Below are positions 1 through 64,000 of a stretch of DNA of 64,000 nucleotides, in pieces. The position numbers were made by a program, and so were the translations under genes. How positions within the stretch are numbered: the first letter of the stretch is position 1; each line of letters starts with the position of its first letter. The DNA is from Podarcis vaucheri (Eukaryota). The stretch lies in the NCBI GenBank assembly GCA_965113315.1, contig OZ220368.1. The stretch is one strand, 5' to 3'. Under the pieces are notes generated by a model. It worked only from the letters and a program-made list of their open reading frames with translations. It was not told the origin of the DNA and ran no database searches.

Positions 1-3000
1 GGTGCAGGAGACCTCCTGCACGTACTCTCTCTCCCTAGCCATTCTAGGCAAAGCCAACCTTTCTGCTCCCATTTGAAGCTTCTGGTTGGCTACATGCACC
101 ATCAGTTTTGTTTTTCAATCAGTTGGCAGCATAGAGAACCTGTGAAGCAGATCCATATAAACTACTGTTGTTGCATCTTTCACACTTGAGAAGATAAAAC
201 CATGCTATGGTTGTTGCCCATTTAATTTTTTTTAATTGTTCACCTTTCAGCAGCCTCTGTCCAGTATAAAATAGTACACTTGCAGGTTATGAGGGCAAAA
301 ATGTGTGACTGAACAAACAACAATAAAAAGAAGAATTGAATAAATAACTTATTAAGAGCAACCATTGTGAAAAATCTAATGTATAGCTAAATTAAAAGTC
401 AGTAGTTGGAGAAGCTAGGACCAAAGCCACCCCCTGACAACCAGTTTCCTCCCAACTCTCAAGTTACAAATTGAAAAGGAAAGAGAGGGTCATGGAGAAT
501 GGCATGGGGCTTATGAATATAGAAGTGATATGTTGGCAGTATGTATGTTTTATTATGAGTTGTGGCGTAGCAAACTTGTGACAAAGGAGGTGGCATTGGT
601 GAAACTGTTGCCAAAGTGTGAAGAGGCAGGGTTTGAAAAGCGCTGAAGAAGTGTGGCAGACTTTATGAATATGCCCTTCAGATTTATTAATTTTTATCAC
701 AACTCCCATCATCCCTGACCATTTGCTAGGGCTGATGGGAATTGTAGTTTAAAACATCTGGAGGGTACTATGCCGGGGAAGGTAGTTTTAGAGACTTTCC
801 CAGAAACATTGCAATTGATTAACTTTCTGTTTGGCACCCGAACAGCTACTTAAATTTATAAAATGCTTATATTTTCAAGACATATAGTGCTATAGTAGTT
901 TTGTGATCTGAAGCTACAAAGCAAAAAAAACTGCATTCATCTTGAAAGTCCATTTTCTCTCTTAATGCTTTTCTGAACAGCTGCCTCAATCTGGGTACTG
1001 TAACTTGATATATTTTTGCCCTGGTTTATTAGCACAAATTTGTAATGGTTGTTTTGGAAAAAAATGTGCTGAAAATTAATCTGGATCCCTTCACACTACA
1101 GTGGTTAGTTCAGCATTACAAAACCTTGAGCATTAACTTTCATAACGGTCTTCGTAAGCGTGTGATTTGAGGCCTTAAAGTCAGCAAAACCAAATTATAC
1201 TTCAACAGTGCTTTTTTCTTTGATCATTTTCAATATCTGTGCCCCCAGACTGTTCCTATAATACAAATTACTTTGCCAGAATAATGGGGCACGAGCCCAT
1301 TGGTCTGTTTTTGTAGTTTGGTTGCTGTGGTGATCCTCAGCCTTCCATAAAAACTAGTATCTCCAGGGAAACTGAAAGTTTGCAGCTGTCTTTACCTCCT
1401 TGATATTGTATGTGTCTGCAACGCTCTTTCGAAAGAGTCTTAATAACTGCAGAGGCATGCAAAGCATATATTGAAAGATTATTCACTTGATCATGCCCAT
1501 TTTTCATGCGCTGGATGTATTAGCTACAAAATGCTTTCAGTGAACTCTATAACATTCTCTCATAACTAGGCCTTTCTCTTTCTTATTGACTGCTATATCT
1601 ATAGTGGAAAAGAGGAAACGAGTGTTTTCTGAAACTTCCATTTCCATCTTAACCAAAACTACTTGTATCATCCTTTGAATGATGGTGCATGTGGGTTTTG
1701 ATTGTTTTGTAAGCACATATTATTGATGTTTTCCTGATTGGTGCATCTTCAGAATACAGGCGATGGATTGCATGATAGCTGGCCTAAGTCACTGTGCCGC
1801 CTGAGGCAGGGAAGTCTCCGGCTTCTTCCCCAGCCTGCCTTTGTGAATTGCTTTGCCAGTACATTAGCAGTGGCAATGCTGGCAGTCCCAGACTTGAGGC
1901 CATCTTCTCTCTCAGTTTCCTTTCTCAGAAGGAAGCAGTGTCAGAAGAGAGTCCTGAAGAGTGCCTGTGCCGCCATGACTTTGCTACAACAGTGGGTGGC
2001 AGAGATAAGGGAGGAGGAGAGGAAGTGTGTGACCCTGAAAGGAGGCTAGGCTTGTTCACATAGCATTAAACCAAGGCTAGCTAACGTGGTTCCCTCCAAA
2101 TGGACCACAACTCCCATCGTCCCTGACCATTTCTCTTGCTGTCTGGGGCTGGTAGTTAGAGTCTCAAACATCTGGAAGTTACCATATTGGCTACCTCTGC
2201 ACTAACTGGTGGTATAACCTTTCATCCCAAATGTCATTCCCAGTGGAATCGCAGACACTTCCTGTACCTTCAGGTTGCTCAATTTTCCTCTTTTTCATGG
2301 CCACTGTCACCTGGTGTGTGCTTGATTTTTTAAGAGAAGTGAGAAGGAAGTTAGATTATCTTGTTTATACAGCTCTTGAAGGAAATATGTTAGTACGTTG
2401 TGGGGTGGGGGAAGAGAATTTGGAAAAATATGCCCAGTATTCCAAACATTGATAAGTTCAAGCCAGAAAACTATGATTGCCCACTTACAATGAAGGAAGA
2501 GGTTTTAGGATAATGGTTAAACTGAAGTATTATTTACTTCTGAGCAGGTGTCTTTCTAAGTTTCCCCGAACACTGTCACAAGATCCAAAATATCTCATCT
2601 CTTTCCTGGAATTGTTTTCATTAGCAGACCTCATCCCGAGCTTGCTAGACTTCTCCAAGACTCCTTCCCTAAAGGCTGTCTAGCGCACACTCCAGACTTT
2701 GCAACGGAGAATCGCTCCTGCCTTTTCCTCACAAGGGCTCACAAGGCTTGTGCCTCTGTGGGTTGCCCAGGGCCCATTCATCCAAAATCTCCAAACCTGC
2801 CCACAGAAGTGTGTTAACAGCAAATTTAGAAATCATGGGGACCATATGGCAACTGAGCTCCGTGGAGCCAGGAACCCTTGGTGGCTTTTCCCAGCAGAGC
2901 AGAACAGCTAATAATGACATTGTGACTGCACTTACTCTGTGGGCATCAGGGAATGTAGTATTGAATTGTCAGTGGCTTTAGAATTGCTGTGCAGACTGGG

Positions 3001-4258
3001 TTATTTGAAGAGAAAGTGGGCACTCTGCTGAGGGTTCGGTCCTCCCAGTCAGAAGTAGGTTTCCTAGCTTCCCTGCCATTTATGAGGATTAGGCTCAGGA
3101 ATGCAAAACTGTGAACTTGGAAGTTAGGGCTCAAATTCCACCTCAGTTCTGAACTCAGTAGGTGGCCTTAAGCATGCCTCTGCCACAACTCTACCCACAT
3201 CTGTGAGTGGTAAGGGTGTTCACACGTTACGTTTAAAGAGTATACAAGCGGTGTACTCAATAGTTGAGCTGCACAAATCAGTGAGTGTACACTACGCTCT
3301 TTTATGCAAACAGTTGCACCTGTGTTCAGTGTAACGTGTGAAGAAGTCTAGAGTTGATTCCTCTCCCAACCACTCTCCTCACTGCTCTTGCAACTGTTTC
3401 TTCGCCAGTCCTTCTGGGCTCAAACCAACCACAGGGAGAGGGCCAGGCAAGCAGAGGGTGCTTCTCCATCCCCTTGCTTCTGTCACTGCCAGGGCTGCCA
3501 TACATCCAGGTTTTGAGATCCAAGAAAAGCCCCCAAATGTGTGTTTTTTGGGGGGAGATGTCCCCCCCCCAAAGCTCAAAAACTTTGAACAGCAACCCTA
3601 ACCGCTGCTCACTTCTTTGGAGAAGGTGGTTGCAGGCAGCAACAGTAACGAGGAGGAGCGAAGTTAGGGGGCTCTGGGAGTTGGCACTTGGTCCCCTGCC
3701 CAGCAGATGCCCATGGCTGGTCATACCATCAAACAGAGCAAGGTGGGCATCTTAGGCTGCTGATTTTGGGTTTTCTTATAAGGGCAGCAAATTGCTGCTA
3801 ATAATAATAGATAGTTGTTGTTGTGTTGGTTGTTATTAGCAACAGACACTGTTGCTTTACTGCCAGGGAGGTGGAGAGGAACTTGTGGGGTTGTGTGTTT
3901 CAGGTGCCAAAATAACGTGACCAGATTTGAGTCCTGTGTGCCTACTTTGAGTTTGTGTGCATGAAATTTTTTTGCTCTGCCACAGATAGCAAAATTTCTT
4001 GAGATGGCTCCGCAGATGTACAGTACTACTAACCCCTCACCCCAGCCCTGGCAGTACCTAGGACATTACTATTTCAAATTTCACATCAGTCGTGAGCTGA
4101 GCAGGTGGGCCTAAGCACATTCCTTTTCCTCAGTCCCATCTGTAACATAAGAAATCGTCATCGTCGTCATCTTATCAACTTATCTATGTATACAGATTAC
4201 TGAGAAATGCAGGTTTTGGTGTCTTCGGGTGTCTTCCCGTGTAAGAGTCGGGGTGTCT

Positions 4259-4303
4259 GTGCGACGTTTCGACGAGGTCTCACTCGTCATCTTCAGGCTG
4301 GTG
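4259..4303 (-). ncRNA. Mirror copy of the minimal hammerhead motif
   Basis: gacgtttc gacgag gtctca ctcgtc a tcttcag at 4263-4296 is the exact reverse complement of 4988-5021. Confidence 0.7.
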
Positions 4304-4980
4304 CTTTCGGCTTCTTGTTACTGGAACAGAGCAGAGTCTGGTGTTTGAGTTCCTATAAATACTGTTGAGGGGTGTGGTGTATAGCCTCCAACGTTCTGGG
4401 CAGAGAGGAAGTTCCTAGATTAGTGTGCCTTTTCTTCTTTTGTTCCTTAATTACTTGAGGGATATCTTGGGTGATTTCATGAGTGATATTCTGAATACCA
4501 CTGGGTGGGTCATTAAGTGTAGATTAGTTGCTAAAGCTTTCGTGTCTTGACCTCTTGAGCTTGTGAAGAGTTTTTCTGAGAAGATGGCTGTGCTGCATTT
4601 AGTTGTGCTCTGGCTTGGCTTCGTGTATAGGGGCGAGCTGTGGTTTTGTGCGAATATACACGAAGCCAAGCCAGAGCACAACTAAATGCAGCACAGCCAT
4701 CTTCTCAGAAAAACTCTTCACAAGCTCAAGAGGTCAAGACACGAAAGCTTTAGCAACTAATCTACACTTAATGACCCACCCAGTGGTATTCAGAATATCA
4801 CTCATGAAATCACCCAAGATATCCCTCAAGTAATTAAGGAACAAAAGAAGAAAAGGCACACTAATCTAGGAACTTCCTCTCTGCCCAGAACGTTGGAGGC
4901 TATACACCACACCCCTCAACAGTATTTATAGGAACTCAAACACCAGACTCTGCTCTGTTCCAGTAACAAGAAGCCGAAAG

Positions 4981-5025
4981 CACCAGCCTGAAGATGACGA
5001 GTGAGACCTCGTCGAAACGTCGCAC
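4981..5025 (+). ncRNA. Minimal type I hammerhead ribozyme motif (Penelope-type), sense to TGFBR3
   Basis: CTGAAGA (4988-4994) T GACGAG-tgagac-CTCGTC (stem II, 4996-5013) GAAA (5014-5017) CG TC; palindromic ACGT in place of stem III; predicted cut after GUC at 5021; stem I only ~2 bp. Confidence 0.7.
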
Positions 5026-5246
5026 AGACACCCCGACTCTTACACGGGAAGACACCCGAAGACACCAAAACCTGCATTCCTGTACCTGTGAAAATCTACG
5101 AAAGCAAATTACTGAGAAAATGTACACAAAGCACTTGAAATCTTAAAGAAGCACTATATAAATCCTAAATATTAATTATTTTTGGAATATTTATCAAATA
5201 ATGGCCACATTTTAATTGGTTGGTGTGTATTTGTGTTTTTTTACAG

Positions 5247-5384
5247 GTCACCTTACATTTGAATCCAATTTCTTCAATTCATATTCACCAGAGGCCATTG
5301 GCATTCATACTGAACTCTCCTGTTCCCTTGGTATGGAAGGTGAAAACAGAAAGACTTGCCCCAGAGATTTCGAGGTTTTTCACT
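5247..5384 (+). CDS. TGFBR3: TGFBR3/betaglycan coding exon (human exon 4 equivalent), orphan domain
   Basis: ttttttacag|GTC acceptor, ACT|gtaagt donor; 138 nt, phase 0/0; VTLHLNPISSIHIHQRPLAFILNSPVPLVWKVKTERLAPEISRFFT matches recalled vertebrate betaglycan VTLHLNPISSVHIH...KTERLA. Confidence 0.96.
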
Positions 5385-7594
5385 GTAAGTATTGGGAGCT
5401 TCATGAAGCTTTGTAGCCAGTTCATAATGGACCCTACTCAGTTAGCTGGTACTCCTTTCGAAGAAGGGGAAGGGAAAGTCATGCTGATAGAAAGAAATGT
5501 TAACTAGTTATCAGGTTTCAGAGCAAAGGCTCTTGGTGGCTTGTGGAAGCAATTTGAGTTCTCTCCAGTTATTTATTTGAACTTTTGTTTAAAATGAGGT
5601 TTATGGCATTGCCCTTAATGTGTGATCATCGACTCTAGTGGGCTTCCTATTCTGAGAGGCTGTGTGGCCTTGTGACAGATCATAAGCCCTGGAAGGCATG
5701 ATAGGAGCATTGCCAAAGGCAAGAGCAAGGAAGAAAATGTTAACTAACAAACAACTTGCTTTCTGTGTGGTCTGCAACCAAATCTCTAATCACTTTGAGA
5801 CGAGCCTCTTGGTGCACAGTGGAAAGTCTGTAATAATTATTTGAGGTTTTGTTAAAGGTACAAAAAACTAGGCCCAGGATGAAGTCATGTATGTGCTTCT
5901 CAAATACTGGCATGTTGCTCCTGGAGAAAGATCCAGCTATTACCTACTGTTTTGTAAATCACTCCTTCACAGTTTGCCAGGACATTCAAATTTGCTGTTT
6001 GTAAAGCTGAGCAGACTGGTTGTTTGGATTGCATTTTTAGGCTATGATATCATGTCTCATGGTGTGTCCTTAAAGCTTCACTATTTAACATCCTAATTTC
6101 GGAAACAAACATTACTGTTGCTGGTTGTAGAACAATTGCATGGGGTCCAGTCCTGCTTTATAAAGCACAGCCCACAACATTAAATAGGGCAAGTGATGTT
6201 CATCCTGAATTGGAATGAGAGAGTGAGTTTTCTCAAATTGCATCTGGAACCCAGTGGACAATCCAGAATGTAGTAATGAGAACAAATGTTATTAACACAT
6301 GTACTAAACTCATTGGAATGCAGTTTATAGTGTAGTATTACACTATTCCTGCTATGAGCATGTGGGACAGAAAACTCTGGTTCGGGGCAGCTAATCTGGA
6401 AGAAGAGTTGTGAAGTGGATATTGTCTTGTGAGCTGAGCCTGAGACCCAGTCCAAATATTGGAGGGGCAGGGGGAATCACATTGCTCAGTCCTCTTGGTG
6501 CTATGCTACAGGATTCAAAGATCACTTTAGTGCCCTGTGTATCTTGACCCTGAGATGGCCGTTTGATCCAGAAGTGAACTATTCTGTAAGTTTTTGTTTC
6601 TCGCATCTTTCCCTTTTCCCAATATTAAGTTTAGTTTACTACACACTTCTGTGTCAGTTTGCAAAATAATATGTGTGGCCAGTTCTTAAACACATTGAAA
6701 ATTTCTCCTTACTAGCCAGAGTGTTCAGAAATGTCTACCCTCAGGCTGGATTGTGCTGCCCTCACAGTTCCTCCAATGTCTAGGATGCAGAATTATTCAA
6801 GCTTACTCTGACCCTTGTACTGAATAATTTCTTGATTGATTGCCAGACTTTCCATGCCACTACATCCTGGAAAACATAGTATTTTGAATCCTTGCACGTT
6901 CCCGGTTTGTTTTTTTTAATTTTGAAAAAAAAGTCCATTGTTTATAAAGAGAAATATGTGTGTCTTACATGATGTACTAATGTCAGAATTATTGTGTCTG
7001 TCTCTATGGAAGAATTTAGCTGGATGATTCATAGACTTTCTGGCTTCTCTTGCTAATGTAAAAGGACATTGCTTTTTCATTCAAAAATGTGAAGAGGTTA
7101 TTTTCCATCAAAAACTCAATATTTTGAGTTGAAGCTTCTCCTAATAAAAAGATGATGAACTAAAAGGACCTATACTTTAAGGATTGAAAGAAAGGCATTC
7201 TGGAGCAACTAGCAGCCAAATTAAAAACTTTCAGTTAAGTTGCCACATAACAGTATGAGAGCTGTCTTAGTGGAAAGCCAGTCTCAGAGGCCATCTGGGT
7301 ACCTCTCAGGAACCTCTCAGCTAGCTTCTCCCGTATTTTGTCTCTAGCATCAAATAATCAGAGAAATCAGCTTTGAACATGGAAATTCCATTTTTGGTTA
7401 TTAATAGCAATTAAATGATACCGTGTTCAAAGCCCTTCACATGCATATGTAAAGTAGGCCAGTTTCTTTGTGGCCTGGTTTTCAATGAGATGGTCAAACC
7501 TGTTTCTGGATGAAATTGTTGCAAACTGCAGGTGGGGGTTCACATAACCATGTGATCATCTACATTAAAAAAACAAAAACCCTTCCACATAGAT

Positions 7595-7801
7595 TAGGGC
7601 TGTCATACATCCAGAATCTCTTGCACATAACCAGGATTCGCCTGTTGGAAATGGCGTCTGGGGAAACCCGGGCATATGGCAACCCGGAAGTGTTGGGTTT
7701 TTGGGGCGAATATCCTAAAAGAATAGCTCACAAACTTCAATTTATTTTTGGAGATGGGGGGGGGGGAGCTCAACAGTTTTTGTATCCAGATGGCAACCGT
7801 G
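7595..7801. mobile_element. hAT-type MITE (TAGGG[C/T]TGCCA...TGGCAACCCTA family)
   Basis: Imperfect TIRs tagggctgtcat / atggcaaccgtg; 8-bp TSD acatagat / acagagat (1 mismatch); relatives at ~3490-3600, 23880-24014 and 45398-45613. Confidence 0.6.
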
Positions 7802-7907
7802 ACAGAGATGACAAGAAAAATGGCTCTAGCTAGCCTTTCCCCTCCCACAATTGTTTTCTGAGTGCAGGAATTTAGGGAGCCTTGTTTGGTCCTGCTCAAA
7901 GAGAATA

Positions 7908-8133
7908 CAGTGGTACCTCAGGTTACATACGCTTCAGGTTACAGACTCCGCTAACCCAGAAATAGTACCTCGGGTTAAGAACTTTGCTTCAGGGTGAGAA
8001 CAGAAATCGTGCTCTGGCGGCGCAGCGGCAGCAGGAGGCTCCATTAGCTAAAGTGGTGCTTCAGGTTAAGAACAGTTTCAGGTTAAGAACGGACCTCCGG
8101 AACGAATTAAGTACTTAACCCGAGGTACCACTG
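7908..8133. mobile_element. Tc1/mariner-pogo (Tigger-like) MITE, copy 1
   Basis: TA|CAGTGGTACCTCAGGTTA ... TAACCCGAGGTACCACTG|TA; internal repeated CAGGTTAAGAAC motif. Confidence 0.85.
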
Positions 8134-8612
8134 TATAAGGCTATGTTCTGTCTCCACTGCTGGAGGCAGCATGCCTCTGAATGCATGTTGCTGGGAATCT
8201 CCAGCGGGGAGATTGCTCTTTGCTCAGGTCCACCTTGTGGGCTTCCCATGAGCATCTGGTTGGCCACTGGGCGGACAGAGTCCTGTACTAGATGTGGACC
8301 TTTGGTCTAGCGGGGATCTTCTTGTGTTCTCAAAACATTCAATGGCATGATATCCCTTCTGTGACATGCTTCAGGTATACCACCTTCTGTGAGAACTAAG
8401 TATATTTTTGTATGTTACGGAAAAGATATTTTAAAGCAATAAAGAGGGGGTGAGGGGGTGAGGAAATGGGCTGATAGGAAAGGGTTAAGAAACCCCCTCC
8501 TCACTCCACTCTTTGGCCAGAGTCTCCCTTCACATTATAACTTCAGCTGCTGCATTTTTTCAAAGCAAAAAAGAAGAAAAGAGTTCTGAGGGGGGAAAGA
8601 ATCACAGAACTT

Positions 8613-8837
8613 CAGTGGTACTTTGGGTTACATACGCTTCAGGTTACAGGCTCCGCTAACCCAGAAATATTATCTCAGGTTAAGAACTTTTCTTCAGGAT
8701 GAGAACAGAAATCGTGCTCTGGTGGCGCGGCGGTAGCAAGAGGCCCATTAGCTAAAGTGGTGCTTCAGGTTAAGAACAGTTTCAGGTTAAGAACGGGCCT
8801 CCGGAACGAATTAAGTACTTAACCCGAAGTACCACTG
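8613..8837. mobile_element. Tc1/mariner-pogo MITE, copy 2 of the same family, same orientation
   Basis: CAGTGGTACTTTGGGTTA ... TAACCCGAAGTACCACTG|TA; collinear with 7908-8133 with scattered substitutions. Confidence 0.85.
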
Positions 8838-10791
8838 TATGTGTAATTCCTCCGTTAGCGATATTGCAAATTGTATCTTTGATTTTTCAGCGACATTAGT
8901 TCTTATACATATTTTATTTGTATTTTTATCACCCATGCTCGTAAAATCCTTCTCGGGCGCTTATTATCCCTTTTGTGCATCCTCTGTGAATAGACAATGT
9001 TGAAGAGGACTGACTAGAACTACAGCCTGTCGTCAACTGTACTTTTGAATGTGATTCACGAGGGAACAAATTCATAATGATTTTGGAGGATTTTTAAAAC
9101 CTGTTTTGCATTGAAAAAAACTGGTATGTGCTTTAGGTTCGTTCCTTCCCCTCCACAGCCCCTCACATCTTGTTAGGAAGTGAGTTATGTTCTCCTCTAC
9201 TAGGGGGATTAATTTAATAGCAGGAGTAAATCACTGTGAAGGGTAGATTGTTTGAGGTCTTTGGTGACTTGTTCATTCAAGCAGTGCTGGAAATGAAACA
9301 CACACACACATACATACTATCCAAATTGGGGCGCATAGGATTTCAGCTTTAGCCTTATAGAAACCTAGGAGGACTTATTTCTGGGTAGAAATGCATAGGA
9401 TTGTACTAGTTCATATGACAGAACACTGTTCCATGACAAAACACTTTGTTCCATGTTGCCTGTTCACCTACTCCATTCCTGTAGAAATTACCACTTGGAA
9501 CTGGGAAATATCATTCATATTTGAGCATGGAATCACCTGATCCCTGTAAATGAGATCTTGCTTAAAAGTAGGGTTTGGATCACAGGGTTTATATGCCTCC
9601 ATGGAACATCTTTCAGAGCCTTCTGGAATTTTGCCAGTTTCTGCCTTATTTCTTCCTTGAAATTCCTTTCTTGGACTTGACTGCTGCAAATAAAACGTTT
9701 TAAGTGCGTTGTAAAGTGCAATATACAAATGTGACACTAGATGGCAACAATCAGCTATAGCAAATTCAATGTATTTTTCAAAACATTCTTTAGAAAAGCA
9801 TTCTCACAGCATTGTTTTAATATGTGTGTAGATTCCACCTTACTTTCCAAATCTTACTTGGAGCAGAGGTGGATGTAAGTGTGTAAGTCTAATCTGAATA
9901 GACCTACTGTAAAACAACACTGGGGATGCATGGCCAAACTGAATAAGCCTCTGCTGTTCCCATGTACCACTTTAACCACGTAACATGACCCTTTGCCAGA
10001 TTAAGGATCTATAATATACTGCATTCACATACCCATAGGAGGCCAGTGTTCTGGCTTCTCATCCAGCTGTGGCAGATTTCTTCACTGTTTAGCATTTCAG
10101 TTAAAAGAAAAGTCTTTGCACAAGGAGCAAAACAATTAAACATTTGATGCAAAGTGGTTTCATTAGCACTGCCCTTAAACCCTAGAGATACTTGAAGGCA
10201 ATAGGGGAGAAAGCCATTCCTTTCCCCCTTCGCAGGTTTTAAATATCTCCAACCTGCTGTTCCGTCCTGGAGGGTAAGGGAAATCCCAGCCGCACTATTG
10301 CTAATTCCTCTCCCTCCTTTCCCCCCACTTCAAGCAAGTTTCCGCATGAAGGTATTGGCAGGAAGCCATGCTTTTTTATTTTTTATTCTAGTGTCGAAGA
10401 GGTGGCCTTTGCAGGTGTTACTCAGCTGGTGGAAACTTTTGCTTCAGGAGGTAGCCCTTTGACTTTCATGGCTCGAGATCTTTGCTGCTGGAATGTGGCT
10501 GTTTGTTATGGAAACTACAATGAATCTTCCTTAGATACTTCATACAGTCCGTGGCCACAGAGACATTAGTGGGTTTAAACATTCAGCAGAGGGCATGTGC
10601 AATTGGTTTACTATTTTGAACATTCTTGACACAAAGCCAGCGATATTTATTCAAAGGCCTTTATAGCACACCCTTCCCTCTATGGGACCAGGGCAGGTTA
10701 CATGCAACTCAACACAATTAAGCCACGTAACTTCCTCCATCCCCAAAGGTTGTGCAAAAAAGTGCACCTTGACTTGACTTCAAAATGTATA

Positions 10792-11053
10792 CAGTGGACG
10801 CTCGGGTTGCAAATGTGATCCGTGCGGGAGGCACGTTTGCAACCCGCAGGGTTTGCAACCCGCAGCGCTGCGTCTTCTCATGCTCAGGTCACGATTCAGT
10901 GCTTCTGTGCGTGCGCAAAGCGTGATTTAGCGCTTTTGTGCATGTGCGAGCACCGAAACCCATAAATAACCCATTCCTATACTTCCGGGTTCGGCGCAGT
11001 GCGCAACCCGAAAAACACACAACCTGAAGCGTCTGTAACCCAAGGTATGACTG
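10792..11053. mobile_element. Tc1/mariner-pogo MITE, related family
   Basis: TA|CAGTGGACGCTCGGGTTGC ... GTAACCCAAGGTATGACTG|TA; CpG-rich; repeated GCAACCCG. Confidence 0.75.
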
Positions 11054-14000
11054 TACAGCGACGAGATGCACCTAGGAGGGGAGGGCTTTCCAGAATTTGG
11101 GGACCTTCAAATTCTGTCTCTCTCTTACCCCCCCCCATTAGCTTCATATATGTTGTGGGACTGAGGACCGTGATGCAAGTCCCTACCTGTCACTAATGTC
11201 ATTGGGGTGGGATTCATGAGCATCCCTGCCATACCCAGAATTCTGGATCAGGGCATTTGGCTGCATGACTGAAATATCTTATTCCTTGCTCATGAGTATT
11301 GATTCCAGAAAGGTTATGTACAAGGGCTTTTTCAGGGTTGGGTCCCTCAGGATGCAGCCCTTTGAGAGGTGTCCAATCTACCATTGGTTCCTAAATCTAT
11401 ATGTTTGCACAGGTAAGTAATCCCACTGGCTTTAAAGGGATTGCTCGTGGTGCGCTTGGTGATCCAAAGCACACATGCGCTGTGGCAAAGAATGAATGGT
11501 TACTCTGCTTAAGGCTAGCAATTAAAAGTCCTGTATCCATTTCTAGAAATATAAAGTGAAGCTGTGTCATTATTTCTGGCAAAGCCCGGTTTGCTTCCTT
11601 CTCCCAAGAATATGTTTCAGAAATGTTGGGCCCTTGCCATCAAACCACAGACCGCTCTTTGGTGTGCACTGGATTTTGGATGGCTGTCAAAACTCACTGA
11701 AAAACAAGTGCTATTTCTTTTCCTGTGCCTAGTATTTAACGGGAAATCAGGAGGCTACATTTCCAATCACTTGTTAAATCAACCCAGATGTGAACGGAGC
11801 ACTAGGCTAAGAGGAGAAGAGGGTAGAATAGGGTAGGAAATGTAGAGCTAATGATAAAACGTGAATAAATAGTGACCTTCATATGATTTCGAATCAAAGA
11901 AGAGGACGGGGGGGCAAGTTTCCTAAAGTTTGTGTGTGAATAATTTTATGGGATTTTTAAAAAGTTCATTTTGTGTCCAAACCAGAGAGTAATTGCATTT
12001 TATTTATTTTTTTGCTTAATTGATTTGTCAGTTCATTTCTTCCCACCACCTTATGCTGCTTTAGAGTATGTGGAATTAGCTGTTTAAATTCCTGTTTAAA
12101 GTAAAAATAATTCCTGTTTAAAGTGAAATTAAAAGCCACTTTCTTAGGCCACTAGCCATAGGTCATATCCAGTGTTTGTTCTACTCAGAATAGACCCATT
12201 GAAATTAATGGGCATCACCAATTTCCATGGGTCTACTCTGGGTGAAAGTTAAGTCGGCTACAACCCAATATTTTGAATATCTCCCACTAAACTAAGGATT
12301 GCAGAATGCAATCCAATTGGGATTTTATTTTGCTCTTGGATTCATTAAACCTGCCAAGAATAGTGGAATAGAACTAGGTGGGGAGAGGGTTCATGGCTGA
12401 GAAATTATGGACTTGTAATTATGTTAGGTTCCAGTTACAAGTAACATATGATGCACCAGCTTTTGTTATCTGCTTAAAAAAAACAAATAAACAAAAATAA
12501 GCAATTGTTGCTGACTGAAATTATCATTGCCCCAAGCATTTTTACTACGTACTGCATGTTCAGGATATTGACTGTCATTGTTAGAAATATGACTGCAACT
12601 AGATCAGCGTGCATCTTACAGTGCTTTGACTATAAAGCACTTATATATTTACATATGTAACAGACCATTTACCACACACATTTACACATTTTGATATATG
12701 GTAGATCTCTCTTTACACACAGCACGACAGATGAGACAGCCAGATTACCAAGGAGTTGCCTGCATGTCACAGTAAGCTATCAATTGCTAAATCACCATCT
12801 ATATCTACATCAAAGCCACCTCAATGCCAGGAGGAAGATGTTCTTTTCCAGGAGTGGAGAACATCTGGACAACGTATGTTGCTGGACTACAGTTCCCATC
12901 GTCCTTGACAGTTGGCCAGACTGTCTGGGGCTTATGGGAGCTGAGGGTCTAGTAACAACCAGAGGGACATAGGTTCTTCAGCCCTGATCTATCTCTCCTT
13001 ATCCATGTTTACTGGGACCTCCAGTCCCGTCAGACGTTGCCGTAGTGCAGGGCTTGCCCACCTTTCTGGGGTCAGTGGATGCATTTGGAATTTTGAGAAA
13101 GTGCTATGGACTTCCGTCACAAAATGACTTGCTGACAGAAAGAAGCTCTTTGCCCATCTTTGTTTGGTACAGCAGGGAGGGAAGGGTGCACAGCCCTAGC
13201 ATCCACTGAAATGTGGGCAGGGTTAAGGGATGTTTTCGACATCTGAAAGGCTGAGTGAGTACAGTCAGAATGTGAGCATTGTTCATGCATTTTTTTGAGT
13301 TTTGAGGAGATATTTCAACTTTTTGCTGGTGCTATAAGCGCTACTGGCAGACACATTGGCACCCATGGACACCACATTGTCAACCCCTGCCTTAGTGCAA
13401 CCACCTGCAGGTTTGGGTCATATAATACAGTACTTCTTGGGAGCTGGAACAAATCAGACATTCATGAATGTTCGCACTGAACTGTTGTTCACTTAACATT
13501 GCTGTAACTTATATAGAAAATCAGCAGATTTGCTGCTATTCTGTCAATGCAAACAATTGCTCCACTTTGGTTATTTTCCACCCCCCACCCCTTCTTCGCT
13601 GGCAGGAAGCACTAGGCTGGCTTCTTAGTTTAATTAGATGTAATAAGGAAGTAGAGATGGGAGGATGAGCAGAGATAACATAAATGGAGGTGGGGGTGGG
13701 AATCGGATTACAGAAAGGGCCACCTTGAATATCGTAATTTTTGCCCCTCTCAAATGCAGTGCTTGGGACACAGCCCAGTGAGGTGCTCACTTTGTCCCTG
13801 ATAAGGGGATCTGTACCTTCTTGAGCAGGCTTTTGCTCATCAGATAACTCAAGCAGAAAATGGCCTTCACAGTCATGCAAGAGCAAATCTTGTGTTCATC
13901 TGCATACTTTTAAAACCAGATTATGGTAAGGAACATAAACAACCATAGAGTCAAGGGCGTAGATTATTCTGTCTCTTTCTGGGGAAATTAAAGATAAGTC

Positions 14001-16572
14001 AGCAATGAACGCCAGTCTGGTATGAATTTATGATATCTAACTGCTGGGGGAAAACATGTGCTGGTTTGAAATAAACTTTGTTTCCTCAAACATTTAACTT
14101 AGCCATTTTTCGTCTTTTCAGGGATCTACAAGGAGTTTCTGGTTAGTGGAGGAGAAAGTGGTAGATCATGGAATCCTATTAGTTTTAATTCCTAACAGCC
14201 ATTTTGATATTGTTTCCCTTTATTTCTGTAACTTTCTATTCAGACAGGTCATGTCTGTCAAGCAACCCACAGCACCCATTCCAGCATCCATTTGTCATGT
14301 GTATCTCAGGAAGTTTCTTCACATATTTGAGAAATTTCCTTTTATTTCACTCTTACTTGTCTAAGAACTGTTTTGGTGACCCCATGAGATTGTCACTCTC
14401 ACCTTTATGAGTGCCATGGAAAGATCATGGAGATGGGGTGGTCAGATCCTGTGGAAGAATGGGAGAAGCTTGGGGAATGGGAGCTTGATGGCAGAGGTGA
14501 GGGTCCTAGTGGAAAGAGGGGAGTGAAATTTGGACCCCAATAGGTGTTCAAGTCAGGCAAGAAGCCTGGTGGTTTATGGGATGCAAAGTTGGACCTTGGA
14601 GATGGCGCACCCTCTGACACATATCTCTTCCTGTGGCACCTTCCTCCTGCCAGTGAGGAGACTCCTCCTTTGTAGCAGGTGACTTGAAGTAAATCAGATA
14701 CTGAGCTGCTGATGAAACTGCCTACGTCTCCCAGGACACCTCAAAGACCCAAAACACTTGAAAGAGTGCCCAGTTCCTTGCCCACTTTTGAGACACTTGT
14801 TGCACTAAGAGCTATGGCCACCCTGCTCTTCAAAAGAGAGGTGCAGGGACCATGTCACTTGCTGGCTCAATGTCTTAGCTTGAGTTTAGCCATGCGCCAT
14901 TACCTCTTGTGCAACCTGAACTTTTCCTGTGCACTGATTTGATTTGTACGTTAAAAACTTTGACAGAAACTGAATCCGTAGTTCAAGTTCTTTGCCTACC
15001 AATGAGGGCAGGACACTTGGTACTGCCACAGAATGACTTTTAAAAAACTTACTGATCCATTTCCATGTTAGAATCCGTTTCCATGTTAGAATCTCGCTTA
15101 TAGTAGCAGTCCTCCCTTTATTCTTTTCTTTACACCCCAACAGATGCTTCTTCCTGGGGAGTCATACACATTAGTTATTGAGGTAATCAGACCTGGATAA
15201 GCCTTTCTCACTTAATTCATGTGGAATTCCAACTTGCCGCATCTACATTCATGTTGCGTGAGAGGTGGCAAAAGTTTTAACAACCCCAAATTGCAACACT
15301 TAGAATAAAAATCTAGCTTGCTTGGCCTTTCAGATACAGCAAAGTCCAGTCGATGTGCCTCAGTTATTGGAAACTGGCCAATCCAAGGAGATGTCACAAT
15401 TCCTTGTGGGTAAGGAGAAGTTACCTACAGAATTGTTGGAAATCAAACCTGGTTTCAGCAGCGATCATGTCTTAGGGGAGGGAAAATGCATTTTAGAAAC
15501 CTCATTGCCACAGTTAGCTGAAAAGCTCAGGCCACTTCAGAGGAATGGGGAATAAAATATAAGAATAATTTCAGTGCTGTATACAATTGGGAGTGAAGCA
15601 TAGCATAGTTTGAAAGACAAAACCTTTCACCCTGTGTACATTTTTAAAGTGTGTCTCTCTGCTGTAACACAAGTGGAGCTGAAGCTGCACACAGCAACAA
15701 AGGCTTGTCAAATGTTGGAAGCACCAAGAAGAGCAGGAAGTCCCCAGTCAGCAGAGCTGTTAAGAGCATCAGCTGAATTGAGGGAGACATCTAGCAGCAG
15801 GAAGAATACATATTGTCCCCAAAATTGTGCATATGAAGCCCATCAATTCTGGTCGGGTTGTGAGACTCTTAAGATCATTTTAGTCACTTTATTTCTTTGA
15901 AACTCTTCCATTTTGGGGTAACTACTTAGCAATGCTTAGTTTTGAGAGCACAGCATCTCATAAGTATTAGGCATATGTTAACAAAAGGAATAAGAAGCAC
16001 AGACATACTCATCATCTCATATTACTAGCTAAAGAGGTACCCATGGAGCTAAGAAAAGAGTTTGTGTAGAAGGACTGCTGTTAACGTGTAGCTTTTATCA
16101 TGTTAGTCATGTTCAACGGAACCCATTTTTTCCCAGTGGATTAATATTTTCAAAGACCGTCCAAAGGTTTCTGATTCATAGATTTTTGTGTCAGCAAAGA
16201 CCAGCCAAAGTTCTCCGATTTAGAGAATTTCTCGTCTGCAAAGAGTCAGCTGCCTCATTTGGGGAAGGAGAATACTTTTGGCCAAAAGATCATTCTGAGA
16301 AGATCAAATGAGGCAATAGGAAAAAGAAAAGGGAGGAAAAGCAGAATAGGGAGGTTCTTACATGAGCTGCTTCCTGTGTAAAAACTGCCCTTATCTGGAG
16401 CTCAATGTGATGACTGGTATGTGGTTACATTTGGTAGGTGCATCATGTGCTCATTTAGAAAAGTGAAGATGGTGCCTCTATGGAGTTGGTTACAGTGATT
16501 GCCAGAGACATTTTCATAACTACGAGCGTTGGCAGAGGGGTTGTTAGCCAGCCACCTGACTTGGCTAGGAGG

Positions 16573-16825
16573 TTCATTAACCTGTGACCCCAAAATTCAG
16601 GATATTCCCACCCCCAACTGATGCCAAAGTTTTGTGCTGCCAACTGAACAAGGTTGGGTTTTGGGGTGTTCTTATAGCCCCCGGTTTGAGTGTCAGTTAC
16701 TCAGTTTTGGGGTTGGGGGTGGCACAAAACACAGGGTTCACAGCACAACACGGCACTAAACTAGCACAAAACTTTGGTATCCGTTTGGGAGGGGATCCTG
16801 AATTTTGGGGTCACAGGTTAATGAA
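16573..16825. mobile_element. Long-TIR MITE-like inverted repeat
   Basis: ttcattaacctgtgaccccaaaattcagga...ccaaagttttgtgct pairs with agcacaaaactttgg...tcctgaattttggggtcacaggttaatgaa (~65-bp imperfect arms). Confidence 0.65.
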
Positions 16826-19800
16826 GCCTTGGATAGGTAGTCTGCAGGTGAACAGTCTGTGTACCTTCTGTGAGTCAACACAGGATCTTGCTGAATTAGA
16901 GAATGTTGAACTCCAGCTGGGAAGTGAAGTGTGTTAAAATTAAGAGCCTCAGCATACCATAGCAGGATTCCCTCTACTCTATTGTTGTATAAGCTCCCTC
17001 ATACCTGTTTACTTGGCAGGTAGGGATCAAAGCAGTATGGGTAGGTGGGAAACGTAATTCCAGACACAAAACATCCCACTGACTGCACTAGACCTGGATT
17101 TGAAAGTTCATTAAGATTGTGCTTCCATGCTGCAAAGTTCACAAGTCTCTCTGTCTCCTGCATCCCTCCATCCTGCAAAAAGGAAGTTTCATCCTCCCTC
17201 TGTTGCTGCAGATTTCCAAGTTTGCACCCAGTGCAAAGTTCTCGATCTGCCTCCCAGCACATGGTTTTAAAATGGCATACTCTTGGGGTGATAGCCTAAC
17301 GTAGAGATTCACAAAACAATTCCCTGAGTCGTTTGTTTGTTTGTTTGAGCAGGTATTCAGAAATGCTCCTCTGCCGTCACGTGATATCCTCCTCGTCTCT
17401 GTCAAAAGGTGCTCAGGAGCTTAGCCAATCCTTAAGCACCTTCCTGTTATTTCAGGCAAGTCCAGTTGTTGGCTTTGGAATGCTACCTTCACAATTCACG
17501 TGTACCTTCACGTCCTGGATACTTTGAGAGCAGCCTCACTCTTCTGAAACAGATCCGTTCTATAGAGGAAGCAGTTAACGTTTGACGAAAAGTGGTGAAA
17601 CAAAAGTGACGGCTGCCTTTTCTTTCCCTCTCTGGAAGAGCTTCTTGAACGCAGTCCAAAGAAAATAACGTGCTTGGCTCATTGAATGTAGCCTTAAGCC
17701 CTCATAGTAAAACTTTGAGACCTGGCAGGCACAGCTGAGTCCTCCTTTGCTCTTGCTCCCTCTGCTTGATTTCAGACTGCAACACTTCATGCAATTTTTT
17801 TTTTTTTTAAGCAAGCCGTATGAAGCTTTAATTAATTAGCATCAGTTAACCTGTAATTCCAGGTTGGAAGCAGCAGCACCAAGCCACGCTGACTGTGCAT
17901 ACAGGAGTTTTCTCTCTCTTCTCCTTAGTCTTAAAGGGCAGGTGGCCCTTTAAATAGGGTGAAATGAAAGGATCATGTGCTCAGTCCGTGTGTTGCAGTG
18001 CTGTACTTACAGGCCAAAAACCAATAGTTCCTTCTGCCAATCTTATCTTTAAATAGACAGGGCAGGTACTTGGGATGCCATGTCAATGATGGGCAGCCAA
18101 GGGTGAGAAGCAGCGCAGGTAAATGAAGCAAGAGATGAGTAATCACCCCACAGAATTATTATTTCCATGGGAGACTTAATCCTCCAAATGGTAGGCAGAA
18201 AGTCCTGGCAAAATATCAACTAGAGCTTGCTCACTTAGCTCGGAAATAACTTTGCCAAAATGCACCCTCGGATTTCAAGCACTGAAGAATACACTACTCA
18301 AGAGAACACACCAAACTGATTGCGGGATCTGATTTTTAAAAGGCAGCTCTTCTAGGTAGCAGCAAAACAAATATTTCAGTTTTGCTTTCCAAATGGACCG
18401 TGTGGTTCCTTCTGTATGCTCTCTGTGAAGAGGTGTAGGCTCAGGTAACATAATACAACCCAAATGTTAGATGGCAGTTTGTTAAAACCTTGTTTGCTCT
18501 CATAGATTGCCCTATACAGGATCAAGCTGTTATTATTAATGCGTGGTTTATGTAGCCAGCATAACTCCCTCGGAGCCTCAGGCTATAGCCGCATGTAGCC
18601 TGGATCTCTGGATGCCTTAAGGCTACTACTCGATTTGTTTGCTTTCCGTCTGATGCTGTAGCAGAATTTGGACATACTCAATTGTCGGGAGCTGCCAGGT
18701 CTAAACTAGAAAGCCGTGGGCCTGTTCATAACTACTGTGCGTGGTTAGCTGTCAGGGCTTCAGCTTTGAGCAAATCCCCTAGACGGCAAAAGGCTGAGGT
18801 TCTGGACCGACTCTGTGTACTCAGGCTAGACGTGGACTCTTCTCAAGAGGACGAACTATAAAAGACTTCTTCTTCATGGTGGAATTTTGGCTGATCAGCC
18901 ACCATCTCTCTGGCAGGTTCCAACTTGATTGTTGTCTATGGATCAGGTTTAAACAACAGCCCCCTTCCCCAAATACACATTCTCATAAACTTTGTATTTG
19001 GGGTATTTCCGGTGCCAAAATGTGTGGTAGGGAAAACCATGCATGCTTCCCACCCCCCTCCTGTTATAGGAAAGGCTTCCTACATGATAAAAGTCCTGGA
19101 ATACGTGGAATTGAAACAAAAGCTAAAATAATTATAAAAAGGAAGAAGTGTCACCACCATGTTTCACAGTGGGGAGCCCCTTGAAGCTGCAAATGAGGCA
19201 GGTTGACTCATGTTGCATACCTGGCAGTTCTCAATGTTGGGATGTAGACCTGCACGTACCTGTTCCTGCCATGTGGTCTTCAGGCGTACTTATGATTTCT
19301 CCCTACCACCACTCCCCAGTACTGCAGTTCCTTCACAGACCCCCACGCCTGATGGCAGCTACAGAAAATGAATGGTTCACCAAGGCTTCCATTCCAGAGA
19401 TCTCTCCGTAAGTGGAGAAATGTTCACGCCACACGTTGTCGGGGCTTAAGAAAGACGTGTTGAGACTACCGGGTGATGCACTGCCAGAAGATGATTTAAT
19501 GAAATGTAAAACTGACATTTGGAGCCCTTGCTTTATAGAAGACAGGATATACTTATGTAGTGTCCCTTGTTAAAATGATGCATGAAGCGTTACATCGAAT
19601 AGAATTTCTTTTTTTTTAATGACATGTTTTATGGTGGTCGCATGACCAGCGGCAACAAACGAAAGGAATCATCGAGAGTTGAAACAGAGGTTAGTTTAAA
19701 CTTTTTGGAACTATTCTGGCAGGAGGCGAAGGGTTCTTAAGCTGCTTTCTGTGATTTGTCTGGGTGAAATGAACTCTGGGGATAAGAGGCATCTCTTCAC

Positions 19801-21399
19801 AAGACAAGCTGTACAATAGGGCCCCAGTGGAGACGACCCATAATAATAGAATGCTGGATTATTTTTTTAAAAAATAAGTTCACCAGTGAAAGCTCTAAGC
19901 AGGATTGGTCATATTTGGTCATTCTGTGCCTAGTATAGAATTGGGAGTATTTCACACTTGACATTTTTCTTAGGCTCAGGGTCAAGCTATACTTTACAAA
20001 TACGTGTAATGTGCAACATCATTTCTTGTTGTGCATGTTTAATTACAGCTGAGTTATGAGCCCAATTTGTCATCAGGATTGCAGGACACAGAGAGCAGAG
20101 ATTTATCCCTTCCTTCCCCAGCTATGAACACCACCCACAAGCATGGCTACAAAGCTTTTTAAAACAAAACAAAAAAACTCTTTCCTTTGCTTCAGTTTAT
20201 GGGCATTTGTCAATAATAGCCATAAGGCCAGACAAAACAGAAGAGTGATAATATGCATTAAAGAGGTCGGGTAAAAATTATTAATTATTAACCAAACAAA
20301 CATGGATCGTAAAAATGCATATTCTGGGACATCATTTGTGAATGTTAGATATCCATTTTTTAATGGCTGATGGTGTTAATTAAAATTTTAAATTGAAATA
20401 TCTCTTTAAACAAAACCTAGCTTTTAATTGTGTGGAACTATTTTGTGCTGCAGCAACATCCAACTTTTTTACAGTTAAAAAGTACCCTGCAGTTTTGTGT
20501 AAACAATGCTTTGCTGAAATGTATCTATTGTTTAAGAATACATCTGTGTTTTTCCAGATGAAGTCAGCCAAGTGTTTTCAAATCTGTTTGCAACATGTTG
20601 TTATTTGGAGCAATACACAGTTGACATAGTTGTCCGGGAGATATTTGCAACTGCCGTGGCAAGTCAATTGGTCAGGGTGCTTAAAAAAATGTGTCTTCTG
20701 AAACAATTGCATCCCTCTGTCTTCCTTTGTCAGTTCTGTGCTCTGCTTGAACATAACAGGTCCTACTTTCCCACTGAAATAAGTTTCCTATGATGCAATC
20801 CTTCACTCTGTGAGATTTGACAACATGAAAGACAACTTATCTATTTTCCTATATTTTCTTCCTCCAAGATAGGATGGAGCTGGATTGAATAGCTCATAAA
20901 CTGCTGAAAACACAGGAAATGAGCTTCCAGTATAGCTTTTAAAATAGATAACCCATGTGCCCTGTGTATAACCTCCTTTGAATCCCATATCTGTGTTTAG
21001 CTTTTGAAATAAGTGATCTGCAGAAGTGATAGTCAAGTTTTAGAGGGCCGCTCTGGTGCCCACTACCTCCCAGAACTTTTTCAACCCTTTCTATTCTGAT
21101 CCAGCTGTTTGCTTAATCCACTATGAGCTAAAAGTTTATACCATTTGAGGATCGCCTGGCCGACAGAGATGCGAAGGAAGTGACATGCTAGGTAGGAAGC
21201 AGTGAAGCCCTCTTGTGTTGTCAGCAAAGCAACATATAGCCTATTAGGGTCTTTCTGGCATATCTATGCCATCAAAAAAATTCTCTGCGAGTGGACATCA
21301 AAATGTGATTCCATATAAGCCATTGTGAGTGGTGCACACAGAGGCAGAAAATACCTCCTAGCTTCACATATATGCTAATGAAGTCTGAGCTGACGGTGA

Positions 21400-21562
21400 C
21401 TGACTGGGAAAGGGATTTTGGATTCAAGGTGAATAGGTCAATGAAAATGTCAACCCAGCTGTGAAAAAGGTGAATTCCATGTTAGGAACCTTTAGGAAAG
21501 GGGCTGAATATTGCTGATATCATAATGCTGTTATACAAAACTATGGTGTACTTAGAATACTA
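21400..21562 (+). mobile_element. Degraded CR1 LINE ORF2 fragment
   Basis: gctgtgaaaaaggtgaattccatgttagg...ataatgctgttatacaaaactatggtg...ttagaatact resembles the CR1 RT C-terminal region (AVKKANSMLG...LYKSMV...LEY); boundaries approximate. Confidence 0.55.
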
Positions 21563-22549
21563 TTGTCATGTACTGGTCTGGTGCTGTATCCCATGGAGAA
21601 GGCCGTGAGGTTAGAAATTGCAGGACCACAAATAGTAAACAACTTGCTCCAACAAAGGTTGAGGGCAGACCGAGCCATTTTAAGCTCTTGCTCTCAGACT
21701 ACCTCTCTTAGGCATTGCTGCTAACCTTAAATTCCTAAAGGGCCAACCCTATGTCCTGAAGACTGGTGCTCCTCCACTGTATACCTTCCCAGCTGGTGTG
21801 CTGCCAGACAGTGAGGTCCTGTGCAAGGTTCCTTAGTCCAAGGGGGAGAGTCCAGACTCTGGCCCTTAAGATATGGGAGGCTTAGTGGTCTCTTGATCTC
21901 CAGCAGCAAGCTCTGGAGTCCTGTACCTGGTCTAGTTCCTTAGCAGGAGACTCTTCAGCCTCAGAGCCTTGATTGTTTCTGATGGGGAGCTAGATCTGTA
22001 GCTGATACTTTTCAAGTTCCATCCGCTTCTTTTGCATGTAGTTTTCATTACATAAGATACTGCTCAGTTTCACAGTACCTTAAAGGCTTTCTGAAGTGGG
22101 ATCTCCTGTGTCCCTTGAAGTAATGAGTGAAAATATCTTCTCTGGACCTTCTTTGTTGAGTAGTATATGTGTGTTTTTGTTTTGTTCGTTGGTTTAAGCA
22201 TATGGTGGAGGAAAAATGTCTCAAACGCTTATACAACTTTGTTTTGGTCAAAGTAGCAGTGATAGTTTTTCTTATTTTCAATGGAGCCTCATCAATACAA
22301 CACTTTTGTTCTTCATCACTGTCAACAAGACAAGGAGAATTCAATCTCATGTTCTTTGTTGTGATGTTCTGTTGAATGTGAAAGTGCATTGTACAAATGG
22401 TTCATGTTATTGCCTGTTTAGCAGATGTGACGGAAAGAACCCCTGTGAGAAATGGGTTTTGGTGTGACAGGTTTAAATGACTTTTTGTGTGGGTGAGAAT
22501 TCTGCATCATGTGGATGTCGCATTAAAAAGGTGTTTCTATTCTCCTCAG

Positions 22550-22733
22550 GTATCAGCAGGTTCCATTGTGCAGTTTGAGAAAGAAAATTTCTCCTTGTCG
22601 GCAAAAATAGAGGAAAAACCTCTCCCTCAAGGAAATAAGCATCTGCTGCAGTGGGCCCAAAAGGAATATGGGGCAGTAACATCTTTCACTGAACTCAAAA
22701 TATCCAGGAATGTTTACATCAAAGTGGGTGAAG
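22550..22733 (+). CDS. TGFBR3: TGFBR3 coding exon (exon 5 equivalent)
   Basis: tctcctcag|GTA ... GAAG|gtaagt; 184 nt; VSAGSIVQFEKENFSLSAKIEEKPLPQGNKHLLQWAQKEYGAVTSFTELKISRNVYIKVGE. Confidence 0.96.
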
Positions 22734-23879
22734 GTAAGTGTCTCCAAACTAGTAAGATTGTACATAGGGAATTGAATTGCAATCATGTCCGTTTTTGAGA
22801 AAGATTTCCTCCATACACAATCCTTCTTCGTGTCACAGTAGCTGCAGACTCAGTATTTGGATATTAGGACTGATCCTAGCTTCTTCCTTCCAACTTGCAA
22901 TTTGTGACCACCAAGGCAGATTTCATCTTGAGCAATTCATACTAAAGGTATTATTAGTGTGGTGTCAGTCTTCACTTAGTTACCATATTGCATTGTTGCC
23001 TGCACTTTTCTGCCTGTTCAGGTCTGCTGGTCTTTCCCGTTTATTTTTTCTACTCTCACATTTATTCTGTAGCTTTTTCTGATTTCTCCTTCTGTCTTCC
23101 TACCAAAGCTCTGTTGCACAGAAGGATTTCACAAAGCATTAATTAGTTAACAATAGTTTGAAATCCACTACAATTAACTTATTGTTCCAATTTCAGAGCT
23201 GAAACTTTATCTCCTTTCAACATTTGGTAGCTCCTGGACAGTAATCCCTTTGGTTCTCCATTATCCTAGACTTAAACCTTTTCAAAAAAGAGTTCCAGCT
23301 GGGAAGAAATCTTACCGCTGATGTATAGCCCTTGGCAATAATAATTTATTGAGGAAAGCTGATACATGATGAATGGTTCTGATATATTCATAAAGAGTGT
23401 CCTCACATTGTCAAGCCAAAAGCACTCAAGATTGCTCCAACTTTGGATCGTGTTGGCTGGGAATCTGATAGTAACACCTAATTTGTATAGAATGAAGCAA
23501 AACACTCTCATCCCTATTAAGACAGAGGTGTGACCCAAAGAAACTAGTAGGGTTCAGTATACAGGTCTTGGTTGCAGGCAAGCAAGTTGGCAGCATACAT
23601 AGAAGACAGAAGTATCTATTACTGTATTTACATTACAAAATTCTAGTGCATTCTCTGGCAATTGTTCCTCCTACTGTCTTCCTATCCAAATCAGATACCA
23701 TGCTATTTACCATTCTTTACATACTATGATAGGAACTTCAATTCAGTGCAATAAAGAAAGCCATTTAGCTCAGTCTTGTCTATGCTGATTGGCAGTAGCT
23801 CTCCAGTGTTTCCCAGCCCCACCTGGAGGTACCAGGGATTGCACTTGGGACATTTTAGATATAAAACATGTGCTTTACC

Positions 23880-24014
23880 TAGGGTCGCCATATTTCAAAA
23901 GTCACAAAAGTTGTTGAGATTTTCCCGGACATTTCAGTGATTTACACCCGGACACTGTTTCTGATGGCCGAATCCCAGCTATGTCCAGGAAATTATGGAC
24001 GTTTTGCAACCCTA
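23880..24014. mobile_element. hAT-type MITE inserted into an older tRNA-derived SINE remnant
   Basis: TAGGGTCGCCA...TTGCAACCCTA with 8-bp TSD gctttacc / gatttacc; flanks rejoin to ...atgtgctttaccactgagctatg (reverse-strand tRNA-like head). Confidence 0.7.
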
Positions 24015-24587
24015 GATTTACCACTGAGCTATGAGTCTGCCCTACAGGTTGGCTAAACGGTATGGAAGTTAGAAAATATCGGCAACATTTGATCTCAAAG
24101 AGTTTAAATGAACAATTGAAAGAAACTGAAATGCTGTCGAGACCCTTGCTCGCTTTTGACGGTATCAGAAGAGATTGCCGAAACACGTAACACAAATGCA
24201 GGAACTCTTTCCTTTTTTTAACCTGTGTTCCTCTTCCTGGAGAACTGGTTGGCAAGCCATTTCTCAGTTTAACAATAATGACCTTACTAGTACTGGCGAA
24301 TTACATTTGCATGGCGTCTTTATGTACATTAGTTTGAGTTCAGCATGGTCAACCTCAGGATCACTTTCCTTCATTTGTGTGGGAGGAGTTGGCAGAATCA
24401 CGACTGCTTTTGCATCCCATCTGGCAGGGTACTTAACAGATGTTTGAGGAGCGCTCCGTCAAGCTGCGCAAATAGATTTCATCTCTCATAGTTCACATAG
24501 AAGGATCCTCTAGAGAAGAAGGCAAAGTGAGCATTCAGATACCGCTTAGTATGGAAAGGGATGGGGGGGGGAGAGACACCCTTCCAT

Positions 24588-24855
24588 TAATGCCTTTATT
24601 ATACATATCTATGATGCAACTACACTTGGGAATACTGTGTACAGATCTGTTCGCTGAGCCTAATAAATAAATGAATTGTGAAGCTGGAAAAGGTGCAGAG
24701 AAAGGCAACCAATCTGATCCAGCAGCTGGAACAATTTCCCTAGAGAAAGGATTGTAATGTTTGAGGCTTTTTGTTTATTTTAAAGAGAAGGTGGTGACAT
24801 GATAGAATTGTATAGAATTGCGCATGTTGTAGAGAAAGTGGATAGAGGGAAGTTT
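24588..24855 (+). mobile_element. Degraded CR1 LINE ORF2 fragment
   Basis: ggaatactgtgtacag...gctggaaaaggtgcagagaaaggcaacc...ggtgacatgatagaa resembles CR1 (EYCVQ...LEKVQKRATK...GDMIE); boundaries approximate. Confidence 0.6.
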
Positions 24856-25732
24856 ACAGCCAGTCCCTCATCATGATAATATTTTACTATAGGTTGTGTT
24901 TTTTTTAATGGTTAGGTGTAAAAAAAACAACAACCCACAACTGCACCATGTTTTAACTCAGATTCTGCACCAGGAAACACAGAATTTTGTAACTGACATA
25001 TATTATTCAAAGATTCATGTCACAATTTTTGTTTGTGAAAGTATCACTTTTAAAGTAAAAAAAAAGTGAATGAAATGAAATGCTGAAACTGAAAATATCA
25101 AGAAATAAACTCCTCTCTCACTGTAATTATCATTTTTTTAGAAACTTGCCTTGGGACATGAACAACAAAACAAAATTTGAGATACAAGTAGAATTGCATG
25201 ACTTGTCAAAACACTGCTTTTACGAGCGTTTTACAGACAGCTTTCGAACATTACCGCAATTTATTATAATTTATTAACATCGTAGAGGGTTATCAACTGT
25301 GTACAAAAGTACAGAAAGGGCTTAGAATGTGGTTCTGACAACAGAATAGCTACTTGAGAATCTCACAGAACACTTATAATGAAGAATGGGGAGGTGTGGA
25401 GCAAAAGGTTGGGGCAGGTTTGGGTTTTGTTTTTTTTGTGGGTTGTGGGTTGGTTTCTTTGTGTGTGTGTGGGTTTTTTTGCCTGATCAAGCCCCTGTCT
25501 AGGAAATGGTGTAGCCTAGGATCCAGGGCAAGCCTGGCTTCATCTCCATAATCAGGAGACCAGGTAATTGATGTGGCTGTGAAACCATAGTTTGGCATGG
25601 GCTTGCAAACTATAGTTTGTTAACCATGGTTAACTACTGCCTCTATGTGCCCTTTATGTGCTTAGCTTAATATAGAGGGACAAATTATTATTAGAGATGT
25701 GTCCAAAAATCCATTAGAGTAAGGGTGCATTG

Positions 25733-25809
25733 GAAGACAGGAGTGCCTGGCGTTCTCTGGTCCATGGGGTCACGAAGAGTCGGACACGACTAAATGACTA
25801 AACAACAAA
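25733..25809 (+). mobile_element. Extremely 5'-truncated Bov-B (RTE) 3' end
   Basis: gaagacaggagtgcctggcg...ccatggggtcacgaagagtcggacacgactaa...caacaa; exact 12-bp TSD AAGGGTGCATTG at 25721-25732 and 25810-25821. Confidence 0.85.
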
Positions 25810-26202
25810 AAGGGTGCATTGCCCTGGGCACAATTCGAAGTAGGATTTTGCACCCTTTCTCTATCGTTTCCCTATCAATCCCCTCCCTGCAACCTCTTCT
25901 CCCAGGCAAGGAAAAAGGCCTTATCTTGGGGAGGGAGTAACAAGTGATGGAAGATCCACTTCCACACAGGAACAGCCCCATAAGGTCTCTGCTTTGCTGC
26001 AAATGATGTCCTGCTAGGTATCTTAGTGCTTGTGGTTAGAAAACCAAAGACTAATAAACTCCCAGTTGGAAATTATGCTTAACCCCATCTCAAAGGAGGA
26101 TGGATCTCTCTTAGAATGAGCTCATGCTTTTTTGATTGTGAGGAGTTGACATTTCTTTTTCCCACCTCCCATTTGAAGTCTTGCACCATTCCCAATCAAC
26201 AT

Positions 26203-26683
26203 TTGTTGTTGTTGTTGTTTAGTCATGTCCGACTCTTCGTGACCCCATGGACCAGAGCACGCCAGGCACTCCTGTCTTCCATTGCCTCCCGCAGTCTGGT
26301 CAAACTCATGCTGGTAGCTTCGAGAACACTATCCAACCATCTCGTCCTCTGTCGTCCCCTTCTCCTTGTGCCCTCCATCTTTCCCAATATCAGGGTCTTT
26401 TCCAGGGAGTCTTCTCTTCTCATGAGGTGGCCAAAGTATTGGAGCCTCAGCTTCACGATCTGTCCTTCCAGTGAGCACTCAGGGCTGATTTCCTTAAGAA
26501 TGGGTAGGTTTGTTCTTCTTGCAGTCCATGGGACTCTCAAGAGTCTCCTCCAGCACCATAATTCAAAAGCATCAATTCTTTGGCGATCAGGCTTCTTTAT
26601 GGTCCAGCTCTCACTTCCATACATCACTACTGGGCAAACCATAGATCTTACTATACGGACCTTTGTTGGCAAGGTGATGTCTC
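26203..26683 (-). mobile_element. Bov-B (RTE) LINE, 5'-truncated 3' fragment
   Basis: Minus-strand ORF 26223-26696 (RDITLPTKVRIV...YGSESWTIKK...IDAFELWCWRRLLRVPWTARR...LRLQYFGHLMRR...WRALVHGVTKSRT) is the Bov-B ORF C-terminus; (CAA)n tail; 13-bp TSD tcccaatcaacat (26190-26202) / tcccaatcagcat (26684-26696). Confidence 0.93.
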
Positions 26684-26923
26684 TCCCAATCAGCATGGTT
26701 AAACATTATTCCTGCCTTGGGCTTTACTGCTCCTATGGCAACTCTAAGCCATTTGAGGCCACATTGAAAGGAACAATGGAATCAAGGTAGTGCAATGATA
26801 GCCTTGGTGAATGGGGAGCCTATAAGCTGGGATCCAGCGGGGAAGGGCACATGGTAGCTTTAACCTTTACAACCGTATTTGATCATCTAAGGATGATTTG
26901 TTTTATCTCTTCTTCTTTTTTAG

Positions 26924-27092
26924 ATCAGTTTTTCCCTGCAACATGCAATATAGAGAAGAACTTTATTTCCTTGAACTACCTTGCGGGATACCTGCAACCC
27001 AAGGCCGCAGAAGGATGCATTGTCTCCAGCATGGATCAAGAAAGAGAAGTTCACATAATTGAACTAATCACACCAGACTCTAACCCATACAG
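26924..27092 (+). CDS. TGFBR3: TGFBR3 coding exon (exon 6 equivalent)
   Basis: ttcttttttag|AT ... TACAG|gtaaag; 169 nt; (D)QFFPATCNIEKNFISLNYLAGYLQPKAAEGCIVSSMDQEREVHIIELITPDSNPY(S). Confidence 0.96.
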
Positions 27093-27469
27093 GTAAAGTG
27101 CCCGTTCCTATTTTTCCAAGCCTATAATATTGTTTATTTCAGCCCATCTTGCAGCTTTAAAGGAACAGATCCTCTGTCTATGAGAAAAGCAAAACTCCGA
27201 AAAGTTTATTTGACATAAATACTTTTAGATTGCGGCACTTTGAAACAAAAGTTTCAGTATGTCTGTTATTTAGCACATGGGGTGTCAAAACAGGTCGCAG
27301 AATTTGTCTTCAGATTAGAAATCAATGTGGTAAATTTCATCAAGGTCAAAGAAGCTGCTACAGGGAGGGCAATAGCTCAGTCAGAGTGTGGTGCTGATAG
27401 TGCCAAGATTGCAGGTTTGATCCCCATATGGGACAGCTGCATATTCCTGCATTGCAGGCGGTTGGACAG

Positions 27470-27807
27470 TGAAGTATACTCGGAGTCGAGAGTGGATCTC
27501 ATGCTCTTTATTCAGCTCATAGTAGTGAGGAGGAATGGAAGTTCCCCCAGAATGTCTGCTTTATATACATTATTTACACAATGGGTCCCACGTGATTGGC
27601 TAATTCTGGGATTCTCCTGTAGTCCAATCAGGTTGTGGATTCACTTCCACCTGGAGCTGGATTGGGTGGCTCCTGTGGACCAATCAGACTGCTGCATTCT
27701 GGATCCTATTGTTCTAGAACCAATCAGACTGCTGCATTCTGGATCCTATTGTTCTAGGACCAATCAGACTGCTGCATTCTGGATCCTATTCAACTCAGTA
27801 CATAACA
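27470..27807 (-). mobile_element. Solo LTR (LTR retrotransposon/ERV-derived), antisense to TGFBR3
   Basis: On the - strand it starts TGTTATG and ends ...TTCA; order of motifs is CCAAT-box repeats, TATATAAA (27560-27567), AATAAA (27507-27512), i.e. U3-R-U5; TSD degenerate (gacag / gataa). Confidence 0.75.
27677..27790. repeat. ~2.8 x 40-bp tandem repeat inside the LTR U3
   Basis: ccaatcagactgctgcattctggatcctattgttctag(a/g)a starting at 27680, 27720 and 27760. Confidence 0.95.
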
Positions 27808-28733
27808 GATAAGATGATCCTCAGGACCCTTCCAAATCTACGATTCTATGGTTCTGTGATAAAGTTGGGCTCTGACCTAAATATTTGAGAAGATACCTCA
27901 GCTGATCATGGGCTTATGGGTCTTGTTCAAGTGCTGCTTCACCCCCCATTATCAGGATCGCATCCTGAAATACTCATTAACTTCTACCTCAGCAAGTATC
28001 GGAGGTTGGGGAACACAGGAGACCTCATCTCACTCTTCGGGAATAAAGGAAGGGAGGGCACTCCAGATCTGACACAAAGTGTAATGTGAAGAGAACAGAT
28101 GTATTTACATTAAGCTTCCATTGTCCTGAAGATGAACAGCGGGCCAAGCTAATAACTGCGTTTTGAAAATGTCCCATTCTTCGTCACTGCCCAAACATAC
28201 TTTGTTTTTTTGCACATTCCCCATTGTTTTCAAAGCTCAGCAGACCAGATGCATTTCTCTCACTTATTATTCCATTTTTCCTTCCGTAACAATGCTGCCA
28301 AGCTATAATTTTGGGGTACAATAAGGTGACATGTGCTCCAAATTAATGGAATAAATTGGATAGAAATGTGCATTTAAAATTTCCTGAAGAAATGGGGAAA
28401 TAGCGGGGGTGGGAGAACGAGCTCCGAGTGGTTCTCTTTAACCAGCACCAAAGCAGTGGCAATGAGCAACCAGCAACCTCTAATTGAGAAAGCAAAGCTG
28501 CTGCTGGACAGTAATTATTAGCCTAAAAAGCATTTTTGTTTCCATTGTTATGTAAAATTGTTTTAGCATGTGTGGCGTAACAGTCTGTTTTGCACATGTT
28601 GTACCGTCTGGGATAACCTCCAGCGTTTTAATCAGCTGGCCAGACACTGGAAACATGATGGATTGAAAGAAGGTTGATAGCTGAAAATTTCTGGCGTGCT
28701 GGGGCCTCACTCTTTTTTATTTTCCACAACCAG

Positions 28734-28881
28734 TGCTTTCCAGGTGGATATCATCATTGACATTCGACCATCTCGACCAGACACCACACTTGTCAGGGAT
28801 CTTGTACTTATCCTCAAGTGCAGAAAGTCTGTCAACTGGGTCATCAAGTCCCATGACGTGAAGGGGAAACTGGAAGCAATT
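28734..28881 (+). CDS. TGFBR3: TGFBR3 coding exon (exon 7 equivalent)
   Basis: caaccag|T GCT ... ATT|gtaagt; 148 nt; AFQVDIIIDIRPSRPDTTLVRDLVLILKCRKSVNWVIKSHDVKGKLEAI. Confidence 0.96.
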
Positions 28882-29068
28882 GTAAGTAGATATGACTTGT
28901 TGTAAGGGAGGCACGGGTGCTGTTAACAGCTCTTATGTGAAGAAGTGAGCCCATGATAACAGACATATTCAACTTTTGCTATTAATCCTGGTTGTTGGTT
29001 CTCCCCACCCAACCTGGGTACTGAGTAATGTGCTGCTTGATTAAGAGGTGGTGCATTGCATCTGTCAC

Positions 29069-29195
29069 CAGTGCTATTTTTCTAGAAAAAGAGATGCCGG
29101 AACTCGCCATGAACGCCTCCCTTCTTTCTCTTATAATGGCAATGGCGCCCACCTGAGAGATGCCGGGACTGAATCCCAGCTGAAAAAGAGCCCTG
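29069..29195. mobile_element. hAT-type MITE
   Basis: CAGTGCTATTTTTC...GAAAAAGAGCCCTG with 8-bp TSD tctgtcac / tctgtcat; second, more degraded copy at ~55064-55200. Confidence 0.75.
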
Positions 29196-32100
29196 TCTGT
29201 CATTCCCAAATGTTTCATGAGAGTAGCATTGCATACTGTTCTTCACAAGCAGATGAAGACAGTGTTCAAAACTCCCATTGTTCTAGGCACATTTTGCAAC
29301 AGGGAATTTCATTCACGCAAGCCGTTTCTGAGCTTTGGGTGCAGTACTGTGCCTAAGATTTCAGATTAAAATTGCAGAGTGGAAGGAAAGGAGGACCTTT
29401 TTCTGCCTCCCCACTTCCAGCCACTCTCTGAAGTTTGGAGAAAGGACCCTCATAAGAATATGCAGTCTTCATATGAGGACTAGACCATGTAAAAAACGAA
29501 CGTAAGATTTTAGCTGCAGTTCGTTCATTTCCAGCTTTGTATTCTTGCTATTAAAAAGCGCACCTAGACATTCCGTTGTTGCACCCATAATCTTGGTTTA
29601 AGGTGCCATTTACCGTAGCTCCTAGCTTTCGTATCTCACTCGGTGAAGATTTTCACTTTTGGTTTTCTTTAACCCCTCATTCTAGCCGAGGGTTTCTTTT
29701 ATTAAAAAAACAAAAACATGCCCAGAGAGATCCGATGGGTTAAGGCAGAGCCATGGAACCTTTCCATTCTGGTGGGCCAAGATTCTTATCTTCACAAACC
29801 CTACAGGCAAAGTTTGATGGTTGAGCAGGGACCCTGCCTGTCATAATGGCATTAGTTGACATCTACGCCTTTGAAGTCTCATTTCAAAGCAGCTTCACAC
29901 TTCACAGTTTAATTCCCTCCACATCCTGTGAGCCGATGAGTGCTGAGAGACAGCACTTTGAACTGTGTTTCCAAGCAGGTGTTTTTTGGAAACATATGTC
30001 AAAGTGAAGGCCGCGCCTCTACCTGTCTCCTACCTGCCATCACCTGTGATATCAAGGGTGGGGCAGGTAGGCATGGTTTGAGGGAAACGGCCCCACGAGC
30101 CAAATTAGGACCCCTTCTGGGCCTAATTGGGCCTGCAGGGTAGAGGTTCCTCACTCCTGGGTTAGAGCTCTTGCTACGCAAAATTTCTTGACGTGTTCCC
30201 TCTACAGAATCATAGAAGTCCAAGAGACCTAATGACATCAAGGATCCTTCCACACTGCCTCTCCCCTCCCACTCTCAGTTTCTGGCAGCCACCTCTGTGT
30301 TGGGAAGCTGGGTCAGCAATACCCCCCCCCCCCAGTTCACTTCACATTACTGGGCCCTGCTGGCATGCTGCCAAGTTCTGATGTCTATTTATACTCCTTA
30401 AAATGCATTACTAAAGTGTACTGTTGCTTTGATGCCCCGTTCAATACTTCATACCTTGGAAGTATTTTACTGGCCACTGTTGGAAACTGAATGCTAGACC
30501 TGATGTTTGATCAGTTCCAGCAGAACTTCTTTTAACGTTCTTAATTAAGTTGTGCTTCCAATTATTTGTTTATTAGCTGGACCGGTTTCACTCCTCTGCA
30601 ATTTTGCTCATGTTTTTTCACTCAGTGGAAATGGCAGGGGTCCTGAGAGGCAAAATTAAGTTGCCTGTAAAGAAAGTTAAAGGAGTTAATTTGGGCTGGT
30701 TGTGCTCTGATGTATAGAATCATAGGAAAGAATATAGACAGGAAAGTCCCATTTCTTTTAAGTTTTGAGGGAGCCTGTGATCTCCAGTTTCGGCTTGACT
30801 GAGGCTACAGCTCCAAACATGCTTTTGTGTGGGATGTACCTTCAAGTACACACATGATCTCACTGAAAGTTGTGATCCGCTGCACACTTACCTTGGAGTG
30901 AGCCCCATCGGATGCAGTTCAGCTTCATTTCACATGTAGGTTTGCACTATTGATCACATATAATTCTTAAGTACGAAATGTACCCTGGAAGGAGCCCTGA
31001 GCCAACAGCTCAAGCAAAGGCTTACATTGATGCCCATTTGGCTGAATAAGAAAGTGTCTTATTCATCCCAGCCACAATTGACCGATGCTTGAAGGTGGTG
31101 CTATCAGCTCACCATGTAGAACAGAGAAAACTAGGGCAAAGGCATCAAGAAGCTGGGTAGAGATGAATCCAAATTTTGAATTGCCTTTTTTACTTTCCAA
31201 ATTTGTTTTGATTAGCCCTAAGCAGTCCCATCTGCAAAAATACCAGTGGAAGATGAGAGATTTAAAAAGTAACATTCCAAATTCAAATTAACTGCATCTG
31301 ACCCATAGGAAAATCCATGTCTAGTTTGAGAATATGTATCTTTATTTTATATTCAAGCGTCCCAACATTATGTGCCAGAATAGTGCCAGAACATAAACAT
31401 AGACCCTGTATGCTCCTATTTGGATACATTAAATCTTAATGGGTCTATATGAATAGAGAGGGACACAGTCCTTTAAAACGGGCAGGTTCCAGTTATGACA
31501 ATTATATTCTGAAAAATATTTGTTCAGCTGTTTTATCTAACATTTAAAAGAGAGAGAGAGAGAGCAGGAAATCCGGAAAATTTAGGGATCGTCATAATCT
31601 CAGGTCAATCCAAACTTGCCTGTTTATTTGAAACATGTGTTTTTAAAAAATTGTATCCAGATTTGAGTCCACTCAAAAGATAGTATTATAGAAACAGGGC
31701 AGGCAGGCACAGCTCAAGAGCAGAAACAACTCCTCCACCCACTCCCCAAAACAGGATTTGCTACCCTTTTTGTTAATGGATCTCCTTTCAGTACCACCCG
31801 CAGCAAACCATTCAAACACATAGAGATTTCAAGATTGCCTGGCATCTTCTGTAGGAGCATCAGAGGAAGCTTTCAAACATGGGTTTTGAAAGGTTCCATT
31901 TCTTCTTCAGTTGACAATTCATATTGCTAACATTAATCGTCACAAAAATGCAAATTATTCAGTGCACAAAGAATCAGGCATGGCCTTTTTAGTATTTTGC
32001 GGGTTGACCCATGTCCTGATTCTTAAAAAAGCATTTTGACATGGAAAGGGTAACTTTTCCCTGCAGCTTTTACCCAATAAAGCTGGCTTCCATATTCATC

Positions 32101-32561
32101 CCCCATAGGCTATGATTGCTGTTTATTATGTGCTAGAAAATACTGGCATCTTATGCAACAGTATATAGTTTCCTGACTACTTAACATCACTGTAGTTAAA
32201 ATAAATTCAGCAATGGGCCTCCATATAGCCCATGTATGTAAGATTGTGGAGTGTTCACACTCCTTTTTAGCCACATCCACAATTGCATGCACCCCTGAAA
32301 GCCTGTCCAAGGGTGAATGTTGCCCTTGGAACCAAAAAAAGGTTGGCCACCCCAGTGTAAAATCAAGGGCCAGTCTAAACATTTCAGTTGCCTAAGGAGG
32401 GCCGGTGTGAACTTGAAACGTTTTCAGTGTAACATTTCCAAACTCAGTTATCTTCTGGATGATCTTAGATTACCCCTGAGATTACTGAGGGGTGCTAACT
32501 TGAATAAAATATTGGAGGGAGGAGGTAAGCCCCACCCTGTATAGTAGATTACATGATACAG

Positions 32562-32573
32562 AGTGTGTGTGTG

Positions 32574-32609
<36 letters not shown>
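32562..32609. repeat. (GT)n-(CA)n compound microsatellite
   Basis: gtgtgtgtgtgtgcgcgcacacac... read directly. Confidence 0.9.
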
Positions 32610-32610
<1 letters not shown>

Positions 32611-33324
32611 TTGAATGCCAATGACCATTAACTTTGGGTGGGCCTGGCTGAAGGGATCTTGGCCCCAGGAGTTGGCTCCTATGGGAGTACTAGTCCAACA
32701 ACTTCTGGAGAACCCTTGACTCGTCCAGCGCATATTTCAGATTTGCTACATCCAGCAGCAGAGTAGAGGCCATCCATGCAATGAGCCCCTTAACATGTCA
32801 TGACGGCCAGTGGGACAATCCCCAACATGGAAGTTGTTTCAATTAGCTTTCATGTAATTTCCGTTACACGTCAGCCTCTACGAGCCCTGGATATGCTTTA
32901 GCTCTTACAGCTACTTACAGTCCTTGTTATCCTTCCACATTATCAAGAACTTTTGTTCCTTATCTAAAAATCGTTGTATTGAGAAGCAAGGGGGGGGGGA
33001 GAAAAACAGGCTGTTGTATTTTGACATGATGCAGTGGCTCTAAGTGATTATACTGTCCCAGCAAAGTGTGGGGATGGAGCCTCATCCACGGCAAACCTCT
33101 CACAATTCTGTGGTGGGAAAGGATTTGGTCGTGTGGATGACAAACCAGTCTGCCTGGAAGAAAAGTTCGCTGCAGAAATGATGAAAAGAACTTGTTGAAA
33201 AGAGTTCCTTTTCATGTTATTTTTTACCCCAGAAAGGGGTAAAAATATCAGTTTCCTGACATGGTTTTACAAGACTTGGGAAAGCCTCATCCAGAATCCT
33301 AATGTTATCTCCTTTTCTGCTCAG

Positions 33325-33514
33325 GCAGCAAACAGTGTTGGCTTTGGAAAGGAAACGGAACGCTCGATGGTGATGACTAAAAACATATTTTCCAATATTC
33401 CCTCCTCTCGTGAGAATTTGATTACGTGGGCTTATGACCATGGCTACCATCCAGTTACTTCCTATACAAAAGCACCTGTTGCTAATAGGTTCCATCTACG
33501 CCTTGAGGACACTG
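33325..33514 (+). CDS. TGFBR3: TGFBR3 coding exon (exon 8 equivalent)
   Basis: ttctgctcag|GCA ... ACTG|gtaagt; 190 nt; AANSVGFGKETERSMVMTKNIFSNIPSSRENLITWAYDHGYHPVTSYTKAPVANRFHLRLEDT. Confidence 0.95.
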
Positions 33515-34299
33515 GTAAGTCCGGAGGCTGGCTTGTATCAAGTATGCAGCAATTTTCTTGAACTCTTTTGGGTCCTTTTCCTCCCCTCAAGAGCCTTGGA
33601 TTCACTAAAGCTTTGAGAGTTGTAATGGGAGATAGGCTTTGATCAGGAGCTACTAGGTTGAATCAAGACTTCCAGGGAGCAGAACCCCACCTACTGGATG
33701 CTCCAAATTGGTGCTGGGGGCTACAGGGGGAACGGGAAATTGGTGAAAATGGCCTCCAACCCCCGTTTCTCCAGTGGGAGCCTCTGCCGGATTGAAGGCC
33801 CTCCTGCAAACAGAAGCAGCCCCCTTTCATTTGCAGGGGGGCAAGTTTGGATCTAATCCCCTGGGATGAATGTTACATTGGTGAAATAACGTTGCTAGCC
33901 TTGCAGTTTGATTTTGGGGGAAGGTCACTAGCTTCAGCTAGGGAAACCAAGGATATCTACTACCTTCTGCAGACTTTTTTCTCGCCCCACCCCCCGTCTG
34001 CTATTTGCCCCTGAAAGTGCTGCGTGTATTACCTTCTGGGGGCAAACAGCAGCTGCATGGGATCTTCGGCAAGAAATGGCAACTCTCCCTGTTCACTGCA
34101 GTCCCAAAATGTATTGGAAGCCTCCCATGCTTCTTTGTTAAGAAGGAGAAGTGGCAGGTCCTATCAGAGTGATCTAATAGCATTTTTGACATACTGCGGG
34201 GCTTGCCAGTGTGGTGCCTGTGGGTGCGATGGTACCCCTGAGGTCTTCCCCTGTCACCCACAAAAGTCTCTGAACCCCCCTGCCACTGCCCCTTATTGT

Positions 34300-34515
34300 G
34301 ATAGAATCACAGGTTTGGAAGGGACCTTCCAGGTGGATCTAATCCAACCCCCTGCAGTGCTGGAATCTCAACTAAGGCCTCCATGAGAGATCGCTATCCA
34401 GCCCCGCTAAAAACCTCCAAGGAAGGAGAGTCCACCACCTTCCAAGGGAGTCCCTTCCACTGTCGAGCAGCTCATACCGTCAGAAAGGTCTTCCTGATGT
34501 TTAGTTAGAATCTCC
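34300..34515 (-). mobile_element. CR1 LINE 3' end
   Basis: atagaatcacaggtttggaagggaccttccagg...aaaacctccaaggaaggagagtccaccacc...gtcagaaaggtcttcctgatgtttag is the typical reverse-strand CR1 3' terminus. Confidence 0.75.
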
Positions 34516-34834
34516 TTAAAAGTAGATACAACTGAAGGAGCAAGTTGGAAGAGCAATGCTGTTTCTTACTTCCTCTGACATCTCCATGTGTTTTCCAAGG
34601 CTCAGATTATTTCCACTGGATCCAATTTTTAACCATATCCCTTGGGAAAGTAGTGTGTAATCCTGCAGGGGAGATGTGAGTGGAGGAGCGGTGCACAAAA
34701 CACTTACTCAGAAATCCCAAAGCACCCACACGCTTAAAAAGGCTGGCAACCCCTGATGTCATGCGTAGCTTAGCTCAGAGTCACAGCAAACTAAAGGAAC
34801 GTTGTAACGTCTCCAAATTTCTGTCTTTCTCTAG

Positions 34835-35145
34835 AAGAGATGAATGATGAGGAAGACCATTTCCCACCAGAGCTGAAGGAGCTGCTGCGTGGCGTTAACC
34901 CGCTGCCAGCTCCACTCGCGCCCTCAAGCGAAGGCGTTAGTTTTGACTTCCACTTCCATCGAGATCATGATGGAAACCTGCCATCAACTGATATGGTGGA
35001 CACAATTAGGACCAATCGTGGCTTTGAGCACCTCCTTCCAAAAGTCTCAGAACCAGAAGAAGTTCAGGGTAGCGTTCATGTTGCCCTGACGGTGAAGTGT
35101 GATGACACGTCCATGATTGTAGCTGTAGCAAAAGACTCACTGGAG
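34835..35145 (+). CDS. TGFBR3: TGFBR3 coding exon (exon 9 equivalent), orphan-ZP linker and start of ZP-N
   Basis: ttctctag|AAG (tandem acceptor, alternative start 34838) ... GAG|gttggt; 311 nt keeps frame; EEMNDEEDHFPPEL...EPEEVQGSVHVALTVKCDDTSMIVAVAKDSLE. Confidence 0.92.
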
Positions 35146-35742
35146 GTTGGTATGATTTCTTAATTTCACATTGGAACAAACTAGGATAGAGTGATTTGAC
35201 TATTGAATAAACTATGGAGTGTGTTGCGTATTAACCCCACAGCTACAAGGAAACATATGGTTGACATTATCTGCCCAACCAGTGATCAGTCCTCTACTTT
35301 TGTCCCAAGGCTGTCAAAGGACTGCATTCACTGCAGCTGGAATTGTGAAGCTGTTGTTCCCGTTTAAGTCAGAGCCAAAACTTAAAGATGATTAAAATAT
35401 TCTCCAAAATGCATTATCTTCTTTTCTCCCTTTGGAAAATAAATCATCTAAAGTTACAGACAGTCATCTCAGCGGGTCTCTCAATAAAATGAAACACTGC
35501 TGTGGTGCTCTGGTGTTTTATTTTGTTTTATTTTGTGCATACAATACTTACCTCTCCACCAGACTGAATATTCTATAAATTGACTAGTCTGCACTTTTGG
35601 AGGGCAATATTTTAATACAGAATTTTGCAAGATGGTAAATAAAAATGCTTTATAGCCAGACTGTTAAAAAACCAACGCTGTCATTTGGAGCCCTGATTTG
35701 TAGTTTGGGGTGTAATTTTGCATCGTGATCTCCCTTTTTTAG

Positions 35743-35892
35743 GCTAGCGGTTACGTCGGGACACAACTCTCTCTGCTGGATCCTACATGTAGAGCTAAGA
35801 CAAACAAGACCCATTTTATTTTGGAGTCATCGCTGCATGATTGTGGGACTCAACGGATAGCCTATGCCTTGGATAACGTGTATCTGAACTCT
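35743..35892 (+). CDS. TGFBR3: TGFBR3 coding exon (exon 10 equivalent), ZP-N
   Basis: ccctttttt ag|GCT ... TCT|gtgagt; 150 nt; ASGYVGTQLSLLDPTCRAKTNKTHFILESSLHDCGTQRIAYALDNVYLNS (read manually; not in ORF track). Confidence 0.94.
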
Positions 35893-38448
35893 GTGAGTCT
35901 ATTATAGCAGAAATAATTGTCTGTATCTTGCAATCATAGGGTTGTTGTTGTCCTGATGATACTTTATTTCTTGTAAACAAAATTGTAATGATAGAAAGGC
36001 AGGCTTAACAGCAAGAAGTCCCTGTCGTTTCATGTATATGAATGCAATTTCAGGCATATTTTCTTGAGTGATGGCTTCTCGCTTTTTTCCCTACTTTAGG
36101 AGGTAAATTGCTTTCCACAGTAGACAGAAAGCAATGAACTTACATTGATGGAGCATGGGCATCCATTTTTTCTCTCTAATGGAATGGGAAAGCAAAAGTA
36201 GCTAGTCATCTCTGCTTGCATCCTCTTTCTGCCCCACTTATTCTAGCAGAAATGCAGAATCCAACTTCACTGTGTTTGCCCAGCCAGGTAAACTCAACTG
36301 GGCTAATAGGCTCTGCTTCCTATTGTTGGGAAAGAAAGCAAGGCAAGACCTGCTAGCTGTTATTCTGTGTTTAGAACAGAACCCACTACATTTCAGAGAC
36401 AAATCTGGACGGTCCAAAGTAACTACTAATCTCCATTTATGTAATGGGTAGAGAGACAGCCCAGTGTGGGGCCTTCAGAACAGAGAGATTCTGTTCTGCG
36501 CTGGGCATGCTTAACTGATTTTTCATGCTCCCAGAAGGGAGATGAAGGGAAACAGTGCCACTTCCATAGCAGAAGTCTGGTTACCCATCAAACAGTACAT
36601 CTTCCCCTTTTCTGAAAGTGCGAGAGAAGGCTGCAAAGCCAGCTGTCTTGCCTGAGCGTCTAGAGGCAATTCTTCCAACCATGAGAGTGGCTATTTACAA
36701 GCCTGGATTAATGTTCTTGAATCTAGTGGTGTTTAGGATGGAAACAGATAGCTTGCATGTCTTATAACATCTAGTTCCTTTCTCAGGATCAGGCTAGATC
36801 TGTAAGAGTTTTCCTATTGTTGTTCAAGCCAGTTGTTGTTGTTGTTTTTGTTACATATGAACAGTGGTTCAGTAAGTAATAGCCTGTTTGAGGGCCTGAA
36901 CTTGGCACATCAACCTGGCAGCTCTCAAATAAGTTTCCATTGTAAAGAAAAATGTATGGCATGATTACCTAGCACACACTAGTTTTTGTTAAGTGCATTT
37001 TAAATCACGGTTAATATATGTTCAGCACCTGAAATTTGAATCCAAGTGCACAATCTGATTTTCCAAGTAGCTAAGCAGGTATGCAAGAAACCATACGCCA
37101 CTTCTAAGATTTCTATCTTCAGCACTAGCTCAACATTTTCACTATGATCGTGAATAGATGTTGGCCAGCTCAGGTTAACAGAAAAGGACATCTCTTGGCT
37201 TATGAGATTTCAGCACATAGTGGCAATTTTGGCATATACTGAAGGGCTTATTGTCCAACTCAAATACAGTGAAGGCAACCTGATCAGACATAACCTAGTC
37301 CAATTTTAAAAAGAGAAAAACTCCAGAAATCCTTTATTTGGCCAGACCTTCTGGCTGTTGATCTAGAGATGTACCCAACCAAAAACCATGGATCAACAGG
37401 CTGTGGAAAAATGCACATCTGGATCTCAATTCAGCAGTTGCCCCGCCATTTTTAATGGTGGGTTAACCCCAAACATGCCAAGACTTAAGTTTTACTCAAG
37501 ATCCAAATCTCAGATTTTTTTCCCTTGAGTACTGAATCTTAGGCCAGTTTCAACACCATCAAAGCAGATATAGAATTACACAGTAAACGCCTGAAAACAG
37601 TAGAACTGCTCCTTTGGATAGCAACAACCCCGACATCTGAGCAAACAGATGAAATTGAGTTAAGGAAAAGCTGAATAGTCAGGAAATGCAGAGGAACGGA
37701 ATAATGTGGGGAATGTTTGTGTGTGAAAAGTGGGCAGGAGATGCCTAACACAGCCCAGTGTGGGAGTTATAGCAGGATACAGTAATGAGAAGGAAAACTA
37801 GAAAGCAAAAGAACTATTTTAAAGGAAGGGTTAGAAATGTCTGTACATTTAAAAAGAAGAACTACCATGTCAAAACTCTTGGCTCAATTGTATCTTGTGC
37901 TGATTTACTGAAAAGTCAGGTGTATATATACCAGTCCAGTCCAGTGAGCCATTGCTTGTTAACAATGCTGAGTACATAGCTTTACCAGAAGCAGAGCTGG
38001 GGCTGCTGGTATCTTCATCTACATACCAGTGCCCAGACTGCAATACTTTTATTGCTCAAGCAGGCTCCAGATTTGGAAACAAGCTGAAGGCATTTCCTTT
38101 TACTTGCTCCAAGCTTGCCTTTAGAGATTCAGTGGTGGGCTTACTGGAAAGATGGGGGTTCAAATCCCTACAAAGTCAGTGGTGATCTCGCACCAGTTAC
38201 TACGTCACAGCCTCACTTACTGCACAGGGTGTGAGGATAAAAGGGGAGAAACCACCTTGGAAGAACAGGGTGCAGATGGGTTAAACAGTAATCCCTGTAA
38301 GGGTGCCCTGATAATATGATTAGCTTTTCCCACCAGCAACGTTTCTTGATCCATATTTCTGACTCAAGGGGGCAAGTGAGGTGGAACTCCTCCCCAAACA
38401 GTTTTGATAGAATGACAAATTTTCTACTCTTTTCTTTCTTTGTCAAAG

Positions 38449-38589
38449 ATTGTTATCCATGTGCCGTCACCAATTGAGGCCAGTGGTTGGGCGGTTGACT
38501 ATGAAGACATGGAATCAGGGGATAATGGGTTCCCTGGGGACACTGATGAAACAGACGTCGTCATTTCCAGCAGGACTGAAATTGTTCGG
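38449..38589 (+). CDS. TGFBR3: TGFBR3 coding exon (exon 11 equivalent), glycosaminoglycan-attachment segment
   Basis: tttgtcaaag|ATT ... CGG|gtatgt; 141 nt; IVIHVPSPIEASGWAVDYEDMESGDNGFPGDTDETDVVISSRTEIVR, with both SG dipeptides. Confidence 0.95.
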
Positions 38590-39596
38590 GTATGTAACAA
38601 TTATCCACAGTCTGGCTGCATAAAGAAAATTTGGAACAGGGACGAAACTCACTATGATCTTGACTTCCAGAGTGTGGAGAAAATTGTCCTGGTGGTGCAC
38701 AGGCAGTTGTGAGCTGAGACAAAAACTTCTCCTGATGCTTATGCAGTATATGCCTTCATGTACCCCCCCCCCAAAAAAAAAAATACCAGAGAAGCGCAGG
38801 AGCCAGAGGAAGCAAGCCCTTTTGCTTCCTTTTCAAAGCAGCTCTAGAGGCTTTCTGTCCATGCCCTTCTTGCATGGTGAGCAGTAACAACTACCCCATG
38901 ATTTTATCATTTTTAATCCTTTATAAGCCTTTTGTCCTCTTCATTGTGTGCCCTAAGAACCTCAAAGCATGCCATGAGCCCATATTGATTTAGTCCTCCT
39001 TTCTGTCCCCCTTCCCTGCAAAAAAAGCTGTCCATTGTTGGGCTCTGGAGGAAAGTGAGGACTCTTAAAGTTTCTGCTTTGTTCTGTGTATGTATAGGCT
39101 AGATGGGGTGATTTTCTTTTATCATGAAAGTCAGAAATAGCCATGTTAGATTGCTGTAGAGGAGTGTGTGGGGTTTTTTTTTTTTGGGGGGGGGTATCAT
39201 TGCAGTATCATTTGCACAGGCAAATTAGAGAGCCAAACAAAACAGGAGGAAGGAATCACTTCTGAATCAAGCACTGGAGGAATAGTTGGGCCTTGGCAAA
39301 AACTTTGATTTTTCTATTTTTGTGAACCACTATTTATTTCCAAATATTGAAATAAACACTTCTATAGACTGGTCTATATCCTTTTATGTCAGTGTGCTGC
39401 AGCCGATGATTGTATGTATTGGCAAAACACTATGGGTGTAATTCAGTGTCGGGCTCCTCCAGTTGTTCTGTCTGCGCGAGCATTGCAGCTTGCCTGGTGG
39501 AACAATCCCACTTCTCCTCCCCCAACCCCATAGAGCCCATTCCATGGGGTGCACAGGGAAAGGAGAGGAGGAATGCCCCATTGCACAAGCAGAAGA

Positions 39597-39740
39597 CATA
39601 GAATGGTAGATCAGAGTTGGAAGGACCTTGAGGATCCTCTAGTTCAGCCCCTTCAGTGTAGGAAAATGCAGCTGTCCCTTATGGGGATCAAACCTGTGAC
39701 CTTGGTGTTATCAGCACCATGCTCTATCTAACTGAGCTAT
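39597..39740 (-). mobile_element. tRNA-derived SINE with CR1-like tail
   Basis: Reverse complement of the SINE halves flanking the solo LTR; ends ...aactgagctat. Confidence 0.7.
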
Positions 39741-39859
39741 TTGAAGTCCCTACGCAAGATTCACTGATGATGAATCCCTCTGTCCCTATGACTGCCCCAC
39801 AGCCACAACGTTATTTCTCCTCTCTGCATCCTTAATTTGTTTTGTTTTGCTTGCTTTAG

Positions 39860-40030
39860 TTCAACTGCACATTCCATCAGCTGAAAGCTCCTAAATCTCC
39901 TAAGTACTATTCACCTGAATCGCGCATCGGCAACGTCACCTTCGGCATGGAACTTTACGAAACAGGCCTCTTCCGTACCCCAACCCAAGGGTTCTTCTCC
40001 GTTGCAGAGAACGGCCAGATTTTTGTTGAG
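39860..40030 (+). CDS. TGFBR3: TGFBR3 coding exon (exon 12 equivalent), ZP-N/ZP-C junction
   Basis: ttgctttag|TTC ... GAG|gtaatg; 171 nt; FNCTFHQLKAPKSPKYYSPESRIGNVTFGMELYETGLFRTPTQGFFSVAENGQIFVE (read manually). Confidence 0.94.
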
Positions 40031-40804
40031 GTAATGAACTGTGACAGAAATGGAAATCCATGAAATGTTCTCCGAGAACATGGGAGCTCGGCTAAGTCTG
40101 TTCTTGCCTGCCCTGAGCTGCAACTGCGCTGTCGCCTCAGGCAGACGGATGTATTCTCTTGCGGTTTCTGAAAAGGGAAATTGTAGAGATCATGAGAGAG
40201 AGGGAGAGAGGGAGAGAGAGAGAATGCTTTTTGTAGCTGAGACCAAAGACTCCTCTCAGCGTGGGCAAACTCAATGCAAATACATGTGTCACCCTCGTCG
40301 AAACCTCTGTGAAAGAGCAGCCATTGAAGACCGTTGGCTCTTTGGCAAAGCACAATCAAAACATTTTTCTAACATTAGTACAAAGAGCCATTGGCAAAGC
40401 ATAAGAATCCATTTTGTTTAGCAATGTTTAGAATTCCACCTGCAAGAGAGCGATATTATCTGTCCCAAACCTTAGGCGAAGCTGGATTGAGATCCAGATA
40501 TTTATAATGCTGCCCTTCCCCCAATGAGTTCCCTGTTGCTTCCCACACCCTTGTATCCTCATATCAACCCTGGGAGATGGATTAGGCCAAGAGTGAGAGG
40601 GACTGGGCTTTGCGGATGCAACCAACCCTAGTTTGGTTCTAACCATTACACCACACTGACTCTTGTGCTGTTGGAAAGTTCACACAGCTGCACTGAGCTA
40701 GAGAGACGACAGGTACAAGGCAATATACCAGATCTGGCTCCGCCCACTATGGATTTGGGCATGGAAGTACTTAACCAAGTATATGTCCTGCTCTTACTAC
40801 TGTA

Positions 40805-41139
40805 AAGGTAAAGGGACCCCTGACCATTAGGTCCAGTCGTGGCTGACTCTGGGGTTGTGGCGCTCATCTCGCTTTATTGGCCGAGGGAACTGGCGTACAG
40901 CTTCCCGGTCATGTGGCCAGCATGACTGAGCCGCTTCTGGCGCACAGAAACGCCGTTTACCTTCCTGCCGGAGCGGTACCTATTTATCTACTTGCACTTG
41001 ATATGCTTTCGAACTGCTAGGTTGGCAGGAGCAGGGACCGAGACGGGAGCTCACCCCGTTGCAGGGATTCAAACCGCCGACCTTCTGATCGGCAAGTCCT
41101 AGGCTCCGTGGTTTAACCCACAGCACCACCTGCGTCCCT
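40805..41139 (-). mobile_element. Sauria SINE, near full length
   Basis: aaggtaaagggacccctgacc...ggtcatgtggccagcatgac...ggtacctatttatctacttgc...gcgtccc; exact 13-bp TSD TCTTACTACTGTA at 40792-40804 and 41140-41152. Confidence 0.9.
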
Positions 41140-41818
41140 TCTTACTACTGTACTTCCTTAAAAACTGGAATGGGACAAGTGTGCACGTGGAACAAATGTT
41201 TGCACTGCTGTGGTCTTGACTCGCACTGGCTTAGTGATGTGCTCCCTGAATATCTGGTGTCTCCTTCATTTCCCATGTCTGACTGAACATCCCTACCCAG
41301 TCACACTACTTTTTTTAGTGCTCTCTCTCCTCTCTCCTCTCTTTCTCATTAGAAAATAGACAGAAAAGACTCCAGGGAGTCGCTGAATGATGGGATTTTT
41401 ATGAATATGACTGCAGGGGGGGGGGGACAGACACTGCTAGGATACAGTTTTGGATTTTAGAGCTCAGAAAGAAATGGTGGAAGGGCTCTGCCTCCCTTGC
41501 AGTTGTGACCATCCTCCCATGATGGCCCCAGGGATACTCTCCCAGGCAGGCCCATGAAGTGGGGTTGGGCAGCTGGGGACACTTGCCCCGGGCCTCAGAG
41601 GGATAAGTTGGCGGCCCTGCTGGGGGCCTGCCAGACTTACACTGTCATGTTTGAGTTTACAGCTTTATTCTAACAAGACTCTTGCCCCGGGGCTCAGACC
41701 AGCTCCACACACAATTGTGACCCTTATTGGAAATCCCTTTAAATGCCATTAAATCCAATAGAAGGAAAATATTCACAGGAAGGACCGCTCCCACTTTTAT
41801 GTTTGGGTGCACTTTTAA

Positions 41819-41881
41819 CTTACTATTACTACTACTACTACTATTACGATTATTATTATTACTACTACTACTACTACTATT
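41819..41881. repeat. (TAC/TAT)n trinucleotide microsatellite, probably the tail of an adjacent - strand retroposon
   Basis: Read directly; explains the poly-Tyr/poly-Leu chance ORFs. Confidence 0.9.
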
Positions 41882-44800
41882 TGTATACTGCCCTATACCC
41901 ACAGGTCTCATGGAGGTTCACAGGATAAAATCACAACCTAAAAGCATGAAATACACAATCAAAATAAAAATGTAAACAGCCCAATAAACAACCCATTTAC
42001 CTACTTGAATTGTTTCCTCAGCTTCCAGCTATACAAATGAGTTCCTTTGCCATTTGTGTATTGCGCCCCTCTCCCCCCACCCCCGCTGTGGCATTTGCAG
42101 AGTTGTGTAATGCTGCTCTGGTACACCTCAGCCACCACTGTCTCCAGGCCTGAGATCAGGAGCGTGTACCGCTGTGTCATGCAACTAGCAATACTTTTGT
42201 GGGAGCAGTTGGAACGGCCCCTGGGGAGGAGCTGCATATTGGATGCCCTCTTCCCTGTCGCAGGAGCTCTAGTCCATCTTGCCATCAGCACCAACAATTT
42301 GTTGCATGGCAAATGGGATCTGCGTTCTCCCAGGCTTTGAATACGCTTGAATTTTGCTGGGACTCAGCTTCCGGCTCTGGCACAAAGAGTAGTGCCAGCG
42401 CAATGGAGAATTTGTGTGGATTGTGCCCTAGGTCACAAAACTGAAGCAGAACTGAAACAAACTTCGGATGGGCCGGGTGTTTTTTAAACAGTTTGTTTTT
42501 ACACTACTAAAAACGGTAATTTCTTTTGTCATTATTGGATGAATCCCACTGACTCCAGATCTCCACTTGGCCCAACTGTTAGTTCGTTGGACAGATGTTC
42601 TAATTTTTTCATCACCTGTTCTGGCACAAGCTCTGTTTTCGTCTTTCTACACAGTGGAAAATTTATATCTGTGTCTGACATCTGTTCCCCATCCCACAGT
42701 GACAGAAATTATTTTTTTGTTTTGTTTTCAAAATGCTAGTCTCTACAGTCAATAAATTGTCCATGATATAATCTGCAAGAACTCGCTGTTTCTTTCCTCT
42801 GCACAAACACTTTGAACAGATTGGGTTTCTTTATTTACACGCAGTGCACCTCTGCTTCACTATCCCTGGCATAATGGCCTTTAATATGTGCTTTCGTCGG
42901 TTTCTTTCATTTTGAGAAAATTTGATTATTTAAATTTATAACCTGAATTGTCACAAGGGCAAAGTATTCGTAATAGCAATTTTATGTACAGTTCCTCTCA
43001 CTGATGGGCCTAACATCTGTATGAGACAGAGTAGAAAGTTTGGGGCCAAAGTAAAAATTTAAAAGTTAAGTCAAATAATATGGAAGTAGGCCATTGGCAG
43101 TTGCCATTTTTTTTTAAGGACAGTAGTTTTGCCCCTTTAATAGCTGTATGAAGGCAAAAATCCACAGAGTGCACACCCCATATTTGCCTTTCAACGAGAG
43201 ACCGTTCCAAGTAGAGGTATAATAGTTCCCCATTGTAGTGTGGTACTCCAAGTAACTCTCAAACACAGAGGCAGCCAATGTGTTCCCCTCCAGAAGATGT
43301 TGGACTACAGCTCCCATCAGCCCCAGCCAGCATGGCCAAGGACCAGGGATGATGGGAGCTGTGGTCCAACAACATCCAGAAGGCCCCTTATTAGCTATAC
43401 CTGCTATTTCAAATGGGTCGATAGCATGCAGTCTTCAGGCTCTTGTTTGCCCCTATAAGAATACCGCGAGTTATAATAATAATAAACAACTCACCATAAG
43501 TTTCTAACTCTTATTGTTGCAGAGAAGTGCTTAAAGAAAACAAGGAAGCAAGTAAATATAGGCTAAAACCTGTTAAGTGTTATGCACTGCCATCCTAAGC
43601 AACTTTACTCAAATAAGTGCCGCTGTGCTCAATAAGGCACACTTACTCCCTAGTTAGTGTGTTTAGGATTGCAGCCAAAAGCTGTCATAATTTCTAAATC
43701 CTATGTCTCAAGTTTCCTTGAGGATGAAGTGGGTTTTCTCTTCAGTTTTCCAAAGTAATGTTTTTTATTATTTTTTTTGAAAAACTGCCATTTTTTGAAA
43801 CAATAGTTGGGCATCTCATGTGGCATGCCAAATACCCATGCCAACTAGTTATCCTTAGCAGCAACCATCTGTCTTGTATTCTGATTCCAACATAGAGCTT
43901 AAGGCTGATTAAAGTGCCCTTTCCTCTAGGTGCTCTTCCCTGGATGTCTAGTATATGAAGGTAATTCCATATTCAGAGCACATCTGGCCCCATAATTACA
44001 ATGGTATGGTTTCACTGTTGGGTGTAGCTCCAATACAACTGCCATTCCTCAGGCAGTGTTTGGGTATTTGGGGTGGTATGGAATCAGTTGTCAAGGCACA
44101 GTCGCTACATTAGCACATCACACGAAGCCATGCTTGTTTTAACCATGGTTTGTTAGACAACCTAGGATAAGTCTATCTGACAGACAAAATGACCGTAGCT
44201 TGTTTTGCCTACGTTTGGTTTTGTTATGTTTCTTGCCTTGCACCTCCCTAGTCATGTGAGCCTCTGGAAAGGGCCTCCAAAACAAACCAGGATTAAGCGA
44301 AGTTCTGACATTACATGAAGCCATGGTTAATGTAAGCCAAAATCCATAACCAATCTTCAGGCTCTGGTGTGCCGAACACAAACAAGCCATAGTTGGCTGC
44401 AGTGGGTTTAGATATACAGATAAACCAAAATGAAGCTAAACAAGCCATGGCTTAGGGTTATGTGTTAACCAGGCCAGTGCAAGGTTAGTGTGTGTCAAAC
44501 ACACCTAGCCTAATCTCTGCTTTTTATATATTGCTACAATCCCTTTTATTGGACTCCTAGCATAAATAAGTTTGATTGCATTGTGCTATTCAAATGTGTT
44601 TACAGACACCTTGATTTAGAAAGGTTGTTAGTGCTAAGAAACCATTTCAAATGCAACAACTTTTTCACCGTGCTTCCGCATTCTGCTATTTATAAAGTGG
44701 AGATTAGGCAAAGGTGGAAATATTTTCACTGGAATTTCCAGGTAGGTCCAAGGAACCAAATGCCTATAAGCCAAGGCTAGCAAGCTCTGATTTACTTTTC

Positions 44801-44905
44801 TACTGTTATCACACCTGCACTGCAAAGCATTAAAAATGTTGATATTTCTAAGAAAAAGCCAAATGTAACATATTAATTACAAATTCTGTTTTCTTCCTGC
44901 TGCAG

Positions 44906-45202
44906 ATTTCTGTGACCAAGGCTGAAAAATCCCTGAGCTTTGCAATCCAAACCTGCTTTATTTCCCCACATTCATACCCTGATAAGATGTCGGAGTACAC
45001 CATTATTGAAAACATTTGTCCTAAAGATGAATCCGTAACATTCTACAACACCCCAGCTAATTTTCCAATGCAAAATGCACAAATGGACAGAAAGCGGTTT
45101 AGCTTTATGTTTAGGTCCGTATTCAACACTTCGCTTCTCTTTCTTCATTGTGAGGTGACTTTGTGCACAAAGAAAGAAAAATATACTCAAGAGCTGGCCA
45201 AG
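44906..45202 (+). CDS. TGFBR3: TGFBR3 coding exon (exon 13 equivalent), ZP-C
   Basis: cctgctgcag|ATT ... AAG|gtcagt; 297 nt; ISVTKAEKSLSFAIQTCFISPHSYPDKMSEYTIIENICPKDESV...FNTSLLFLHCEVTLCTKKEKYTQELAK. Confidence 0.96.
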
Positions 45203-45397
45203 GTCAGTATTTGATAAATTTCCTTAAGATTTAGACCACTCAGCTTGCATTTAACATGGAAGACTGTGGCCATGTTGGGCCTAAACTGAAAGACACAAAT
45301 GTAGGTTAAAGACTTCTAGGGTTGATCCAACAGCTATAGACTAGTACCTATATGATTGAGGTATAGCACGGAGGGATCGCTAAGAAAACCAATTAAG

Positions 45398-45613
45398 TAG
45401 GGTTGCTATGTTCCCCAAAATGAGAAAATCAGGACAAAGTTGTTGAGGTTTTTTGTTTGTTTGTTTGTTTGTTTGTTTGTTTGGTCAAAGTTGTTGACCC
45501 CTGGTTGCCATACATCTGGATTTTGCCAATTCTGCAGAAATATGCCTGGATGCCATTTTTGCAGCCCTATTCCCAGATGTGTCGGGGGGAAACCCAGACG
45601 TATGGCAGCCCTA
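45398..45613. mobile_element. hAT-type MITE with internal (GTTT)n
   Basis: TAGGGTTGCTATG...TATGGCAGCCCTA flanked by AATTAAG on both sides. Confidence 0.7.
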
Positions 45614-47403
45614 AATTAAGATGAGTACAGTAGTAAAGCAAGGCTCAGGTTTACTTCTTCAGAGGGGTGAGGAAGTGGTAACTGCCCAGTCTTATAATCT
45701 GACAGAATCAGCTGCTGTAAAAACGGTGACAGCATTGGTCGCCATCTAGATATGACACATCTGCTTTGCATCAGGGTGTGGCATGTCATGCCAGGACACA
45801 GAAGCTAAGCATTGGTTTATTTAAGGGAAATCAGTTAACAGTTACACAAGGAAAGGCAAATGTAATGATATAGCTTGCTTGCAAAATTATTTTGCTTGCT
45901 TGCAGAAATTATTGCCCCATTATTGGCCCACATAACACTAAGCCAGCCTGTGGCTTGGTGTGAACAAACAAATGCAAGGGTTTCCAGAGTGAAGATTGTG
46001 GCAGAGCCATGGTTTGACTGAGCGTTACATGCTCACCTGGTCACCGAAAGAGAAATTGGCGAAAGTATTCCTTTTTGGACCGTTTTTACAGCAGCTTTTC
46101 ATTTTAGTCATGTTGGCAAATAAAGTTTTTTGTTTAAGAAGCTAAGCTTTCCAGAATAATCACGTGAAGTTATATTTCTGGGATCTCAGGCTGTTAAAAC
46201 ATAGAGGTGTGACTTCATATGATGGGAATTTAGTTTCCTGAAGGCATTTTGGCTGACACAGACGACTGCTTAAGGGGAAATGTCACCTCTGCAGCAAATC
46301 TTTACATTGGAATTGTGGCTGCCAGGAACCCTTTGGCCCCCTCGCGTAACAATAGGTTGCTGTTGTTGCTATAGAATATTTTCCTTTTTCTAAATGCTGC
46401 ATATACATGTGGAATAGGACCATATTATTTTATCCCTATACTAAAGATAAAGAGCTGAAGCTGTGAGTTAGTTGCGTGCCTATGTTTGACCAGTAAATTC
46501 GAACTGAGCACTTGCAAGCTCACAGCTCATTCTCCTAACCAATGTTCTAGCTCTCCATAAAATATGGTGACTGAAGCTTTTGTGCCTAAAGTGTCACAAG
46601 TACACGTAAGTATGTATTCTAGATATAAATGTAAGCATGTCCCTCCACCGCAGCAACCCCAAAATAATGTAGCAGTCAACCATATATAAATATTAATACA
46701 TTTATGAATGATTGCAATTAGCAGCATTGGGAGAGTATTTATTGAGTTTTTCCCTGTGAGAACTGCTGTGGCTCTTGACAGCACGATGAGCGTTTTCTAC
46801 TAAATGGTTACAGGTGATAAACAGAATTTGCTTTCCACTACAGGAGTCGTCCAGATATATTAAATGCTCATGGCATTAGCTGTAAACAATGCATTAGCAT
46901 TAATTTTCCAGATCCTGCTGGGATATAATAACACTATTGTTTTTGAAATTCCATGTGTGAATTATTAGGTTGACCTGCCTTATGAGGATTTTGAAGGGAA
47001 ATAGATGAGTGTTTTGACTTGTTTTCTGCATTCCTTTTATTGCTTATCCTGCATTTACATAGAAAATTCATTGCTATGGAAGTATTCAGCATATCTGTGT
47101 GGAGAAGGGATTTTTTTTCCTGAGGAGGAAAGCTTTTCATTTGTTTTAAGTGGATAAGATCACCCTTTCTCAAATAAGTATACTTGGATATCAATCTTCT
47201 CTGGTTGTGTCATTTGGTAGAATTTGTCATAGGAGTGGGACCCTGACATTGTGAGTTTCTCTGCCCTTAAGTAACATCAGTAGCTTTAGCTGGCAGAGAT
47301 TTGGGGGGGGGGGCGCGTAAAATATCCCTGCCCTGACTTGCATAGTAAACTGTGCAAAAACAAGATGCTGCAAGGAAGCAGGGGACAGAACACTTTCTAA
47401 GAT

Positions 47404-47766
47404 AAGGTCAGGGTCAAGGACCCCTGGACAGTTAAGTCCAGTCAAAGGCAACTATGGGGTGCGGCACTCATCTCGCTTTCAGGCTGAGGGAGCCGGCGTT
47501 TGTCCGCAGCTTTCCGGGTCATGTGGCCAGCATGACTAAACCGCTTCTGGCGCAACGGGATACTGTGACAAGTGCCAGAGTGCAAGGAAACACTTTCCGC
47601 CACAGCGGTACCTATTTATCTGCTTGCATTGGTGTGCTTTCGAACTGCTGGGTTGGCTGGGAAAGAGCAACGGGAGCTCACCCCATTGCACGGATTCAAA
47701 CTGCCGACTTTCCAATCGGCAAGCCCAAGAGGTTCAGTGGTTTAGACCACAGCACCACCACATCCC
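47404..47766 (-). mobile_element. Sauria SINE, older copy
   Basis: Same core as 40805-41139; degenerate TSD cagaacactttcta / cagaatgctttcta. Confidence 0.85.
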
Positions 47767-48136
47767 AGAATGCTTTCTACAGCATTGCTAAAGCAACATC
47801 TGGACCAGTTTCTTAATTGGGCACAGAAAAAGCTACACCAGTAGCCCTATCACAAGATTGCATTGCATGGAGGAGAACCTTGGCAACCTCGATGACTGAT
47901 GGGTCTTCTAAATAATCTAAATATTGAGGCAGTGTTTACATCTTGAAATGCAGCTGCTGGTGCTTCCTTGGAGTATGATTGCCGTGACTTGGGGTTGTGA
48001 TAATACTTTGTTGACTATTCCTTAAACATCTCTGACTGCTGCTGATAGCGAAGCAGCTGTGCGCCTATTCTGATAATGTAGCAGTTTCAAGTGAGTCCCT
48101 GATCTCACAAGCCACATGTTCTCTTCATCCCTCTAG

Positions 48137-48257
48137 TGCATCCCTCCTGATGAAGCCTGCAGCTTTCTTAGTGTTGATATGATCCTAGCAATGATGCAGA
48201 ATAAGAAAACCTTCACCAAACCCCTTGCTGTGATATCTCATAAAGAGAAGCCAGAAG
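48137..48257 (+). CDS. TGFBR3: TGFBR3 coding exon (exon 14 equivalent), end of ZP-C
   Basis: ccctctag|TGC ... GAAG|gtactg; 121 nt; CIPPDEACSFLSVDMILAMMQNKKTFTKPLAVISHKEKPE. Confidence 0.95.
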
Positions 48258-49885
48258 GTACTGAATACATTTTGAATCTATTAACAAAAGTGCATTTCAT
48301 TAGACAATATGTTAATACTTGATTTAATGTTTTTCCCCTCTTTTTTTTAAAAAAAGGCTCCAGGCACATAGAGTTTTGTTACATGGCGTTATTGTTCCCA
48401 GGCTACAGGGCGCCATCATCTTTGAGCGCTAACATTTGCTTGCTCTTTTATCTCCCATACATATTTATGAAAATACAGTTTGGCTGGGAAAGAAACGCAT
48501 TTCTGATGCTTTAGAACAATATGGGATTTGTAAACATTAAATAATTCTGTGCAATTGCTTCCAGCAGTTCATTATTGCTGAGGCCCCTAAAACTTGTATG
48601 TAAATATTTATTTAGGCATCATAATTACATTGAAACTTCTAATGTATTAAAAATATTAAAGGATGGTACAGTATATTTTTGGTAATATACTGGTACAGTA
48701 TATTGTTGTAAAGCAGGCAGCCACAGGGAGCATGGCTTCACCAGCCAGAGCCTAGACAGTTTCCACATTTTTTCTCCCTATAGGAAAATGAGCTGCTTTT
48801 GAAACGAGCTGGGGACTTTCAAAAGCAATTTTGTGTGATGCAGGGTGTGATTCAAATAAAATAATTTAAAAGATATTCAGCCTTTGAGCCCTTCTAAATA
48901 GTTATTTGGATCCTGTCCACTGTGTGCAAGTGGGGGCTATTACAGTGGGCAAGTAGTTTATCGTCTTGGATGTGTGTTTCCCCTGCACACACTTTTCCCA
49001 CAAGCCAAGTGCCGTTTATGTGTAAGACCTCAGCCTGTTTGGAGTTGCGGAAGGTAAGTATTGGGATAATGCATTTTAAATGTTCTGATTGTCCTTTGTG
49101 GTTGGTGTGGCCTCAAAGGGAAAAATAACTGTTATGTCAAATTGTTCACCAGTGGACTCATGCTTCAGGGCCTTTCTTCAATTTTTATTTTTATTTTTTA
49201 TTAATTTTTTGCCATAATTGACCATCTGTGGGTTGTTCAGGGAATAATTTGTCCTGCTTTGTATGTTAGAATGTCTATATCCTCCACCTGCTTGTCCTAA
49301 AATGGTCCCATTGCAGGGCAGGAGTGTGGGACTTGCTGTCATGACCTCCAGGACTGAGGCCAATTTTCTGTACCACCAATTTTGATAATTTAAGTTAATC
49401 CTTTTGTTCCATTCACTTGAAAGGCACTTTGGTGATGTCACTCAGAACTTAGATTCCAACTGGGTCTGTTGCCTGATTAAAGGAAACTTACCAACTTTGC
49501 TGATTTAGTTGATTAGTCAGTCAGTTAAATCTGCACACATTTGCATATGAATAATGCCATATTTTCCTGGAAGTCCCATTTGTTTCATTCTAAAGAAGGA
49601 GGGGAACATAGCACTGTGAAATATAGCACCGAAACTCTGTCCACAGATACATCTTACTTATTCTAAGCATAGTTGAATTGTTACTTCAAGATCCCATTCT
49701 TTTACCACTGCTTTGTCCCAAACATAAAATGGTCTGGAAAGAAGGCAGTGCATTCCTGCAATTGGAGGAAAATTGTGACTTGTCATCACCTTGGCCTGAA
49801 AGCTATGGAAAAACTACTTTGCCACCTGTCAGTTTCATTAACTCTTAGTGGGATCGATACCAATATGTCCTTTATGAAACAGAAT

Positions 49886-50063
49886 ATCATTTTTACTCGA
49901 ATGCAGTGCACCTTTTTTGGCCAAATTGCTCCACCAAAATTAGGGTGCGCATTAGATTTGATGGCGCATTTACATACGCCAGCAAATACTTTTTTGGTTT
50001 CAAGGTTTTGAAAACGGAGGTGCGCATTTGATTTGATGGCATGCTAGATTTGCGTAAATACGC
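49886..50063. mobile_element. Degraded pogo/Tc2-like MITE
   Basis: tttactcgaatg...tagatttgcgtaaatacg imperfect TIRs; repeated ggtgcgcatt(a/t)gatttgatggc. Confidence 0.5.
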
Positions 50064-53000
50064 TACATAATTTTGACACATGATCTCTCTCATAATATAA
50101 ATTCTTTTCTGGTTCTAGAATCCTTGCAGCTATTTAGCTTCCATCATTTCAGATGGGCAAAAATGCAGCGTTTGTGTGGGTAGAACTGACAATAATGGTA
50201 AAGGGACTCTTGTCTTCCTCACTTTGCTCTTGCTCTGTCTTTCAAAACGACAGCATCAAATGATCTTGACATATGGAAACTGCTAATTTACTATTTATCC
50301 GAACTTGCCAGAGATCTGAAAAACTGGAGGAGCCATAGATTCACATTAGTCTTAAAAATATCCCAAGTGTGATTGTTTACTGGCATGTATGGGGTATTAG
50401 GGAGGGGTAGGACATCTGATAGGGGACACGTCATGCTCCTTCAGGGATAGTTTAACCACCTTTGGTCCCCATTCTGCACTCAGCTCCTACCTGTGGCTCC
50501 TAGAAGCTGTCAGCATGCAACAGCAGCCACACCCTATTGTATTCCATGTTTACACTATGGCAGCGCTTGAATGTGGAACGTGATTGACAGTGGAAGGCGG
50601 CTATAAATAGATTATTTTTTTTTAGACATTGAAAAGAGGAAGACAGGTCAGAAATGTAGGGGTACAAATTGCATGCGTTTGCAAAAATCAATATCAATTC
50701 TTTGTATGGTAAACGGTGGAGAAATAACCATTAACATTATAGTCCTCTGTGCAAAATATCCTTTCCTTGGTCCCCTTTGACAACAGCAGCAGCAGGGATG
50801 CATATTTAAACTTATTTTTAAGACCTCTCAGTAAGCATCAGCCTTGCCTGCTCTTGTTTAGTGTTCACATGGCAGTTTAATTAGAGGGTTTCCGTGGTTT
50901 CGCTTGGAGATCAAAATCTTTCACTTGCATGCTAGGGCTGTTTGAAATTCTGGAATGCTTTCCAGGGAGATTTAAAAGCCGAGGATCAGCACTCCTTTAA
51001 CCTCAGTCCTGCCGAGCGTGCTTTTTGGACATTTCGGCAGTTCATGGGACACTGTAGAGCATTGCTTGGGGGACTTTGAGGAGCAACTGTTTCTGTTTAG
51101 CAGCATGAGGCTGCACTGAGTCTTGCAGCTTTTTCTTTTCTTTTGGTCTTAACGCAAATGAATCCAACTGAGGATAATGCCAAAATATTTGATCTCCAAA
51201 CAGTAGAATTAAAAATGCATGGCTGTTTAAGTCTTTCTAGGCCTGCTCTGCAGTCTTCAATTGATTTCAATAACTGGAACAATCCACTTGGGGATGGATA
51301 GTAACTTGGGTGGCAATTCTGACTCGCGAAGGAATCTAGTGCTGGGCTTTTTCAGTTCCTTGCTATTTTTGAATGTATTTTGCAACTAGATAAGAAGACA
51401 ATAGTGTGATACAGAACATGGTGCACAGAGGTCAGGCTGGATTAATTGTGAAATGTTTGGTGGAACGAGTCCTGGATTTTTTCAGCTGTGCAGCGTGGTG
51501 GGCAATAGCGTATGGATAATGTTTCTTCGTTGGCATGCATCTTCTCTATCCTGAATCAAAGCATCCTTTCTTGGGGTTAACTGCCCTTGTAAACGAACAG
51601 CAAGCCGGCGGGAAACGAATGGTATTAGGTCTGCAAAACTCCTAAACAAGAGCATTTACATCTCCAAGAAGTTTATTATCATCTATTTTGATGCAAAGCA
51701 GGCCAGCTATTGTGTGTAGTGTTGTACTGTATTATTGGATCCATTCCTGTTAGATCTGCACCAGAAGCCAGGCTTGAAGGCTCTGTAGACAGGGAGTCAG
51801 AACAGAACGTCCAGTTCAGGATGTCTGCAGTCCCCTCCGCAAGTCACGCACGTGACACCCGTTAGTACTGATGGGGTGGTATGTCGCATGTCTGGGAGAA
51901 AACAAACCCTGCCAGGTTTTGTTCTACAATGCTGTTTGCTGCAGGCTCAGCTCCCTGCCTTGTGGAACCAGATCCCAATGGAATTGGGTTTGGTCCCTCT
52001 GACACAGAGCCGGCCCATGGCTTTCTTTTAACCATCCACTTTTGCAGGATTCCTGCATCCTAGTATTTCTCATTCCACACTGCAGCGGTGAACACATGTG
52101 AGATGATACGGGATGTTAGCAAATAATTTTGTAATGCAATTAAATAATCACATTGCAGCGGAGCAAAAACAATGCAGAAATTTTGATAAATTGGCACCTC
52201 TCATAGGTGGAAAATGAAAGACAGCTGTTGCTGTGATGGTCACCTATTGAACAGTTTCCATAACACAAGGAACAACAATAATTCCCTTAATACAAAGGAA
52301 GCTCCTTTCCTTTAAGCATGAGAATTTTCAATCATTTCAATCATTTTCAATCATTTCCTTGCTTATCCACATAAATGCTGAATTAACTCCTTAAAAAACC
52401 AAATTAAAAGTCTGCCAAGTCTAATATATGCAAGGCTACCTTGTCTCCTACTGCATTCTTTCCACTTTAAGGATTCCTTCTCTTCGAAGCATGTTCAGTC
52501 ACACTCCCCAGGATTGACAAAACAGCTCATGTTGAGGGTTTTTTTTTTTTTTTAAATAGGACAAATAGGCTACAGCAAGGTTTATTTGAAAAGTTGTAGG
52601 ATCACAGTGAGCAGGGAGGTGGCGCTGCAAGGAATGATGTGTCCCATTGTTCTTCACAAATCGTCTCGCCCTTATTCTCCGCAGATAAACAGTATTGTGT
52701 GGGTCGGCCATTATGGTATGGATTGCCGCTCAAAGCCTGTTATGCTTAGAAAGAGCAAGTTGCATGAGGCTCCTCTCCTGCACACAGGAAATGAATAAGA
52801 TGGTGGTCCCAAATCCATCATCAACTGGAAGGAGATGCCAGAAAAAGGGGATGAAGAGCTGTTGCAGGAGAAAACAAATAGCAACTCAGTGGAGATGCTT
52901 TCACACCACCTGCTAAACCTATGTAACACCGCTGTAGGCACGTTTTGAGAGGGAACTTGGTTTTCTCCTTATACACCCTAATCCAGGCTGAATCAGTTCT

Positions 53001-53105
53001 GACTGGGTTTCATAATATATTGCAGACTCTGCATTGGAATTGCTGATGTAGTGTATAAAATTTGCTGAAGTGAGGATCATTCATCTCTCTCTCTCTTTTT
53101 AACAG

Positions 53106-53147
53106 ATAAACCTCCTTCTTACTCGAAACCTCCTGAAGGATTAGCAC
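53106..53147 (+). CDS. TGFBR3: TGFBR3 42-nt juxtamembrane micro-exon (exon 15 equivalent)
   Basis: (ct)n ttttaacag|AT ... GCAC|gtaagt; phase 1/1; (D)KPPSYSKPPEGLA(P); strong splice sites, and position and Pro-rich character match the short stalk exon of mammalian betaglycan, though sequence similarity is low. Confidence 0.8.
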
Positions 53148-55542
53148 GTAAGTTAAACATGCCTCTCTCTTCTCCAGCAATACACCAGAGCGTTCTGGTG
53201 GTAAAGTTACAAACTGCTAATCAACTGAAATCTTTGAGTTCATTTGCATTTTAAAAGACGTAGAATCAAATGTAATTACTTGCGTGTCTGTATTATCTGT
53301 CACCAGAGAGGGATCCCACTGGTGTTTAGTCCTGAAGCTATTCACAACAGAGGCAGAGCATGTAGTTTTTATGGAATATAGTACTCTGCAGAAAGCCATT
53401 CTGGAGAGGTAGCAAGAGTATTAGGTTTGGAAACGGAGGACTCGGGTTCAAATCTCCATTCAACCATGAGCTTTACTTTGTGGTATTGGATCATGGTATT
53501 GGATCACACAGAGTTGTTCTGAGACTAAGGGCCTAACTACTTACTACATTACAGAACTTCTTCCCTCCCGGGAAGTCACTCAGAGTGAGAGAGAGAATTT
53601 TTAAACAGAGAAGGAGCAGTGACTATGGTATTTTGGGTTTGTTTTGTTTTTTTTACCCTAAAGTGGCTTTACCTAGAGACAGATGAAAGAAGAGAGGGCT
53701 GGATATTGAGGTTCAGTTATGCATATGTAACATGTAGATGGGCCCTTACAAGCTACTCTGGATTCCTTGGGAAATAAATGAGCTATAAATGCAGGCAACA
53801 AGCAAATATAATCAAGAGTAGTGGAGAAAGGAGCTTATATAACAGGATTCAGCAACTGGCCTGAATCCAGTTCTCCAAGACAAGGGCATGGAACCTGTCA
53901 TTGAACTTCCACTTCCATCAACTACAGCCACCATGGGAAACAGTCAGGGATGATGGGAGTTGTAGTCCAACAACATCTGGAAGGCCACAGGTTCCCCATC
54001 CCTGCTCTGAGAGGTGCTGCTTTATGCTCTGGTGCGCATGCGCACACACATCAGTATAGATGTGGACATTTATGGCATTTGAGGGCACAGAATTGTCTGT
54101 CTGGCATCTTTGGTGGCACAGGAACTCGTACGTTAGAGTGGCCATTCAGGGAAGCTAGTTGCAAACGTAAAATATATAATAAGGCCTCTGGTTTCTTGAT
54201 TAGCTCCAGATGCAGTAGTTAACGTATTTTGTCACTGAGCCCTTAGTCCCTAGAAATAATACATAATAAAACTGAGTCTTAAAAGAAATTAATTAGGATT
54301 GCATCATGTACATGTGTCTGTATGAAAGAAGTAAAAGATCAGGATGAGTGGAAGTTGCTGTCGTTTTCCAGCATGTGTTCAGAGCAATGCATTCAGGGAC
54401 CAGATGCACTCTCGTACAAACTGCCCTGCCTCTCCTGTTGGGAAAGCTCAATATTATGGGCTAGAACTGATTTCCATGATTAAAACATCTGCCAAAAGTG
54501 GGGAAAAACCAATTGTTTCTATTTATGCATTTGCTGACTTTCAAGCTGGCACCGCCTCCCAGCTTAACAGCCTTTCCGCTCCCCACCTAATAGACTGAAG
54601 ATGCTGGGGAGCAAAATTGGCAGGGCACTGGTTTAATTATTTTTATTTTTAAATCCCTCCCTATCCCAAAGGCACATACTTGAAGGATATGAGAATTTAA
54701 AAATAAGTCTGCTAACATTAGAAAATATGTTATTTTAGTCCTACAAACTGAAAACAAGCAGCAGCTAGCAGGAAATGTAGTGGGCCTACAACTTGAGCTG
54801 GCTTTAGGTGGCTCAGGGCCACATTTTCGGCCGCATCTAACTTCCACGCTTTGTTCCCATGGCTCATGTACCGTTGTCACGCTGCCAGATGTGCTGATTT
54901 CTGGAGGTTAGTCTTTCCTTCAAGTTGGCATTGCATCCAGAAATATTGGTGCACTCTTGAAGTGCAATACAGTGGCTCGTTTCAGCAGGCAGTAGGGGTT
55001 GGCAGACAAATCCTATCTGCTCTCAGAGTTGCCTACCAGCAGTTTCCCCTGCATTACTGTATTTGGTGCTATTTTTCTAGAAAAAAAGATGCCAGAACTC
55101 ACCACGAACACCTCCCTTGTTCTCTTGAAATGGCCACGGAACCCACCTGAGAAGTGCCGGAACTGAGTTCCAGAGAGGAGTGGCTGAAAATAAGCCTTGA
55201 CTCTGTTTATTTATAATAAAAAAAATTTGTATGCCACTATACAGTTAAGAAGAAGAATAATTGCTGTTTACCATACATAGGGAGAGACCAAAGGCAGGTG
55301 GGCAAGAAAGGAGGCACAGGGTCTGTTTTTAGCAAAGGAAGGAGGAGGAGAAGGAATTTGAGTTCCCAGTTGATGGGCTCATGGGCTACTAACTGCTGAG
55401 CACTGATAATCAAAATGCATAGGGAAGCACACTCACACTTTTTGTTTAAAATGCTCTCTCGCTCTCTAATTCTTTTTTTTAAAAAGCATTCTAAATAGAA
55501 GTACTTCTTGATTTACTTAATTTGTTTTCTCCATTTTCACAG

Positions 55543-55650
55543 CTGTCTTCCACGGCCTGGACACTTTGACAGTCGTGGGCATTGCCTTTGCAGCCTTTGT
55601 TATTGGTGCGCTGCTGACAGGAGCACTGTGGTTTATCTATTCTCACACAG
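55543..55650 (+). CDS. TGFBR3: TGFBR3 transmembrane exon (exon 16 equivalent)
   Basis: ttttcacag|CT ... ACAG|gtgagc; 108 nt; VFHGLDTLTVVGIAFAAFVIGALLTGALWFIYSHT. Confidence 0.97.
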
Positions 55651-55664
55651 GTGAGCATGAAAAT

Positions 55665-55665
<1 letters not shown>

Positions 55666-55697
<32 letters not shown>

Positions 55698-55717
55698 CAC
55701 ACACACAAACACACACA
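55666..55717. repeat. (CT)n(CA)n microsatellite just downstream of the TM-exon donor
   Basis: Read directly. Confidence 0.9.
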
Positions 55718-58537
55718 TCGCATAATAACATAATACGTTGACTGTGGGTCACCTGCTGGTAGCAGCCAAATGGAAGCGTGTTGAGTCAGATTGGATCCTT
55801 AAAGTCTGGCATCTACCAATCATAAATAAACTGCCACAACAAATACCAGCCCAGCAGAGGCTAAAAAAAGTTGAGGAGCAGTGGCATAGCCTGGGTGGCC
55901 AGTACCCAGGCCCACACGGAGGAGGGAAATGTATGGAGTACACATGTGCCTTCAGCTGCCTAAGGCATCCATGTCACCCAAGAGATCACAGCCACAGAGA
56001 TAAGAAAACAAGAGTCATTCTGTTGTCTGGAGAGGTCACTTCCTGGTTTACACGGAGAAGCCATTTTCAACGGAGCCCAGTGATGGAAGTGTGCATTGAG
56101 GCAGCACCAAGTGCAGGAATTTGTACCCCTAACAAATTTTGCACTCAGGCCAACCCCCCCACCCCTTCTCCCCCATGCTACACTACTGGTGGCCCGTAAC
56201 TATGCTTTTGGTTTGGACAAGGCAAAATAAGAATGAAACTATTTATGTTTGAACTGAATCTGTAGGAGGAATGGGTTTCTATTTGACTTTTCTGTATTGT
56301 TTTTATTTTAAGTGTGAGCAGCAGGGAGGAAAGACTTGCAATTGGGTTTTATTTTAGTTGTGTGCCTTGCGTGATTTGTATATTTTGGATGTTTAACTGT
56401 TTTATAAAACTGTAATAAAAATCTAAGTTTAGCAGCGGGAAAGGGTATTAAATCAAAGCAGGTCATGTTGAGCCAAGCATGGCAAGGGAGGGCTTGCTTT
56501 GTACTCTGAAAACTGGGGATCTGTTTGAATGAACAGAGGTGACAGAGGGAGACTAAAATGTGTAGCGAACATTCATTGAGAAGCTGTAATTTAAAAGAAA
56601 GGGGAGAAAAATAATTATAACCATGCCCCAGGTGTCTACCAGTCTATCCAATTCCTTCTCTTAAACAGAGTGGCAAAAAAAAAATTGGTGGAGTGGCAAA
56701 AGAAGTATTGTCAGAAAGCTGAAAAGAACTGGAAGCTAATAAAGAGGGGCACCTGCAACTTTCCCCTAGGAGATTCTCTCAAATGCCATCCACCGTCAGA
56801 ATTGGTTTAGGGCTGTTGTTACAGCAACCGCCAGCAAACCTATCAGCTCTCGATCCCTCTTGTATGTTTGAAAATCCCAAGCTCCCAATGGCAACCAGGG
56901 AATGAGGCATGTGCCAAAGGAAAGAGAGGAAGGCAAAGCTGACCAAGAATAGGGGAAAAGGGATTGTCAAACCCACTCATTCAAATTCGACCCATTTTTC
57001 CAGCCACATTTCCCACCAGTTGGTGGGCATCTCACTAGCCGGTGTAGATTTATGGCTGCTAGGCTCATTCCGTGTACTGCTCTGAATGGATGGAGGCCGA
57101 GGTGCTGCAGTTGGAGGCCGTGGCAAATAATGTTTGTTCCACAAGCAGAGAAAAACTGAGTTCTCTTCCCCACCCCCCTTTGGAAGAGGAGGAGGAGGAG
57201 GATGGAGAAACGATTTAATCTCCAGCAGAGAGTGGTGCCACCGAGACAAGAGGGCATAACCCCATACTTGAAAGGGGGAAATGCATCTGTGGAAAGCTGT
57301 CCGGAGAAAGGAGGAAAGGAAGAGGCGAAAGGGAGGGAGGGGGAAGAAGAAAAAACGAGAATATATTTTTGGCATTTAGACTTTGACAGCTGTGCATGCC
57401 TTTTCCCCTGAAGACGAAAAGGTATTCATTCTGCACAAAGTTAAAACAAAATGTATACAGATCATATCTGGTGCGCTGTGGTTGCTGCACAGCTCTGTGT
57501 AATAGTGGAATGGGTGACAGCAAAACTGTAATAGGACCCAGCAGCTGGGAATATAGGCCAGTTTTGCAGTTTGCAGAGCACTTTCCTGGCAGAGGCTTGC
57601 AGGGGCCCTATTAAGGGAATGGAAGCAACTGTATTTTCTGTGTTTAATATGGAAATAGGGTGGCTCCCCCCCCCCCAGTCGGCACTCAATGTTCCTAATT
57701 TTTAGTGCAGGGAAGCTCCCCACCCCAGCTTCCTTAAACATGGCTTTTACAGAGATGGCTTTTGCAATGTAAGGGGAAGGACGTACAGTTAGATAAAGTA
57801 CATACAGGATAAAGTGACCCATTCAAGTGAAGAACTTGAGAAAAATCCCAATATGTGGCATGAACCCAGTAATTTTTTAGAGGGCTTTCTGCTAAAAGGC
57901 ACAGCAGTACATTATGCTACAAAAAAGCATCAGACTAAATTCTAATCTGCATTGCAGGAAATGTAGGTGTTTTTATGGATTCACATCAATAAAACTAACA
58001 CATTTAAATAAGTGTTTTGGCATATCCACCTCCCACAAGATCATTCCTAATCTAGTCCCTCAAATAAGTGTTTCATGAGAAAGTTGAGGCCCTTCTCATG
58101 TCTCCAGTCGGACCCCTGAGATTTTTCCCTATTTCTACTCCTTGCTATCCCATCCCTTCCGGAGGCCTCTTGTGGAAATAAGTCACAGTTTTTCATTTTA
58201 CTCAATATGGGGGAAAGGGTCACTGCGATATAGTGCAGCAAACAGAACCTAGAAAAGTCTGTACCAGGGAGATTGCGTTTGCATTGTTGAGCTTTGGGGC
58301 AGTCCTATATTCTTAACACAGGGCTGTTGCGAGGACAAAATGGAGGCTATCTTTGAGCTCCATAAACCAATAACAGGATATGAATGATATGCACATACAT
58401 AAATTAGAATCACAGAATTGTAGAATTGGAAAGAACCTTGAGGGTCATCCAGCCCAACTGTGATAGCAAGAAGATAGTGGAGATGTTCCTTGTAATACCA
58501 AACTCTTTCTCCCTCCCCTCCTGTTTGTTTCCTCCAG

Positions 58538-58656
58538 GAGAACCGGCAGCAAGACAGCCGGTCCCCACATCCCCACCGGCCTCTGAAAACAGCAGCGCAG
58601 CCCATAGTATCGGCAGCACACAAAGCACCCCCTGTTCCAGCAGCAGCGCAGCCTAA
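58538..58656 (+). CDS. TGFBR3: TGFBR3 terminal coding exon, cytoplasmic tail to TAA
   Basis: tttcctccag|GA; (G)EPAARQPVPTSPPASENSSAAHSIGSTQSTPCSSSSAA*; the 14 exons sum to 2289 nt = 763 codons in one frame. Confidence 0.97.
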
Positions 58657-61600
58657 CCCAGGGGACGTGATGCAAGCCCCCGGAACCACGTAGGGGAGCA
58701 GAGGTTCAAAAGGAGCTGTTTGTTGCCATTCACTTCGAAAGGATTGGTTTGGATTCTTTGGCAGAACGAGGAAGGATTTCCTTCCTGGTCCTCGAACTTC
58801 TTGCAGCATGCTCTAGGCTCACACACGACAAAGCTACTCTTTGCAGGCAGCTGTGGATTGTGCAGAAAACATCTGCAGGCTCTCGACGTGAGACACTAGC
58901 CGATTCCCCCACCATAAACGCTGCATTGTCTTTACAGAATCATAAGCACTAGGTTCCGCAGACATCAAGGAGACATGAGGTGTGTAAAGGGATTTCAGTC
59001 TCATAAGCTGGGGGGAAAGGTTTTGTTTTCTGTCTCATTTGATCCGGGGATTCCACCTCACCAGAACGAGAAAGCTTCCAGCGCAGAGGATTACCCGTTG
59101 CCATTATCGCAATATATACATCTTGATCGTTTCTGTGTTTTTTGAGCTTAACTCAGTGCTGTGTTTGGCCCACCATTATCTTGTCCACCACATCAGGGAT
59201 TTGCCTTTGCCAACCTTTAGCAAACAGAAACTAATGTTTCCATACATAACATGGCGTGTGGGACATATGTTGATTTGATATTCCTGATGACTTCCGTATA
59301 TGTCTGTTTATCCATCCCAAAGCCTGCTTGGAAGCATAATGCGACACTTGGTGCCATTTCAGTTCCTTAATTTATTTTTTTATTAATTGGAGCTACCAAC
59401 CTTTACACAGGACTTAGCCCAAAGTCTTTTACAGTACAGTGTCTGCCGCCTGCTACAAGTAGGCCAACAATTTGCATACAATTTGCACGCAAAGCCACAT
59501 GGCGCCAATGCATACGTGCAGCTTCTGCACGCACAACAGCTTTTCTTTTCACTGCAGCGCCAGGCACTGCTTCCTATGAGGATTTCCATTTTGTGTGCAT
59601 AACCTTCCCTGAAATTATGGTGAATGAGGGGTACAGTGGTGCCTCGCAAGACGAAATTAATCCGTTCCGCGAGTCTCTTCGTCTTGCGGTTTTTTCGTCT
59701 TGCGAAGCACAGCTATTAGCGGCTTAGCGGCTTAGCAGCTATTAATGGCTTAGCGGCTTTAAGAAAAAGGAAACAAACTCGCAAGAACTCGCAAGACGTT
59801 TCGTCTTGCGAAGCAAGCCCATAGGGAAATTCGTCTTGCGGAACGACTCAAAAAACGGAAAACTCTTTCGTCTTGTGCGTTTTTCGTCTTGCGCGTTTTT
59901 TGTCTTGCGAGGTACCACTGTACCTGTATATGCCCCAAGTGCTGTGTCCATACTGAAAAACCCATGGGGCTGTAACTTGGGGTTATTGCAAGTGATATTA
60001 AAACCACACGTGAATGGTGAGCACTTGTGTGCTCCAAGGTGGGGTTGGTTATGGACCAGTTTTGAACCTTTGGCCCCTGAATATACTTCTGCAAATGTGG
60101 TCATTGCCAAAATTCAGGAAAATATAGATAAATATAGTCCTATTTGTTGTAGGACTAAGCCTTTGGGATTTTTTTGATTCACAGTGATCTAGAAGCACAT
60201 TTTTTAGACCTGCCAATGAGTGCAAGTGTTTCTAGTTGTGATATGGAGACCACTACAGCTCTGTGTTTTAGGCCTGGTCCACAAGATATACATAGATATC
60301 GTTGTCTTTTTTGCTGTATATAATCTACAATTAGCTTACTGTTATCGAAAATTCTTAGGTCAGAACTTCATTCTTTGCTTCTTCTAAGTTTTCCAAAATT
60401 TTGTGGTGATTTATTTTTTTTAAGCGTCGAGAGGAGAAAACTATTGAGCTAATTGTTCTGTATGACTCACCATGAATAGGAATGGAAGGGTTCCTTACAA
60501 GCCCCTTTATGGTTTGTATCCAGTTGCTTGTTAGTCATCGCAACGTTGCAATTGGATATCTCCCAAAGTAGCATTTGGAATGCAAAAAAGAGCAAGCCGG
60601 TACTAATTTTCATAATATTTTTTATAACTCTCGCCTCCTGCTAGCCTTAAAGTACCTCCCAAATGAAAACCAAAGGTTGCAATTTGAAACTGTAGGAATA
60701 TTGAGTTGTCGTTTTGTGAGCTGAAACAGAGTCTCCTGAATCCTCCTCCTTGAAAACAAAATAAGAGATATTCTCCCTTTGCAAACAGTTCATATAACCT
60801 TCAATGGATACGGCTTTTTTGTTTTGTTTGGCCTTGCTGTAGCAGGAAGCACAGCGGGGCTTTTCTGAAGCAGATCTGATCTCTCCCCTTGCTTCCGGGG
60901 GACCAGGGCCACTCTGAGAGGTGGCGGAACGCCATTGTGGCACGTTTCAGCTGGGGGGAAAGCCCTGCCTAGATATAACACAGGGCCAGTTCCTCTGTTG
61001 CCCTTAACCTGAACCACCCTTTTAGCCTATTGTGTTTTACACTGGCAAAGGTGGCAAAACTTCACAGGGGCTGGTGAACCGACAGATAAAAAGGGCTCCT
61101 GGCCTATTTGGAATATATCAAAAATAAATAAATTTGAACTTACATAATTCACATTCTCAAAAGTGTTTGCGGGGTTGGATTAGTGGGAGGTATCTGGATA
61201 AGCAATATGCTACCTGTGTATTTAAAAAGAATGCGCTTTGCCTAACCTTCAACTGAATGTATTAGATAATCATATTCTATGTATGAAAACCTTTAAAATG
61301 TCTTCAAAGAAGACTAGAGTCTTTTAAATCCATCATAGCTATATTTTACTACATTAAATGTGGGCATAAATATAAATATATATATATTTAAATATAAGTG
61401 GCTTTATATAAGATGTTCAATTTCAGTTACTGTGAATTCTACGGTTTTATACGCTCTTTCTCTGCCCTCTTCTAACCCTTCTCCCCCCCCCCAAGATTTT
61501 ATTAAAACCAGAGATATTATTGGAAGTATTATAAACTTGGTTGTTGGAATGAAAGGTTACATTTTTGTGTAAAATAATTAAATGTATATTTTTGAGAGAA
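58657..61600 (+). other. TGFBR3: Probable long TGFBR3 3' UTR (3' end uncertain)
   Basis: Follows the stop codon; AATAAA at 61123 and 61127, ATTAAA at 61353, 61501 and 61577 in an AU-rich block. Which poly(A) site is used cannot be determined from sequence alone. Confidence 0.5.
59634..59920. mobile_element. Tc1/mariner-pogo MITE in the probable 3' UTR
   Basis: TA|CAGTGGTGCCTCGCAAGAC ... GTCTTGCGAGGTACCACTG|TA; many internal CGTCTTGCG/CGCAAGACG copies; central (TAGCGGCT)n. Confidence 0.88.
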
Positions 61601-62488
61601 AGAGATGCTGCATTATCAATATTTCTATCAAAATTGACTCTGAAAACCTGGATCTATATTTACAGACATACAAAACCAAAACAGGCAATATTTACAAGCA
61701 GAGAAATGACATTTTTCTAGGCTTATGTTCGAGATTATAATTAATTCATTGACCGCTATGCACTTAATTGTGAATGCTTCAGAATACTCACTTTATTATA
61801 TACAGTTATTATTATTATTATTATACTTACTTAAATGGAAAGTTATGGAGCTAATGGAAAATTCCAGTTGGTTAATTGACAGTAGAGCAAATGCCAGATG
61901 CAAATGATATCCCTAAAAAATTTATGCTGTCTACGCATCCAGAGATATGCATGCACTAGGATGCATAAGCACATCTCTGGTTCCCATGGGCTGCTCCATT
62001 AGACTGGAGGAGCAAAAGGCATGTGCGCATTTCATGTGTGGTTGGGATCCATTCCTGGAAATTAAAAGGAAGTTCTTGTGAATGAGAGAATTCCATACCT
62101 GCATTGCAGCTCTGTGCTCATCACTGGTAAAAGGTGTAAACCACAAAGCCATTTGGTCCAAAGTATTGCTGTTCTTTTCCAGGGTGAGCTGTCAAGTCCT
62201 TATATTAGCAACAGTGGAGGGCTGAGTTATGCTTTTGTAATAAACCAGGCATGTACTGAGAAAGGGAATTTATGAACAGATACCTTTGCCATAAGAGAGA
62301 ACAATGGTTTCTTCCAGTGCCATTGAAGTCTATTTTTATGCTACAAATGTAAGCTCTACGTTTTGAAGTCCTTTATTATTTTTTCATGCAAGCTTCTTTT
62401 CACGCTTGATGTTGTGTGCTATTTCATTTCATGTTGTATAGCAGTGTTTTTGAGAACTTTGCATTGTCTCACTGACAAAGTGTTAAAC

Positions 62489-62624
62489 CAGGCACCCCCA
62501 AACTCGGCCCTCCAGCTGTTTTGGGACTACAATTCCCATCATCCCTGACCACTGGTCCTGTTAGCTAGGGATGATGGGAGTTGTAGTCCCAAAACAACTG
62601 GAGGGCCAAGTTTAGGGGTGCCTG
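62489..62624. mobile_element. Near-palindromic hAT MITE (ggactacaa(c/t)tcccatc family)
   Basis: CAGGCACCCC...GGGGTGCCTG with exact 8-bp TSD TGTTAAAC (62481-62488, 62625-62632); older relatives at ~699-785, 2091-2198, 12850-12986, 43265-43402 and 53883-54004. Confidence 0.88.
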
Positions 62625-64000
62625 TGTTAAACTGTGCAAGTGGCCAGCCTGCACCTCAGTGTGTTCAGTGTGTCTGAAAGGAAATTTCTTCCATTTTGAG
62701 TTTCACATTTCAGAATAATTTTGGAAGTTCAAGCATATCATAGCTTCTGGGTCACCTCTAACTACAGGGTTTAGAATTCAAAGTAATTATGAGGTTAGTG
62801 AGGCTGGACGTTCCTTTGCAGAAGCCATACTGTTTCTTCTTTGACAAAGCTTGTTCTTCAGTATATCCAACAAACTCAATGTTAATATCATCTTCTAACA
62901 GTTTACTTGTCTAGGGAGACAGGTCTCCGATTTCCTGGTTTCTCCCTCCCTGTTTCCTTTTTTAAATTGCTCTTGCGTCGGCTACCTTCCAGTTTTGAAG
63001 GCTGGTTTTAATAGGCTGCATATTTTTGTTGAAAGTGCGGACATTTCACATTTGAATTCTTCACAGACTATCAGGTGAATGTCCAGCCAACTTGTTAATT
63101 TGGAAGTTGTCAGATAGCTTTAAGACATCAGCTTTTGTTACCACCATTTGCCATTGCTTTTCAGGCACCCGCGATAAAAAGCAAGGCATGTCCCTCACAA
63201 CACTTTCCCGACTGACACAGATAGAAAGAATTCATCCTGTTTTTCGGCTCCTCCTCCTTACATACCCTATGACATACATAGCTCATTTCCTGTTTCAGAT
63301 ACATTAACAGATCAAGATATTGGATTTTTTATGCTATAGCAATTAGCTCCTCATATTCCTTGTTTGCTTGCCTTATCATCAACTTGCCTTTGCACAATGC
63401 TTGCTAGTCCCATCATATAACTTAAGCTACTAAAATTGGGAAGGCAGGATTAAGGTTTCAGGAGAAATGACTTCTCACTTGTAAAGCTGTTTCTCCTCCC
63501 AGAACCTGCATACACACCAGATTACTTTGCTTGTTTTCCCTTACAGTATCTAATCACTCACGTTTGACTTTCCAGACATCTTTGCATTGAACAGCTGTTA
63601 CTTTAAGGTCGCGTAGGGTTGACAGAGGGTGGATCTAGACACAGGTTTAAAATGCTATAGATAAGTAAAAAAAATTTTTTACAAGAGAAGAAGAAAAGCC
63701 CATGTAAAAATCTATATAAACTCATTTTTTGCTCTCTGGCACCATCTGGTGTTGGATGTTTATAACACTTTCAAAACGTGACGAATCTAGCCGAGTCCAG
63801 AGTTCTGTGTATTACTTTGAAAGAGGATTGTATGTTGATTCCCACCCCCAAAAAAATGTTTATGATGATGTGTTCTTGTCTTTTCTATGTGCATCTACCT
63901 CATGCTTCAAAAGAAGACCCTACTGCTGATTGTAAGTGCAATCCAACAGGTATGGCGGCTTGGCATCCACCATGCATTCCAATGGGAATTATGTCATGCT

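What the first reader, a model, noticed from the sequence alone, without database searches (positions are those of the whole stretch)
4196..5119. Young Penelope-like insertion forming an apparently perfect 424-bp-arm palindrome next to a TGFBR3 splice acceptor
Seen: 4206-4629 is the reverse complement of 4655-5078 (paired coordinates sum to 9284; no mismatch found by eye). There is a 25-bp spacer, an unpaired 29-bp tail on one side only (5079-5107), and ATTACTGAGAAA on both flanks (4196-4207, 5108-5119). CpGs are intact. Established: Penelope-like elements often leave inverted pseudo-LTR arrangements with a short tail on one copy. Inference: the insertion is very recent and possibly polymorphic. 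TGFBR3 pre-mRNA would fold a ~424-bp dsRNA stem ending 168 nt before the acceptor at 5247, a candidate substrate for ADAR hyper-editing or Dicer, a possible splicing modifier, and a cruciform-prone site in DNA.
Basis: partly seen in the sequence, partly recalled or inferred. Interest (0 to 1): 0.8.

Follow-up and report, generated by a model that had tools for sequence, protein, structure and literature searches.

The report
Young polymorphic Penelope-like fold-back insertion
A 912-base insertion in a TGFBR3 intron is two head-to-head truncated copies of a very abundant Penelope-like retrotransposon; it is absent from another individual with the same species label and from two related species, which makes it real and very young but structurally ordinary for this element family.

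Summary
4206-4629 is the exact reverse complement of 4655-5078 (424/424). ATTACTGAGAAA flanks the insert on both sides, and a 29-nt tail sits on the right side only.

- A minimal hammerhead motif occurs once per arm and nowhere else in the window (0.02 expected by chance).
- The element's ATG lies inside the ribozyme core. The predicted cut is after ORF nt 28.
- The two 3' ends fall at ORF nt ~85 and 114. This matches the published green-anole element PAc: cut after nt 29, reverse-transcription starts at 111-118, and the tail lying between two start sites.
- Other genomic copies end at the same two points next to (AT)n.
- Other copies also run on past the 'spacer', so 22 of its 25 nt are element sequence.

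Contigs from another sample with the same species label, and from two related species, cross a precise empty site: 912 nt skipped, with a single 12-nt target copy. The insertion is therefore recent and polymorphic.

The predicted RNA stem is -907 kcal/mol, in silico only. Editing, small RNAs and splicing effects were not testable because no RNA run holds the locus. The palindrome centre was not checked with raw reads.

Earlier notes of this scan describe similar PLE insertions elsewhere in this genome. This is a known kind and of modest interest.

The parts
4196..4207 (.). Left copy of the target-site duplication ATTACTGAGAAA. The last 2 nt could instead belong to the element.
   Evidence: (D3). 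The empty-site joint 4195->5108 has 12 shared letters in X3, X4 and X12.
4208..4651 (-). Left element copy, 5'-truncated, minus orientation, 444 nt. Its 3' end is tail-less (about ORF nt 83-85) and abuts the left flank. 4630-4651 is the extra 22 nt that the right copy lacks.
   Evidence: perfect complement of 4655-5078. loose ends: other copies continue past 4651 and start at 4207 after (AT)n.
4263..4296 (-). Minimal hammerhead motif of the left copy, the mirror of 4988-5021. It is antisense to TGFBR3.
   Evidence: descriptor hit at 4296 on the minus strand.
4652..4654 (.). GAA, filler between the two 5'-truncation points. It matches neither copy's continuation.
   Evidence: compared with the family continuation loose ends (CTTGTGCC... 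/ CCTGTGCC...).
4655..5078 (+). Right element copy, 5'-truncated, plus orientation (sense with TGFBR3), 424 nt. It contains an open frame 4657-4830 with stop TAA 4831-4833 (possible C-terminal tail of the element ORF, unproven), a 160-nt UTR/pLTR, then the first 85 nt of the next ORF.
   Evidence: Layout compared with Poseidon_Ac. Pfam finds nothing on the frame.
4988..5021 (+). Minimal hammerhead motif: CTGAAGA, unpaired T, helix II GACGAG/CTCGTC with a 6-nt loop, GAAAC, GTC with the predicted cut after 5021. The element's ATG at 4994 is made of A9, the bulged U and the first G of helix II.
   Evidence: the only two hits in the window on both strands, 0.02 expected from 100 dinucleotide shuffles. 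The features match the min-HHR description in PMC4209133 and the PAc layout in PMC11167929. Rfam hammerhead models do not detect it.
5079..5107 (+). The 29-nt 'tail': continuation of the right copy to ORF nt 114, the distal reverse-transcription start.
   Evidence: some other copies end at 5106 and most at 5077, each followed by (AT)n. Tail defined in PMC8557442 and explained in PMC11167929.
5108..5119 (.). Right copy of the target-site duplication ATTACTGAGAAA.
5247..5384 (+). TGFBR3 exon (orphan-domain residues about 60-104). Its acceptor lies 168 nt after the palindrome.
   Evidence: E 1.6e-16 to solved TGFBR3 chains. Splice signals read.

Best explanation
One recent retrotransposition event of a Poseidon-type Penelope-like element (PLE) put two 5'-truncated copies of the element's end, head to head, into a TGFBR3 intron. 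Shown: the insert is 912 bp and bounded by a 10-12-bp target duplication. Both outer ends are element 3' ends, one at ORF nt ~85 (no tail) and one at ORF nt 114 (with the 29-nt tail). The inner ends are 5' truncations 22 nt apart, joined through 3 filler letters. The site is empty in another individual with the same species label and in two related species. Inferred mechanism, following the in vitro behaviour of the anole element PAc, which cuts and extends both DNA strands and starts reverse transcription at two adjacent internal RNA sites: the element's endonuclease nicked both strands about 12 bp apart; each 3'-OH primed cDNA synthesis on element RNA, one at the proximal and one at the distal start site; both cDNAs stopped after about 424-444 nt; they were then joined and filled in. 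Because both arms were copied from the same RNA population in one event, they are identical. Consequence, predicted only: TGFBR3 pre-mRNA from carriers contains a perfect 424-bp hairpin with the sense hammerhead locked against its antisense copy.
For: Palindrome, duplication, spacer and tail. PLE identity: the min-HHR descriptor hits only 4988(+) and 4296(-), with 0.02 expected. It has an unpaired nucleotide before a 6-bp helix II and no helix III, as described for metazoan PLE min-HHRs. The ATG lies in the core and the cut follows ORF nt 28, against nt 29 in PAc. The ends fall at ORF nt 85 and 114, against PAc RT starts at 111-118 with the tail lying between two start sites. An inverted 5'-truncated copy plus a 30-40-bp tail at one end is the textbook PLE arrangement. 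The Poseidon_Ac consensus ends ...CTGAGG|ATG...GAAACGTC, which is the same layout. Family behaviour: laid depth of 1e5-1e6 against about 90 in the flanks suggests roughly thousands of copies at 95% identity or more in organisms A, B and F. Other copies end at 5077 or 5106 next to (AT)n, and they continue past 4651. Youth and polymorphism: joint 4195->5108 skips 912 nt with 12 shared letters in X3 (organism A, other sample; one unbranched 4903-nt contig), X4 (organism B) and X12 (organism F), and in none of X1's contigs. This copy has the letter at 4592/4692 that is dominant in A's copies but absent from the laid copies of B and F. CpG observed/expected is 0.58 against 0.30. PAc cuts and extends both strands and is predicted to be a dimer. 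Fold: -907 kcal/mol with a continuous 424-bp stem.
Against: This copy has no reverse transcriptase or GIY-YIG domain, because it is truncated to its last 424-444 nt, and Pfam finds nothing. PLE membership therefore rests on RNA-level and structural hallmarks. Rfam's hammerhead models do not score the motif. Similarity to Poseidon_Ac was judged by eye from the supplement, not by a computed alignment. All runs laid were k-mer contigs, not raw reads. The centre junction (4651-4655) and the arm length lack independent read support, and X1 may be the very sample that was assembled. The target here is A/T-rich (9 of 12) but is not a microsatellite. The double-priming mechanism is inferred from one locus and an in vitro study of a related element.
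Confidence: 0.87

Rival explanations
1. Assembly artefact: a simple single-copy insertion, or a fold-back chimeric long read, was mis-assembled into a palindrome.
For: PLE tandem and inverted structures are known to trouble assemblies. No raw reads were laid. No listed contig piece bridges 4630-4655. X1 may be the assembled sample itself, so it may not be independent.
Against: The empty site in three other runs removes exactly 912 nt between two copies of a 12-nt target. Both outer junctions are element 3' ends, whereas a single copy would present a 5'-truncated end to one flank. The structure is asymmetric (tail on one side, 22 extra nt on the other, 3 filler nt), unlike a read fold-back, which mirrors unique flank. 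X1 holds 0.96 of the sampled words, and its contigs reach both junctions (4070-4205 plus 28 more letters; 5083-5240).
Confidence: 0.04
2. A non-autonomous DNA transposon of the foldback or MITE type whose long terminal inverted repeats are the arms.
For: Perfect long inverted repeats flanked by a target duplication look superficially like a foldback element.
Against: Other copies do not stop at the inner arm end but run on into more element sequence. Their outer ends are at two alternative points 29 nt apart. The arms carry a hammerhead motif with an embedded ATG, laid out as in PAc. From general knowledge, a 12-bp duplication is longer than is usual for DNA-transposon superfamilies. The laid depth tends to be higher towards the element's 3' end, though not monotonically, which fits 5' truncation of a retroelement.
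Confidence: 0.03
3. An old insertion that was lost elsewhere: the palindrome was ancestral and was precisely deleted in the other lineages by slippage between the 12-bp direct repeats, which hairpins are known to promote.
For: Long palindromes flanked by direct repeats are deletion-prone (general knowledge). Arm-to-arm conversion could keep the arms identical, so their identity is not a strict clock.
Against: It requires loss in organism B, organism F and another A individual. This copy carries the family variant private to organism A at 4592/4692, and it shows no letter that departs from the majority of A's copies at any arm position listed. CpGs are retained.
Confidence: 0.03
4. A LINE-type twin-priming inversion or a hammerhead 'retrozyme' repeat rather than a PLE end.
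For: Twin priming also gives inverted 5' parts. Retrozymes also carry hammerheads.
Against: There is no poly(A) or simple 3' repeat at either end. The two arms are the same segment rather than adjacent segments, as twin priming would give. The unit carries an ORF start and the PLE tail, and it is not a short tandem repeat.
Confidence: 0.02

Closest known systems
PAc / Poseidon_Ac, the Penelope-like element of Anolis carolinensis (Frangieh et al. 2024, PMC11167929; Arkhipova 2006 consensus in its File S1)
   Same: The hammerhead core sits directly before and around the ATG (CTGAGG|ATG in Poseidon_Ac, CTGAAG|ATG here). GAAACGTC is present, with the cut 25-26 nt after the start codon. The insert ends fall at two internal points about 30 nt apart, and the distal one is at ORF nt 114 (111-118 in PAc). 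Target preference is A/T-rich. Both DNA strands are usable as primers. ORF nt ~50-118 look alike by eye.
   Different: The helix II sequence and the predicted N-terminal peptide differ. The UTR before the ATG is about 160 nt here and 126 nt in Poseidon_Ac, and the two are not alignable by eye. The host is a different species. No full-length ORF is available in this window.
Generic PLE insertion architecture (Craig et al. 2021, PMC8557442; Arkhipova 2006)
   Same: There is an inverted 5'-truncated copy next to another copy, a tail of roughly 30-40 bp (29 nt here) at one end only, a bias to microsatellites, and a hammerhead in the pLTR.
   Different: Here both copies are short (424 and 444 nt), and no full-length or tandem unit lies between them, so the whole insert is a near-perfect hairpin.
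Rearranged Penelope copies with long inverted repeats in Drosophila (Evgen'ev et al., PMC3681739)
   Same: Inverted PLE repeats are proposed, and in transformed D. melanogaster observed, to give dsRNA that is processed into 21-22-nt siRNAs mapping to the inverted regions.
   Different: That is an insect host with an RNAi-based response. Here the hairpin lies in a vertebrate gene intron and no RNA data exist.
Inverted Alu pairs in primate introns (general knowledge, not tested here)
   Same: Intronic inverted retroelement pairs form long dsRNA that ADAR edits and that can influence splicing or back-splicing.
   Different: Alu pairs come from independent, diverged insertions hundreds of bases apart. 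This one is a single event with 100% arm identity and a 25-nt loop.
L1 twin priming (Ostertag and Kazazian 2001; general knowledge)
   Same: Both target strands prime cDNA synthesis in one event, giving an inversion with a target duplication.
   Different: L1's second primer anneals internally, so the two parts are adjacent segments. Here both primers start at the element's dedicated 3' start sites, so the same segment is copied twice.

Membership tests
Penelope-like elements (Penelope/Poseidon clade) | [quoted passage not shown] | tested here: inconclusive
   The copy is truncated to its last 424-444 nt. Pfam finds nothing on the three open pieces. No other copy lies in the window. Earlier notes of this scan report intact Poseidon-type copies elsewhere in this genome, which I did not check.
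Penelope-like elements (Penelope/Poseidon clade) | Minimal hammerhead ribozyme motif in the pLTR: conserved core, long helix II with an unpaired 5' nucleotide, no helix III | tested here: met
   The descriptor scan hits only 4988(+) and 4296(-), with 0.02 expected per shuffled window. The features are those described in PMC4209133. Helix I is weak (2 bp), and Rfam's canonical models miss the motif. Cleavage activity was not tested.
Penelope-like elements (Penelope/Poseidon clade) | ORF start codon embedded in the hammerhead, with the cut about 26 nt downstream (PAc layout) | tested here: met
   ATG at 4994 is A9-U-G of the motif. The cut after 5021 is ORF nt 28, against nt 29 in Poseidon_Ac.
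Penelope-like elements (Penelope/Poseidon clade) | [quoted passage not shown] | tested here: met
   A 29-nt tail lies on the right only. The ends are at ORF nt 85 and 114. Other copies end at 5077 or 5106.
Penelope-like elements (Penelope/Poseidon clade) | 5' truncation with an adjacent inverted or tandem partial copy (pLTR formation) | tested here: met
   Two head-to-head 5'-truncated copies. The arrangement is described.
Penelope-like elements (Penelope/Poseidon clade) | Insertion preference for A/T-rich DNA or microsatellites | tested here: met
   At family level, loose ends of other copies are (AT)n at both element ends in X1, X3 and X12. This target, ATTACTGAGAAA, is 9/12 A/T and begins with ATT, but it is not a microsatellite.
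Penelope-like elements (Penelope/Poseidon clade) | Sequence homology to a curated PLE | tested here: inconclusive
   Only a by-eye comparison with the Poseidon_Ac text was made: the core, GAAACGTC and ORF nt ~50-118 look alike.
Foldback / MITE DNA transposons | Arms are fixed terminal inverted repeats present in all copies | tested here: not met
   Contigs of other copies run past the inner arm end into further sequence, and they end at two alternative outer points.
LINE twin-priming inversion | Poly(A) or simple-repeat 3' end, with the inverted part being an adjacent, different segment | tested here: not met
   There is no A-run at either end, and the arms are the same segment.

The most novel reading that the evidence does not exclude
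The filled and empty alleles segregate in one species, which makes this a natural experiment. A perfect 424-bp intronic hairpin 168 nt before a TGFBR3 exon might be hyper-edited or diced in carriers, and might measurably change inclusion of exon 5247-5384 or TGFBR3 output. Separately, the locus would be an in vivo record of one PLE complex priming on both target strands while using each of its two reverse-transcription start sites once.
Probability: 0.12. Interest if true: 0.5.

Novelty: new member of a known kind. Interest (0 to 1): 0.3.

Why it matters
The element kind, its hammerhead, its tail and its inverted partial copies are all published, so the structure itself is not new. This locus adds a dated, clean example. 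It is a single event with both ends, both truncation points and the empty site in hand, and its two ends sit where the anole element starts reverse transcription in vitro. That is modest in vivo support for the 'both strands, two start sites' model of PLE integration. It also shows the family is active or very recently active in this species group. Because the allele is polymorphic, it offers a ready filled-versus-empty comparison for what a perfect long intronic hairpin does to a vertebrate gene.

Tried and rejected
- Rfam, permissive mode, on 3900-5400 and on 4950-5060: no hammerhead family was reported. The only hits were sub-threshold miRNA hits (mir-942, mir-3910, mir-8489) at the palindrome centre and a chance snR4 hit. 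I read the miRNA hits as artefacts of a perfect hairpin.
- Pfam on the open pieces 4657-4830(+), 4994-5107(+) and 4451-4651(-): nothing. An earlier try failed on a frame slip and was corrected.
- blastn of the element against the whole window: no other copy, so no in-window relative was available to align.
- Local fold of the 3' region 4975-5110: helix II forms, but the overall fold is no better than shuffles (z = -1.0). I make no claim for a conserved stem-loop at the RT start sites.
- A fourth earlier-notes search, on palindrome and empty-site words, was blank.
- Not run: a computed alignment with Poseidon_Ac, because the sequence exists only as supplement text and has no reference. It was left out rather than typed.
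- Not run: the large protein searches. The arm has no domain-bearing ORF, and the length window would exclude full-length PLE proteins.
- RNA evidence was not obtainable.

Full report
**The observation**

Reading the window and comparing the strands directly shows that 4206-4629 is the exact reverse complement of 4655-5078, 424 of 424 letters. The first mismatch outward is at 4205/5079. The repeat finder reports 427-nt arms at '100%', which includes that single mismatch.
- The 25-nt spacer is 4630-4654.
- The one-sided 29-nt tail is 5079-5107.
- Each arm keeps 12 CpG, observed/expected 0.58 against 0.30 for the window.
- No other copy of the arm lies in the 64-kb window.
- The neighbouring exon 5247-5384 is TGFBR3. 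Its translation matches residues 60-104 of solved TGFBR3 orphan-domain chains at E 1.6e-16. AG precedes it and GTAAGT follows it.

**What public reads say**

The locus was looked up in public runs, and Logan contigs of four runs were laid on 3600-5240. I stopped the stretch before the exon. All four runs are k-mer contigs, not raw reads.
- X1 is organism A and is probably the assembled sample. It holds 0.96 of the sampled words. Its contigs run from each flank to the element boundaries (4070-4205 plus 28 further letters; 5083-5240), and it has no empty-site contig.
- X3 (organism A, a different sample and study), X4 (organism B) and X12 (organism F) each have one contig that joins 4195 to 5108. 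The joint skips exactly 912 nt with 12 letters shared, which is the empty site with one ATTACTGAGAAA.
- Using the positions listed in table 3, the flanks of X3, X4 and X12 differ from the window by about 0.5%, 0.8% and 1.4%. These are one species and close relatives.

The insertion is therefore derived and polymorphic under the species label.

**The element family**

Within the insert, summed contig depth is 1e5-1e6 against about 90 in X1's flanks. The tool warns that this is not a copy number. As a rough guide it means thousands of copies at 95% identity or more in A, B and F. Laid depth tends to be higher towards the element's 3' end, though not monotonically, as 5' truncation predicts.

Loose ends of other copies are informative:
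- Copies run through 4630-4651 and then continue (CTTGTGCCAGCC...). So 22 of the 25 'spacer' letters are element sequence, and only GAA (4652-4654) is filler.
- Copies end at 5077, or less often at 5106, followed by (AT)n. On the mirrored side they begin at 4207 after (AT)n.
- At 4592 and its mirror 4692, all laid depth in organism A has the window's letter, while essentially all laid depth in B and F has the other letter. This copy therefore belongs to a variant private to A.

**Identity of the element**

A simple minimal-hammerhead descriptor was run over the window: CTGANGA, 0-1 unpaired nt, a helix II of at least 5 bp, then GAAA. It hits the window only twice, at 4988(+) and 4296(-), one hit per arm. 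100 dinucleotide shuffles give 0.02 hits.

The motif has the traits listed for metazoan PLE min-HHRs in Cervera and de la Pena 2014: a long helix II (6 bp) preceded by an unpaired nucleotide, no helix III, and a palindromic ACGU for dimer formation. Helix I is only 2 bp. Rfam's canonical hammerhead models do not report the motif. The only Rfam hits are sub-threshold miRNA models at the hairpin centre, which I regard as artefacts.

The element's ATG (4994) is built from A9, the bulged U and the first G of helix II. Relative to it:
- the predicted cut after 5021 is ORF nt 28;
- the tail-less end 5078 is ORF nt 85;
- the tail end 5107 is ORF nt 114.

Frangieh et al. [quoted passage not shown] They also report that reverse transcription starts at two adjacent internal sites, the distal one 111-118 nt into the ORF, and that the genomic tail is the sequence between the two sites. 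Finally, the protein cuts and extends both DNA strands and prefers A/T-rich targets.

The Poseidon_Ac consensus in that paper's File S1 ends ...CTGAGG and restarts ATG...GAAACGTC, with the cut after nt 29. By eye, its nt ~58-118 resemble ours at nt ~50-114.

Craig et al. 2021 describe the inverted 5'-truncated partner, the 30-40-bp tail at one end only, and the microsatellite bias as standard PLE features.

The one defining feature I could not test is the RT/GIY-YIG ORF. The copy is too truncated, and Pfam finds nothing. An open frame 4657-4830, extended by the left copy's extra 22 nt, with stop at 4831-4833, may be the ORF's unconserved C-terminal tail. It is followed by a 160-nt UTR, against 126 nt in Poseidon_Ac. 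This reading is unproven.

**Mechanism**

Shown: this is one insertion with a 10-12-bp duplication. The two outer ends are both element 3' ends and use the two alternative end points. The two inner 5' truncations lie 22 nt apart and are joined by 3 filler letters.

Inferred:
1. The element's endonuclease made staggered nicks on both strands.
2. Each 3'-OH primed cDNA synthesis on element RNA, one at the proximal and one at the distal start site.
3. Synthesis stopped after about 424-444 nt on both sides.
4. The two products were joined and completed.

This is like L1 twin priming, except that both primers use the element's own 3' start sites, so the same segment is copied twice. It explains the perfect arm identity without invoking conversion.

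**Age**

Arm identity alone is a weak clock. Zero differences in 424 paired sites gives only an upper bound of a few million years at about 1e-9 per site per year, which is my assumption, and palindrome arms can convert one another. The stronger evidence is the empty allele within the species label, the A-private family variant in this copy, and the retained CpGs.

**Consequences**

The TGFBR3-sense RNA of 4150-5250 folds with a continuous 424-bp stem at -907 kcal/mol. The stem ends 168 nt before the acceptor. The polypyrimidine tract and the likely branch region are untouched. The sense hammerhead in the right arm would be paired with its antisense copy.

In Drosophila, rearranged Penelope copies with long inverted repeats give siRNAs that map to the inverted regions, so dsRNA production by PLE fold-backs has precedent. 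Whether this hairpin is edited, diced or affects splicing could not be tested. No listed run that holds a substantial share of the locus is RNA, and the read tools were exhausted.

**Rivals**

- An assembly artefact is unlikely. The structure is asymmetric, it is bounded exactly by the duplication, and it is removed as one 912-nt unit in the empty alleles. However, the centre junction has no independent read support.
- A foldback or MITE DNA transposon is contradicted by other copies running past the inner arm end and by the two alternative outer ends.
- Ancient insertion with repeated precise loss is contradicted by the A-private variant and by parsimony.
- LINE twin priming and retrozymes fail on their defining features.

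**Relation to earlier notes of this scan** (unchecked AI notes)

The same stretch was also noted as a mirror-image hammerhead pair. Other notes on this genome call it a lizard and describe a very abundant Poseidon-type PLE, including fold-back and partial-tandem insertions elsewhere. So the scan has found this kind before on other DNA of this genome. I did not verify the host's identity. It is consistent with the resemblance to the anole element.

**Verdict**

This is a new, clean and polymorphic member of a known kind. Its functional effects are open.

Noticed in passing
window 4592 and 4692 (mirror positions in the two arms): All laid depth in organism A (X1, X3) has the window's letter here, while essentially all laid depth in organisms B (X4) and F (X12) has A/T instead. 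This is a species-private variant of the element family and could serve as a marker of lineage-specific amplification (table 3).
   Followed up: partly
window 3747, 4056, 4096 (left flank): X3, X4 and X12 all share the letter that differs from the window. The insertion-bearing haplotype is therefore derived at three sites within 596 nt.
   Followed up: no
window 4070-4100: X1's contigs break at 4099/4070 with a k-1 overlap, and the junction contig has depth 55 against 92 in the flank. The carrier may be heterozygous near 4100. Its zygosity for the insertion is not settled, because an empty-allele unitig in a heterozygote would be only about 48 nt long.
   Followed up: no
window 4922-4932 (+) and mirror about 4352-4362 (-): A TATA-like GTATTTATAGG lies about 65 nt before the element's ATG. 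Poseidon_Ac has an ATATATATT box about 50 nt before its ATG. If it is the pLTR promoter, the right copy would fire towards the TGFBR3 exon and the left copy away from it. The ORF from ATG 4994 stops at 5146, before the exon.
   Followed up: no
window 4591-4693: Rfam miRNA models (mir-942 at 60.9 bits, mir-3910 at 57 bits, both below their gathering scores of 95-100) match the palindrome centre on both strands. This reflects a perfect hairpin and is not evidence of a miRNA gene.
   Followed up: yes
window 5031-5107: The last 77 nt of the element are 68% A+C and contain GAAGACACC twice. This recalls the 'AC-rich stem loop' at the PAc RT start sites, but the local fold is no better than shuffles, z = -1.0.
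   Followed up: partly
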